The translations under genes were made by a program, and so were the position numbers. Below, one piece after another: positions 1-63,943 of a DNA stretch of 63,943 nucleotides. The DNA lies in assembly GCA_000182565.2 (NCBI GenBank), contig KQ257469.1; one strand, written 5' to 3'. The stretch is from Spizellomyces punctatus DAOM BR117 (taxonomy: Eukaryota). How positions within the stretch are numbered: the first letter of the stretch is position 1; each line of letters opens with the position of its first letter. The notes below the pieces were generated by a model that saw nothing but the letters and a program-made list of their open reading frames with translations, was not told the DNA's origin and searched no databases.

Positions 1-689
1 GCAGCAACTCTGTACTCTGTTTCGGACCATGTCTGATATTTGCAATGTTTGCAATATCAGGTTGGAGCAGCATATGCAGTGCATGAATACGACACCCGCG
101 TGGCAATTCTGGATTTTGATGTGCACCACGTAAGTACCTCGGAAATGACAGGATTTTCCCAGCTACTAAAGAATTCATTCCATTCATTTAGGGAAACGGC
201 ACTGAAGGCATAATGCGACGTCTCCTCTCTACTCATCCTCCAGAGATACCTTTTCCCCTCCTTTTCATCAGCACCCACCAGTATTCGCCTGGGTTTTACC
301 CAGGTACAGGTTCACCACATCCTTCCTCATCCCCCTACTCCCGTCACATCATCAACATTCCATTAGCACGTGGTACATCCTCCGCAGAATTTCGCAAAGC
401 ACTAAAAGAGCAAGCACTCACAGCGCTACGTGATTTTGCACCAACATTGATACTCATAAGCGCTGGGTTTGACAGTCATGCGGAAGATCACGTTGGCGAT
501 CTAGACCTCGTTGACGAGGATTTTCAATGGATCAGCATGGTATGCAAAAGAATCCAGAAGAAAATTGTATCAGTTTTGGAGGGAGGCTATCTGGGGGACA
601 CGAGTGAATCATGCCTGGTGCGGAGCTGTGCCGCGCATATCAAGGGCCTACTCGATGAGGGCGAGGATTCGTCGAAAGTCGGATCATAG
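1..689 (+). CDS. Histone deacetylase family protein (class II-like), 3' part, spliced
   Basis: Motifs VAILDFDVHH (intron) GNGTE, INIPL, LILISAGFDSH..D, SVLEGGY; stop at 689; 5' end lies outside the window. Confidence 0.9.
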
Positions 690-822
690 CTCCAATACTG
701 AAAGGAGCCGCCAGTATATAAGAATCCCATCTACTAAACAAAATTTCTGTACCGCTTCAGCCGGCCAAGCTAGGCTAACTCTAAGCATCACAGTAACAAA
801 CAGTTTTCCTAAATGCTCTGGA

Positions 823-2766
823 CTATGGAGGACGTCCTCCTGTGCCATCCGTTACAGACCAGCCCCTTACCTTGGCAGGTCCATTTGCAGCACCATTCAT
901 CTGTGCGCGCGCAGCATTCCCAGTTGTATTGCGCCGCTTTGCATTGTTTCCACCGCCTCTTCCCATCTTCTTTCCGGTTGCTGTGCGTTGCCGAAAATCC
1001 GCGGCATTGGACACCGTTCGGGGACGAGGCATTCCGCCGCTTGAGGGGGGAGATGTGGGACTCGGCGGTATAACCTTGGCTGTAAGTGGGACAACATTAC
1101 TGACAAGTGACTCCACCACCGATGGTGGTGGGGGTGGCGCCATGGACTCTGGCGACAGAAACGCCTTTGTTGGCATCAGTGTCGACGTTGAAGAAGGTTG
1201 TGAAGAATGTGGAGGGGATACAATGTCGGTATTCATTCCGTTCGACCCATTCCCGCATGCTCCCGCTTGAAGTTGGCCAGGTGCTTGCACTTGCCCATGT
1301 CCCTCATTTCTCCCCTTCCCATTTTTATCCCCTCTGTCCCGCATGTAACTGCGCTCATAAGTTACTTTTCGCCTCCCCTCTCCACTCCCACCCTTCTCCT
1401 CGGCAGCACACCTCGTACATTGACAAACGAAAAAGTAATCGGCCTGCAATCGTGCTCGCCTGGCTTGAAGCGGCATATTCGTGTCAATATAGGATATTGT
1501 TAAAGCCTCACCCTCATCAACTGTTCTTCGAGCTGTCACAGACATGACCATTCCATTCTGAATCATGACACAGTTTGGATCGCACGAGTGCTAAGTTGCA
1601 AAGTGTCTTATCAGCAATCTGACACTAGGAGTTTTGATGGCCATTTTCATATCCCTTACATTAAAGTAGCTCGCCTTTGGAAAGACAGCCCTCCCCATGC
1701 ATTGCTCCTTTTTTGGACTCCAAAGACCAAACCCATTACTTTCTATTTTGCTGATTAGGTTGAGAACAAAGTCGGATGCGTCTCCCCTTGGACCTCTTGG
1801 AACCCTATCATCATCCTCCAAAAGCCCACAATCTTCCAACAGTCGTATGATAAAGTTTTTTGTTTTCTTCCAATCACGAGCGTCCTCAGCTGGCCAGTCC
1901 ATGTAATGGGACTGCAGGTTGTCTACCTCTTGCCAGGTGCATGTCTCTGGAATCAGCTGACAAGTGTTTGAAGACGAACATGACTCGTTCGTTGCCGATG
2001 GGGGAGGAGTGAAGGAATGAGCAGGGTTAGATTTCGGGGATGACGGAAGTGCGGCAGCTCGCAAGTGTGGTGAATGTGATGATGATTTAGCCGTGGCCAT
2101 CACTGCCAGAAAAGGCTCTCCATCGTCATCATCATTGTCATTTTCGCTTGTGAGCATGCGCAGGCGTTGTTGAATATGTTGCTGGAGCGTCGCCTTATCC
2201 AATTGAGTAATGTGAGTATGTGAGGTCGAAGTTGAAACAGGTTCGGGAGCGACAATCTGCGGGACATCAAAGTGTACATGTGCCGCCGCATCTATCAACA
2301 TGGCGAGAGAGAAGGGTTAGTTCATACGACGCACACACCCAGCTATTTAACTCTCACCTCTCAAAGTTGTGCCCCAAGCATTCATGGCCAAACCTTTCTC
2401 TTTGAATCTAGTAAAAAGAGCGTAAAGGAGAATTTTGACGACACTCTTTTCATGCTGGGGTGCTTTGAATGTACCCAGTCTCCGAAGAGCGGTGCAAACA
2501 ACGTGATGGCCGTGAGCAATGCATGTCGCCAAACATGCAGGAGAACAGGTATATATTTGGTCGCAATTTCTGCAGTGCAAATGAAATGCTCCCGTATCAT
2601 TGAAAGCAAGACAGACTGCACAAACTCTCTTTTTGAAAGAGTCGAATATTCCGAAAGCATACGGCAAACAAGTAAATAGGACCGCTCGCTCCTTGATACA
2701 TGAGGTAGCAACAAAGTAACGACCCTGCTGCGGCGATTCCTCGACTCGCACCTGCAGAGAGGTCAT
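823..2766 (-). CDS. SET and MYND domain (SMYD-like) lysine methyltransferase, spliced
   Basis: N-SET VEESPQQGRYFVAT, MYND-like CAVC..CRNC..CSPAC..H..C, FPKASYFN (intron) HSCDPNC, EALTISYID, post-SET FVCQCTRC. Confidence 0.88.
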
Positions 2767-3223
2767 TTGCTGAACGAAAACCAAGACGAGCGAGTCGCAG
2801 AAAGAATGAGTCTTGTATTCATCAAAAGGATTCGTTAAAGATTAAGTTGCAAAACGACAGCAACTCCCAAAACAACAAGTGGCTTATGCACGTGACATGA
2901 AACATTGCGAGGCAGGAGGAGGGCTGGGAAAAGGGTTGGGATTCGGGAGAAAGGGAAAAGAGGCGCTACCCAAGAAGGCCATTTGTTTTTCTTCCATCAT
3001 TTATTGAACCCCATTGCCCATCAACGATTTTGTTGTTTCTTCTTTTTGTTGTCATCTCTCGCCAATCCAACAGTCGGTCGCTTCGCACTCGGTTGGCTAT
3101 ATAGGAGGGTCATCTTGTCATCACTCCCGTCTTTTGCGGATCCGTTACGACTCGCTTCGTTGTCCTTTTTGAGTTTTACGGTAAAGGGAAACCTGATTTT
3201 CAGACAGCCGCAACGAGAGGAGA

Positions 3224-6062
3224 ATGGACAAGGTCGACACTGCTCACCATCATCCGGCAGTCACAAATGAGCACAGTGCACCGTCGACAACTTCCCAACT
3301 CGAGCCTCCCTCTCAACGAGACACTTGCTCTCTCGCATCCGCAACCGCCATCGTTGCAGCTGCAGCTCCCATAAAGAGGCCGCTGACTGCGAGTTCACAG
3401 CCGTCTCCAGCACCCAATGTGGCTTTCACGACCTCTACAAATCCGCAGCCAAGAAGACCATCTGTTACGTTAGGTAAGAAGACAACCCGAAAGGACAAGG
3501 GGATCTGTTGGCGTTGGCGTGACAGCGATGATAACATCTGACTTTCTTTCGTAGCTCCCGCACGCAAACCCGCAAACCCTGTCATCACTCCAGGACTACG
3601 CAAATCAAAATCTATCTCGTTCTTTGTTGATTTGACAAGTCCTACCACTACAGCCGCCCTTTCTCCTCCTTGTTCACCTTCACTCGAAGACACAGCCGCT
3701 CCACCGTTGGCCGCGAAACGTTCGCGAACTCTTGACACTCCATCCTCCCATCCCGTACCACCCCGATTTCCTCCATTTGTTCGAAATAGAGATGCTTGCC
3801 AAGAGTTGGCCGCTTGTATGGCTGCACGATTGATGCGCGCGGAGGCTCGACGAGCTCATGTCCTTCAAGAACGTCGGTCTCGGCTCCGTCGTAGATTTGA
3901 GCAAGTTCGATATAAGATCTTGTTACAGCGTCAGAGGGATCGACTGACGAGTCTGAAAATACAAGCTCGCTCAGAGTATGCCATCTCCGCTGCAAACTTG
4001 AAGCGTCAGTTGATTTTAAAAAGATCAATAGACCGCTGCGGGGCCGCGGTAGAGCATGCCCAGACGGTTGCAATGGTCCACAAGCTGCGAAAATTTATGG
4101 AATTGCGTAGGGCGTTCTCGGAGAACTTTGTCCATCTCCTCGCTCACTCTCATATGCCTGTGGGCGGAGGAGTGGATACGGTACAGACGATGAGCGCATG
4201 TCACTCCTTTTCCCTCGGTATGGAAGCGGATTTTGACGACGAGTATTACGAAATGGAGGACATTCAAATGCAGCCACCAAAGAGTCCGATCATCGGCTAT
4301 CCTTCGCCTGCCAGCACCTCTCCCCACGTGGAGTCTCCGAGAGGATATGAAGCGACCTTGGGCGGATCTGATGGAGATGCGGTTGTTAGTGGCTCCTTGA
4401 GGACGTCGACCACAGATGCAGAATCCCATCCTTCAGAACGGGCCTATTCGATGGTAACAGATTCCGTCTCTAGTCAACCAGCAGATGGAAATCATGGTCA
4501 ATTTGGAGATGCCTCACGAATGGATATGTTCGACTCATTGGTATTAGGAGGGGATGTTATCGGAGAACGCCTATCCGCAACCGTGCGAAGATTGCGTGTT
4601 CTTCCTGTTTCGCTGGTGGAGGACATGGAGGAATCCGCATATATGGAGTTACTCGACCTGCTCCCGCCCATAACTCGATTCACTTTGCGGGAGTTGGAAC
4701 TGACAGAGATCTTGTCCAATGCTCAACTTCGACATGATCTGTTCTTTGACCCCGAACTTCAGTTCAAGCCGAATTTAGATGGCGAAAAAGGCGAGCAGAA
4801 ACGGGAAGCGGGAGATTTATTTTGGACACAAGTCGAGGAAGAAGTTGACGATGGCTACTTGTACCGCTTGCCGTTGCTCTTGTTCGAAATTCGATGCATT
4901 ATTTTAGAGCTGCTCCCATACTCACCCGATCGCAGAGATGAGGTTGAGAGAAACCTCGACGTGCGGCTAATCGCTCAGCAGATGCAACATGGAGTATTGA
5001 ACCCGCTTGGGTTGGTGGAGTACATTGCTACTCTTTTGAAAGCAAACTGTGCCCCTGCCCGTGATGAATTGGTAGACTCAATGGTGCAAGAGTGTCAAGG
5101 AGGTAACTTTGTAAAGGCGTTACGGGTTTGCTTTGAAGTCCTTGAGTTGATGAAATTGGTAAGCGTGTTTTGTATGACATGTTTTGCAATGGTCGCGCTC
5201 ACGATTTATGCTTTAGGACTATGCCAACCATCAACTTCACCGAGTCCGCCCCTACGTCGTGGAACACGCGGCCGATTTTGAATGGCGTTGGTTTAAAGAC
5301 CAGTACGAGACTGGCGCCATGAAATTGGATGACACAACCCAGTGGTTTCAGGCCGCACGGATTCGATCACGGACACCTTCACCGTCAACATCCAAAGAAC
5401 AATCTCCATTGTCTGTTCAACACCTTCATATCTCTGCTACCCTTCACCTGATTTCCCAATCCCATCTCCTTTCTCTGCCAACCAACGCCATCGTTCTTCC
5501 CGAAACCCTCCGAATGGATGTCTCCCGACTTGTACAATACTATAACGATTGGCAAGACATTACCATCATGGCAGCTCTCCTGGTGCTTTTTAGACAGTCC
5601 AGCGGTCCGAAATGTACGGCTGCAGATCTCCGGGACGTCAAAAGGGTACTCTGGGTCCTTCTTAACGACAGCGAAACCAGCATGCACCATGTGACCCTTC
5701 AAATGTGCGAAACGGCAGGTAAAATTCGGGGAAGCCTCTTCTCACAACGCGAAAGCGACATGTTGTCTGGACTCGTTGAAAAGACACTATCGCCAGAGTC
5801 AAAGCTTTACGAAGTCATTCGTGTCAGAGTAGGGACAGTTCTGGAACGGTTCGTCAAAGGCGAAACAGTGGAGAAAGCTGATCTGCTCAAAGTTGGTCTG
5901 GCCGAGTTGGAAGAGGAAGTTTTGGAATTGGGCGAAAGAATCAAACGCCTGTTGGTGCACAATTGGAGGGTATTTGGAGGTGTATATGCGGTGATTGCCG
6001 AGGAGCTCCAAGGTGGGGGCGAGGGTCTTGAGAAGGGGATGGAGGCCGTCCTTAGGACATGA
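3224..6062 (+). CDS. T-complex protein 11 (TCP11/SOK1-like) domain protein, spliced
   Basis: LRELELTEILSNAQLRHDLFFDPELQFKPN, CAPARDE, LELMKL (intron) DYANHQL, PETLRMD, typical of the Tcp11 domain. Confidence 0.85.
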
Positions 6063-6446
6063 GTTCTCCCAGCTCATCACGAGTTTATCAGCACCAGCTT
6101 TTGCGGTTTTTGGCCATTCGTTCAGAGGCTCTTTGGTGCAGCACTTTTTACGCATCTGTTTCGGATAGAACTATAGCTGTCGGCACTTTTTGTCTCTGTC
6201 TTTTCTTTTCTTGTACAATGCAGTTATATTTTTGGTAATCTAGGAAGACCCCGGTTGGAGGGTTAAGGACTAGCTTTCATCAGCAGTGCAGCACAAACAT
6301 AACATTCAGTCTTTTGGAAATAGTGGCCAATGTTTGTTGTGACGGCAAGAGAAATGGTTTAACCTGGTAATCACAAGTTGGAAAATGAAACAGACGTTAT
6401 CAACACCAACCACAGCCTAGCTTTGACACACAGTGAGAATAAACGT

Positions 6447-8724
6447 TCATCCCAACCCCTGTGATCTAGCCTCCGTCTCATAAATCAACATGCGCCAGAG
6501 CATCATTACAAACTCTTCAGCTTCCTCATCTAGTGCCTATCAGAAAATTATCAAATCTCTAAAGTCAGCGAAACCCAAGAGACAACCACAACCAACGAAA
6601 AAAAAAATTTGTACTCACTCCCTGCATTTCAGCCAACATGTTATCCGCGCTAGTCCGCTTAACGAGCAATTCCGTGACAAACTCGATCAAATCCTTTTCT
6701 TCTTCGCCAATGTATTCAATGACCTTTTTCTTTATCCATGGACGAAGCTTGTTGTTCATAATCGTCTAACAATCAGGGATGGTTAGTCTACACTTCTGCT
6801 CCAAAAGTGCTCCAACGCTGTACCCACTTCATCCAGAAAGTCCCATTTGATCGACCATGTCCATAAGCCTTCTCGCTCCGTTGGGATAATACCGATCAAA
6901 TCCTGAACTGCCTGCACGCGCTCCTCCTTTGTCATGATCCGGCCTATGACAATTTCCTGTTTCGTTTCCTCATCATCCTCTGGGGCTTGTGGTTCGAGCT
7001 CTTTTCTCGCAAGCTCCGCTTGCTCATCTTCCCGATCCTGTTGATCTCTATCTATTTCTTTTCGACGGGACCGATGTATCCGTGCAAAAAATGCACGTCT
7101 ATCATGTAAATAGTCAGGATTCATATGCATCAACAAACCCAACAACATTAAATCACCAGACCTGTCCTCATCTGTTTTGAAATGTGCATCTTCATCCCAT
7201 TCTGGAAGTATTTTGCTCAACTCTTCCACTCGGGCAGCTAGATTCTCCTTATCACGCTCCTTATCCTTCTCAATTTGTGTGAGCCAGGCTATTCTTCCTT
7301 GCTCTTCCTTTTCCCAACGACTCACGCGCTACAAAGCAAATAATATTAGGAAACACATCGCTGCCTAACAGGCGAGGAACCATACCTCATTGAAGGCTTG
7401 CTGTGCTTCCCACTTCCTTCGCTCTTGTCTCTTCTGCTCTTCCTCCTCGTCATAGTCGTCCTCAACCCTAACCCTCGGTTCATGAGAATGACCGTGATAC
7501 CCGTTCTCCCCTTGCTTCAGTCTTCGAATTCTATTTATGTCCTCCCTCTTTTCCCTCTGGACCCGCTCCATCCGGATTCGCTCCTCGTACTCCTTCTTCA
7601 GACGGTCCTTCTGTGCAGACCTCTCGCGGAACATGGAAATCTCCCTCGAAATGAGCTCCCGTTGTTCTGGGGGCATTTCTGGAGGAAGATCGTCCAGATC
7701 TTCCTTGCCACCAGGTGCCGATGACGGTGTTGGTGATCCTGGCCGGGTCGAGCCTCCATCAGGTATTGAATGAAGGAAAGAATCCACGTCCATTCTTTGA
7801 GCATCATCCCGCATTTGCCTAGCATGGACGAGGACTTGCTCCCGGATTGCCTTATCTTCGTCTTCGTCTTCATGCTACGCAAGTGTGTGAAAATTAAGCT
7901 CCTTGCAACGCATACAGGTAGTCCATAATCAAATTCACATACATTCATCCTCGAGGCCCTGTATTGCTCAACGTGTTTTCGCGCTACTTCATCCACGTTC
8001 AGCTGTAGTGCAATTAGCCGGTGGTCGTGATGCACGTCATAAATGCGGGTTTTCAAAAAAAAGTACCTTGAGAGTCTTGGGCGCTCCACCAGGTACTGCC
8101 AGCTCAATTCCTCGTGCAAGCTCGCCTTGGCCTTCTCCTCCAAGGATCCGCAATGCACGAGATACCGATTCGGCATTCTCATAAACACAAAAGCCAAACC
8201 CTTTAGGCTTGCCGGTTGCATCCTGCATACGTCTCCAATTTCGAACAGGCCCACACAACTGCAAATGACATATTTAGACCGTGTAAGGCAATAGTAGCAT
8301 CAGACAGTCTCTCACGTACCTTTAAAATTCGCTCCATCCACAGATCCGTCACACCGTCCGCAATGGACCCCACAAAGACCGTCGTCGACTTATCCTCCGC
8401 CGTCAGCGGCTTCGGCGGTGGTGCTACTACAGGGGGGGCGACATCGGGACGCACAGAGAGAGCGGGACTCCCCAAAGGTCGTGGAGGTTCCATCCCCGGG
8501 CCAGGACCAAACGGTGGACGATTATCAAAGTGCTGCATTGGGGGACCAGGACGAAAGGGTGGTGGGCCTCCAAATTGAGGGGGAGGTGGACCACGAGGCC
8601 CTGGCCCGTAACCAAATCCAGCAGGTCCGGGACCGTAAGGAGATGGTCCATAGCCCGCACCCGGCGGTGGTCCTCCATAACCAGGGGCGGGATGTGGCGG
8701 ACCGTACTGATATGGAGCTGTCAT
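6447..8724 (-). CDS. RBM25/SNU71-like U1 snRNP-associated protein (Pro-rich, RRM, RE-rich, PWI), spliced
   Basis: RRM TVFVGSI...GKPKGFGFCVY; PWI LRPWIKKKVIEYIGEEE...LIYETEA; stop at 6447; start approximate. Confidence 0.88.
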
Positions 8725-9150
8725 ATTAGAGTGATCATGTCCATAATTACAATACAATGTTAGTCATTTTCATACAGACATAGAGTTTATTGCCGTCTCT
8801 CATACGTACGATATGGTCGATGTGGGTCCATGGTGAGGACGAAAACAGTTCATGCAAGACGATCCCTCAACTTCCCACTCCTACTCAACTTTGTTACCAT
8901 GGCAACAGTCTATTACATCCACAACTTTACCAAGCGTTCCAAACAGCGCGGTGCGATCAAACCCAAAGCGATGAGATGATGATGCGTGCGCAAGCTTGAC
9001 CGTTGGCTTGTTTTACCATCTGCCCAAATTTCTCGAATTACGGACGGAATTTCGTTCAGCAGCTTTAGGAGGAACACAGCTTACCTTAGGGAGCATCACT
9101 ACCGGCCTTGTCGGGCAAGAGTATAAACAAGAACGCTAAACCCGTCAGCT

Positions 9151-10005
9151 ATGGAGCACCTGAACGCTTTGTTGGCCTCTGGCCAATACCACGACGTGCT
9201 GGCAATTATCAAAGGTTTCCGCAATGGAGCCGTATATGGTAAAGAAATGCCGAAATATCGGGGACATACATTCAAGCCTCCAACTGCTCAGACTCTAATT
9301 GAAAACTAGGCGCGAAGGTCCGCTTCCCACATGCACTGGTCATGACTTTCCTCTTTCGAACTGGAAGGTAATTTTGGGCGTCGAAGAACTCTCTCAATAT
9401 GATCGTCTTAGTCACAACTTTATCTAGTTTTGAAGACAAGGCGCGATTCATCCTCAAAGCCACGTTCCAACATAGCCGAAATCTTGCCTTCTTCGTCACG
9501 ATCTACAAAACCCTTATGGCCCTTCAACGGAACATAATGGGGAAAGAACATAATTGGGATGCGTTCGTTGCAGGTGTCATCGGAGGTTACATTGTGTTTG
9601 GGAAGAACAACAACGTCAACAACCAAGTAAGTCAGCGGATAGCACGCAGTGTCCGCAGCCGACTTGCCTCGTAATTATGTCTCTTGTATTTTTACAGATT
9701 GTGCTATACCTTTTCTCGCGTATCCTCATTGGTCTGGCGAAACTCGCGGTAAAAAGCAATGTCGTCGCGGAACCCAAGCACACGTTCTCTGTATTTGCCG
9801 CTCTCGTTTGGGGTATGTAAGATGTTTGGGACAGCATGATTCATCTCTAAATCTTTATTGTGGGTTGATTATAGGTATCGTGATGTGGCTGTTCCGTCAC
9901 AACCGAGATACCCTGCAGAATTCCTTGCAGGCCTCTATGCAGTACCTATACAATGACTCTGAAAACTTTGATACTTTCAGAAACTTCCTGTGGCATAACA
10001 AGTAG
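9151..10005 (+). CDS. PXMP4: Peroxisomal membrane protein 4 (PMP24, Tim17/22 family), spliced
   Basis: IIKGFRNGAVYG (intron) AKVRFPHALVMTFLF, ATFQHSRNLA, QIVLYLFSR, LQASMQYLYNDS. Confidence 0.9.
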
Positions 10006-10159
10006 AAATTCTTCTTGTATTTACAAATAGAGTTCGTGCGGTCTATAAGGGTCGAAGTAGCTTTGATATTTACATGACATATATTGGAAAGGAAAAATGG
10101 AAAAGGGAAACTACATTAATATACAAGGTCTAAGGTAGCTATCATGTCTAATTGACTAT

Positions 10160-13100
10160 TTAGCCCGAGCACATGACGCAGGCATCCCGATTGTCAAGAG
10201 AACATGCCACTGCTGCCATGTTCTCGGCTTCGCTCTTCTCCGAACCTTCATCAGACTTCAACTGCTGCTGATCGACCGTGAACTTAATGGCATCAGCAGC
10301 AGGTCTCGTACGCAGATAGTACATTCCTGGCAAAAGACCAGGTCAGCCGGACATCAAGAGCAGACATCTCATTCGCGCTAGAACTATACCTGTCTTCAAT
10401 CCCTTTTTCCATCCATAGAAATGCATACTGGTCAATTTGCCATAATTGGGCTCCGCCAGGTGGATATTGAGGGATTGGGACTGGTCGATAAACGCGCCAC
10501 GGTCTGCAGCCATGTCAATGATGACTTTCTGCTCAGAGACAAGATGAGAAATCTGGTGCCTCAACAAAGTACGCGCTGATCCCATACCTGCGACAATTCC
10601 CAAACTGTTTTGTAAATTGTCTTGAGTTCATCAGGAATGCTGCTGATACGTTGAATTGATCCGTTGTCAGCAATGATACGGTTCTTCATGTTGTCATTCC
10701 AGAGGTTCAGTTCCGTCAAATCTTTCAACAGATGCGGGTTGACAATTTGAAATTCACCGGCCAGAACGCGACGGGTGTAGATATTGCTTGTGTAAGGTTC
10801 GAAACAGTTGTGCACAACGACTCCGTTGGCGAGAAAGTTGTGCAATCCTTTCACGTTTATGTCGAATACCGGCACCTGACCGGCTGCCCGACGATCGACC
10901 AATTGAAGCTTCATAGTGGGCACCGCCATTGCCTCGATGTCGACAGCGTTCATGTGCATCTTGCCAGCGGCCTCGCCGTTCGCAAACCACTCACGCGCTC
11001 CGAGCTTCTCAAGAAACTCTTCGGCAGACATGACGTGACTGAACTTAAACTGCTTAATCCCGTCCATCACCGATTGAGCAGGGTTAGTCGATGAGTTGGA
11101 TGCACGAAGAATAGTCCTTTGTCGCTTATGGTAGTCGTACAACTGAGAAATCGTTAGAGTCGAGGAGTGCACGTTGGGTTCTGGTTCGTTCTCTTTAAGG
11201 TTCTCAATCGCGAGCTTAGGGGTGTCACTCAGCGCGCCCTTATTTGGGCTTGCCTCGGTATAGACCGCTTTGTGTTGTCTTTTGACTTCCGAGAGGTAGC
11301 GTGACCAAGCCGCTACAACACTGGAACGTTGCGCCTTGTGAGCAGAATAGCGGATACCGATCTTGTCCATGAAAATGTGCTGCGAGGAAGCATTGGGCAG
11401 AAATCCGATGCGCGCGCATACGTGCTTCAACTCTCCGCAGCAATAGGGTTCGCCATTCTTATTCTGAACATTGCCTACGTTGATGATTGAAGCGCCATGC
11501 ACACCGGCCTTGGACAGAAGCTCGCACAGTTGCTCCATGGCCGTAATCAAGGACTCGCGGTGCATAGCACATGCAGACTGCGATAGTCGAATGGAGCTGA
11601 ACATCTGAGTCTGGTCGCAATTGGCGACGATAACAGGATCCCAGCCGTCACCACCAAAGAGGCCTGCTAGAAACTCGCGACGCACTGAGGCTGGGCACGA
11701 TGCATCCAACACAAATGAAGGCCACGATACGACGGATGCGCAACGCTCTCCGCATGTCATGCCGGCCAGCTCACGAATCGCGCTGGCTACCGGACCGGTC
11801 ATCACGACCTCAAAACAGTTGCGCGCGTTGACACGATAAGAGACGTTGGTGCCTCCAGACAGAAGCCTGTAGTCCTTGAGAAATCCGTCGCGATCAAGTG
11901 TGTGACCGAGCACAGCGGTAACCTTACAAGACTGAACAGATCCATTTGCGCGCACCAGGCCGACGATGCGCGCAAGCGCCAAGACCTTCTCGCGATTGTT
12001 AGCCATGCACAGCCGTCCAATGCAGGTGTCTAAGGTCCAATCGGACTCATCTTCACCGACTAAGTCCAAGGTGCCTGTCAGCCCAAGCATCACAGGGGTG
12101 CCACAAATGTCGATCTTGGACGCCTCGCGCCAGGTGCCGTCAGCTAGTAGGAACTTGTGATCAGGGGTGCACGTCAAGATGCGGCCGTCTTCAAACGTCA
12201 GGCGCACCACCTCCTTCACAGCACGAGGGAGGTGCTCAGTCACAGTGGCGGACACCATTCCCTTGACGATGGGGGAATAGGCAACGACTTCATCCCCGGG
12301 ACGTACATCCTTGATGGGCAGGCTGGTTCCATTAGCCAGAGTTACTGGCGTGTCCCCCGCGAAACACTCATTATTCCCCAGGATTTGCGACGTAGACGCT
12401 GTTGGCATTGGTGCAACCAATAAACTGTTACGAACCCCATGCTCTGCGATACGTGCACGCAAACCTTCCCAGTCCCACATGTCTGACACCTGGACGTTCC
12501 ACATGTCGGGCTGAAGAATACCCTTGCTAACCGGTGACCCTGGGTACGTCTGGTAATGCCCTTGTTCTTTGGCCAGTTCGCATGAAGCTTCCAAAGCAGC
12601 GAAATAAATCGTTTCAAAGATTTGACGGTTCAGTTTCCGTGCACCGTCCGAGTCAAATGGCAGGCGCAGTTTAATGAATGTATCAGCTAGGCCTTGAACA
12701 CCCAACCCAATAGGGCGATGTCGCATGTTGGAGCGACGGGCTTCTTCGACAGGATAATAATTGATATCGATGATCTTGTTCAGATTTCTAGTGATCACCT
12801 TTGTCACCTGCGAGATTAAAAACGTAAGAGAGCACGTCAGTATACGATATAGTACGGTGATGAGCTGAGTGCTGAGTACCTGACGAAGTTTCTCAAAATT
12901 GTAGAACAAATTCCCGTCTTCTTTCATGACAAAGCTTGGAAGCGCAATGGATGCAAGATTGCAAACCGCAACTTCATCAGGGGAAGAGTACTCTACGATT
13001 TCGGTACACAAATTGCTGCACTTGATAGTACCAAGATTTTGCTGGTTTGACTTGCCATTACACGCATCCTTGTACAACATGAAGGGGGTCCCAGTCTCAA

Positions 13101-14664
13101 CCTGCGACTCGAGAATTGCATACCACAGCTTCTGCGCTTTCACTGTCCTCCTTGCACGCCCCTCAGCTTCGTAGCGTTCGTACAATTCCTGATGACATGG
13201 AACGTGAATGACTGCAACGAGATGTGAACGCAGAACGGATAGTTCCCCACCACAAACTTTGCACCCCAAACGTCTTCGAGGCCGGGAGCTTCTGAAGGGC
13301 AGAACAGACTCCAGTCGCCGTTCTTTTCCACCCGCTCCATGAATAGATCTGGGACCTACACGCCTAACATGAGACGGAAATCCTAACCGAATAGAGATGG
13401 GAAACTCACCCAAAGAGCGTAAAACAATTCACGTGCTCGAGTTTCCTCTTTGCCGGTGTTTTTCTTGAGTTCAAGGAACTTCGCCAATTTTAGCATAACT
13501 TTTGGAGTAGAAAATATTATTATAATTTACCTCGAAGACATCCGCATGCCATGGCTCCAAGTAAATGGCAAAGGCACCAGGGCGCTTGTTACCGCCTTGG
13601 TCGACATAGCGAGCGGTGTTGTTGTACACCCTGAGCATAGGGACGATCCCGTTTGACTGGCCGTTCGTGCCCGCAATGTAAGATCCAAGTGCGCGGATTT
13701 TATGAATGTTGAGGCCGATACCACCGGCCGTCTTGGAAATCATCGCACACGTCTTCAGGGTATCGTATATACCCTCAATAGAATCATCCTTCATGGTCAG
13801 AAGGAAACAGCTCGAGAGCTGCGGCCGGGGTGTGCCTGCGTTGAAGAGTGTCGGGGATGCATGTGTGAAATACTTCTCCGACAATAACTCATAGGTTTCA
13901 ATTGCTGCCTCCACATCTTCGCCGTGGATGCCAACTGCCACACGCATGAGCATGTGTTGCGGACGCTCTGCAACTTTGCCCGTGATTCGGAGGAGATACG
14001 ATCGTTCGAGCGTCTTAAAACCAAAGTAATTATAGTTGAAGTCTCGATCGTAAATAATGGCAGAGTTGAGGCGATCTGCGTTTTTCATGACTGCTTGATA
14101 CGTCTCTTCAGAAACCATGGGAGCAGGCTTTTGGTTTTTAGGATTGACGTAGTTATAAAGATCTTCAATGACTTGTGAGAATTGTTTCTTTGTCTCCTTG
14201 TGAAGATTCGATACGGCTATTCGGGCAGCAAGAATAGCATAGTCTGGATGTTTGGTCTATTATCCTAAGACAATCAGTAAAAGCTGTCAAGGTGCGCAGG
14301 ATCGGATGCAATCCTACCGTTAAATACGCAGCGGTCTCTGCAGCCAGATTGTCCAGCTCAACCGTAGTAACTCCCTGGTAAACCCCCGTGATGACCTGGA
14401 AAAAGTGGCAGATTGTCAGCAATTGGCTCAGACCGAAAATGACAAGCAGCAGGCGGATACCTTCTGCGCAACTTCGGCGGGATCCACAAAATTCATATCC
14501 AAACCATAACAGAGCTTCATAATACGTGAAGTTATCTTGTCAAAAGCAACCCGCTCGCGGCGGCCATCTGATGTGGAGAACCGTGTTAGGAATTGGTGCG
14601 TTAAAGTTCGGCTTTAGCATAGCAAAGTTTATCGTCATTGTCTACCTCTTTTGAAGACGAACAT
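10160..14664 (-). CDS. RNR1: Ribonucleoside-diphosphate reductase large subunit (class Ia), spliced, containing an in-frame intein
   Basis: ATP cone [30 protein letters not shown]; catalytic [35 protein letters not shown]-terminal [14 protein letters not shown] stop. Confidence 0.97.
10807..12366 (-). mobile_element. Intein (520 aa) with LAGLIDADG homing endonuclease domain in RNR1
   Basis: Block [14 protein letters not shown], block [11 protein letters not shown], block C-like IVGLVRANG, block [12 protein letters not shown], block [17 protein letters not shown], block G VVHN followed by Cys+1; removal restores [14 protein letters not shown]. Confidence 0.96.
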
Positions 14665-15439
14665 GAAGTGGTCGTCGTAAATGGGTGAGGTGGGAGGTGG
14701 TGTCGGAGGTCTTCCTTGGCGAATAGAAGACTGGAAAACAAGAGAGAAAAACTAGTCAGGCGTTCTGGGAGCCAAGGAAGCGTGCAGGAACAAGTATAAT
14801 AAAAAGAATGATAACAAGAAAGGACTACAGATTCCTTTCAGCCGAGATGATAGACAGAAGAAAGCAGAGGGAGGGAAATGGGGCACCGCTTTATAGTCGG
14901 ACTTGAGCGATATCCAACCTTTCGGACACGCGGAGTCCGAGTCCGACGAGATATCGGACAAAAAAGTCAAAAAAGGAGGTATACCTACCGCCGACCGTTG
15001 TACCAGCGATGGCTGTCTCTCATTCTGATTTATTTCTTGCTCGTTTTCTGAAGGACCATTCAAAACATTTGTTGATTCTATGCTTGCGACCCTGTGACGC
15101 TTTGTGCGGAATGCGATAGCTACAGGTGAAGGGATCCTTTTGGCCATTCGCCTACTGTGCTGTGTCTGCCAGAAAGAGGGATCTAAGCGGCCTATCTAGT
15201 ACCAGAAGGGTCGTCGGAGGGTGGTCTCATTGACATGGCCTTTGAGGCAACGATAGACAATGCCCGTCGCCCCTGCAAGTTTGAGCTGTCTTTCATTGCG
15301 CCTATGACTGTGCCACGCTATGACGGTGACTCAACCGCAATCTGCACACTATACCATGTACTGTGATGCCTCTGAAATTTGAAGGGCAATACGCCAATGC
15401 GGCGGTGAGGAAACCAACTTGCACGCTGCTGTCAAAGCA

Positions 15440-15449
15440 TTGGCGGGAA
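15440..15449. promoter_or_regulatory. Candidate E2F-type site TTGGCGGGAA in the divergent RNR1/DDB1 intergenic region
   Basis: Matches the E2F consensus (TTCCCGCCAA on the minus strand); lies between two S-phase/DNA-repair genes; motif match only. Confidence 0.35.
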
Positions 15450-15632
15450 GGCCGTCTGCTGCATACCGTCCAGAGCTGCGCTGCAGATGGCAAGGTGCAA
15501 AGTCCAACTGGTGCTTCTTGCTTACACACTCTTGCCTGATATGGCTTAATGACCTTTGATGAGTCACCAAGACGTCGAGGGTTCTTTGACCTTGCGCAAG
15601 GCACCATCATCTGCAGGGCACATTAGCTAGCC

Positions 15633-18600
15633 ATGTCCAAGTTTTACGTTGTCAGTGCTCGGAAGCCAGACTCTGTATCACATGCTATAAAGGCCAGTTT
15701 CACTGGACCCGACGACATCAACCTCATTGTCGGGTCAGTACTTGTTAATATCGCTCGTCAACAAGAAGCTGCCTAACCTTAAGTCTAAAATACCACAGCA
15801 AAGCGACCCACTTTGAAGTCTACGTATTGGTGGACGATGACAATGATCCAAATGAGAAAACTTTGCGCTTGTTGCTTGATGTACCAGTTTATGGGCGTAT
15901 CTCAACTTTGCAAACGTACAGACCACAGGTAATTCCAGCGAATAGCAGCACCTATCGGCACACGTCCGAGTTTACCATCCTATCCATTAGGATCGCAATA
16001 CAGATTTTCTTTTCATATCAACGGAGCGTTACAAGTTTTTCGTCCTATCTTTCAATGCCACTACACACCAGCTTGTAACCGAAGCGAACGGAGATATAGC
16101 GGATAGGACCGGCAGGCCGATCGACATCGGACACATTGGAGTCCACGACCCGGATGGTCGTATGATAGGCTTACATCTTTACCAAGGTTTATTCAAAGTG
16201 ATTCCACTTAACAGCGCTGGTGGGCGAAGAGGGTCGGGACATTCAAAGAAACACGCGCGAGAACGAAACGTCGAACTCAGTGCCATCAATCTCAGGTCAA
16301 ACTTCAAGGGGCGATCAAGAAGCCACCAACGCACTCACTAACAATAATACTTGCATTATTAGATTGGAGGAACTTGCGATTATTTCCCTGGAATTCATGC
16401 AATCGCCACCTGGAGCCGAAAACAAACCAATGTTGGCTGTTTTGCACCAGGATACAAAGGGATATCGGCACCTAAAAACCTACGTGGTCGATGTCGCTGC
16501 TCGCGATCTGAAGGAGTACTCAGATTTGCCGCAAGCAAATCTGGAAGCGGCGGCCAATCTGATCATACCTATACCCCGGGCAATGGGTTTGTGCCTAAGT
16601 GCTGACACTTCAGTCCAAATACGCGCAACTGATTGACAATGGCATGCCTTCAGGTGGTGGGGTGATTGTCGTAGGAGAGCAGACAATTGCGTGTATCACC
16701 CAAAATGGCGTGATTACGATACCAATCCAGCCGACAGTCATGAAATGGTAAAGGCAAAAAAGTCGATTTCGAGGACCTGTATGTCCGATATGACGGTTTC
16801 TGCCCTCAGTTGGAACATGATAGACCCTGAAGGCACACGATACTTGCTTGGCGACTATCTTGGTAATCTGTACGCGTTGGTGCTATTTGGTCAAAACGGG
16901 GTCATAAAAGAAATGTCGTTGGAAACACTTGGAAAAGTAGGATTCCTGGTATCACTCCTTAACCTGGGCTAGAGAATTCATAAAACCCCTTCACTCATCA
17001 CAGATATCTCAACCTTCCTCGATCGTATATCTCGACAGTGGCTATGTATATATCGGGTCCCAGTTCGGCGACTCACAGCTCATCCTCCTGTCGTCCGAAC
17101 GAAACGAGCGCAGAGAGTATCTGACTGTGCAGACGGAGTTTGAAAACTTATCACCCATCACTGATTTTTGCGTTGTTGATATTGAAAAGCAAGGGCAAGT
17201 GAGTGATGGTGTGTGAGTGGTGAAGTGCCACTGCTATTGACTGAAGCTTTCCATAACGTCTCAGGGCCAGATGGTGGCTTGCTGCGGTGGCTATAAAGAC
17301 GGATCTCTACGTGTTATAAGAAATGGGATTGGAATTGAAGTCCTCGGCACTTTAAATGATGTGCCGGAACTTACTGGAATATGGGCACTCCGTCCAACAT
17401 TTGACACAGAGTATGTCTTCATGGAAGCAACACAAGTAAACTTGGTTTTGACAACTATCGACATCGTATTATTTGGGCGACTTGCAGCCTTGATGACACT
17501 CTAGTCATGTCATTTATATCTGAGACGCGATTGCAAAAACGAGACGAAGAAGGAGATCTCTGTCCAGTTGAAGAAGTCGACGCGGGAGGGTTTCGAATGC
17601 AAGAGACTACCCTTGCATGTGCAAATATGTTGGGAGATGGGATTGTCCAGGTACTAATGGTTTGGTCAAAATTGCGACTATTGCATCCATCTAATTTGGT
17701 ACAGGTCACTCCCAACGCAGTCATTCTCCTTGACGCAAGAAGCCGCGCCGAAGTTGCCATATGAGACCATTTGATGGAAGTCGGATCAATCATGCTTCTT
17801 CTAAATCCCAGACAAATCCTTGTGGCTTTGAGCGAGGGTCGACTGGGCTACATAGAGCTTCGGGNNNNNNNNNNNNNNNNNNNNNNNNNNNNNNNNNNNN
17901 NNNNNNNNNNNNNNNNNNNNNNNNNNNNNNNNNNNNNNNNNNNNNNNNNNNNNNNNNNNNNNNNNNNNNNNNNNNNNNNNNNNNNNNNNNNNNNNNNNNN
18001 NNNNNNNNNNNNNNNNNNNNNNNNNNCAGGGTGCTTGAACTTTCAACGTTGAAGGAGCGAGATAAAGTGCTACTTGGAACAGGTGAGCTGTGATACTAAG
18101 CAGTTTGATAATGGCTAATGTTTGATCTTCTCGATTTCAGAAACGATTCCACGTTCTGTGCTGTTGGTGACCATGCAGGATGTCAGTACGCACTAGCTGC
18201 ACTTGGTGAGGCAACCATCAAATCATGCACCGTCACCTGCAATAAGCTCGCTGAAATGTGATGTGTAGGCGACGGTCAGCTCTTCACATTTATTGTCGAT
18301 CCGGAAACAGGTTGTTTGAGGGATCGCAAGAAAATCTCACTCGGCAGTCAGCCTATTACTTTAAGCCAATTCCAATCCAAAGGACAGAGGCACGTGTTTG
18401 CCGCGTCTGACAGGCCTACGGTGATCCACACCAGCAACGGGAAACTGATATATTCGAATGTGAACCTAAAAGTATGCGAGCACCGTCTCCCAAATATGTG
18501 CGGCTAACATGCTAACGGGATACTACATGTAGGAAGTTACTCATATGTGCCCATTCAACTATGAGGATGAGGCTCTTGCTTTAGTTACTGAGGGATCTTT

Positions 18601-20142
18601 GAAAGTTGGGACAGTGGAAGCTATTGAGAAGCTTCACATCAAGAAGATACCTCTTGGGGAGACGGCGCGTCGTATTACGCATCAAGAAAAAAGTGGGACG
18701 TTTGGTGTTCTCACCTTACGAATAGTCCAGAATGAGGAAACAGGGGATGAGGAAGAAACAGGATATTTGAAGCTTTTGGATGACCAGTCTTTTGAAGGTA
18801 CGAGTATTGGATGGTTCCGACTAATACTATTAATTTTTGTCTTCTGAAATGTGCTTGCCAGTGTTGGACCAATTTGCCATGGACACGTTCGAGAATGTCC
18901 AGTCGATTGTATCCACGGAGTTCACTGGCGACCAGAAAACGTACTACTGTGTGGGAACCGCGTATGTACTTCCGCAGGAGGACGAGCCGTCTAAAGGAAG
19001 GATCTTGGTTTTTGACGTGACGGAAGAAAGACGACTCAGACTAGTTCATGAGCAAGAAACTCGTGGTTGCGTTTACTGCATGGCGTCTCTAGGAGGAAAG
19101 TTACTGGCGGGTATAAATAGTAAGGTCAGCATCCCTTCCTGTGCATCACTGGAGTTTAGAGTGATCGCAAACGCTTTACACATTCAATCCCCCATCAGGC
19201 TCAATTGTTCAAATGGGAGGTAGCTGATGACGGTATAACCATGTCCTTAGTGGAACGAGCCACACATCACGGACACATTCTTGTATTGACGATCGCCGTG
19301 CGAGGGGACTTTGTGCTTATCGGTGATCTAATGAAATCGGTATCCGTCCTCTCCTACAATGCAGGGGATGACTCTTTGGAGCTGATAGCCCGGGACCCGG
19401 ACGCGAATTGGATGACGGCGGTCGAAGCGCTGGACGATGATGTGTATATAGGAGCAGAGGATCATAGTAACCTATTTGCCCTCAGAAGACGAAGTGAGGC
19501 GCAGGTGGAGGAGGATCGGCGACGATTAGAAAGTTTTGGCTGGTTTCATTTGGGAGAACAAGTAAACCGGCTGAGGCATGGTAAGATGGAATTCAGCGTC
19601 AAACGGACACCCGGACACCCGCTTATTCATTTACTGTTGCTTGTGAACACAGGCTCGCTGGTTATGAGCTTGCCTGATAATGAAGCTGTTGCTACCCCTG
19701 TACTTTTATATTGCACGGTGAATGGAGGTATCGGCGTCGTGGCGACCTTGGACGACAGCACTTTCCGCCTGTTATTGGATGTACAAGACAATTTGCGCCG
19801 AATTGTGAAAGGAGTTGGGGGCCTGGCCTATACAGAGTGGGTATCGGAAGTTCGGGGACAGTCTGCATCAAGCTTTACAATTTCTCATGAAACAACATAC
19901 GGAACTTTATTTATAGGTGGCGGCGGTTTGAAAACCGACGGCGAACTATGAACGCCGAAAGCTTTTTGGATGGTGACTTGATCGAATCATATCTTGATTT
20001 GACGAGAGAGCAGCAGCAAGCAGTGGTGGATGGAATGCGACTGCCGAGAGACGGTCATCGCGACGGTCATGGAATGAAGAAGCTAGACATCAAGGTCGAG
20101 GAACTGACTCGTATGGTCGAAGAACTGACCCGTATACATTAA
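15633..20142 (+). CDS. DDB1: DNA damage-binding protein 1 (CUL4 adaptor), spliced, spans an assembly gap
   Basis: [99 protein letters not shown] stop. Confidence 0.93.
17864..18026. other. Assembly gap (N run) inside DDB1
   Basis: Run of n characters. Confidence 0.99.
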
Positions 20143-20621
20143 AACAGTTCTTATCAATTTGGTTTTATGCACAACTCGGGATTCCAGTTGGGAGCGTGGG
20201 TTACGTGATGTGGAGATTCTTGTGCCATGTTCAGGATGGTAGCGCGGCTGCCGATGGGGAGCCGAGACCAGTGACAGAAAGCATCGTTGCGAAAATGATG
20301 GGACAAGCTACTCACCCACATAATATTTCTTCGACCACTTTTGAGCTCGCACATGTCTTCCAGCCTACCCTGTTTTGTTTATATGCAACGTTTGATTCGG
20401 CTTTATTCCTCACATTCCTGAGGCTTCAAGGATGGGACCAACAACCTCCAGTTCTGGTCTGAGAAGTACAGTTCTAATGACTGTCCCAAGTACGGTGGGC
20501 AAACTTGTGGGACATCTGAAAACTAATTTATTGCAACATCATATATACAGATTCAAATACATTGAATGGCAAACTTGCTTTGGATTATACTACTATAAAC
20601 ACTTGTACACCTCGTGATCCA

Positions 20622-21038
20622 CTATTTCCTTTCACCCCCAGAATATGCAGGTTCGGGCATTCCAAAAGAAGGAACTTCGCCCTTCTGGTCTCTTGAGGTT
20701 GCTCCCTGCGCCGGTGGTGGACCCTGAGGAGGGTAAACGTAGTAATTCGGAGGCGGCATGGCGGTTTGACCGTAGGTAAGAACGGAGCCTGGGGGTAAAC
20801 CCATTGCAGCCAGCTGTTGATCGTACGCCCGTCGTTGCTTCTGGCGTCTCCAAAAGATTACGAAAAATGCGATAATAGATAGAACGAACACCGCCAAGAG
20901 AATCGAGCGGACAATAATGTTGAAGGTTCGCTGCTGGTCCGTTACGTTGGGGCGTAAGACGACGACTTGTTCGCCCTGTGCCAGCACTACCCCGCTAAGG
21001 AGGGGGAGTATCTGCAACTGGAGCGAGATGCGATTCAT
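20622..21038 (-). CDS. Small single-pass membrane protein with signal peptide and Pro/Tyr-rich cytoplasmic tail
   Basis: Intronless 138-aa ORF: hydrophobic N-terminus ending VLA-Q, TM IIVRSILLAVFVLSIIAFFVIFW, basic RRQKQRR, PPPNY motif. Confidence 0.7.
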   Translation of the reverse strand: MNRISLQLQILPLLSGVVLAQGEQVVVLRPNVTDQQRTFNIIVRSILLAVFVLSIIAFFVIFWRRQKQRRAYDQQLAAMGLPPGSVLTYGQTAMPPPNYYVYPPQGPPPAQGATSRDQKGEVPSFGMPEPAYSGGERK

Positions 21039-21400
21039 TTTCTCGTTTCGTTGAGGTCTTTGAAGAGGATGTGTTGTTGGATGGTCGACAGCAGATGGTG
21101 CGGAGGTGGCAGCTTAAAAGTGTACAGAGATCTCACCGCCACCTCGTCTGGCTGCCACTCTCAAAAATTCCAATTGCCCCTCCGCCTTGTTGTCTCAAGA
21201 AGGTCCATTTGCTTGAAACAAGTCAAATTAAATTACATAACGGCCGATCAAGCATTGGTAAGCATTATATCCGGATATAAGTATGAAATCATTATGGTTT
21301 GAAATGGTTGAAATTCACTGATATGTGTCATGGCTATGAACTGGTGTTGCTTCCAATTTCGTCTTTGATTACAGAAAGGACACAGTATCTTCGTTGTCCC

Positions 21401-22907
21401 TTACTCCACAACAGGTCTTAATGAGTTGTAATGCTCTCCGAGTCCATAAGCATGTCTATGATACCTAAAACAGACAATCCATCATGTTAAAGGGCGAAAC
21501 TGCCTGGCACCCACTCCGAAAGCATGATTACTTACGATAACATTAACGGCTCTCCAGGAAAATCTTCTCCTATTTTTATCAAAGGAGATCCCATTTGAAT
21601 TATCTGCAGATGGCGTCGGAGGCCTCGAGATAGTGCTTGTAACTTGGTGATGAAAGGATTAGACGGGCCATTCAACTGTGTCATTGTCAATTCCTGCATA
21701 CCTCCAGCTGGCCTCCCCAAACTGCCGTATTTTCTACTTCGTCACAGTATTTGTCATATTCTTCTGCTCATCCGGGTCAGTGTCCGCGGTAGTACAAGTT
21801 GTCATTAATATGAAAAGCATACCTGGAGTATATGGGTTTCCATCCTGGTTTACAAGAAAAGGCACAAAATCCTCAGGATGTTCTCTGAGATAGTTCGCTG
21901 CAATGCTTCGTAGGTCTTTATACGACTGCATGCAAGATAATTCTTGTAAGCTTCAATTTTGAATATGAGGAGTGCATTCAGACGAGGTTACCATTGGTTC
22001 GCCTTTTCCACGGAAAGATATCTGATCTGCAATGGCGTTGTACATGCTGGGACATAATCACGATAAGCCAGAAAGCTCATTGAGCCAATGTCTTAATAGA
22101 CATACCAGTGGCCATCTGGAGTGATCTGAGACGGCATTACTTTTCACCTTAGAAATATCTTACGAATGGACAGCCGCAGGAATACTTGCCTGCTTTACTG
22201 AGAGACCTAGCGGCAAAATAAGGCTCGCAATGGCCTCATCCTCGATCTCTTTGTGATTTACCATATCTGCAGCCTCATCCGCTGCCTGACGCCGCATTTC
22301 TTCAAACTCTGCTGCTTTCCGTTGCTACAACGATGACATCATGAGGGAACTGTAATGTTAGGTTTTCCTCATACTATGTGCGGCCAGCGCACCTTGCGTA
22401 ATTTGGCTTTATTTGGCTTCCGGGCCTTGTCTTGAACGGCACTTGACGATTCACTGGCCATCGATGAACCATCCGGAGAGTTTATTGCTTCTACAACTCC
22501 CACATTCTGCCAAAATACTATTTGAATTCGAATGTCTCAAACGAATGCGTATCCCGACCAATGCTCACATTTTGTGTTTGGTCTTCGTCTGGCCCTGTAA
22601 CTTTGCTTTTGGCATCGGCTCGTTCCCGCTCGTGCCTTTCACTTAAATCTTTCTCCAGCTGAGCTATCTGCGCCTGGATCTCCTTTTTCTGTAGTTTATT
22701 AAAAAGCACAAATGTCATAATGAGATTAGCACCGGAGGAAGTAGCTCATTGCGTGGTTGAAGATGTGACCTTTTGTTTATTTCCTCCAACAGTCTTTTTA
22801 AGGGCGGTGATTCTACCAGTGAGTTCCTTGGCCTCACGGCGCTGGCGAGAAAGAACGTCTTCCAAAGATTCATTACGTGCCACTGGTGATGGGTCTGTGG
22901 TAGACAT
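21401..22907 (-). CDS. OTU-domain deubiquitinase (OTUD6B/Otu2-like), spliced
   Basis: LSRQRREAKEL N-terminus, ITPDGHC (intron) MYNAIADQ, LRSIAANYLREHPEDFVPF, WGGQLE, YHRHAYGLGEHYNSL. Confidence 0.9.
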
Positions 22908-23141
22908 GGCTGTTTTGAACTATGCTCTGCACACACGGCGATCAAAACAGCTACATCACGTGTGGACCCACTGTGACGCTGGCGCGCAATTTGCCCAGTT
23001 GCGACGCAGAACAAGTTGTTCAAAAGTTGTGGCGTTCTGTTGTGGAGGGTTCGTACGATCACCCCCACAATCTATTCATCCGCCTCACAGCATAAAAGGA
23101 GCTTCATTGGGCCCTTGTACTGTCCTAAACTTAGGAAATAA

Positions 23142-25070
23142 ATGGCATTCACGACACGACTCTTTAGGCCGGCTTTGGCTACAGGTGAGTGCGCGCTATA
23201 TGTCCTAAACGCAGCCAGTTAGGACATTGTGCTGAAATGAGAGATATTTGTAGGCTGCAAAACAACCTCTCGCGCTTTCGCCACAGGCACAAGTAAACCG
23301 AGTATGTCTGCCCAACTGTGGGTGTAGAGATAGCAGAGCACAGGTTTAACAAGTCGCTGGTTATAGAGTTCGACTGGACCGATGCGTTCGACTTGAACTC
23401 CCAGTTAACGGAGGAGGAACGTCTCGTAAGGTGTGTTAATTTTGGCACCCTCCTAAGGATTCCATAGCTTTGCATCGGAACGCCGAATTTATGATCTTCT
23501 AGGGACTCGGCACGAGACTACTCGCAAACGAAACTCCTTCCCAGAGTCATCGAAGCGACAAGGAACGAAAGTACGACCGTGACCTCTTGTTTTGCCCCTT
23601 TCGTCCCTTCAGCTGAGGACAATCATTTTCCATCTTCTGGCAGAATTCGACCGCAACATCATGTACGAGCTGGGAGAGCTTGGAATGCTGGGGTCAACGA
23701 TTAATGGATACGGATGTGCAGGAGTTTCCTCTGTCGCCTATGGCCTGATTGCTCGGGAGGTTGAAAGGTTAGCCAACTTCTGCTCCCGGCCTCTACAGCT
23801 GGTGCGCTTATTGGTTTACTTTTTGTCCAAGAGTTGACTCGGGGTACCGTTCAGCAATGAGTGTACAATCATCTCTTGTAATGCATCCCATACATGCGTA
23901 CGGAACAGAAGCGCAACGCGAAAGATACTTGCCGAAGCTCGGTGAGTTTACGAAGGGGTCGCTCAGGAGCCCAGCTCATTACTGATGCTTAAAATGATTA
24001 GCCACCGGCGAACTTGTTGGGTGCTTTGGGCTGACTGAACCAAACCACGGTTCTGATCCCGGGTCTATGGAGACAGTGGCAAAGAAAGTCGATGGCGGAT
24101 ATGTTTTGAATGGATCCAAGACATGGATCACTAACTCACCTATCGCCGACGTATTTGTTGTTTGGGCCAAATCAGCTGAAGATGGGCAGATTCGTGGTTT
24201 TATTCTGGAAAAGGTAATCAACGACTCGCCATTGGTTGTCTGAAAGGTCCAAGACTAAAGCCCGCGTAACTAAACGTCACAAGGGAATGAAAGGCCTGTC
24301 GGCTCCAGCCATTAAAGGCAAGTTTTCCCTACGTGCGTCCATCACCGGCATGATTATGATGGACGACGTGGAAGTTCCGGACGGCAACTTGTTGCCCAAT
24401 GTCGCCGGACTTAAGGTATCGTATTCATATGCCCTTTGTCTGTCTCGCATGGAATTCTATTCAACGCATGGAGCAGGGACCTTTTGGCTGCCTGAACAAT
24501 GCCCGATATGGAATCTCTTGGGGTGCACTTGGAGCAGCAGAAGCATGCGTCAAGCAAGCTGTCGATTATACTTCGGAACGGTACGCAGTGACCCCTCTCA
24601 ATCTTCTCTGGATATGCCAATAACTAAAATTTTGCTTCTTGTAGGAAACAGTTTGGAACTCCTCTATCGTCTTTCCAGTTGATCCAAAAGAAGCTTGCAG
24701 ACGCCCTGACAGAAATTAGTATCGGCCTACAGGCTTGTTTGCGAGTTGGGCGGTTGAAGGATGAGGGCAAGCTGGCCCCTGAGATGGTTAGCATCGTCAA
24801 GCGGAATAGTTGTGGCAAGGCGTTAGATATTGCAAGAACTTGTAGAGACATGCTAGGAGGTACTGGTATGCGGTGGTTTGAACAGCATGTGCGCGAAATT
24901 AACTGTTTGTTTTGATAGGCAACGGGATTTCTGACGAGTATCACATTATCCGTCATGTGATGAATCTAGAGGCCGTCAACACTTATGAGGGTACCCATGA
25001 CGTTCACGCTTTGATTCTTGGTAGGGCGATAACAGGTATACCCGCCTTTTACACATCGAAGCGCGACTAG
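23142..25070 (+). CDS. GCDH: Glutaryl-CoA dehydrogenase, mitochondrial, spliced
   Basis: [87 protein letters not shown]. Confidence 0.95.
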
Positions 25071-25475
25071 GATTAGAAATAGTAGACGTACTAGAGTTTG
25101 CATGACTTGGAGCGTTTAGTATGAAGAGTAGGATAAGAAATGTTGGCACTAGTTCTCCAGCTCACGGCAACGTGCACAATACAATCACATCCGACCCACA
25201 GGTTACCTCGCCAGCATCCTCTCGTCATTACCCTCAAAACTACATTATTGTCCTACCGCTCCAGTCTTCCATGTTAATCAGGACAGCGTAACGGCCTTAT
25301 TCGAGGCTGGCCGATATGACTGTGAAGGAACGAAGACATGGCGAACCGTTTGCACTTGAATTGAATGAATGCATTGAAACCACACTTGGATAATTGGTTA
25401 CATCGCTTCAGGTCGTAGCTTGCAGGCTTCGTGCGAACTATTGAAAATGTAGCATCCCGTTTCTTATCCCAAAGC

Positions 25476-28400
25476 ATGACCTCGTGTGTCCCACAGGAAC
25501 TTTTGGCCATTGGAACATTAAGATTTATTTTAAGCGAGGCCTTTGCTCATCTTCATGCTATCAATACGATAAAGACAGAGCAGCTGGCACCTCAAACGTG
25601 GATAACATGGCCGGCACGTTCGAAACCCAGTCTTCCTAAAGGTGACCCGACGTTGATCGAGGCCTTGCAATACGCTTGTGACTGTCATGTAGCAGCCGCA
25701 GAGTTCTGGTGTGCAACGATAGTTGGTCGGCAAACTTCACATAGTTCTGTGATCTCGGGGAACGGGTTGGTGGTGCCATTCGACATGAACCTCAAAACGG
25801 AGGAAACCGAAGAGCTCATTATAGATGAGGACGGCGAATCAGCTAGCCCAATGGTTGATGGTCTGAAAGCACAAGAGACAATGATTGTGCGATTATACCT
25901 GGTTCCTGAAGACATCGAGGGTCGTCGCACGATTCGGTCGCTACCATCAGGGCGAGCGCGCACTTGCCGGAAACTGGTTTACCGGCTACTGCGTGCAGTT
26001 AATCCAAGCCCAAAAAGGTGGCATTTAGCCGATGACAGTGTGGGCATGTATGACGAGGCTGGATTGTACGCATACAAGGTGTGTTTTCTGCATGACTTGC
26101 ACCACTCCTTCCCTGTCACGAAGCTGATCAATGTCTCCTCGTAGCCAGTAAACGTCGGGCTTGCTCAGTTGTATCAATCAATGCCATCTCCTGTGCCATT
26201 TGTCTTGGAGAATAGAGCAAACTCCGCTGATGCTTGGCTTGTGCATCAATCTCAGTTACTCGCCGCCCCTAACGGCATGAAGACTCACCTATTTACATAC
26301 CAAAAGAATACCCTTTGGAAATTATTGCAACGGGAGATAATCCCTCAGAGGGTCCTTGATCCCGATATGCTGGAGTGTCGAACTGCTGATGAGGGCCGGC
26401 GATATTGGTTGCGTATAAGTACGGGTCAAGTCTATAAACAACCTACCTATTATGAAGAAGCCAGAGGTGGAATAATTTGCGAGGACATGGGAACAGGTAG
26501 TAGTCATCTCAACTTTTAGATACTTTGGAATTGGTCCTCACAAGAAGCCTGTTTTAGGCAAAACATGTATCTGTATCGCTCTAATACTTCACACCCGTCA
26601 TCAAATAAGTGAACCTCCGATTGACTGCTTGGGAGGAACTGTGCGGACAGATCTAAACCGTCATTGGCTCCACCTTGTCGATGGGGATAGTTCCGATCTA
26701 TCAAAAGAGGCAATGCCACCCTCCTTAAAGCAATTGGCGGTCGTGAATATTATAAAACATCGTACACCATTTCGCCACAAGAAAAACCGGCTCCCGGATC
26801 CGCTATACAAACTTTTGAGATCTTCTCCTCCGTATTATCTCAAACAAGCTCGCCAAAGTGTACGCATCAGCCGTAGCGCGGCGGAACCGCAGCCACCTGT
26901 TAAGATCTATCTGTCCTCGAGCACGCTAGTTGTAGTTCCTGATACACTCGTTGATCAATGGCGCATGGAGCTGAATAAGGTACTTGGCGGCTAGAGTGGA
27001 CTCTTCCCACTAGAACTGCTCCTAACTGACGTGCAGCACGTGGAAGACAGAGTGATCAAGCTCTTGGTATTGAAAGATAAAGATGACACCATACCATCTG
27101 CGGTGGAGCTGGGGAAGTACGATGTAAGTGAAGAGGAAGACGCAGTGGGCGCTTATTGATATTGTAATTGATGAGGCTGGTGAAGATCGTTCTCATGTCG
27201 CATCCTCGGTTCGGATTGGAATATCACCGAGGCGGGGGCTTTGAATTGACAAGTGGTTAGCACGAATTCAGCGCACTATCAAGAGAATTGGCCTTAAAGC
27301 AGTCTTTAGATACACGATACCGATCACCTTTACTTGAGGTGCGATGGCTGCGGTTACTTGTCGATGAGGGGCATAGTATGGCGAGGAGGAAAGAAGGCTC
27401 ACCCCAAAGCGCACTGGCAGCGAATTTGGCGGCGGATAGGCGCTGGGTTTGCACGGGCACTCCCATGCCCAATGTTTTGCACAGCAATTCCGACGAAGAT
27501 GAGAAAGATCTTCAGAAGCTCGGATCCTTATTATCAGAGTTCCTGATGGTCGAACCGTATGCGTCGGCTAAAGGTTGAGCTAAGTGGGTTTACCTGCGTC
27601 TGATACATGGCTAGCGGACTGACGTTCGGTCGCTTGTTAGATACATTTAGAACTGTGATCGCTAAACCTTTTTTGGAGAAGCAATTTCATGGATATGAAA
27701 AATTGAGAGATTTGATGCATAGAGTGATGGTGCGAAATCGCCAAGAGGATATCGAGCGGGACGTCAAGCGTGAGTACAAATCATGCAAAGAGGGAGGTTT
27801 TGGACCTCTGGAGTTGACGAGGCCCGTCTAGTTCCGGCTCTTCATGAAAGACTGGTGATGTTGGATTTCGGACGCTACCAACGAATTGTTCACAATTGCT
27901 TGCTCAGCTTTTTTGGAACCAATGCGATCCTCAGTCAGAGGGAACATCAAGTATGTCTCCATTGTGATGCAATAAGGATACCTTAATAATGATTCCCCTT
28001 TGTCAGGATTATTTTTTCCACCCTAGTCAAAAGAAGGCCTTGCGCGGTAAGTCTTTTCAGAGACAGTCACGCTCCGCAAGCTCCTGACTACTAACTCTTT
28101 TGCAGAGGCTGTGCAAAATCTCTTTTCGTCATGCTTCTGGTATGCGGTGTCCCATTTACCTGAAAGTATAGCCTCAACGGTTGAGAACGTTGAAGAAGGT
28201 TTGCGATTTGCTGAAGAACGAGGATATAGCGCTCAGGACGTCGCTCAACTGAGAGCTATCAAAGCTACTCTTCTTGATGCCTTGAATGACCATTCGTGGC
28301 TGCAGGTTGTGAAGAATCAAGAGGTGGTTTATGGCGTCAGTCATTGCCCGCCGACTCTGCAGACAAAGGCGGTTGTCGCATCAGTGAACTTGTCTTCGCA

Positions 28401-29726
28401 CAACTGTTCACATGAGTATTTGATACATGCAAAGAATATCGAAGCCTTCCGGAAGAATGTTAAACTGGAGGGGGCCGATAGCAGCGAGCAGCTTTGCGAG
28501 GATGAGCCTTTATTGGAAGCGCCCAAACCGATATCTCCTGATTTCGAGGGTCCACAGTACATATCACCAGAACCGCATACTACCGCCGACGATGGAGTCG
28601 CCGTTCAAATACAATGTGATCGATCTGCTATCGTATCAACATCGAGTGTGAAGTTGACGTACTTGGCAGATCAGGTTGGTGGTTATTCACTGTAGACGTC
28701 CTTTCGTTACTAAGGTTACTGGCACTGCAGATTATAAAATATGCCCCCCATGAGAAAATCATTGTTTACGCTCAGGTATTAGGCATCATGTGAATTTGTT
28801 GGCTACGTAGTGTACCGCTTCTCATCATGGCCTCCCAATAGCTCAACAACGAAATATACTACATTCATGAACTTTGCCGGTTGGCAAGGATTCGATGTAT
28901 TTTGTTTCATCGACAGCAGAGGGTGTCAGAACGCGCACATAGCGTCACAACTTTCAACACAAGCGATCATGCCCCAGGTGTGTTCCACCAGAGACAAATA
29001 TGTTGGTGGGTCGAAAGCTGATCCCCAGCGGCTTCAGTCATTATCATGGATACCAGATTAGCGGCCTGGGGAATTGATTTATCATCGGCAGTAAGTAACC
29101 ACGGGTCATCATTGGTCCTTCATGCATTCTGAATCGCCAATGCCCTTCGGCACTAGTCAAGAGTGTACTTCATCAGCCCAGGTAAATCTGCGGCAAATAA
29201 TCAACGCCGGGCTATTCTTTTTGATTGATTGAAGGGCTTAGTTTGGCAGCACGACATGGAACGACAGGCGATCAAGCGGGCACATCGAATAGGATGCACA
29301 CGTCCCGTGCACGTTGAAACCTTAGTAATCCGAGGAACTGTTGAAGAAGACATCGTGAGAAGGCGAGGTGAATTAGTGCATGCTACGCATCCAGCCAAAA
29401 GGTTGACAGACGATGGAAAGATGCGGGGCATTCTCAGCTCAGCACTCCTCATTCACTCTCCTGACAATGACGAGCCTGCGAAGAACTTTGCGCGGCTAGA
29501 AACGCCAATTATCTTGTTAGCAGGGAAATGTTCAGCAGCCGTTGATTATTACGCGCAAAAGGACACTCCCACGACCAGACTAAGCCAGGAAGATGACCAA
29601 AGATGCGACGCCCCGCGGAAACGTTATGACGGAGAGGAGGAGGCGCAACTGCATATCAAGCGGACGAAGCAAAATCCGATGGGATTTTCTGCCACCCATG
29701 TAAACCGTAGGGTGCAGTTTACATAA
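25476..29726 (+). CDS. SNF2-family helicase/ATPase (Rad5/Rad16-like), spliced
   Basis: GGIICEDMGTGKT, TLVVVPDTLVDQW, WLRLLVDEGH, RWVCTGTP, WGIDLSSASRV, QAIKRAHRIG; start approximate. Confidence 0.88.
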
Positions 29727-30000
29727 TGCGCTAATATCAGGAAACCTGCCATAGCAGAAACTGTGAAGTCACATAGACATAGAAAAAGAACCAGAACAGG
29801 ATCCAATTGGTGGTCCCACGGCTTGTCTGTCTAATGAGGCTGTTGGTACATATCAATATTTGAAAAAGATCTTCCACAAGATCCACTGGAAAGCTGGGGG
29901 TTGGGTTCGTCAAATCTTCAACGATTCATTTCAGTGGGCAGGCTCACCCCATAGATACGATTTTGTGCACAAAATTACAGCATTATAGAACGCGTTCCCT

Positions 30001-31251
30001 TTATGCTTCCAAGGTAAGTGCTACGCCAACCTTGTGCACATTCTCATGGAGACGGGTAGTGTCAAAAAGACCACCCAAGGAAAGCTTGATACCCTTGCGG
30101 AGGAGTTGAGTGTATCCAAGACCAAGCTGACCGCGATTGTCAATTTTCGCCTAATGACCACCAGCCGAATTAATCAGTAAAGACCACTAAATAGATTCTC
30201 AACCTGAGTCTGACCTTCAAAAATGCATCATTGTCGAGAACATATTTGGAACCGACTTCGATATGGACAGTGTTGTCAGCCGACTTCACCCAGGTAGCCT
30301 TCGCACCTGCCTCAACGTCTTGATTGACACGGTGGTAATAAGACGCAGAGTAAGTGCTCAGCGCGTTGGTCCTGCAACGGGCAGAATATTCAACCGACAG
30401 CCAACCCTCACTGGGGAAAAACACGCGAATAAACTCACGCGTGCAAAGCCAGGGAATACTCGCGGGCAAGATAGCCAAAAGCGAAATTGTACTTGGTCAC
30501 CCGAGCATCGGAGACATCGTATGCAACTTCACCACCCGCAAGGAAGCCATCATTTCTACATATGTAACTTTAGAACATTTTCAAATAGTCAAAGGTGGTG
30601 TCAGCCACGGTATCCTACCCAACGACAGCATCTCCATGAAGGGTCGGCCCTTTGAAAAGGTCCACAGATGAGCGGGTGAAGAGATAGTCCTGCTTATACT
30701 CAACACCAGCCTTTGCATTCTTGGTCCTACCACCATACTCGATTAGACACGAGGAATGCCACTAACATCTCTCTATTAATGGCAGGAACTGTACCCCTTG
30801 GCAGGAAGAAGGGATGCTTGGAAATCCAATTTCAAGCCCTTTGCAATAGTGTTATCAAGTTCAAGTTGAGCACCAAGAATGTTACTGGTGGTCCACGATT
30901 CCGTAAAAGTGACACCTTTGTGGAATAACGGGCGATTAGAAAGCCCTATACGAATGTGATCGTTGACGGCACGTACCACGGAGCTTGTCGGTGTATTTTG
31001 TTTTCAGTTCACTGGCAATTGCGCCGGTCTTGTTATCTTTCGTCCCCAACACGGTGAATTTCTGTGGCAACCGACGCAACATCAGGCTAGGTAACGTTTC
31101 GAGATATGTAGCATAGTGCCTAGTCACATACAATGCCATTGGAGGTTGTGGTGTTAACTTCAAGCTTGGCCGAGCCCACCGGGAAGTCCTTGCCCAACAA
31201 ATCGTTGGTGGTCTTGCCGATGTCAGAAAACGCAGGGGGTACGTTGGCCAT
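30001..31251 (-). CDS. POR1: Voltage-dependent anion channel (mitochondrial porin), spliced
   Basis: MANVPPAFSDIGKTTNDLLGKDFP, TFTESWTTSN, ASYYHRVN, AKIDNRGQLGLGYTQLLRKGIKLSLG, HKVGVALTLEA stop. Confidence 0.93.
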
Positions 31252-31574
31252 TTTATAGGTTCTACGCGAGGAGAACCAGACAATGCGAACGTTACGACAC
31301 CGTCAGGGTTTGCGTAGCTCGGACGATCGACAAGGAAACATAAGTACCTACCGCAATTTCTCGACGGGGAAGGTTGTCCGTTAGATGTGGTAGATGAGTT
31401 GGTCGACCGTGGTCAGTTACCGGTCACATTGTCCTCTGATATTAAGTCATGTTTTTTAGATGACGTCATCTATCATCGTATCCTTGGCAACGGAGGACGC
31501 ACGTGGGTTTCAAGCAAGCGATGCGAGTTGAGTAATCAAAGGTTCAGCAACAACCAAAATGCAAGAATCTGAAC

Positions 31575-33328
<1,754 letters not shown>

Positions 33329-33410
33329 ACATTTGTCATATCCATGAGATGCCATTGTGTAAGATTACAAGATGCTCTATTGTATGCAAAATCTATGCGT
33401 GGGGTGTCTG

Positions 33411-36400
33411 TTACTGGGCCGTCTTCTTCTCTCGATTGTGTGCAGCTTGCCGAATCAATGCCTCGATGAAGGAATGTTGCTGCGCGTTCAAGGCCTGTCT
33501 GACGAGAGACGCTGACTCCGGGTTCCCCGCCAGCCGCTGCATCGTCCTTTCAAATTGTGAGTACGCTTCAATATGGTCGAGCGGGGTGGTGAAGAATACA
33601 TCTTCCTCTAATTCTTCCACATCCCAATCATCATCGTCATCCTCGAAAACGGCATCTTGCGCGGACCCATTTTGCCGACTCTCAGCGGCACTATGAGCCA
33701 ACATTTCAAGATATTTATCGTCATCGTCGAGGACGTCACAATCATCATCTAATCGCTATGTTAATACTTCTATGCATCTGAATAACGATGCATTTAATGC
33801 CATTACCAGGTGCATCCGTGAAAAAGATCTCTGCGTCCTCATCTTCTTCCACATCCTGCTCGTCTTCGTCGTCCAGACCCTCGGCATACATTTTTTCTTC
33901 TGCTTCTCTTGCTACAAGTATATTAGACTCTATATAGAAACGTGCCGCGAAATCAAGCTACTCTACCTTGTATGGCTTCTGGATATGATTCAAACACCTG
34001 CAGAACACAAAGAAGAACCTGAGTCCAGCCGGGCCCCTGGAGGGATGGTGGAATTTGATTCAAAGGAAGGTCAAGGATTGCCAGAAGTGCTAGGATACAC
34101 AATTTTTTGTCATGCACGCGCTTGAAATCACCAAGGTTCTTGAACCAGAACTCGAGCACGGCAGCTGTCGCCGCTTTTTGCTCTAGCAACACCAAGGTAC
34201 CCGCCGGGTTATAGTAAATTCCATTGATCACCACTTCGAGGCATCGCACTTTAAACCCGGCTTTCTTAAGCCGACCGCTCTTTTGAATATAGGGAAGAGC
34301 CAATTCCAGGAAGCGTGGTACATACTGGCGCCAGAACTGTCAGTGTATATCTTCCTAGGGCTAATACAAGACTTGCACTAACCACGTCCACATGTCCACG
34401 GAGGTTGAGAAGGATAGCCTCTATCAGATCACAAGCACGGCTCCTATTTGTATCTGTGAGATGCTCATTATCCTCTCGTAGCACGGTCTGGATGATATCG
34501 TAGATCTGTTCTTGATGTTCCTTGCTCTGTGCGAAAGTTTCCTTGCCGAAGGACACGTAATTCTCCAGACAATTTGCCATCTCATCGATATAATCGACGG
34601 CATCGGTTTTGAACGCTTGATATATCAGCGGCCAGATGTCCCACATGACGCGCGAAATCGCCTTCGCACAAAATGTCGTCGTTTCGATGATATCAAAGGT
34701 TTCGTCGTACAAATCTAAGGTTAACGAAAATTTAGGAAACTTTGTTTCAAGACATGGTCCACCAAACGATCGAACATGTACCAATGACATTATGTTGAAG
34801 TACAAAAGTAAGCGCGGGTGCCACAATAACTTCCAGCTCTACGGATATCTGCGGGGATGCTTCCATAGCGAGCACCAGGGTACACAGTGTGCGTAGGACA
34901 CCCTGTGCTGCCGCCGTCTTCTCTTCCAACGACTCGTCATATTCCATATCCTCGTTTTCAGTGCTAACCTCTGCCATCAAGCGGACGAAGGTATCGCGCT
35001 GAGAGAGATGATCAGATCAACAGAGGAAAAATAGACACTGAAGATCTCACCAGTTGGGTAGCAAGTTGAATAGCAAACGGCGCCAGCTCTTCGGAATAGT
35101 CCGCTACGAGAGTTTCTAAGACCTGTGTCAATGTTTCCATGTCCACCTCGTTCGTCAGGTTCATTAGGGCTGACAAAAAGTAAATACAAAATCAGTGGTC
35201 GAGATTTAATTGGATCATTATCACTAGACGTGGGCTACCTTGAATAATACTTTGAACGTGTGGTTTCATTGCTTCATAGACTGTTCCATGTTTAGTTCTC
35301 GATGTGACCCATCGATGCCCAAGCCAATCCGATGTACTTACTCATCGGGATTTTTAGATATATCCGCAGAGCTAGGGCCGCTGACACTCGGACGGGTAGG
35401 TCTGAGTCGACAAGGCAGTCGAGAACTCCTCGGAAAGCCATCTGCTGGTTCCCTTCATTCTCAAACACGAGACCCTCGTAGCTTAGCAATGTTTCGCATG
35501 CCTGTTGCAAGGAAAGAGTTTACATATGGGACTATCCACATGCATGAGCAGGCACGGAAAATATGCACACATACCCGCGCGCGCAAGAATGCATGACTGC
35601 TCTTCAATTCCGGTAATACATGTGTGACAATAAATTGCTCAAGATGTCCTTTGATGGGGGATTTCTATAGTGCGGGAAGCAGTTATGAATTTGAAGCACC
35701 AATGCCGAGAAATTAATATTACATTATCTAGTGCCAACGGAGCAAGACATGACATCATCTTTAGAGCTCCATCCTTATGACGAGGGTTCCGCTGCTCCTG
35801 GGAAGTTTCTTCATACCTAGTGTTCAACAATAAGCCCGTGACGAGGGATGTTCAATAGCTTTATCATGTTGCTCTGCTTACCTGGCGATAATCGTGTTTA
35901 TAAGGCTCACAATGGGCACAAATGTTTTAGATCTAAGCTTCGCGATATCGAAAAGCAACGTCTCCACTGCGTGAACCGGACTTCGAAAATCTTCGAGAGG
36001 ATTGTCGATCTTCTTATGGACGTACTCTACCGGATCTGTATTCCATAGTTCCTCATCCTCTTCGTTGAAGCACAAAAGCGGGAAGACAAATTGCAAAATA
36101 ATGGCTTCCAGATGGGGTTTGATGATATTCCAGGTTCCTACCGGTTTCACGCTGGTTGCCAATGGTCAGCCTGCTGTTGGTAGATGACCACTCACTATCT
36201 CGTGACAAACCATTTAGTGACAAAATCCGCGAGGTGCTGTTTGACTCTTGCAGACATCCAGACCCCCGATACCAATTGCTCGATCTGCTTCATGTATACA
36301 TTGAGAATGTTTGGCGCAAAATGCTCCATAAACACTATAGAGAAACTATGGTATGCTTTCTCGGGCTTCCGGCCATATCTACTGGGAGATAAGTAACCCG

Positions 36401-37556
36401 CTACCGGCCAGAGCTGTAAAATGATCGCTTACCGTTCAAACAAGGTGTTTAAGCAGCTATACGCCCATTTCTTAGCTTTCCACCACGGATGTTTTTCGCG
36501 CTCCAATGCATCAGCGGGCATGGCGGGCATGTCAATGGGCAGCGTTTTCTCAATGACTTGCACGAATAGTGTGCCCCAAGGAACCAAGGATGACGACTCT
36601 TGCTGAGTCTTTGAAAGTGACATCTATCAAATTACAGAAGTTGAATGTGTGAGTAGTAGTGCACTGGGCGCGTCCAGCACACACTGAACAGCTATCACAC
36701 CCTAATGGTTGCATTGTATGTTTTCAAGATCGTCTTTAACATATCTCCAGCTTCAACATCGGTCAAGGGTACGAGTCTGGTTCCCACTGAGTGCAGTATT
36801 GGCAGCCCCCTTTCGATAAGCTCGTCCAAAAACTGCCGCTTTTCAGGTTTCGCCCATCTGTTGTACGAGCACGATGAGCTCTAATAATTTCAGGCATGGC
36901 TCATTCACTTACTGAAAACACTTGACGAATTCTTGCACAGCGGCGAGGCCTCCGTACACCGACGCTTGATCCTGAGCTTGTACCATATTCATCGAGTCTT
37001 GAAGGAACTGCGGCCAAAGGCCTTGGGCATAATCGTACTGCAGCATGCGACCCAGACAGGTGATCAACTGTACTCTTCAACGGTAGCCAGGACAGTTGTT
37101 TAGAAATGTCACCAATAGTGTCAGAAGGCCAGCAAACATGGGTGATATCAACGTTTTACCATCTCATCAGAGTTTCAAATACCAACCTTATGTTAGCTGG
37201 AAGCTCTACTATTGCTCGAAGTATGTGCTGCCGCACAAATAGCTTATCCCCTTCATTCACAGGCTTTTTGCTTTCAGGATCCCAACCTCGCTGGAGTCGA
37301 TTCTTGAAGTAAATTGCAGCTTGGGTGATAAATCGCTTAGGGTTGTGTATGGTAAAAAGACAAGTTCAGTCGTCAGGACGGTACCTGCTTGACGCACGGC
37401 AACATTGGCATCAGAGGTTCCCAAAATTTGCAGGACGCCAGGCAGAAATCCTACGGATTCTTCTGCCTTACGCAATTCAAGTTCTGCCTGCATTCGAACA
37501 TTATGGTCAGGATGCACAGTAGCCTCGAAGAGTCGATAAAGCACGCCGGCGTCCAT
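33411..37556 (-). CDS. Importin-7/8 family karyopherin (Nmd5/Sxm1-like), spliced
   Basis: IBN_N LFEATVHPDHNVRMQAELEL..VRQAAAIYFKN, HPWWKAKKW, DEELWNTDPVEY, FLRARAC, RVHDKKL, acidic tail. Confidence 0.92.
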
Positions 37557-37828
37557 CTTTGCCAATGGGCGATTCTTCAGTTCCAAATGTGACTGCGAGT
37601 GAAATTGGAAATTGGTCGACAAAAAAAATTATACCGCGTGTGTCACGATGTTCAACGTTCACCCCAGACCAATGCTGGTAATAAACCTTTTAGCACCAGA
37701 GTTCGCTGGTTAATGTAGGGTATACTGCAGTGCGCAAATACATTGGAACTGAATGAAATAAAGGGAACGGTAACGGCAAGCTTGTTGGCAATAACAGTTT
37801 GAGTAATTTTTGTTCGGTCCCAACCGTA

Positions 37829-40800
37829 TTACGTGTATATCTCAGCCATTATAAGCACTATGAGTGCGGTCCAGCCCGTAAAAGGATGGGATCGCTTTCC
37901 AGTCCCGTCGATAGAGGAGTACTGTTCCCAGACATATCCGGTACGGCGGTATTCCTATAACAATGTTCAGATACCTTAGCTTCGACGGGAACAGACGCGG
38001 TCATCATCAAACGAATACCTTAAAAACATTCTCTATTAGGTTCCTGCGCAGCTCGCGGTATATACGTTGCGCCCTTTCCTGGTGGGGTCCAGGTTCATGA
38101 ATATAGTTCTAAATCGCAGGAATCAACATTAACTAACGTACAACAGGGGAGCGTGCCGATATCATATCTACCTTGTATAAGCTGGAAAGCGCAAGATAGT
38201 TGATATTTATCCAAATTGGCCCACGCCAATAATTTTCCCCTGTGTTGTAGTATTCATCATCTTTGCTTAAGGATGCTAATCCGAACGGAGTCCACAAGTG
38301 TCTTGGATCTTCCATCAAGTCTAAAACTGACCCCAAATATGGGGAATCCGGACCAAGGAGACCAAGAAGAAGCGGGAACAAGCTAACGTAGCCCTTGTGA
38401 ACCACGTAATAGGAACGGCCTAATTGGAGGAAAGGAGTGAGGTGGGAACGGCGATTGGTAGTATCACACGATATAACCTTTCTCATCGATTGACAAATCA
38501 CAGAATGTCTTGGACGCTGGATTCCAATGCAAATCTGTATGAAAAGGTACTTCAGTATCCCGATACCGCACATAGGAAATGCCGGTACCTTCTAAGCTTT
38601 GCAGCATACGTCTCTCGTCCTCGAAGAGCAGACCTGTGTCCTCTTTTTCACCGATTTCCTGGGCAATTTCTTTCAGTGTTCTTGCGTAGAACGCCATCCA
38701 TGAAAGGAGGTCTACGTGTAATTCCCCAGAATGAGGAAGTACGGCCCTGGGGTAATCATCCAATCCTTAAACCCGATACTAGCGCATTAACAAACTCTCC
38801 ACGCACATGGATTTCGTCAATAGAATATTTACCACTAGTTAAAGTATGAATTCCCTGTCGACCGCGCCAGCGATATCCCTCTCCTCCCCGAGCTTTGCGG
38901 CCGCCAACTCTCTCATCACCCCACTGCGTTTCGCGGAACCATTCGTACTGCTTCTTAAACCTCCTGTAAATGTCCCGCAAAAACGACATGGCGAGCTCTT
39001 TGTCCAGAAGGTGGCGATTTATTACAACATTGATATCAGTGGCAGCCACGCTGCGCAAACCACCTAGAAGCGAAAGCTCAATCTCTTCAAGTTGTTTATT
39101 CTTTTGTGCAATAATGGAGTAACTTTACCTTCCTGCAGCGCTTGAGATTGAGCGCGTAAACGCTCCATGAAGGCTTTAATACTCATAACGAGGGTGGGAG
39201 GATTCGCGAAGTGGGGATATTGGGTTTGGAATTCAGCAGGCACCTGTACTTGATTTACTATCTTGAACCGGACCATGTAAAGTCAATATTTGAACGATAC
39301 CTTGCTCCGTGCTTCTTCTCCCAATATCTGCTCACGTGCAACCCATCCGTCGTCATCTATGAGGGCTGCCCAGTGGGCAACGACATCCAGGCTACCAGAG
39401 ATAGGATAAGTTGTGACAAAGAGAACCACCGCTACAATGATGTGACCGACCTCAAGTCATTATCCCATTGGCCTATAAGCAGTTGATGGAAACCTTCGTC
39501 CCTAATCAATAGGATTAGATGCAGAATCGTAGACGTCAGCTGGTTCGTTATATTACCAAAGAAACCCCCTAGGGAAAAAGGGGCGGCTAGGTACGGCTGT
39601 GAACAACGAAGTTGGACCTTCATGTTGAGGTGCGGGCTGCGGTCCTGCCGTTTCCAGCATGTCGGCGTCGAAGTAGTCGTCTGACAAGTCATCCATCTCC
39701 TGAATGTAGTCTACCGGCTCTGTCACATCGACCTTTTTAAGGGCCCTGTCGACAATGCTTGTGCCGTAGAAATATCTAAAGCCTCGACGAATTAGATGAC
39801 ACAAGTTTTAACATATTCAATTTATTGCAGCCACTTATCGGTGGCAAGCATATCAACCTACCCAAGACCCCCAATCATATTACCCAGCAACGACTGTGCA
39901 AAAGCAACCTGCGTGTCATTGAACCCTTTCTCATATAGACGAAAAGAATCCTCAAAACGAGAATCGAACTTTTGAGAGGCGGAGTTCAAAATGCCGTTCA
40001 AAACTGCGCCGGAGAATCGATCGGCTAATGACCGAACCAAGGCGTCAAAATCAGCCGTGCTTACTGTTCAGTCATTAGTCTTACCATCTGCAGCATTGGG
40101 ACTCCCTCCATGAGATCTGGCAGATTTAGAGAGGAAAACTACGTCGAACTGGAGGGTGATGTTCAGCAGTGTCAAAATTGATGCTCACGAGCGGATATAC
40201 CTGAAATGGTGGTTTCAGAATTTTTTGGAATACATATACATTGCAGCTGGATGCTGGCCGATCTTCCAGGAAGAAAACGTGGGCAGGATGTGGAGGTGGA
40301 TCCCGGTACTTTAAGAGTTTCTCTTGTGCATCTGATAAAATTCGGCGCTGAACGGCATCTTGGACCAAGGCAGGTCAGCAAGCAGGTGAGTCCTTCCCAG
40401 GTGATCCTCAACGGACCTTTTATTTGCCAGATGTGTTCGCTGGGCAGGTCGAACCCTGCCACGTGCGTTTCAGAAAGATCTGGAAGATCGTAGGTCGACG
40501 GATACGGACCGCCCCGCGGCGATCGATTATCAGGATCTGTTATTTTACTTGGTCATTGTGGCAACACTGCTTGCAAAAGTAATACATACGGTCGACAATG
40601 GTCACCGCAAACTCCCCCAGCTCTCTAGTTTTGCCTCGTAAGAATGTTGGCTACGTTAAAATGAGACAGGTAACAGTATAATCTTGAATGTCAGTGCCTT
40701 TGATGAAAAAGACAACTACTGTCGCCGAGTAGCCTCTGAACCATATGCTTCACAAACCTCCGAACCTGACTGCTCCAGATTCATTTCACCCTCCCCATCC

Positions 40801-41585
40801 ATTCCAATGTAAAAGAGTACTGATATATCTGAATCTGATATTTCTTGAAAAAATAACATTACGATAACTTCTGTTGACGGATGTCCATTAAAGAACTCAC
40901 CAGAATCTTCCAAAGCACTGCCTGTTACACGGACAACCCAATCGCCCCCTATGCACGAGAAAACTCAGACTCGAATTCGCTCTGTATTCAACAAAGTCAA
41001 TACTACGAACAGACCATGCTCCCCTTCAGGGTTTTTGATAAAATCGGTTTGGATGATGATGTGATTGAGCGGATCCCGAATGCCTTGTGTACCATATGTC
41101 CGACCATCATGCTTTTGCCAGGAGTAACCAGATAGGCCATCGCCCTGCTCGCACGTATGTCTTATATCTGAGTCGCTTGCCGATATGAGAAAGCGTGTTT
41201 TGTACAGAATCACGTGTATAATAGCCGTACTGTACTTTGTATGGTTGCGGGTGATATCTCGTTAACACCATACCACATTAGACCAGTCAACAAGGTATTC
41301 GGACTTCGCGTACGAGTACCAACTGCAATTGAACGGCAGCTTTAGCGGGACATGTAGAATTGCGTTTTCGACCATAGACTTACAATACAGGTTTGGTCTA
41401 TAGGTGCCCCAGTATAGCGACTGGTTTGCAGCTGCCTGAGCATTTGCGGTATGCCATGCGTCTTCCGCCTTAACTCCTAGAGCAAGTGTTCCCAATAAAA
41501 ACCCTATGAGTGCATTCCTTAGTTGAACTGTCACGAAGGAATGGATGTGTTCGCGCATCGAGATCATGATTGGGAAACGTCCCAT
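37829..41585 (-). CDS. CWH41: Mannosyl-oligosaccharide glucosidase I (GH63), spliced
   Basis: [72 protein letters not shown]; start approximate. Confidence 0.93.
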
Positions 41586-41705
41586 GTAACAGTCAGTCGT
41601 CTCTGGCTGTGGTGTGTGGCTGGGCGTTCAATGACTACGCCACTCAACATTGAATTGTTTTTGTTGAAATGCAACTGCAGGTCAAATTGGTCCTTGCCTC
41701 AACCA

Positions 41706-44700
41706 ATGGACAATCCAACGAAGGCCCACCGACCGCGGCAGTCAGGCCCGAAAGCAGAGAAGAAAAACAAGTCTAAGAAGAACGCCGAAAAGAATAACCC
41801 ACAGGTAAGTTTACGTCTAGTGGTATCGAACGATGTCACCCTTTCGCCAACTTCGTTGCCGCTGCTTTGGGGAACAGGCGTTCGCCTCATTCTCCGGAAA
41901 GAAGGCCGATCGTATTATCAGAAGGAACCTCGATAAGGAGCAGCACAAGCTACATGTCCCGCTTGTAGATCGCACGCCGCTCGAGGCCCCGCCTGTGGTT
42001 GTTGCAGTCGTCGGGCCTCCTGGAGTAAGTGCTCCAATATCTGGTCACTGCAGGATTTGTTTTGGCAGGTCATCATTGAAATCCCGGTTTTAGACAGGAA
42101 AGACAACATTGATCAGGTCTCTTGTCAAGCGGTACACGAAGCATAATTTGGCAGATATTAAGGGCCCGATCACTGTCGTTAGCGGCAAACATCGAAGGCT
42201 CACTTTCATCGAGTGCAACAATGACGTAAATTCAATGATAGATATTGGTAAAATTGCAGATTTGGTCCTTCTGCTAATTGACGCGAGCTTTGGGATGGAA
42301 ATGGTAATAGCAGGTGGACATACGATTCTCGATTGACATTATCTTACATCAGGCTTTTCCACCAGGAAACATTTGAATTCTTAAACATCTTGCAAGCTCA
42401 CGGGTTTCCGAAGGTGATGGGAGTTTTGACGCACTTAGATAAATTCAAAGACAATAAAAGGCTGCGGAAGACTAAAAAGCGCTTGAAACATCGCTTTTGG
42501 ACCGAGATCTATCAAGGAGCTAAGCTTTTTTATCTATCCGGTTTGATCAACGGGCGATATCCTAAGAACGAGATTATGAACCTCTCCCGATTCATATCGG
42601 TTATGAAGTTTCGTCCGCTGGTTTGGCGAAATGCCCATCCCTACTTGCTTGCAGATCGTGTTGAGGATCTAACGGACCCAGAAACAGTACGTGGTAACCC
42701 CAAATGTGATCGAACCGTGTCGGTATATGGTTACGCGAGGGGAACAAATCTCAAACCTACACTAAAGGTTAGGTCCTTCGTGATTGGTTATTCGGTTGTT
42801 TACGGGAGTGTAACCGTTCATCAATGTTGCCTCGCTAGGTGCATATTCCTGGAGTTGGTGACCAAAATATCGCGGATATCACCTTGCTGCCTGATCCCTG
42901 CCCTATACCTGACAAAGTTCGGAAGACACTTAATGACAAGCACAAGCTCATCTACGCCCCCATGTCCGATGTTGGTGGAATCTTGTACGATAAAGATGCT
43001 GTATATATCAATGTCCCTGGAACTTTTTCCAGGAAGACGGAAGGAGATGGAGCAGACATTGATAGTAGGGATTGACACTGACAATTCGCTATGAAGACAA
43101 TGCCTAACCAAAGTTCCCTTAACAGGTGATGCCGGTCAAGATCCAGGAGAACGCATGGTGATGGATCTGCAGAATGCGTCGCTGACCTTTGCCGACAAGA
43201 TGCGGCAGAGCGAACTGCGAATCTTCCAATCATCCGCTAGCGTGCGCGGTTACCAAGAAAGCGCGCCATGGAGGGAAGGGAAAGAGGATAGTCAGGACGT
43301 CACGTCCGAAGAATCCGACGATGGAGACCCTGAAGAAATTTACAGTGCAGGAGAAAGTAGTGATGAGAATGAGGACTCGGACCATGTGCTAAGCGATTCA
43401 GAAGAGAGCGACTTGGACAACACCACTGCATCCTGCGATGGTCGAGTTCGACGACGGCTCTCGACAAAGTTGCTTGGGGAAGATACACAGCCAGCGTTCG
43501 AACCAGATGTGGCGTTTGCCGATTCGGACAGTGACCTGGATAGCGAAGAGCTGTACGAAGATGGAAGCGGTTCGATGAGGTGGAAAGAGAGAATACTGGA
43601 AAGAGGAAAGCATGCCTTTTCTGCCAAGCGCCGTGTCAATCTTATGGACCAGGTGTACATTCAGAATGAAGGATCTGACTTGCTATCGGTTGGTTCGGTC
43701 GATCCTGAAGTTGCAGACGAAGGGGGCTTGTTCCACGTTAGAAAGGCGGTGCACACAGACGAACGATCCCTTGCTTTGGTAGACACTTGCAAAATCGAAG
43801 TCGGTCTACAGTCACGGATAGACTCTCCTCATGATGAGTTTCTTTCCTCTATACGCACCCGTTTCGTTACGTCGCAGTCTAATCCCGTCAGTGACATGAA
43901 TCCGGTCGTGGGAGATGAGGAAGAAATATATGGTGACTTTGAGGATCTTGAGAATGGGGAGAATATCGAAATCCCTCATGGAAGCGATGAGCAGCCCACC
44001 CACGTAACACCGGCAGGTGACATGCTTTCTCTAGCAAAAAAGAAGGAAGAGCTCAAGCGGAAGTTTGATGCTGAGTATGACGGCAGCGACGATGAGAACA
44101 ATTCCAACAACGTGTATGAGAGCGTAAAAGAGGATCTGTTGAAACAGCAGGAGATCAACCGAGAAGAATTCTTAAATGAGGATCCACAATTGAGAGCGCA
44201 GTTAGAGGGGTATCGGCCTGGCAGCTATATCCGAGTGATTCTCCATGACGTACCTTGTGAGTTGGTGGAAAATTTCGATCCCACATATCCGGTTGTCGTC
44301 GGAGGATTGTTACCATCTGAAGAGAACTTCGGCTTCATGCAAGTGAGTTTTAAGAGAAATTCCGTTGAATCTTAAAATGTAGGCAGTTCTGACGTCGATC
44401 TTCATCTTAATAGGTGCGCATCAAACGCCATCGCTGGCATAAGAAAATTCTGAAGACGAATGATCCGCTGATCTTCTCTCTTGGGTGGAGACGATTTCAA
44501 AGTATACCCATATATTCTTTGAATGATGGAACGCGCAACAGGATGCTGAAGTACACCCCAGAGCACATGCATTGTCTGGCGACCTTCTATGGTGAATAAG
44601 TACTCTTGGCACTTATAGGGAAAAAAATAATTAAAGACAGTTACCTGTAGGACCAATCACCCCACCGAACACTGGGTTTTGTGCTTTCCAATCAATATCA

Positions 44701-45790
44701 GAAAACATGGTGCGACGCAAAACGTGATGGTCGTTGTTGTTTAGGAAACTATTGTCTTACAGTGTTTCTAGTCAGCATTTCGTCTGAGTGCTACGGGCGT
44801 GGTACTGGATGTTGACAAAAGCACGGAAATCGTGAAGAAGTTGAAACTGACTGGCACGCCTTCAAAAGTGTTCAAGAACACCGCTTTTATCAAAGATATG
44901 TTTACAACGGGATTGGAAGTGGCAAAATTTGAAGGGGCGAGTATTCGAACCGTTAGTGGGATTCGCGGACAGGTTAAAAAACATGTTGGGGTGAGTTACC
45001 AAGGGTGTGTACCCGTATCGGGATCGCTCTTGACCAACCCATTATCGCAGAATCCGGAAGGGACCTTCCGTGCTACTTTTGAAGACAAGATCTTGATGAG
45101 TGGTACGGTCATAAGAATGCGTATCCATTTTGTCTGATGCTAACTTCTCTGCTTTCCAGATATCGTTTTCCTTCGTGCATGGTACCCAGTGAAACCGAAG
45201 AAGTTCTATAATCCTGTGTCTTCCCTGCTGCTTTCGCAGAAGGAGGTGTGGACAGGAATGCGTACCGTGGGTCAATTACGACGGGACGAAGGAATGCGAA
45301 CTCCAGTCAATGCTGACTCGAGATACAAGGTTGGCCATTCGGATCTCCCCGCTGAGAAGATTATATTCATGCTCACTACTATTAATCATAGCCCATTGAG
45401 CGACAAGCGCGCAAATTCAACAAACTGCGCATACCGAAGACGCTTCAAGCTGACCTACCCTTTGCATCCAAACCGAAGCATATGAAAAAGCAGAGTAAAC
45501 CCTCCCTTCTCGCACGACGGGCCGTGGTTCTTGAGCCGCATGAGAAGAAGGTGGCAAATCTTCTGCAGGCTCTCAATACCATCCATAAGGCGAAGGATCA
45601 AAAGCAAAAAGAGAAAAACGCGGTCAAACGCCAACAGTACCTGAAGAAAAAGGAAATCGATGACCAGGCAACAGCACATATACAGAAGGAACGCAGAAAA
45701 GACTTCCACCGAGCTGAGGGGAAAAAGCGGATGCGCGAGGTTACTGTTGCTGAAAAGGCAATGCATAAGAGAGCAAAGGTTAATACATGA
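41706..45790 (+). CDS. BMS1: Ribosome biogenesis GTPase Bms1, spliced
   Basis: [74 protein letters not shown]. Confidence 0.96.
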
Positions 45791-46018
45791 TTGATAGCAT
45801 GTGTTGTTGGCTGTGTGCTCAGATATGTATCCTAATGTTAGAGTAACTTTAATGATTGTAAATACTTACTTGGGTGTGTTGTGACCCCTGTGGCTTTTAA
45901 GGATTATATTAGTGGGATAGGAGCTGTTGTCCCTATCATTTGGTGAAAGTAAATTGTATGCACAGAGCAGCCACTACTGGTACCAATATGGATATAAGGA
46001 ATAACCTATAGTAGTAAT

Positions 46019-46530
46019 TATTGAACTTAGCACTTGGAACACTGATTTCTCATGTAGAAATCACTTCTGAAAGGCCTAGAAATGCCTGTGACCACTAGTA
46101 AGACTTCTGGGTGCAGTAACTTGTAGGATAACACACTTGTATTAATCCTGAGATGTTCAAAAGTCCCCTTTATATAACCCAGTACATTCTCCAGCCTCTC
46201 TCTGCCTTTGTTTGCTGTTTACATGCTTCCGCCCACTTGTTTACATGCTCGGCCATGCTCAGCAATGCTCAGCAGCTTCAGCCATGCCTTGGCAAACCTT
46301 ACCTGAAGATCTAGACCATCACAAACCTTCCAGACCTTCTAAGAGTGCTTACATGATGATTTACCCCTTTAAATCATTCCCACACACATCTGTGATCATT
46401 CTGATTACTCTAAGTCCAATTCCCCATGTTGTAACTCAGCCAAATCAGATGTGAACTGTCTCATGACATCCCAGTATGATCTCACATGATTTATAGATCA
46501 AACAGCATGGTTTAAGCCTGAATCTCAACA
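46019..46530 (-). repeat. Copia-family LTR, inverted, diverged
   Basis: Reverse complement of the LTR at 63305-63817; neither side carries a PPT or PBS. Confidence 0.9.
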
Positions 46531-47344
46531 CACCAGAGCAGAATGGTGTTGCTGAGAGGATGAACAGGATGCTGGTGGAAATGGGAAGGTGCATGCTGCA
46601 CCACAGTGGAGTTAGCTACAAGTTCTGGGGTGAGGCAATCATGACAGTGGTCTATCTCAGGAACAGGAGCCCCACTGCAGCACTCAGCAACCAATCAACA
46701 CCATTTCAAGAGTTTACAGGTGGTAAACCAGATTTCCAGCACCTCAGAGTGTTTGGCTGTGTGGCCTACACTCATATTCCAAAGGAAAAGCAGTCAAAAC
46801 TTGATGAGAAGGCCAAGAAGGCAGTCATGGTCAGCTACAGCACTCAGAGTAAGGCCTACAGACTGTGCGTACCTGAAATGAACCAAGTTGTCATTTCAAG
46901 GGACATCATCTTTGACAAAAACTTGATGTGGAGCACTCAGCAGCAGCTGCAGAGTGTACCACAGCAAGATCAGGAGCTACAGATGCCTCTGGGAGGGGAG
47001 CCTTCGTTCTTGGACAACCAAGAAGGGCTAGGGATGGTTCAAGAGACTCAGAGCCCACCTAGCATCACTCCAGACAACTCTTTAGCATCAGAAGATGATG
47101 GAGACGACTTCCAGGATGCTGAGGAAGTGCCAGAGCTCAGCAGGAAGAGTGCCAGATCCCACAAACCACTGGGAGAGTGGTGGATTGCAAAGCCAACTCA
47201 GTCAAATCTGGCTTTTGTCTTCACCATTGGGGAAGTTCCACAGGAAGAACCCAGCACTCTGGCTGAAGCTAGGACCAGACATGATGCCAAACAGTGGGAG
47301 GCAGCTGTCAAAGCAGAATTTGACCCTCTGATGGAGAATCAGAC
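46531..47344 (+). pseudogene. Copia internal fragment (integrase C-terminal half to just before RT)
   Basis: Near-identical to about 51886-52700, with many transitions; bounded by LTR 5' ends on both sides. Confidence 0.9.
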
Positions 47345-47619
47345 TGTTGAGTATTGAGATCAGGCTTACACCACACTGTATGATCTATAAATCATGTGAG
47401 ATTATGCTGGGATGTCATTAGACAGTTCACATCTGATTTGGCTAAGTTACAACATGGGGAATTGGACTTAGAGTAATCAGAATGATCACAGATGCAGGTG
47501 GGAGTGATTTAAAGGGGTAAATCGCAGTCTTAGAAGGTCTGGAAGGTTTGTGATGGTCTAGATCTTCAGGTAATGTTTGCCAAGGCATGGCTGAAGCTGC
47601 TGAGCATTGCTGAGCATGG
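47345..47619 (+). repeat. Truncated, degenerate copia LTR (U3 part)
   Basis: Starts TGTTGAG, matches the LTR up to the GCTGAGCA repeats, then abuts the gypsy fragment. Confidence 0.85.
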
Positions 47620-48257
47620 GAAGTTCATGACCCATCTGGCTTGTCTTCTGGTCAAGAAGGGCAGGTGCTGTAGCCACTTGAGGGACTGGTGGTCTGAGAT
47701 AACTTTGAAGGGGGTTCCTTCCAAGTAGGGCCTCCAAACTCTGAGGGCATCATGGATGGCTAACAGCTCTTGTTCTCTGGTGTCATATCTGGTCTCTGCT
47801 GGGGCCATCTTCCTGGAGTGGTAGGCAACTGGTCTCATGCCTTTCCCATCATCCTGTCCAAGCCATGCACCAACTGCATAGCCTGAGGCATCAGGGAAGA
47901 CAGTGGTAGGCAAGGCTGGGTCAAAGGGTCTGAGTACAGGGGCTTTGGTGACCATATCCTTCAGCTGCTGAAAAGCTTTCTCCTGAGGTTCAGACCAGGT
48001 CCAGGGCTTGTCATTTCTCAACAGGTCTGTCAATGGTGCAGCTTGCTCTGCCAGGTCCTTCAGAAAACTATGGAAGTAGTTCACCAGGCCCATGAACTGT
48101 CTGACTTCAGTGACACTCTGGGGCTTGGGCCATTATTGAACAGTCTGCACTTTCTTGGGGTCAAGCTTGACTCCTTCATGTGAGACTACATGGCCAAGAA
48201 ACTCTACTTCTTGCTTGAAGAACTGGCACTTGCTGGGGTTGGCATACAGCTTGTTCT
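47620..48257 (-). mobile_element. Ty3/gypsy pol fragment (RT C-terminus, connection, RNase H), pseudogenised
   Basis: KLYANPSKCQF..VEFLGHVV..DPKKV, in-frame TAA, FMGLVNYF, PDASGYAVGA, YHSRKM, EQELLAI, SDHQSL, RQARW. Confidence 0.9.
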
Positions 48258-49709
48258 TATTGAAACTTCGCGCTTGGAACACTGATTTCCCATGTAGAAA
48301 TCACTTCTGAAAGGCCTAGTTATGCCTGTGGCTGCTAGTAAGACTTCTGGGTGCAGTAACTTGTGGGATAACACGCTTGTATTAATCCAGAGACATTCAA
48401 AAGTCCCCTTTATATAACCCAGTACATTCTCCAGCCTCCCTCCGCCTTTGTTTACTGTTTACATGCTTCAGCCCACTTGTTTACATGCTCAGCCATGCTC
48501 AGCAGTGCTCAGCAGCTTCAGCCATGCCTTGGCAAACATTACCTGAAGATCTAGATCATCACAAACCTTCCAGACCTTCTAAGAGTGCTTACATGATGAT
48601 TTACCCCTTTAAATCATTCACACACGCATCTGTGATCATTCTGGTTACTCTAAGTCCAATTCCCCACGTTGTAACTTAGCCAAATCAGATGTGAACTGTC
48701 TAATGACATCCCAGCATGATCTCACATGATTTATAGATCATACAGCGTGGTTTAAGCCTGAATCTCAACACTCCCACTCAGTGAATCATCTGATTTCCAA
48801 CAGAGACCCATTTTACCACAAAGTTTAAGGTGTTTTGTCTTGGGTAGAGCCTTGGTGAGAATGTCAGCCATCACTTCTTCTGTCTGACAGTACTTGAGGC
48901 TGATTTTCTTGTCTTCTACTGCTTGTCTGATGAAGTGGTGCCGCACATCAATATGTTTGGCCCTTGCATGATGTGTTGGGTTGTTGGCAAGTGCCATGGC
49001 GCCCTGATTGTCACCATACAATGTTGTAGGACCACTTTGCTGATGTCCTAGCTCGCCTAGAAGTGTTCTGAACCAGATAACTTCCTTGGTAGCTTGACAA
49101 AGAGCCATGTACTCTGACTCTGTTGATGATAGAGCGACTGTAGGTTGCCTCTTGCTTTGCCAGCTGACTGTGCTGTTGCCAATCTTGACTAAGAAGCCAG
49201 TGGTAGACTTCCTGAAGTCCAAATCACCGCCCCAATCTGCATCAGAGTATGCAGATAGCTCCCACTTGCTCTGAATGCCGCCCAGTTGGAGTCCTAGGTC
49301 TGTGGTGCCATTCAGGTACCGCATGATCCATTTGACTGCTATCCAGTGCTGATGTCCGGGGTTGGAAAGATACTGGCTAACTGATCCAACTGCTGCTGCT
49401 ATGTCTGGTCTGGTGCCCAGCATTGCATAAATGAGACTTCCAACAGCACTTCTGAAAGGAACCTCGTTCATTTCTTGCTGTTCTGCCTCAGTTTGTGGTG
49501 ACATGGCCTTGGTGAGCTTCTGGCCATTCTCTAGTGGTGTGGCAACTGGTTTGCTGTTGCTCATATTGAATTTCTTCAATGTTTGACCGAGGTACCGCTG
49601 TTGGGAGAGCCAGATTGACCTGTTGGCTCTGTCCCTGACCACTTGGATGCCGAGAAAATGCTCTAACTGGCCCATATCAGCCATCTTGAACCGCTTCTTG
49701 AGTTCTTCT
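48258..49709 (-). mobile_element. Inverted copia 3' portion: full 3' LTR (48258-48770) plus PPT and RT end/RNase H (48771-49709)
   Basis: ORF 48752-49684 with YSDADWGG, KHIDVRHHF; interrupted at 49709/49710 by the tandem array. Confidence 0.92.
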
Positions 49710-50064
49710 TGTTGAGATTCAGGCTTAAACCACGCTGTATGATCTATAAATCATGTGAGATCATGCTGGGATGTCATTAGACAGTTCACATCTGATCTGG
49801 CTAAGTTACAACGTGGGGAATTGGACTTAGAGTAACCAGAATGATCACAGATGCGTGTGTGAATGATTTAAAGGGGTAAATCATCATGTAAGCACTCTTA
49901 GAAGGTCTGGAAGGTTTGTGATGATCTAGATCTTCAGGTAATGTTTGCCAAGGCATGGCTGAAGCTGCTGAGCACTGCTGAGCACGGCTGAGCATGTAAA
50001 CAAGTGGGCTGAAGCATGTAAACAGTAAACAAAGGCGGAGGGAGGCTGGAGAATGTACTGGGTT
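49710..50064 (+). repeat. LTR 1, 3'-truncated (TATA, R/U5 and PBS deleted)
   Basis: GTACTGGGTT joined directly to the leader TGACGGCCACACC; about 211 bp missing relative to 58983-59193. Confidence 0.9.
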
Positions 50065-50190
50065 TGACGGCCACACCATCTTCCTGACGCACCTATCTTC
50101 TTCCCAACCTCATATTTGGACCACCTACCATACCAGGATGATTTCACCCCTTCCCCAACAACAAAATCCACTCACCAAATCAGCTCAGAC

Positions 50191-53100
50191 ATGTCAAGCA
50201 CGGACTTGGACACCAAACTCATGATGGAAAAGTTCAATGGTGTGAACTACCACCTCTGGAAGTTCAAAATGACGATGTTGCTGAAGGAAAAGGGGCTGTG
50301 GGGTGTGATTGAGGGGGATGAGAGCATGGAGGGAACCTCTGAGAAGGATTGGAGGAGAAGGGATGAGCGGGCAATGGCTGTAATTGCTCTGTCACTGAGT
50401 GATGCCCAACTCATGCATGTACAGACCGCTGTAACTGCAAAAGAGGCCTGGTTAAAGCTCAGTGACATCCACCAAAGGAAGGGAATTGCCAGTAGGCTCT
50501 ATCTGAGGAGGAAATTTCTCACTCTGAAGATGGAAGATGGCGCTGGGGGCATGCTGGGACACATAAACACGGTCAGGACAATGGCTCAGCAGTTGGAGGC
50601 CATTGGGGCGCCAGTCAGTGAAGAAGACCAAGTCATCACCCTACTCTACAGCCTACCAGAGAGTTATGAACAGCTGGTGGTGTCTTTGGAGGCCAGGAGT
50701 GATTCTCTGACGCTGGAATTCCTCACATCACGGCTTTTGCATGAAGAAACACGCAGAAAGGAAGCTGGGGGTGAAGGAGATAGCAAAGGGAAGGCCTTTT
50801 TCAGCAGGGATGGTGGGCAGAAGGTTGGCAAGCATGGTGGGACCAAGAAGATAGCAGGGAAGTGCTTCTATTGCAACAAGAAGGGTCACTTCAAGAAGGA
50901 CTGCAGGAAGTTTCTGGCGGACACCAAACAACAAGCCAATCAAGCCAGCACCAGTCAGGCAACTCAGAATGAGTTCCTATTCTTTGCTCAGTCGGGAGAT
51001 GACACCAAAACCTCTCAGGGAGCAGTCTGGTGGATTGTGGACTCGGGTGCTTCACAGCACATGTCACACAGGAAGGATTGGATGACCAATTACATGGAGA
51101 TGTCACCAATTCAAGTCCATCTGGCAGACAACAGAACAGTTCAGGCAATAGGGAAGGGCCAGATCACACTTGAGACAGGCAGAAACCGATTCTGTACCCT
51201 CAGAGACGTGTGGTTTGTTCCCAAGCTTGAAAAGAACTTGTTTTCAGTAAGAAGAGCCACTGAAAACGGTGCCAAAGTTGAGTTTGGCAGCAAGGGATGC
51301 TGTATCAAGACTTCAGACAGTCAGGAAGCAATCCAGGGAACTCTAGGTGGCGGTCTATACATGTTTCATGCAAGAGAACATGCAAACATAGCCTCTGGAA
51401 TGAGTTTGGACCTCTGGCATCGCAGGTTAGGACACCTGAACGTCAACAGCATCAAAATCTTGGCTAGGAACCAGCTGGGAAGTGGTCTGGAGGTCAAGAG
51501 TCACACAGAAACATCACCATGCGAAGCCTGTGCCATTGGAAAGATCACCAGGCATCCCTTTCCAAAGGGAGAAGCAGCTAGAGCGGCTCTATTGCTGGGG
51601 GTGGTTCACAGTGATGTGTGTGGGCCCATGAAGACACCAAGTCATGGTGGGGCAAAGTATTTTGTCACATTCATTGATGACAAGTCAAGGATGACAGCAG
51701 TTTATCATTTGAAGGAGAAGAGTGAGGTTCTCAGCAAATTCAAGGAGTTTGAGGCCTGGGCAACCAACTTCACGGGGCAGAAGATCAAAACTCTCAGATC
51801 AGACAATGGGGGAGAGTATGTGGGCGAAGAATTCAAGAAATTCTGCAAACAGAAGGGAATTCAGCAGCAATTCAGCACCCCCTACACACCAGAGCAGAAT
51901 GGTGTTGCTGAGAGGATGAACAGGACGCTGGTGGAAATGGGAAGGTGCATGCTGCACCACAGTGGACTCAGCCACAAGTTCTGGGGCGAGGCAATCATGA
52001 CAGCGGCCTATCTCAGGAACAGGAGCCCCACTGCAGCACTCAGCAACCAATCAACACCATTTCAAGAGTTTACAGGCGGTAAACCAGATCTCCAGCACCT
52101 CAGAGTGTTTGGCTGCATGGCCTACACTCATATTCCAAAGGAAAAGCGGTCAAAACTTGATGAGAAGGCGAAGAAGGCAGTCATGGTCGGCTACAGCACT
52201 CAGAGTAAGGCCTACAGACTGTGGGTACCTGAAGTGAACCAAGTTGTCATGTCAAGGGACGTCATCTTTGATGAAAACTTGATGTGGAGCACTCAGCAGC
52301 GACTGCAGAGTGTACCACAGCAAGACCAAGAGCTACAGATGCCTCTGGGAGGGGAGCCTTCGTTCTTGGATGACCAAGAAGGGCTAGGGACGGTTCAAGA
52401 GACTCAGAGACCATCTAGCATCACTCCAGACAACTCTTCAGCATCAGAAGATGATGGGGACGACTTCCAGGATGCTGAGGAAGTGCCAGAACTCAGCAGG
52501 AAGAGTGCCAGATTTCACAAACCACCGGGAGAGTGGTGGATTGCAAAGCCAACTCAGTCAAACCTGGCTTTTGCCTTCACCATTGGGGAAGTTCCACAGG
52601 AAGAACCCAGCACTCTGGCTGAAGCTAGGACCAGACATGATGCCAAACAGTGGGAGGTGGCTGTCAAAGCAGAATATGACTCTCTGATGGAGAATCAGAC
52701 GTGGGACTTGGTCAAACTACCACCAGGAAGATCCACAGTTGGCTGCAAGTGGGTTTTCAAGCTGAAACTCAAGTCAGATGGCTCTGTAGAGCGCTACAAG
52801 GCCAGACTGGTAGCCAAAGGATACTCCCAAGTTGAAGGACTGGACTACAAGGAGACATTTGCCCCAGTAGTCAAGTTTGCAACCATCAGGACGGTTCTGA
52901 CACTAGCAGCCATGAAGGACATGGAGATTCACCAAATGGATGTCAAAACAGCATTCTTGAATGGGACCATTGAGGAGGACATCTACATGGACCAACCAGA
53001 AGGCTTTGCCACGGCAAAAGGACTTGTCTGCAAGCTAAAGAAGAGTTTGTATGGGTTAAAGCAAGCTCCAAGAGCCTGGAACAAAGTCATTGATGGGCAA

Positions 53101-54195
53101 CTCAAAGAACTTGGCTTTGAAAGGTGTGAATCAGACCACGGGCTGTACATCAACAAGAAGATGGGCATCCACCTAATCCTGTATGTGGATGACCTTATTC
53201 TGGCATCAAAGGACGACCAGGAGTTGTTAAAACTCAAAGAAGAACTCAAGAAGCGGTTCAAGATGGCTGATATGGGCCAGTTAGAGCATTTTCTCGGCAT
53301 CCAAGTGGTCAGGGACAGAGCCAACAGGTCAATCTGGCTCTCCCAACAGCGATACCTCGGTCAAACATTGAAGAAATTCAATATGAGTAACAGCAAACCA
53401 GTTGCCACACCACTAGAGAATGGCCAGAAGCTCACCAAGGCCATGTCACCACAAACTGAGGCAGAACAGCAGGAAATGAATGGGGTTCCTTTCAGAAGTG
53501 CTGTTGGAAGTCTCATTTATGCAATGCTGGGCACCAGACCAGACATAGCAGCAGCAGTTGGATCAATTAGCCAGTACCTTTCCAACCCCGGACATCAGCA
53601 CTGGATAGCAGTCAAATGGATCATGCGGTACCTGAATGGCACCACAGACCTAGGACTTCAACTGGGCGGCATTCAGAGCAAGTGGGAGCTGTCTGCATAC
53701 TCTGATGCAGATTGGGGCGGTGATTTGGACTTCAGGAAGTCTACCACTGGCTTCTTAGTCAAGATTGGCAGCAGCACAGTCAGCTGGCAAAGCAAGAGGC
53801 AACCTACAGTCGCTCTATCATCAACAGAGTCAGAGTACATGGCTCTTTGTCAAGCTACCAAGGAAGTTATCTGGTTCAGAACACTTCTAGGCGAGCTAGG
53901 ACATCAGCAAAGTGGTCCTACAACATTGTATGGTGACAATCAGGGCGCCATAGCACTTGCCAACAACCCAACACATCATGCAAGGACCAAACACATTGAT
54001 GTGTGGCACCACTTCATCAGACAAGCAGTAGAAGACAAGAAAATCAGCCTCAAGTACTGTCAGACAGAAGAAGTGATGGCTGACATTCTCACCAAGGCTC
54101 TACCCAAGACAAAACACCTTAAACTTTGTGGTAAAATGGGACTCTGTCAGAAATCAGATGATTCACTGAGTGGGAGTGTTGAGATTCAGGCTTAA
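50191..54195 (+). CDS. Intact copia Gag-Pol polyprotein (unit 1)
   Basis: Zinc knuckle CFYCNKKGHFKKDC, protease VDSGAS, WHRRLGH..CEAC, integrase HSDVCGP/RSDNGGE/AER, RT YKARLVAKG..YVDD, RNase H SDADW; stop lies inside the next LTR. Confidence 0.96.
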   Translation: MSSTDLDTKLMMEKFNGVNYHLWKFKMTMLLKEKGLWGVIEGDESMEGTSEKDWRRRDERAMAVIALSLSDAQLMHVQTAVTAKEAWLKLSDIHQRKGIASRLYLRRKFLTLKMEDGAGGMLGHINTVRTMAQQLEAIGAPVSEEDQVITLLYSLPESYEQLVVSLEARSDSLTLEFLTSRLLHEETRRKEAGGEGDSKGKAFFSRDGGQKVGKHGGTKKIAGKCFYCNKKGHFKKDCRKFLADTKQQANQASTSQATQNEFLFFAQSGDDTKTSQGAVWWIVDSGASQHMSHRKDWMTNYMEMSPIQVHLADNRTVQAIGKGQITLETGRNRFCTLRDVWFVPKLEKNLFSVRRATENGAKVEFGSKGCCIKTSDSQEAIQGTLGGGLYMFHAREHANIASGMSLDLWHRRLGHLNVNSIKILARNQLGSGLEVKSHTETSPCEACAIGKITRHPFPKGEAARAALLLGVVHSDVCGPMKTPSHGGAKYFVTFIDDKSRMTAVYHLKEKSEVLSKFKEFEAWATNFTGQKIKTLRSDNGGEYVGEEFKKFCKQKGIQQQFSTPYTPEQNGVAERMNRTLVEMGRCMLHHSGLSHKFWGEAIMTAAYLRNRSPTAALSNQSTPFQEFTGGKPDLQHLRVFGCMAYTHIPKEKRSKLDEKAKKAVMVGYSTQSKAYRLWVPEVNQVVMSRDVIFDENLMWSTQQRLQSVPQQDQELQMPLGGEPSFLDDQEGLGTVQETQRPSSITPDNSSASEDDGDDFQDAEEVPELSRKSARFHKPPGEWWIAKPTQSNLAFAFTIGEVPQEEPSTLAEARTRHDAKQWEVAVKAEYDSLMENQTWDLVKLPPGRSTVGCKWVFKLKLKSDGSVERYKARLVAKGYSQVEGLDYKETFAPVVKFATIRTVLTLAAMKDMEIHQMDVKTAFLNGTIEEDIYMDQPEGFATAKGLVCKLKKSLYGLKQAPRAWNKVIDGQLKELGFERCESDHGLYINKKMGIHLILYVDDLILASKDDQELLKLKEELKKRFKMADMGQLEHFLGIQVVRDRANRSIWLSQQRYLGQTLKKFNMSNSKPVATPLENGQKLTKAMSPQTEAEQQEMNGVPFRSAVGSLIYAMLGTRPDIAAAVGSISQYLSNPGHQHWIAVKWIMRYLNGTTDLGLQLGGIQSKWELSAYSDADWGGDLDFRKSTTGFLVKIGSSTVSWQSKRQPTVALSSTESEYMALCQATKEVIWFRTLLGELGHQQSGPTTLYGDNQGAIALANNPTHHARTKHIDVWHHFIRQAVEDKKISLKYCQTEEVMADILTKALPKTKHLKLCGKMGLCQKSDDSLSGSVEIQA

Positions 54196-54530
54196 ACCAC
54201 GCTGTATGATCTACAAATCATGTGAGATCATGCTGGGATGTCATTAGACAGTTCACATCTGATCTGGCTAAGTTACAACGTGGGGAATTGGACTTCGAGT
54301 AATCAGAATGATCACAGACGCGTGTGGAATGATTTAAAGGGGTAAATCATCATGTAAGCACTCTTAGAAGGTCTGGAAGGTTTGTGATGATCTAGATCTT
54401 CAGGTAATGTTTGCCAAGGCATGGCTGAAGCTGCTGAGCACTGCTGAGCACGGCTGAGCATGTAAACAAGTGGGCTGAAGCATGTAAACAGTAAACAAAG
54501 GCGGAGGGAGGCTGGAGAATGTACTGGGTT
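54177..54530 (+). repeat. LTR 2, shared by units 1 and 2, with the same deletion as LTR 1
   Basis: Identical GGGTT|TGACGG junction at 54530/54531. Confidence 0.9.
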
Positions 54531-54656
54531 TGACGGCCACACCATCTTCCTGACGCACCTATCTTCTTCCCAACCTCATATTTGGACCACCTACCATACC
54601 AGGATGATTTCACCCCTTCCCCAACAACAAAATCCACTCACCAAATCAGCTCAGAC

Positions 54657-57600
54657 ATGTCAAGCACGGACTTGGACACCAAACTCATGATGGAAAAGTT
54701 CAATGGTGTGAACTACCACCTCTGGAAGTTCAAAATGACGATGTTGCTGAAGGAAAAGGGGCTGTGGGGTGTGATTGAGGGGGATGAGAGCATGGAGGGA
54801 ACCTCTGAGAAGGATTGGAGGAGAAGGGATGAGCGGGCAATGGCTGTAATTGCTCTGTCACTGAGTGATGCCCAACTCATGCATGTACAGACCGCTGTAA
54901 CTGCAAAAGAGGCCTGGTTAAAGCTCAGTGACATCCACCAAAGGAAGGGAATTGCCAGTAGGCTCTATCTGAGGAGGAAATTTCTCACTCTGAAGATGGA
55001 AGATGGCGCTGGGGGCATGCTGGGACACATAAACACGGTCAGGACAATGGCTCAGCAGTTGGAGGCCATTGGGGCGCCAGTCAGTGAAGAAGACCAAGTC
55101 ATCACCCTACTCTACAGCCTACCAGAGAGTTATGAACAGCTGGTGGTGTCTTTGGAGGCCAGGAGTGATTCTCTGACGCTGGAATTCCTCACATCACGGC
55201 TTTTGCATGAAGAAACACGCAGAAAGGAAGCTGGGGGTGAAGGAGATAGCAAAGGGAAGGCCTTTTTCAGCAGGGATGGTGGGCAGAAGGTTGGCAAGCA
55301 TGGTGGGACCAAGAAGATAGCAGGGAAGTGCTTCTATTGCAACAAGAAGGGTCACTTCAAGAAGGACTGCAGGAAGTTTCTGGCGGACACCAAACAACAA
55401 GCCAATCAAGCCAGCACCAGTCAGGCAACTCAGAATGAGTTCCTATTCTTTGCTCAGTCGGGAGATGACACCAAAACCTCTCAGGGAGCAGTCTGGTGGA
55501 TTGTGGACTCGGGTGCTTCACAGCACATGTCACACAGGAAGGATTGGATGACCAATTACATGGAGATGTCACCAATTCAAGTCCATCTGGCGGACAACAG
55601 AACAGTTCAGGCAATAGGGAAGGGCCAGATCACACTTGAGACAGGCAGAAACCGATTCTGTACCCTCAGAGACGTGTGGTTTGTTCCCAAGCTTGAAAAG
55701 AACTTGTTTTCAGTAAGAAGAGCCACTGAAAATGGTGCCAAAGTTGAGTTTGGCAGCAAGGGATGCTGTATCAAGACTTCAGACAGTCAGGAAGCAATCC
55801 AGGGAACTCTAGGTGGCGGTCTATACATGTTTCATGCAAGAGAACATGCAAACATAGCCTCTGGAATGAGTTTGGACCTCTGGCATCGCAGGTTAGGACA
55901 CCTGAACGTCAACAGCATCAAAATCTTGGCTAGGAACCAGCTGGGAAGTGGTCTGGAGGTCAAGAATCACACAGAAACATCACCATGTGAAGCCTGTGCC
56001 ATTGGAAAGATTACCAGGTGTCCCTTTCCAAAGGGAGAAGCAGCTAGAGCAGCTCTACTGCTGGGGGTGGTTCACAGTGATGTGTGTGGGCCCATGAAGA
56101 CACCAAGTCATGGTGGGGCAAAGTACTTTGTCACATTCATTGATGACAAGTCAAGGATGATGGCAGTTTATCTTCTGAAGGAGAAGAGTGAGGTTCTCAG
56201 CAAATTCAAGGAGTTTGAGGCCTGGGCAACCAACTTCACGGGGCAGAAGATCAAAACTCTCAGATCAGACAATGGGGGAGAGTATGTGGGCGAAGAATTC
56301 AAGAAATTCTGCAAACAGAAGGGAATTCAGCAGCAATTCAGCACCCCCTACACACCAGAGCAGAATGGTGTTGCTGAGAGGATGAACAGGATGCTGGTGG
56401 AAATGGGAAGGTGCATGCTGCACCACAGTGGACTCAGCTACAAGTTCTGGGGCGAGGCAATCATGACAGCGGCCTATCTCAGGAACAGGAGCCCCACTGC
56501 AGCACTCAGCAACCAATCAACACAATTTCAAGAGTTTACAGGCGGTAAACCAGCTCTCCAGCACCTCAGAGTGTTTGGCTGCATGGCCTACACTCATATT
56601 CCAAAGGAAAAGCGGTCAAAACTTGATGAGAAGGCCAAGAAGGCAGTCATGGTCGGCTACAGCACTCAGAGTAAGGCCTACAGACTGTGGGTACCTGAAA
56701 TGAACCAAGTTGTCATGTCAAGGGACGTCATCTTTGATGAAAACTTGATGTGGAGCACTCAGCAGCGACTGCAGAGTGTACCAAGACCAAGAGCTACAGA
56801 TGCCTCTGGGAGGGGAGCCTTCGTTCTTGGATGACCAAGAAGGGCTAGGGACGGTTCAAGAGACTCAGAGACCATCTAGCATCACTCCAGACAACTCTTC
56901 AGCATCAGAAGATGATGGGGACGACTTCCAGGATGCTGAGGAAGTGCCAGAACTCAGCAGGAAGAGTGCCAGATTTCACAAACCACCGGGAGAGTGGTGG
57001 ATTGCAAAGCCAACTCAGTCAAACCTGGCTTTTGCCTTCACCATTGGGGAAGTTCCACAGGAAGAACCCAGCACTCTGGCTGAAGCTAGGACCAGACATG
57101 ATGCCAAACAGTGGGAGGTGGCTGTCAAAGCAGAATATGACTCTCTGATGGAGAATCAGACGTGGGACTTGGTCAAACTACCACCAGGAAGATCCACAGT
57201 TGGCTGCAAGTGGGTTTTCAAGCTGAAACTCAAGTCAGATGGCTCTGTAGAGCGCTACAAGGCCAGACTGGTAGCCAAAGGATACTCCCAAGTTGAAGGA
57301 CTGGACTACAAGGAGACATTTGCCCCAGTAGTCAAGTTTGCAACCATCAGGACGGTTCTGACACTAGCAGCCATGAAGGACATGGAGATTCACCAAATGG
57401 ATGTCAAAACAGCATTCTTGAATGGGACCATTGAGGAGGACATCTACATGGACCAACCAGAAGGCTTTGCCACGGCAAAAGGACTTGTCTGCAAGCTAAA
57501 GAAGAGTTTGTATGGGTTAAAGCAAGCTCCAAGAGCCTGGAACAAAGTCATTGATGGGCAACTCAAAGAACTTGGCTTTGAAAGGTGTGAATCAGACCAC

Positions 57601-58656
57601 GGGCTGTACATCAACAAGAAGATGGGCATCCACCTAATCCTGTATGTGGATGACCTTATTCTGGCATCAAAGGACGACCAGGAGTTGTTAAAACTCAAAG
57701 AAGAACTCAAGAAGCGGTTCAAGATGGCTGATATGGGCCAGTTAGAGCATTTTCTCGGCATCCAAGTGGTCAGGGACAGAGCCAACAGGTCAATCTGGCT
57801 CTCCCAACAGCGATACCTCGGTCAAACATTGAAGAAATTCAATATGAGTAACAGCAAACCAGTTGCCACACCACTAGAGAATGGCCAGAAGCTCACCAAG
57901 GCCATGTCACCACAAACTGAGGCAGAACAGCAAGAAATGAATGGGGTTCCTTTCAGAAGTGCTGTTGGAAGTCTCATTTATGCAATGCTGGGCACCAGAC
58001 CAGACATAGCAGCGGCAGTTGGATCAGTCAGCCAGTACCTTTCCAACCCCGGACATCAGCACTGGATAGCAGTCAAACGGATCATGCGGTACCTGAATGG
58101 CACCACAGACCTAGGACTTCAACTGGGCGGCATTCAGAGCGAGTGGGAGCTATCTGCATACTCTGATGCAGATTGGGGCGGTGATTTGGACTTCAGGAAG
58201 TCTACCACTGGCTTCTTAGTCAAGATTGGCAGCAGCACAGTCAGCTGGCAAAGCAAGAGGCAACCTACAGTCGCCCTATCATCAACAGAGTCAGAGTACA
58301 TGGCTCTTTGTCAAGCTACCAAGGAAGTTATCTGGTTCAGAACACTTCTAGGCGAGCTAGGACATCAGCAAAGTGGTCCTACAACATTGTATGGTGACAA
58401 TCAGGGTGCCATAGCACTTGCCAACAACCCAACACATCATGCAAGGACCAAACACATTGATGTGTGGCACCACTTCATCAGACAAGCAGTAGAAGACAAG
58501 AAAATCAGCCTCAAGTACTGTCAGACAGAAGAAATGACGGCTGACATTCTCACCAAGGCCTTACCCAAGACAAAACACCTTAAACTTTGTGGTAAAATGG
58601 GTCTCTGTCGGAAATCAGATGATTCACTGAGTGGGAGTGTTGAGATTCAGACTTAA
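54657..58656 (+). pseudogene. Copia gag-pol unit 2, frameshifted
   Basis: 5-bp deletion near 56783 (GTACCAAGACC vs GTACCACAGCAAGACC) splits it into ORFs 54582-56834 and 56776-58656. Confidence 0.9.
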
Positions 58657-59139
58657 ACCACGCTGTATGATCTATAAATCATGTGAGATCATGCTGGGAT
58701 GTCATTAGACAGTTCACATCTGATTTGGCTAAGTTGCAACGTGGGGAATTGGACTTAGAGTAATCAGAATGATCACAGACGCGCGTGGGAATGATTTAAA
58801 GGGGTAAATCATCATGTAAGCACTCTTAGAAGGTCTGGAAGGTTTGTGACGATCTAGATCTTCAGGTAATGTTTGCCAAGGCATGGCTGAAATTGCTGAG
58901 CACGGCTGAGCATGTAAACAAGTGGGCTGAAGCATGTAAACAGTAAACAAAGGCGGAGGGAGGCTGGAGAATGTACTGGGTTATATAAAGGGGACTTTTG
59001 CACGTCTCTGAATTAATGCAAGCATGTTATCCCACAAGTTACTGCACCCAGAAGTCTTACTAGTGGCCACAGGCATTACTAGACCTTTCAGAAGTGATTT
59101 CTACATGGGAAATCAGAGTTCCAAGGGCTAAGTTCAATA
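58638..59139 (+). repeat. LTR 3, full-length (502 bp), shared by units 2 and 3
   Basis: TGTTGAG...TATATAAAG...TTCAATA, followed by a PBS-like sequence. Confidence 0.92.
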
Positions 59140-59153
59140 GGTCATGAGCCCTG
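59140..59153 (+). promoter_or_regulatory. Primer-binding site, half-tRNA-iMet type
   Basis: GGTCATGAGCCCTG directly after the LTR; resembles Drosophila copia GGTTATGGGCCCAG. Confidence 0.7.
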
Positions 59154-59323
59154 ATTGCTATCACTGATATTTTCCTGCTTCAAATCTCTTTCCTGATGGC
59201 CACACCACCTTCCTGACGGACCGGACCTATCCTCTTCCCAGGATCATGTTTGGACCACTTACCACACCAGGATGATTTCACCTCTTCCCCAATGGCAAAT
59301 CCATTCACCAAATCAGCTCAGAC

Positions 59324-62300
59324 ATGTCAAACACGGACTTGGACACCAAACTCATGCTGGAAAAGTTCAATGGTGAGAACTACCACCTCTGGAAGTTCAA
59401 AATGATGATGTTGCTAAAGGAAAAGTGGCTGTGGGGTGTGATTGAGGGGGATCAGAGCATGGAGGGAACCTCTGAGAAGGATTGGAGGAGAAAGGATGAG
59501 CAGGCAATGGCTGTAATTGCTCTGTCACTGAGTGATGCCCAACTCATGCATGTCCAGATGGCTGGGACTGCAAGGGAGGCCTGGTTAAAGCTCAGTGACA
59601 TCCACCAAAGGAAAGGAATTGCCAGTAGGCTCTATCTAAGGAGGAAATTTCTCACTCTGAAGATGGAAGACGGCGCTGGGGGCATGTTGGGACACATAAA
59701 CACAGTCAGGACAATGGCTCAGCAGTTGGAGGCCATTGGGGCGCCAGTCAGTGAAGAAGACCAAGTCATCACCCTACTCTACAGCCTACCAGAGAGTTAT
59801 GAACAGCTGGTGGTGTCTTTGGAGGCCAGGAGTGATTCTCTGATGCTGGAATTCCTCACATCATGGCTTTTGCATGAAGAAACATGCAGGAAGGAAGCTG
59901 GGAGTGAAGGAGATAGCAAAGGGAAGGCCTTTTTCAGCAGGGATGGCAGGCAGAAGGTTGGCAAGCATGGTGGGACCAAGAAGACAGCAGGGAAGTGCTT
60001 CTACTGCAACAAGAAGGGTCACTTCAAGAAGGACTGCAGGAAGGTTCTGGCGGACACCAAAGAGCAGGCCAATCAAGCCAGTACCAGTCAGGCAACTCAG
60101 AATGAGTTCCTATTCTTTGCTCAGTTGGGAGATGACACCAAAAACTCTCAGGGAGCAGTCTGGTGGAATGTGGACTTGGGTGCTTCACAGCACATGTCAC
60201 ACAGAAGGGATTGGATGACCAATTACAAGGAGATGTCACCAATTCAAGTCCATCTGGCAGACAACAGAACAGTTCAGGCAATAGGGAAGGGCCAGATCAC
60301 ACTTGAGACAGACAGAAACCGATTCTGTACCCTCAAAGATGTGTGGTTTGTTCCCAAGCTTGAAAAGAACTTGTTTTCAGTAAGAAGAGCCACTGAAAAC
60401 GGTGCCAAAGTGGAATTTGGCAACAAGGGATGCTGAATCAAGACTTCAGACAGTCAGGAAGCAATCCAGGGAACTCTAGGCAGTGGTCTATACATGTTTC
60501 ATGCAAGAGAACATGCAAACATAGCCTCTGGAATGAGTTTGGACCTCTGGCATCGCAGGTTAGGACACCTGAACGTCAACAGCATCAAAATCTTGGCTAG
60601 GAACCAGCTGGGAAGCAGTCTGGAGGTCAAGAATCACACAGAAACATCACCATGTGAAGCCTGTGCCATTGGAAAGATTACCAGGCGTCCCTTTCCAAAG
60701 GGAGAAGCAGCTAGAGCGGCTCTACTGCTGGGGGTGGTTCACAGTGATGTGTGTGGGCCCATGAAGACACCAAGTCATGGTGGGGCAAAGTACTTTGTCA
60801 CATTCATTGATGACAAGTCAAGGATGACGGCAGTTTATCTTCTGAAGGAGAAGAGTGAGGTTCTCAGCAAATTCAAGGAGTTTGAGGCCTGGGCAACCAA
60901 CTTCACGGGGCAGAAGATCAAAACTCTCAGATCAGACAATGGGGGAGAGTATGTGGGCGAAGAATTCAAGAAATTCTGCAAACAGAAGGGAATTCAGCAG
61001 CAATTCAGCACCCCCTACACACCAGAGCAGAATGGTGTTGCTGAGAGGATGAACAGGACGCTGGTGGAAATGGGAAGGTGCATGCTGCACCACAGTGGAC
61101 TCAGCTACAAGTTCTGGGGCGAGGCAATCATGACAGCGGTCTATCTCAGGAACAGGAGCCCCACTGCAGCACTCAGCAACCAATCAACACCATTTCAAGA
61201 GTTTACAGGCGGTAAACCAGATCTCCAGCACCTCAGAGTGTTTGGCTGCATGGCCTACACTCATATTCCAAAGGAAAAGCGGTCAAAACTTGATGAGAAG
61301 GCGAAGAAGGCAGTCATGGTCGGCTACAGCACTCAGAGTAAGGCCTACAGACTGTGGGTACCTGAAGTGAACCAAGTTGTCATGTCAAGGGACGTCATCT
61401 TTGATGAAAACTTGATGTGGAGCACTCAGCAGCGACTGCAGAGTGTACCAAGACCAAGAGCTACAGATGCCTCTGGGAGGGGAGCCTTCGTTCTTGGATG
61501 ACCAAGAAGGGCTAGGGACGGTTCAAGAGACTCAGAGACCATCTAGCATCACTCCAGACAACTCTTCAGCATCAGAAGATGATGGGGACGACTTCCAGGA
61601 TGCTGAGGAAGTGCCAGAACTCAGCAGGAAGAGTGCCAGATTTCACAAACCACTGGGAGAGTGGTGGATTGCAAAGCCAACTCAGTCAAACCTGGCTTTT
61701 GCCTTCACCATTGGGGAAGTTCCACAGGAAGAACCCAGCACTCTGGCTGAAGCTAGGACCAGACATGATGCCAAACAGTGGGAGGCGGCTGTCAAAGCAG
61801 AATATGACTCTCTGATGGAGAATCAGACATGGGACTTAGTCAAACTACCACCAGGAAGATCCACAGTTGGCTGCAAGTGGGTTTTCAAGCTGAAACTCAA
61901 GTCAGATGGCTCTGTAGAGCGCTACAAGGCCAGACTGGTAGCCAAAGGATACTCCCAAGTTGAAGGACTGGACTACAAGGAGACATTTGCCCCAGTAGTC
62001 AAGTTTGCAACCATCAGGACGGTCCTGACACTAGCAGCCATGAAGGACATGGAGATTCACCAAATGGATGTCAAAACAGCATTCTTGAATGGGACCATTG
62101 AGGAGGACATCTACATGGACCAACCAGAAGGCTTCACCACGGCAAATGGGCTTGTCTGCAAGCTGAAGAAGAGTTTGTACGGGCTAAAGCAAGCTCCAAG
62201 AGCCTGGAACAAAGTCATTGACGGGCAACTCAAAGAACTTGGCTTTGAAAGGTGTGAATCAGACCACGGGCTGTACATCAACAAGAAGATGGGCATCCAC

Positions 62301-63323
62301 CTTATCCTGTATGTGGATGACCTTATTCTGGCATCAAAGGACGACCAGGAGTTGTTAAAACTCAAAGAAGAACTCAAGAAGCAGTTCAAGATGGCTGATA
62401 TGGGCCAGTTAGAGCATTTTCTCGGCATTCAAGTGGTCAGGGACAGAGCCAACAGGTCAATCTGGCTCTCCCAACAGCGGTACCTCGGTCAAACATTGAA
62501 GAAATTCAACATGAGTAACAGCAAACCAGTTGCCACACCACTAGAGAATGGCCACAAGCTCACCAAGGCCATGTCACCACAAACTGAGGCAGAACAGCAA
62601 GAAATGAATGGGGTTCCTTTCAGAAGTGCTGTTGGAAGTCTCATTTATGCAATGCTGGGCACCAGACCAGACATAGCAGCGGCAGTTGGATCAGTCAGCC
62701 AGTACCTTTCCAACCCCGGACATCAGCACTGGATAGCAGTCAAACGGATCATGCGGTACCTGAATGGCACCACAGACCTAGGACTTCAACTGGGCGGCAT
62801 TCAGAGCGAGTGGGAGCTATCTGCATACTCTGATGCAGATTGGGGCGGTGATTTGGACTTCAGGAAGTCTACCACTGGCTTCTTAGTCAAGATTGGCAGC
62901 AGCACAGTCAGCTGGCAAAGCAAGAGGCAACCTACAGTCGCCCTATCATCAACAGAGTCAGAGTACATGGCTCTTTGTCAAGCTACCAAGGAAGTTATCT
63001 GGTTCAGAACACTTCTAGGCGAGCTAGGACATCAGCAAAGTGGTCCTACAACATTGTATGGTGACAATCAGGGTGCCATAGCACTTGCCAACAACCCAAC
63101 ACATCATGCAAGGACCAAACACATTGATGTGTGGCACCACTTCATCAGACAAGCAGTAGAAGACAAGAAAATCAGCCTCAAGTACTGTCAGACAGAAGAA
63201 ATGACGGCTGACATTCTCACCAAGGCCTTACCCAAGACAAAACACCTTAAACTTTGTGGTAAAATGGGTCTCTGTCGGAAATCAGATGATTCACTGAGTG
63301 GGAGTGTTGAGATTCAGGCTTAA
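59324..63323 (+). pseudogene. Copia gag-pol unit 3, disabled
   Basis: Protease DSG changed to DLG, premature TGA at 60434-60436, same 5-bp deletion near 61450. Confidence 0.9.
63296..63304 (+). promoter_or_regulatory. Polypurine tract GAGTGGGAG (also before the LTRs at 54177 and 58638, and reversed at 48771)
   Basis: Purine-rich tract immediately 5' of TGTTG in every 3' LTR. Confidence 0.8.
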
Positions 63324-63817
63324 ACCACGCTGTATGATCTATAAATCATGTGAGATCATGCTGGGATGTCATTAGACAGTTCACATCTGATCTGGCTAAG
63401 TTACAACGTGGGGAATTGGACTTAGAGTAATCAGAATGATCACAGACGCGCGTGGGAATGATTTAAAGGGGTAAATCATCATGTAAGCACTCTTAGAAGG
63501 TCTGGAAGGTTTGTGACGATCTAGATCTTCAGGTAATGTGCGCCAAGGCATGGCTGAAGTTGCTGAGCACTGCTGAGCACGGCTGAGCATGTAAACAAGT
63601 GGGCTGAAGCATGTAAACAGCAAACAAAGGCAGAGGGAGGCTGGAGAATGTACTGGGTTATATAAAGGGGACTTTTGAATGTCTCTGGAGTAATATAAGC
63701 GTGTTATCCCACAAGTTACTGCACCCAGAAGTCTTACTAGCGACCACAGGCATTACTAGGCCTTTCAGAAGTGATTTCTACACGGGAAATCAGTGTTCCA
63801 AGCGCTAAGTTTCAATA
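63305..63817 (+). repeat. LTR 4, full-length (513 bp)
   Basis: TGTTGAG...TTTCAATA. Confidence 0.93.
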
Positions 63818-63943
63818 CTTCTCCCTTTGGAAAGGGATGCCTGGTGATCTTTCCATGGCACAGGCTTCACATGGTGATGTTTCTGTGTGATTCTTGACCT
63901 CCACCCCGCTTCCCAGCTGGTTCCTAGCCAAGATTTTGATGCT
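63818..63943 (-). mobile_element. Inverted copia internal fragment (GAG-pre-integrase region), continues beyond the window
   Basis: Reverse complement of about 51449-51574. Confidence 0.88.

What the first reader, a model, noticed from the sequence alone, without database searches (positions are those of the whole stretch)
10807..12366. Homing-endonuclease intein in a nuclear fungal ribonucleotide reductase large subunit
Seen: 1560 nt (520 aa) in-frame insertion between SQILGNNE and CFEPYTSN. It has Cys1, a TPDH block B, terminal His-Asn, Cys+1 and a central LAGLIDADG region, and the host gene is otherwise complete and carries spliceosomal introns. Established: eukaryotic nuclear inteins are rare and mostly known from VMA1, PRP8, RNA polymerase subunits, GLT1, CHS2, ThrRS and eIF5B, while RNR inteins are typical of prokaryotes, phages and large DNA viruses. 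The site is just after the substrate-binding PTASTS loop, not at the catalytic NxCxE cysteine. Inference: a rare or undescribed nuclear intein host/site, in which dNTP synthesis depends on protein splicing. I cannot confirm novelty without a search.
Basis: partly seen in the sequence, partly recalled or inferred. Interest (0 to 1): 0.92.

Follow-up and report, generated by a model that had tools for sequence, protein, structure and literature searches.

The report
Intein inside chytrid ribonucleotide reductase gene
A self-splicing protein insert (intein) carrying a decaying homing endonuclease interrupts the large-subunit ribonucleotide reductase gene of the chytrid fungus Spizellomyces, and its nearest relatives sit at the same spot in giant-virus-like and jakobid genes, which points to transfer between very distant genomes.

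Summary
Window 12366..10807 (minus strand) encodes a 520-aa intein in exon 8 of the RNR large-subunit gene of Spizellomyces punctatus DAOM BR117. That gene has 10 exons and lies at 14664..10160. All splicing residues are present: Cys1, T67-x-x-H70, H519-N520 and Cys+1. Pfam and TIGRFAM intein models score above their cut-offs. An AlphaFold model matches solved endonuclease-containing inteins.

New here:
- Spizellomyces sp. 'palustris' carries the same intein. The other 119 of the 120 closest RNR1 proteins listed carry no intein domain.
- Between the two species the splicing domain is about as conserved as the host protein. The endonuclease and linker evolve three to seven times faster.
- The catalytic Asp of LAGLIDADG motif 1 is Asn in both species, so the endonuclease is probably inactive or only a nickase.
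- The intein's closest clade sits at the same site in Andalucia godoyi and in an RNR 97% identical to an intein-free RNR on a giant-virus MAG contig. Host and intein trees disagree, so the intein was acquired horizontally, possibly through a virus.

RNA evidence is only partial. Eight literature searches found no description of it. I rate it a new member of a known kind, of moderate interest.

The parts
10160..14664 (-). Host gene: class Ia ribonucleotide reductase large subunit (RNR1) of Spizellomyces punctatus. It has 10 exons and 9 introns, and the stop codon is at 10160-10162.
   Evidence: Exact peptide-to-DNA mapping of the NCBI protein P0037. Precomputed Pfam domains PF02867, PF00317 and PF03477. 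The host protein (extein) nests among chytrid RNR1 sequences. Intron 6 is removed in an RNA-library contig, with a joint from 13187 to 13250.
10588..12810 (-). Exon 8, which holds the whole intein plus 148 host-protein codons upstream and 73 downstream.
   Evidence: There is no intron in the 1560-nt intein, against 9 in 2394 nt of host coding sequence (5.9 expected, Poisson P = 0.003).
10807..12366 (-). Intein coding sequence, 520 codons from Cys1 to Asn520.
   Evidence: AlphaFold model with mean pLDDT 81.5. The top Foldseek matches are endonuclease-containing inteins.
12052..12366 (-). N-terminal Hint splicing region, residues 1-105, with Cys1 and block B T67-P-D-H70.
   Evidence: TIGR01445 covers residues 1-73. 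Residues 2-85 align to the Npu/Ssp DnaB and Mtu RecA mini-inteins. S. punctatus and S. 'palustris' differ at 4 of 105 residues.
11242..12051 (-). LAGLIDADG endonuclease core, residues 106-375.
   Evidence: The modelled helices H121-141 and H226-238 each end at a motif. Foldseek matches I-Tsp061I with TMt 0.62 and also matches PI-PfuI, PI-SceI and TliVMA. 21 of 270 residues differ from S. 'palustris'. There is no PF14528 hit for this sequence, against 5 of the 7 alignment members scanned.
11938..11970 (-). LAGLIDADG motif 1, residues 133-143. The catalytic position is Asn141 (codon AAT at 11946..11944), where relatives have Asp.
   Evidence: In the alignment of 11 allelic inteins, 7 have Asp, S. 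punctatus has Asn, Andalucia has Gly, 1 is degenerate and 1 has the domain deleted. The Asn is shared with S. 'palustris'. I read the codon.
11644..11676 (-). LAGLIDADG motif 2, residues 231-241, with Asp240 retained.
   Evidence: E231, F232, A234, G235, F237, G238, G239, D240 and G241 are invariant in alignment A1.
10927..11241 (-). Helical linker between the endonuclease core and the C-terminal splicing region, residues 376-480. It includes an extra segment of about 17 residues seen only in Spizellomyces.
   Evidence: pLDDT is below 50 at residues 425-441 and 464-470. This is the fastest-evolving part: 17 of 105 residues differ and there are 5 gap columns. The insertion is visible in the alignment.
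10807..10926 (-). C-terminal Hint splicing region, residues 481-520 (blocks F and G), ending in His519-Asn520.
   Evidence: TIGR01443 covers residues 499-520. Residues 490-520 align to the Npu DnaB intein. 1 of 40 residues differs from S. 'palustris'.
10804..10806 (-). Cys+1 codon (TGT), the first residue of the C-extein and the nucleophile for the second splicing step.
   Evidence: It is a native residue of intein-free RNR1 sequences. 109 of the 117 listed relatives whose site was read have Cys here, 7 have Ala and 1 has Ser.

Best explanation
This is a canonical class-1 intein with an embedded two-motif LAGLIDADG endonuclease. It is encoded in frame inside the nuclear RNR1 gene of Spizellomyces.

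Mechanism, inferred from the intact motifs and not assayed here:
1. The gene is transcribed and its nine spliceosomal introns are removed.
2. A 1312-aa precursor is translated.
3. The Hint domain excises itself. This proceeds by an N-S acyl shift at Cys1, transfer of the N-extein to Cys+1, cyclisation of Asn520 assisted by His519, and an S-N shift.
4. The products are a 792-aa Rnr1 with the native ...GNNE-CFEPY... sequence near the substrate-phosphate loop, and a free 520-aa intein.

The element entered by homing or gene conversion from an allelic intein in a foreign RNR gene. A giant virus is the most plausible carrier. This happened in an ancestor of S. punctatus and S. sp. 'palustris', after the split from the other sampled chytrids. 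It has been inherited vertically since.

The splicing domain is held by purifying selection, because RNR1 is useless without splicing. The endonuclease is decaying. One catalytic Asp is now Asn, its substitution rate is raised, and its Pfam signature is lost. It is therefore most likely inactive or at best a nickase.
For: Intein identity: Pfam and TIGRFAM models score above their cut-offs. The PDB profile search hits mini-inteins down to E 8e-15. The model has pLDDT 81.5, and its top Foldseek hits are TliVMA, PI-PfuI, PI-TkoII and PI-SceI, all at probability 1.00. Every invariant splicing residue of the family is present.

The host gene is fungal and vertically inherited:
- The host protein (extein) is 84-89% identical to other chytrid RNR1 sequences.
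- It nests with them in the tree, with SH-aLRT 100 with S. 'palustris' and 97 with the next relative.
- The gene has 9 introns.

Restricted distribution:
- Only 1 of the 120 listed host-protein relatives has an intein domain.
- 117 of the other 119 show an uninterrupted site.
- S. 'palustris' has the same intein at the same site.

Selection pattern between the two species:
- Host protein: 18 of 786 residues differ.
- Hint regions: 5 of 145 differ.
- Endonuclease core: 21 of 270 differ.
- Linker: 17 of 105 differ.
- Fisher tests give p = 0.012 for Hint against endonuclease plus linker, and p = 1e-4 for host protein against endonuclease core.

Endonuclease decay: Asn141 stands where 7 of 11 allelic inteins have Asp. 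There is no PF14528 hit, against 5 of 7 alignment members scanned.

Horizontal origin:
- The intein clade of Spizellomyces, Andalucia, P0038, P0039 and P0079 has support 100/99. Their host proteins are scattered across the RNR tree.
- The host protein of P0038 is 97% identical to an intein-free RNR on a giant-virus MAG contig, L081.
- The intein has no intron, against 5.9 expected.
- Intein GC3 is 0.627 against 0.541 for the host coding sequence.

Context from the literature: giant viruses that infect chytrids, and that carry RNR among their core genes, have been described (passages of PMC13533422).

RNA: a root metatranscriptome holds a contig inside the intein (11342-11765, 3 mismatches). 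It also holds a contig of the same gene with intron 6 spliced out.
Against: No read or contig bridges either intein-extein junction in an RNA library. The same metatranscriptome also holds a piece with an intron retained (10494-10717), so DNA or pre-mRNA is present in it. The one same-species RNA run covers only the 3' end of the gene.

Protein splicing and endonuclease activity were not assayed and cannot be with these tools.

The viral route is circumstantial:
- The intein-bearing P0038 contig itself was not recovered in IMG/VR. Only empty alleles were.
- The giant-virus loci have 25-28% GC, against 55% for the Spizellomyces intein.
- Within the six-member clade the branching order is unresolved, so no donor can be named.

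An Asp-to-Asn change in one motif might leave nicking activity. That statement is recalled knowledge of LAGLIDADG enzymes and comes from no call.
Confidence: 0.85

Rival explanations
1. The endonuclease is still an active homing enzyme, and the element is currently mobile in Spizellomyces populations.
For: The 520-codon frame is intact in two species. Motif 2 keeps Asp240. The fold is a complete LAGLIDADG domain. Filled and empty alleles coexist among closely related giant-virus-like RNRs, P0038 and L081 at 97% identity, so the family is or recently was mobile somewhere.
Against: The motif-1 catalytic Asp is Asn in both species. The endonuclease and linker evolve 3-7 times faster than the Hint regions and the host protein. 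There is no PF14528 match. The open frame is enforced anyway, because a stop would destroy RNR1, so it says nothing about nuclease function.
Confidence: 0.12
2. The intein has been co-opted as a conditional switch, with redox- or stress-dependent splicing, that gates the supply of active Rnr1.
For: Both nucleophiles are cysteines, and the site lies 8 residues after the PTASTS loop. The Hint domain is conserved as strongly as the host protein. Conditional splicing of other inteins is known (recalled, from no call).
Against: Nothing in my data distinguishes this from plain selection for efficient splicing. The nearest intein-free relatives manage without it. The extra domains decay rather than show conservation.
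Confidence: 0.08
3. The insert is removed at the RNA level, or the interrupted gene is a dead copy and another RNR1 does the work.
For: No RNA read bridges the junctions. No whole genome was available to search for a paralogue.
Against: The borders are not GT..AG: the insert ends ...CAC AAC and is followed by TGT. The introns of this gene whose ends were mapped are about 60 nt, not 1560. The insert is conserved as protein at 57-59% identity to relatives in other kingdoms and at 91.7% to the sister species. The host protein is 97.7% identical between the two species and keeps its NLCTE and PTASTS motifs. Only one S. punctatus RNR1 appears among the 120 listed relatives. An RNA-library contig lies inside the insert.
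Confidence: 0.03
4. The intein came from another cellular eukaryote or a bacterium, not from a giant virus.
For: The jakobid Andalucia godoyi carries a clade member, and the clade is a polytomy. The Spizellomyces intein has 55% GC against 25-28% for the giant-virus loci. The more distant clade of L164, P0049 and P0051 sits on compact, unassigned contigs.
Against: No mechanism is known that would bring two eukaryotes' nuclear RNR genes together. A virus replicating in the cell supplies one. RNR is a core gene of chytrid-infecting giant viruses. P0038 shows this allele in an RNR 97% identical to that of a giant-virus MAG contig, which has an empty site.
Confidence: 0.3

Closest known systems
RNR large-subunit (RIR1) inteins of large DNA viruses: Chilo iridescent virus, CroV (RIR1-h), Marseillevirus and Lausannevirus
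   Same: The host protein is the same, and the architecture is Hint plus LAGLIDADG, often with a remnant endonuclease (Table 3 of PMC3423634; PMC1635734). In my own data this very site is filled in P0038, whose RNR is 97% identical to that of a giant-virus MAG contig.
   Different: Here the host is a nuclear, intron-bearing fungal gene. I could not establish whether the published viral inteins occupy this exact site. InBase site letters are not available to me and those sequences were not fetched.
Fungal nuclear inteins in PRP8 and VMA1 (PI-SceI), and the chytrid inteins in RNA polymerase subunits, eIF5B and PRP8, including the S. punctatus PRP8 intein
   Same: These are nuclear-encoded class-1 inteins with LAGLIDADG domains at varying stages of decay and with patchy distribution among fungi (Table 1 of PMC5784728; PMC3749507). 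PI-SceI is among the top structural matches.
   Different: The host gene and site differ. Sequence relatedness is low: the PDB profile search gives E 0.38 to PI-SceI and only over residues 1-39. The nearest sequence relatives are RNR, RPB2, PolB and aconitase inteins, many of them on giant-virus MAG contigs.
Anaeramoeba nuclear inteins shared with Nucleocytoviricota (PMC10710043)
   Same: The inferred dynamics are the same: allelic inteins shared between eukaryotic nuclear genes and giant-virus genes, with viruses proposed as carriers (passages read).
   Different: The organism is a fungus, there is a single intein, and the host protein is RNR. In that paper 'ribonucleotide reductase' occurs only in the reference list.

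Membership tests
Intein (class 1, Hint superfamily) | N-terminal nucleophile (Cys or Ser at position 1) | tested here: met
   Cys1. It is invariant in alignment A1.
Intein (class 1, Hint superfamily) | Block B T-x-x-H motif | tested here: met
   T67-P-D-H70. T67 and H70 are invariant in A1.
Intein (class 1, Hint superfamily) | C-terminal His-Asn followed by Cys, Ser or Thr at +1 | tested here: met
   H519-N520, then Cys. TIGR01443 scores 26.1 bits against a cut-off of 15.6.
Intein (class 1, Hint superfamily) | Curated profile match and Hint fold | tested here: met
   PF14890 scores 47.9 bits against a cut-off of 35.8. TIGR01445 scores 35.4 against 24.5. Foldseek matches mini-inteins at rmsd 1.4-1.7 A over 97-100 alignment columns.
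Intein (class 1, Hint superfamily) | In-frame insertion at a conserved site that is uninterrupted in homologues | tested here: met
   117 of the 119 listed relatives have a contiguous site. The other 2 did not match my pattern and were not examined further. L081 is empty at 97% host-protein identity to the filled P0038.
Intein (class 1, Hint superfamily) | Protein splicing demonstrated | not testable with these tools
   This needs a precursor expression assay or proteomics.
LAGLIDADG homing endonuclease (two-motif, intein-borne) | Two LAGLIDADG helices in an alpha-beta-beta-alpha-beta-beta-alpha pseudo-dimer fold | tested here: met
   The motifs lie at residues 133-143 and 231-241, at the ends of modelled helices. 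Foldseek matches I-Tsp061I with TMt 0.62 and also matches PI-PfuI and PI-SceI.
LAGLIDADG homing endonuclease (two-motif, intein-borne) | Catalytic acidic residue closing each motif | tested here: not met
   Motif 1 has Asn141, where 7 of 11 allelic inteins have Asp. Motif 2 keeps Asp240.
LAGLIDADG homing endonuclease (two-motif, intein-borne) | Curated profile match (PF14528 LAGLIDADG_3) | tested here: not met
   There is no hit at E <= 1 for this sequence. 5 of the 7 members of A1 hit at E <= 0.01.
LAGLIDADG homing endonuclease (two-motif, intein-borne) | Site-specific DNA cleavage | not testable with these tools
   This needs an in vitro cleavage assay on an intein-free RNR1 site.
Class Ia ribonucleotide reductase alpha subunit (host protein) | ATP-cone, all-alpha and barrel domains, with the catalytic N-x-C-x-E motif | tested here: met
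   PF03477, PF00317 and PF02867 on P0037. PF02867 at E 7e-115 on exons 7-8. NLCTE is present. The flank matches human RRM1 and yeast Rnr1 structures at E 1e-70.

The most novel reading that the evidence does not exclude
The Spizellomyces RNR1 intein is a datable footprint of a giant-virus infection of a chytrid ancestor. On this reading, a virus-borne RNR gene carrying an active allele of this intein converted the host's nuclear RNR1 by homing during infection.

That would make RNR, after the RNA polymerase subunits and the Anaeramoeba cases, a further gene in which viruses and their eukaryotic hosts exchange inteins. As far as I could find, it would be the first such case in a fungus and in a nucleotide-metabolism gene. 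The same clade in the jakobid Andalucia would then mark an independent event of the same kind.
Probability: 0.35. Interest if true: 0.7.

Novelty: new member of a known kind. Interest (0 to 1): 0.55.

Why it matters
RNR makes all dNTPs. If no second RNR1 exists, DNA synthesis in these fungi depends on a protein-splicing step.

The 2018 survey of eukaryotic inteins reports RNR inteins only from viral DNA. The 2023 Anaeramoeba paper states that no nuclear DNA-processing protein had previously been reported to host an intein. A nuclear RNR intein would therefore extend the list of eukaryotic nuclear intein hosts. This one is allelic with a copy in a giant-virus-like RNR and with a jakobid copy, so it also gives a concrete case for testing virus-mediated intein transfer.

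S. punctatus can be genetically transformed (PMC7213984, title and abstract seen in the listing). Deletion, splicing-dead and endonuclease tests are therefore feasible in the native host.

The two-species comparison also shows plainly which part of such an element selection retains. The splicing domain is kept and the endonuclease is not.

Tried and rejected
- The genome search 'own': no genome is held for this window, so I could not search for a paralogue or for other inteins in the genome.
- RNA evidence. The single read-laying run gave no junction-bridging RNA. Run X7, the same species, covers only 10100-10560. Its loose ends at 10329 are consistent with removal of the last intron (26 reads, agreement 0.59). 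X3 and X4 look like DNA, because their contigs run through introns, and they may come from the source assembly. X4 contigs bridge both intein junctions (10409-11110 and 12290-13072) with no mismatch, but that is not independent evidence.
- The IMG/VR scan with the single intein found only N-terminal Hint similarity. The scan with P0041 found nothing.
- The scan with alignment A1 confirmed 325 relatives and kept 80. None of these is in an RNR at this site.
It returned one RNR-site allele, L164, out of 79 loci, and none of the close relatives at 55-59% identity. Those contigs and their neighbouring genes remain unseen.
- Cluster look-up gave no organism names for 9 of the 10 unnamed relatives.
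- The phage collection gave 52 records. None covers 80% of the query. The hits are Hint regions in helicase and terminase genes, or host-protein flank only. The Cellulophaga phage RNR is 789 aa and intein-free.
- GC and GC3 differences are modest and do not point to a donor.
- My first site pattern was wrong and was corrected.
- The host categories (21 PolB-like, 9 RPB2-like, 111 unclassified) come from crude motifs and should not be relied on.
- Supplementary tables of PMC5784728, which list every nuclear intein the authors found, are closed. If they list an S. punctatus RNR intein, the novelty claim falls.
Full report
**What is there.**
The finding's coordinates are exact, but the feature lies on the minus strand. 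Window 12366..10807 translates without a stop into 520 residues. The surrounding long open frame reads ...[15 protein letters not shown], then the insert from [10 protein letters not shown]... to ...NGVVVHN, then [10 protein letters not shown]....

Pfam Intein_splicing (PF14890) matches residues 9-520 at 47.9 bits, above its cut-off of 35.8. The TIGRFAM N- and C-terminal intein models both score above their cut-offs. Solved mini-inteins (Npu and Ssp DnaB, Mtu RecA, DnaE) align to both ends. The splicing residues Cys1, Thr67, His70, His519, Asn520 and Cys+1 are all present. The first five are invariant in an alignment of seven allelic inteins, and Cys+1 is present in all 11 intein-bearing proteins read.

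**Organism and host gene.**
The intein is 100% identical to residues 619-1138 of a 1312-aa NCBI protein. That protein is named 'ribonucleoside-diphosphate reductase large chain' of Spizellomyces punctatus DAOM BR117 (KNC96410.1 / XP_016604450.1). The name does not mention an intein.

Mapping the protein onto the window gives a gene of 10 exons at 14664..10160 (minus strand). The whole intein lies in exon 8, at 12810..10588. The host protein (extein) is 792 aa.

An RNA-library contig confirms removal of intron 6, with a joint from 13187 to 13250. The insertion point aligns to position 615/616 of human RRM1 and to 619/620 of yeast Rnr1. That is eight residues after the PTAST loop. From memory, this loop binds the substrate phosphates; I did not test that. 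The site is far from the catalytic NLCTE motif.

**Structure and the endonuclease.**
An AlphaFold model built on the seven-sequence alignment has mean pLDDT 81.5 and pTM 0.82. Its best Foldseek matches in the PDB are endonuclease-containing inteins: TliVMA, PI-PfuI, PhoVMA, PI-TkoII and PI-SceI, all at probability 1.00. The free-standing LAGLIDADG enzyme I-Tsp061I matches with TMt 0.62. Whole-chain TM scores are low because domain orientations differ.

There are two LAGLIDADG-type motifs, at residues 133-143 and 231-241. Each closes a modelled helix.

- In motif 1, the position that is Asp in 7 of 11 allelic inteins is Asn141 here. The codon is AAT, one transition from GAT.
- At that position Andalucia has Gly, one relative is degenerate, and one is a 194-aa mini-intein that has lost the domain.
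- Motif 2 keeps Asp240.
- PF14528 (LAGLIDADG_3) is not detected in this sequence even at E <= 1. It is detected in 5 of the 7 alignment members scanned.

From recalled knowledge of LAGLIDADG enzymes, losing one of the two metal-binding acids abolishes cleavage or leaves a nickase. No call tested this.

**Distribution among fungi.**
I searched with the N-extein (residues 1-640). Of the 120 best relatives listed, only the query carries an intein domain.

- Of the other 119, 98 match a strict pattern for the uninterrupted site.
- 19 more show the site uninterrupted with variant residues.
- 2 animal-labelled entries did not match my pattern and were not examined further.

The intein-free set includes the nearest relatives at 84-89% identity. 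These are labelled Phlyctochytrium arcticum, Gaertneriomyces, Borealophlyctis, Powellomyces, Fimicolochytrium, Geranomyces, Thoreauomyces and Rhizophlyctis.

The 90%-identity cluster of the S. punctatus protein has one other member, from Spizellomyces sp. 'palustris' (TPX64541.1, 1336 aa). It has the same intein at the same site, 527 aa long, and the same Asn in motif 1. The element therefore predates the split of these two species. It is absent from every other sampled lineage.

**Which parts are under selection.**
The table compares the two Spizellomyces proteins.

| Region | Residues that differ | Identity |
|---|---|---|
| Host protein (extein) | 18 of 786 | 97.7% |
| Whole intein | 43 of 520, plus 7 gap columns | 91.7% |
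| Hint N region | 4 of 105 | 96.2% |
| Hint C region | 1 of 40 | 97.5% |
| Endonuclease core | 21 of 270 | 92.2% |
| Linker | 17 of 105 | 83.8% |

The Hint regions do not differ from the host protein (Fisher p = 0.38). The endonuclease core does (p = 1e-4). Hint against endonuclease plus linker gives p = 0.012.

This is the pattern expected of a fixed intein. Splicing must be kept because the host enzyme is essential. The nuclease no longer has empty targets and drifts.

**Relatives elsewhere and origin.**
Allelic inteins occupy exactly this site in 18 sequences in all. Eleven were read (including this one). The others are S. 'palustris', locus L164 and five further representatives.

A whole-library profile search found 512 clusters (at 50% identity) of the wider intein family at E <= 1e-30. 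Eight of the best 150 are RNRs filled at this site.

In the intein tree, the two Spizellomyces copies join Andalucia godoyi (a jakobid; EukProt ANDGO_06409), P0038, P0039 and the mini-intein P0079. That clade has support 100/99 and is unresolved inside. Pairwise identity to the Spizellomyces intein is 57-59%.

The host proteins tell a different story:

- Spizellomyces nests inside chytrid fungi.
- Andalucia and P0079 branch just outside the animal-fungal group.
- P0038 groups with three loci on contigs labelled as giant-virus MAGs.
- P0039 is a very long branch.
- Two further filled groups stand apart from all of these.

The host protein of P0038 is 97% identical to the RNR of locus L081, which comes from a giant-virus MAG contig and is intein-free at this site. 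Two further giant-virus loci at 84% identity are empty here, but carry a different intein at the catalytic-cysteine site. So this allele shows presence/absence variation among closely related giant-virus-like RNR genes.

Three more observations fit a later arrival in the fungal gene:

- The intein has no intron, where the host coding sequence's intron density predicts 5.9 (P = 0.003).
- Its GC3 is 0.627, against 0.541 for the host coding sequence.
- The reconstructed 60-nt target differs from the viral empty site at only 14 positions, all of them synonymous. The encoded 20 residues are identical.

Passages of a 2026 paper report giant viruses (Mycodnaviridae) that infect chytrids. These viruses have RNR among their core genes, and capsid-gene relics occur in Gaertneriomyces and Fimicolochytrium.

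Together this makes virus-mediated homing the most plausible route, but it is not shown. The giant-virus loci have 25-28% GC, against 55% for the intein. No donor can be named.

**RNA evidence.**
It is partial. The same-species RNA run covers only the 3' end of the gene. A root metatranscriptome holds five contigs of this gene:

- One has intron 6 removed.
- One retains an intron (10494-10717).
- One lies just upstream of the intein (12427-12591).
- One lies downstream of it in host coding sequence.
- One lies inside the intein (11342-11765, 3 mismatches).

None bridges a junction. Removal as an intron is nonetheless very unlikely. The borders are not GT..AG. The introns of this gene whose ends were mapped are about 60 nt. 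The insert is also conserved as protein across kingdoms.

**What is in print.**
I read the abstract, sections 5 (in part) and 7, and passages of the 2018 survey of eukaryotic inteins. It places RNR inteins in viral DNA only. Its Table 1 of the most common nuclear hosts has no RNR, and the word Spizellomyces is absent from its main text.

The 2023 Anaeramoeba paper (passages read) states that no nucleus-encoded DNA-processing protein had been reported to host an intein. It also states that RNA polymerase subunits were the only hosts shared by eukaryotes and viruses.

Eight full-text searches found no description of a fungal, chytrid or Andalucia RNR intein. The known S. punctatus intein is in PRP8. 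The sequence itself has been public for years.

**Verdict.**
This is a real, very probably splicing-competent intein in a new nuclear host gene. Its endonuclease is decaying. It is shared by two Spizellomyces species and was acquired horizontally, plausibly through a giant virus. It is a new member of a known kind. It is of moderate interest to specialists in inteins and in giant-virus/host gene exchange, and it can be tested in a chytrid that can be transformed.

Noticed in passing
window 10804-10806 (Cys+1 codon), compared with proteins P0159, P0166, P0170, P0175, P0176, P0181, P0224 and P0239: The +1 residue is not fixed in fungi. Seven listed chytrid-group RNR1 proteins have Ala at this position (among them Gaertneriomyces JEL0708, both Batrachochytrium species and Hyaloraphidium), and Sorochytrium has Ser. 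An Ala allele could not support the second splicing step, so such lineages would be poor recipients for this intein.
   Followed up: partly
L082 1345-4875, L083 140-3658, and proteins P0040, P0041 and P0079: Several RNRs related to the carriers of this intein hold a second, different intein. In L082, L083, P0041 and P0079 it sits at the catalytic cysteine (SSNLC|...). In Andalucia (P0040) it sits after ...RYVDQ. RNR is a multi-site intein target in these genomes.
   Followed up: no
window 11414 and 11422: The root-metatranscriptome contig inside the intein differs from the window by G>A at these two positions and at one further base. By my reading of the frame, 11414 changes Ala318 to Val, which is the residue S. 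'palustris' has, and 11422 is a third-codon position. The contig has too few differences to be S. 'palustris', so a third, environmental Spizellomyces-like source carries the intein.
   Followed up: partly
window 11040-11100 approx. (intein residues ~420-440): Both Spizellomyces inteins have an extra, low-confidence segment of about 17 residues in the linker. It is rich in Ser, Asn and Thr and is absent from all other allelic inteins.
   Followed up: no
protein P0039: This intein-bearing RNR has an extremely divergent host protein, with an end branch of 5.67 changes per column. Its intein, in contrast, is an ordinary member of the closest clade, with a branch of 0.25. It may be a degenerating host gene around a conserved intein, or a very fast-evolving viral RNR.
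   Followed up: no
window 9127-10005 (+): The neighbouring gene on the other strand has several exons and encodes a protein of the Tim17/Tim22/Tim23/Pmp24 family (PF02466, E 1.9e-11 on the exon at 9372-9629). The proline-rich open frame at 8203-8763 (-) has no Pfam match at E <= 0.001.
   Followed up: partly
protein P0158 (labelled Phlyctochytrium arcticum): NCBI taxonomy places this species in Chytridiales. Its RNR1 is the closest intein-free relative of Spizellomyces, at 89% identity and with SH-aLRT 97 as sister. That would fit Spizellomycetales better.
   Followed up: no
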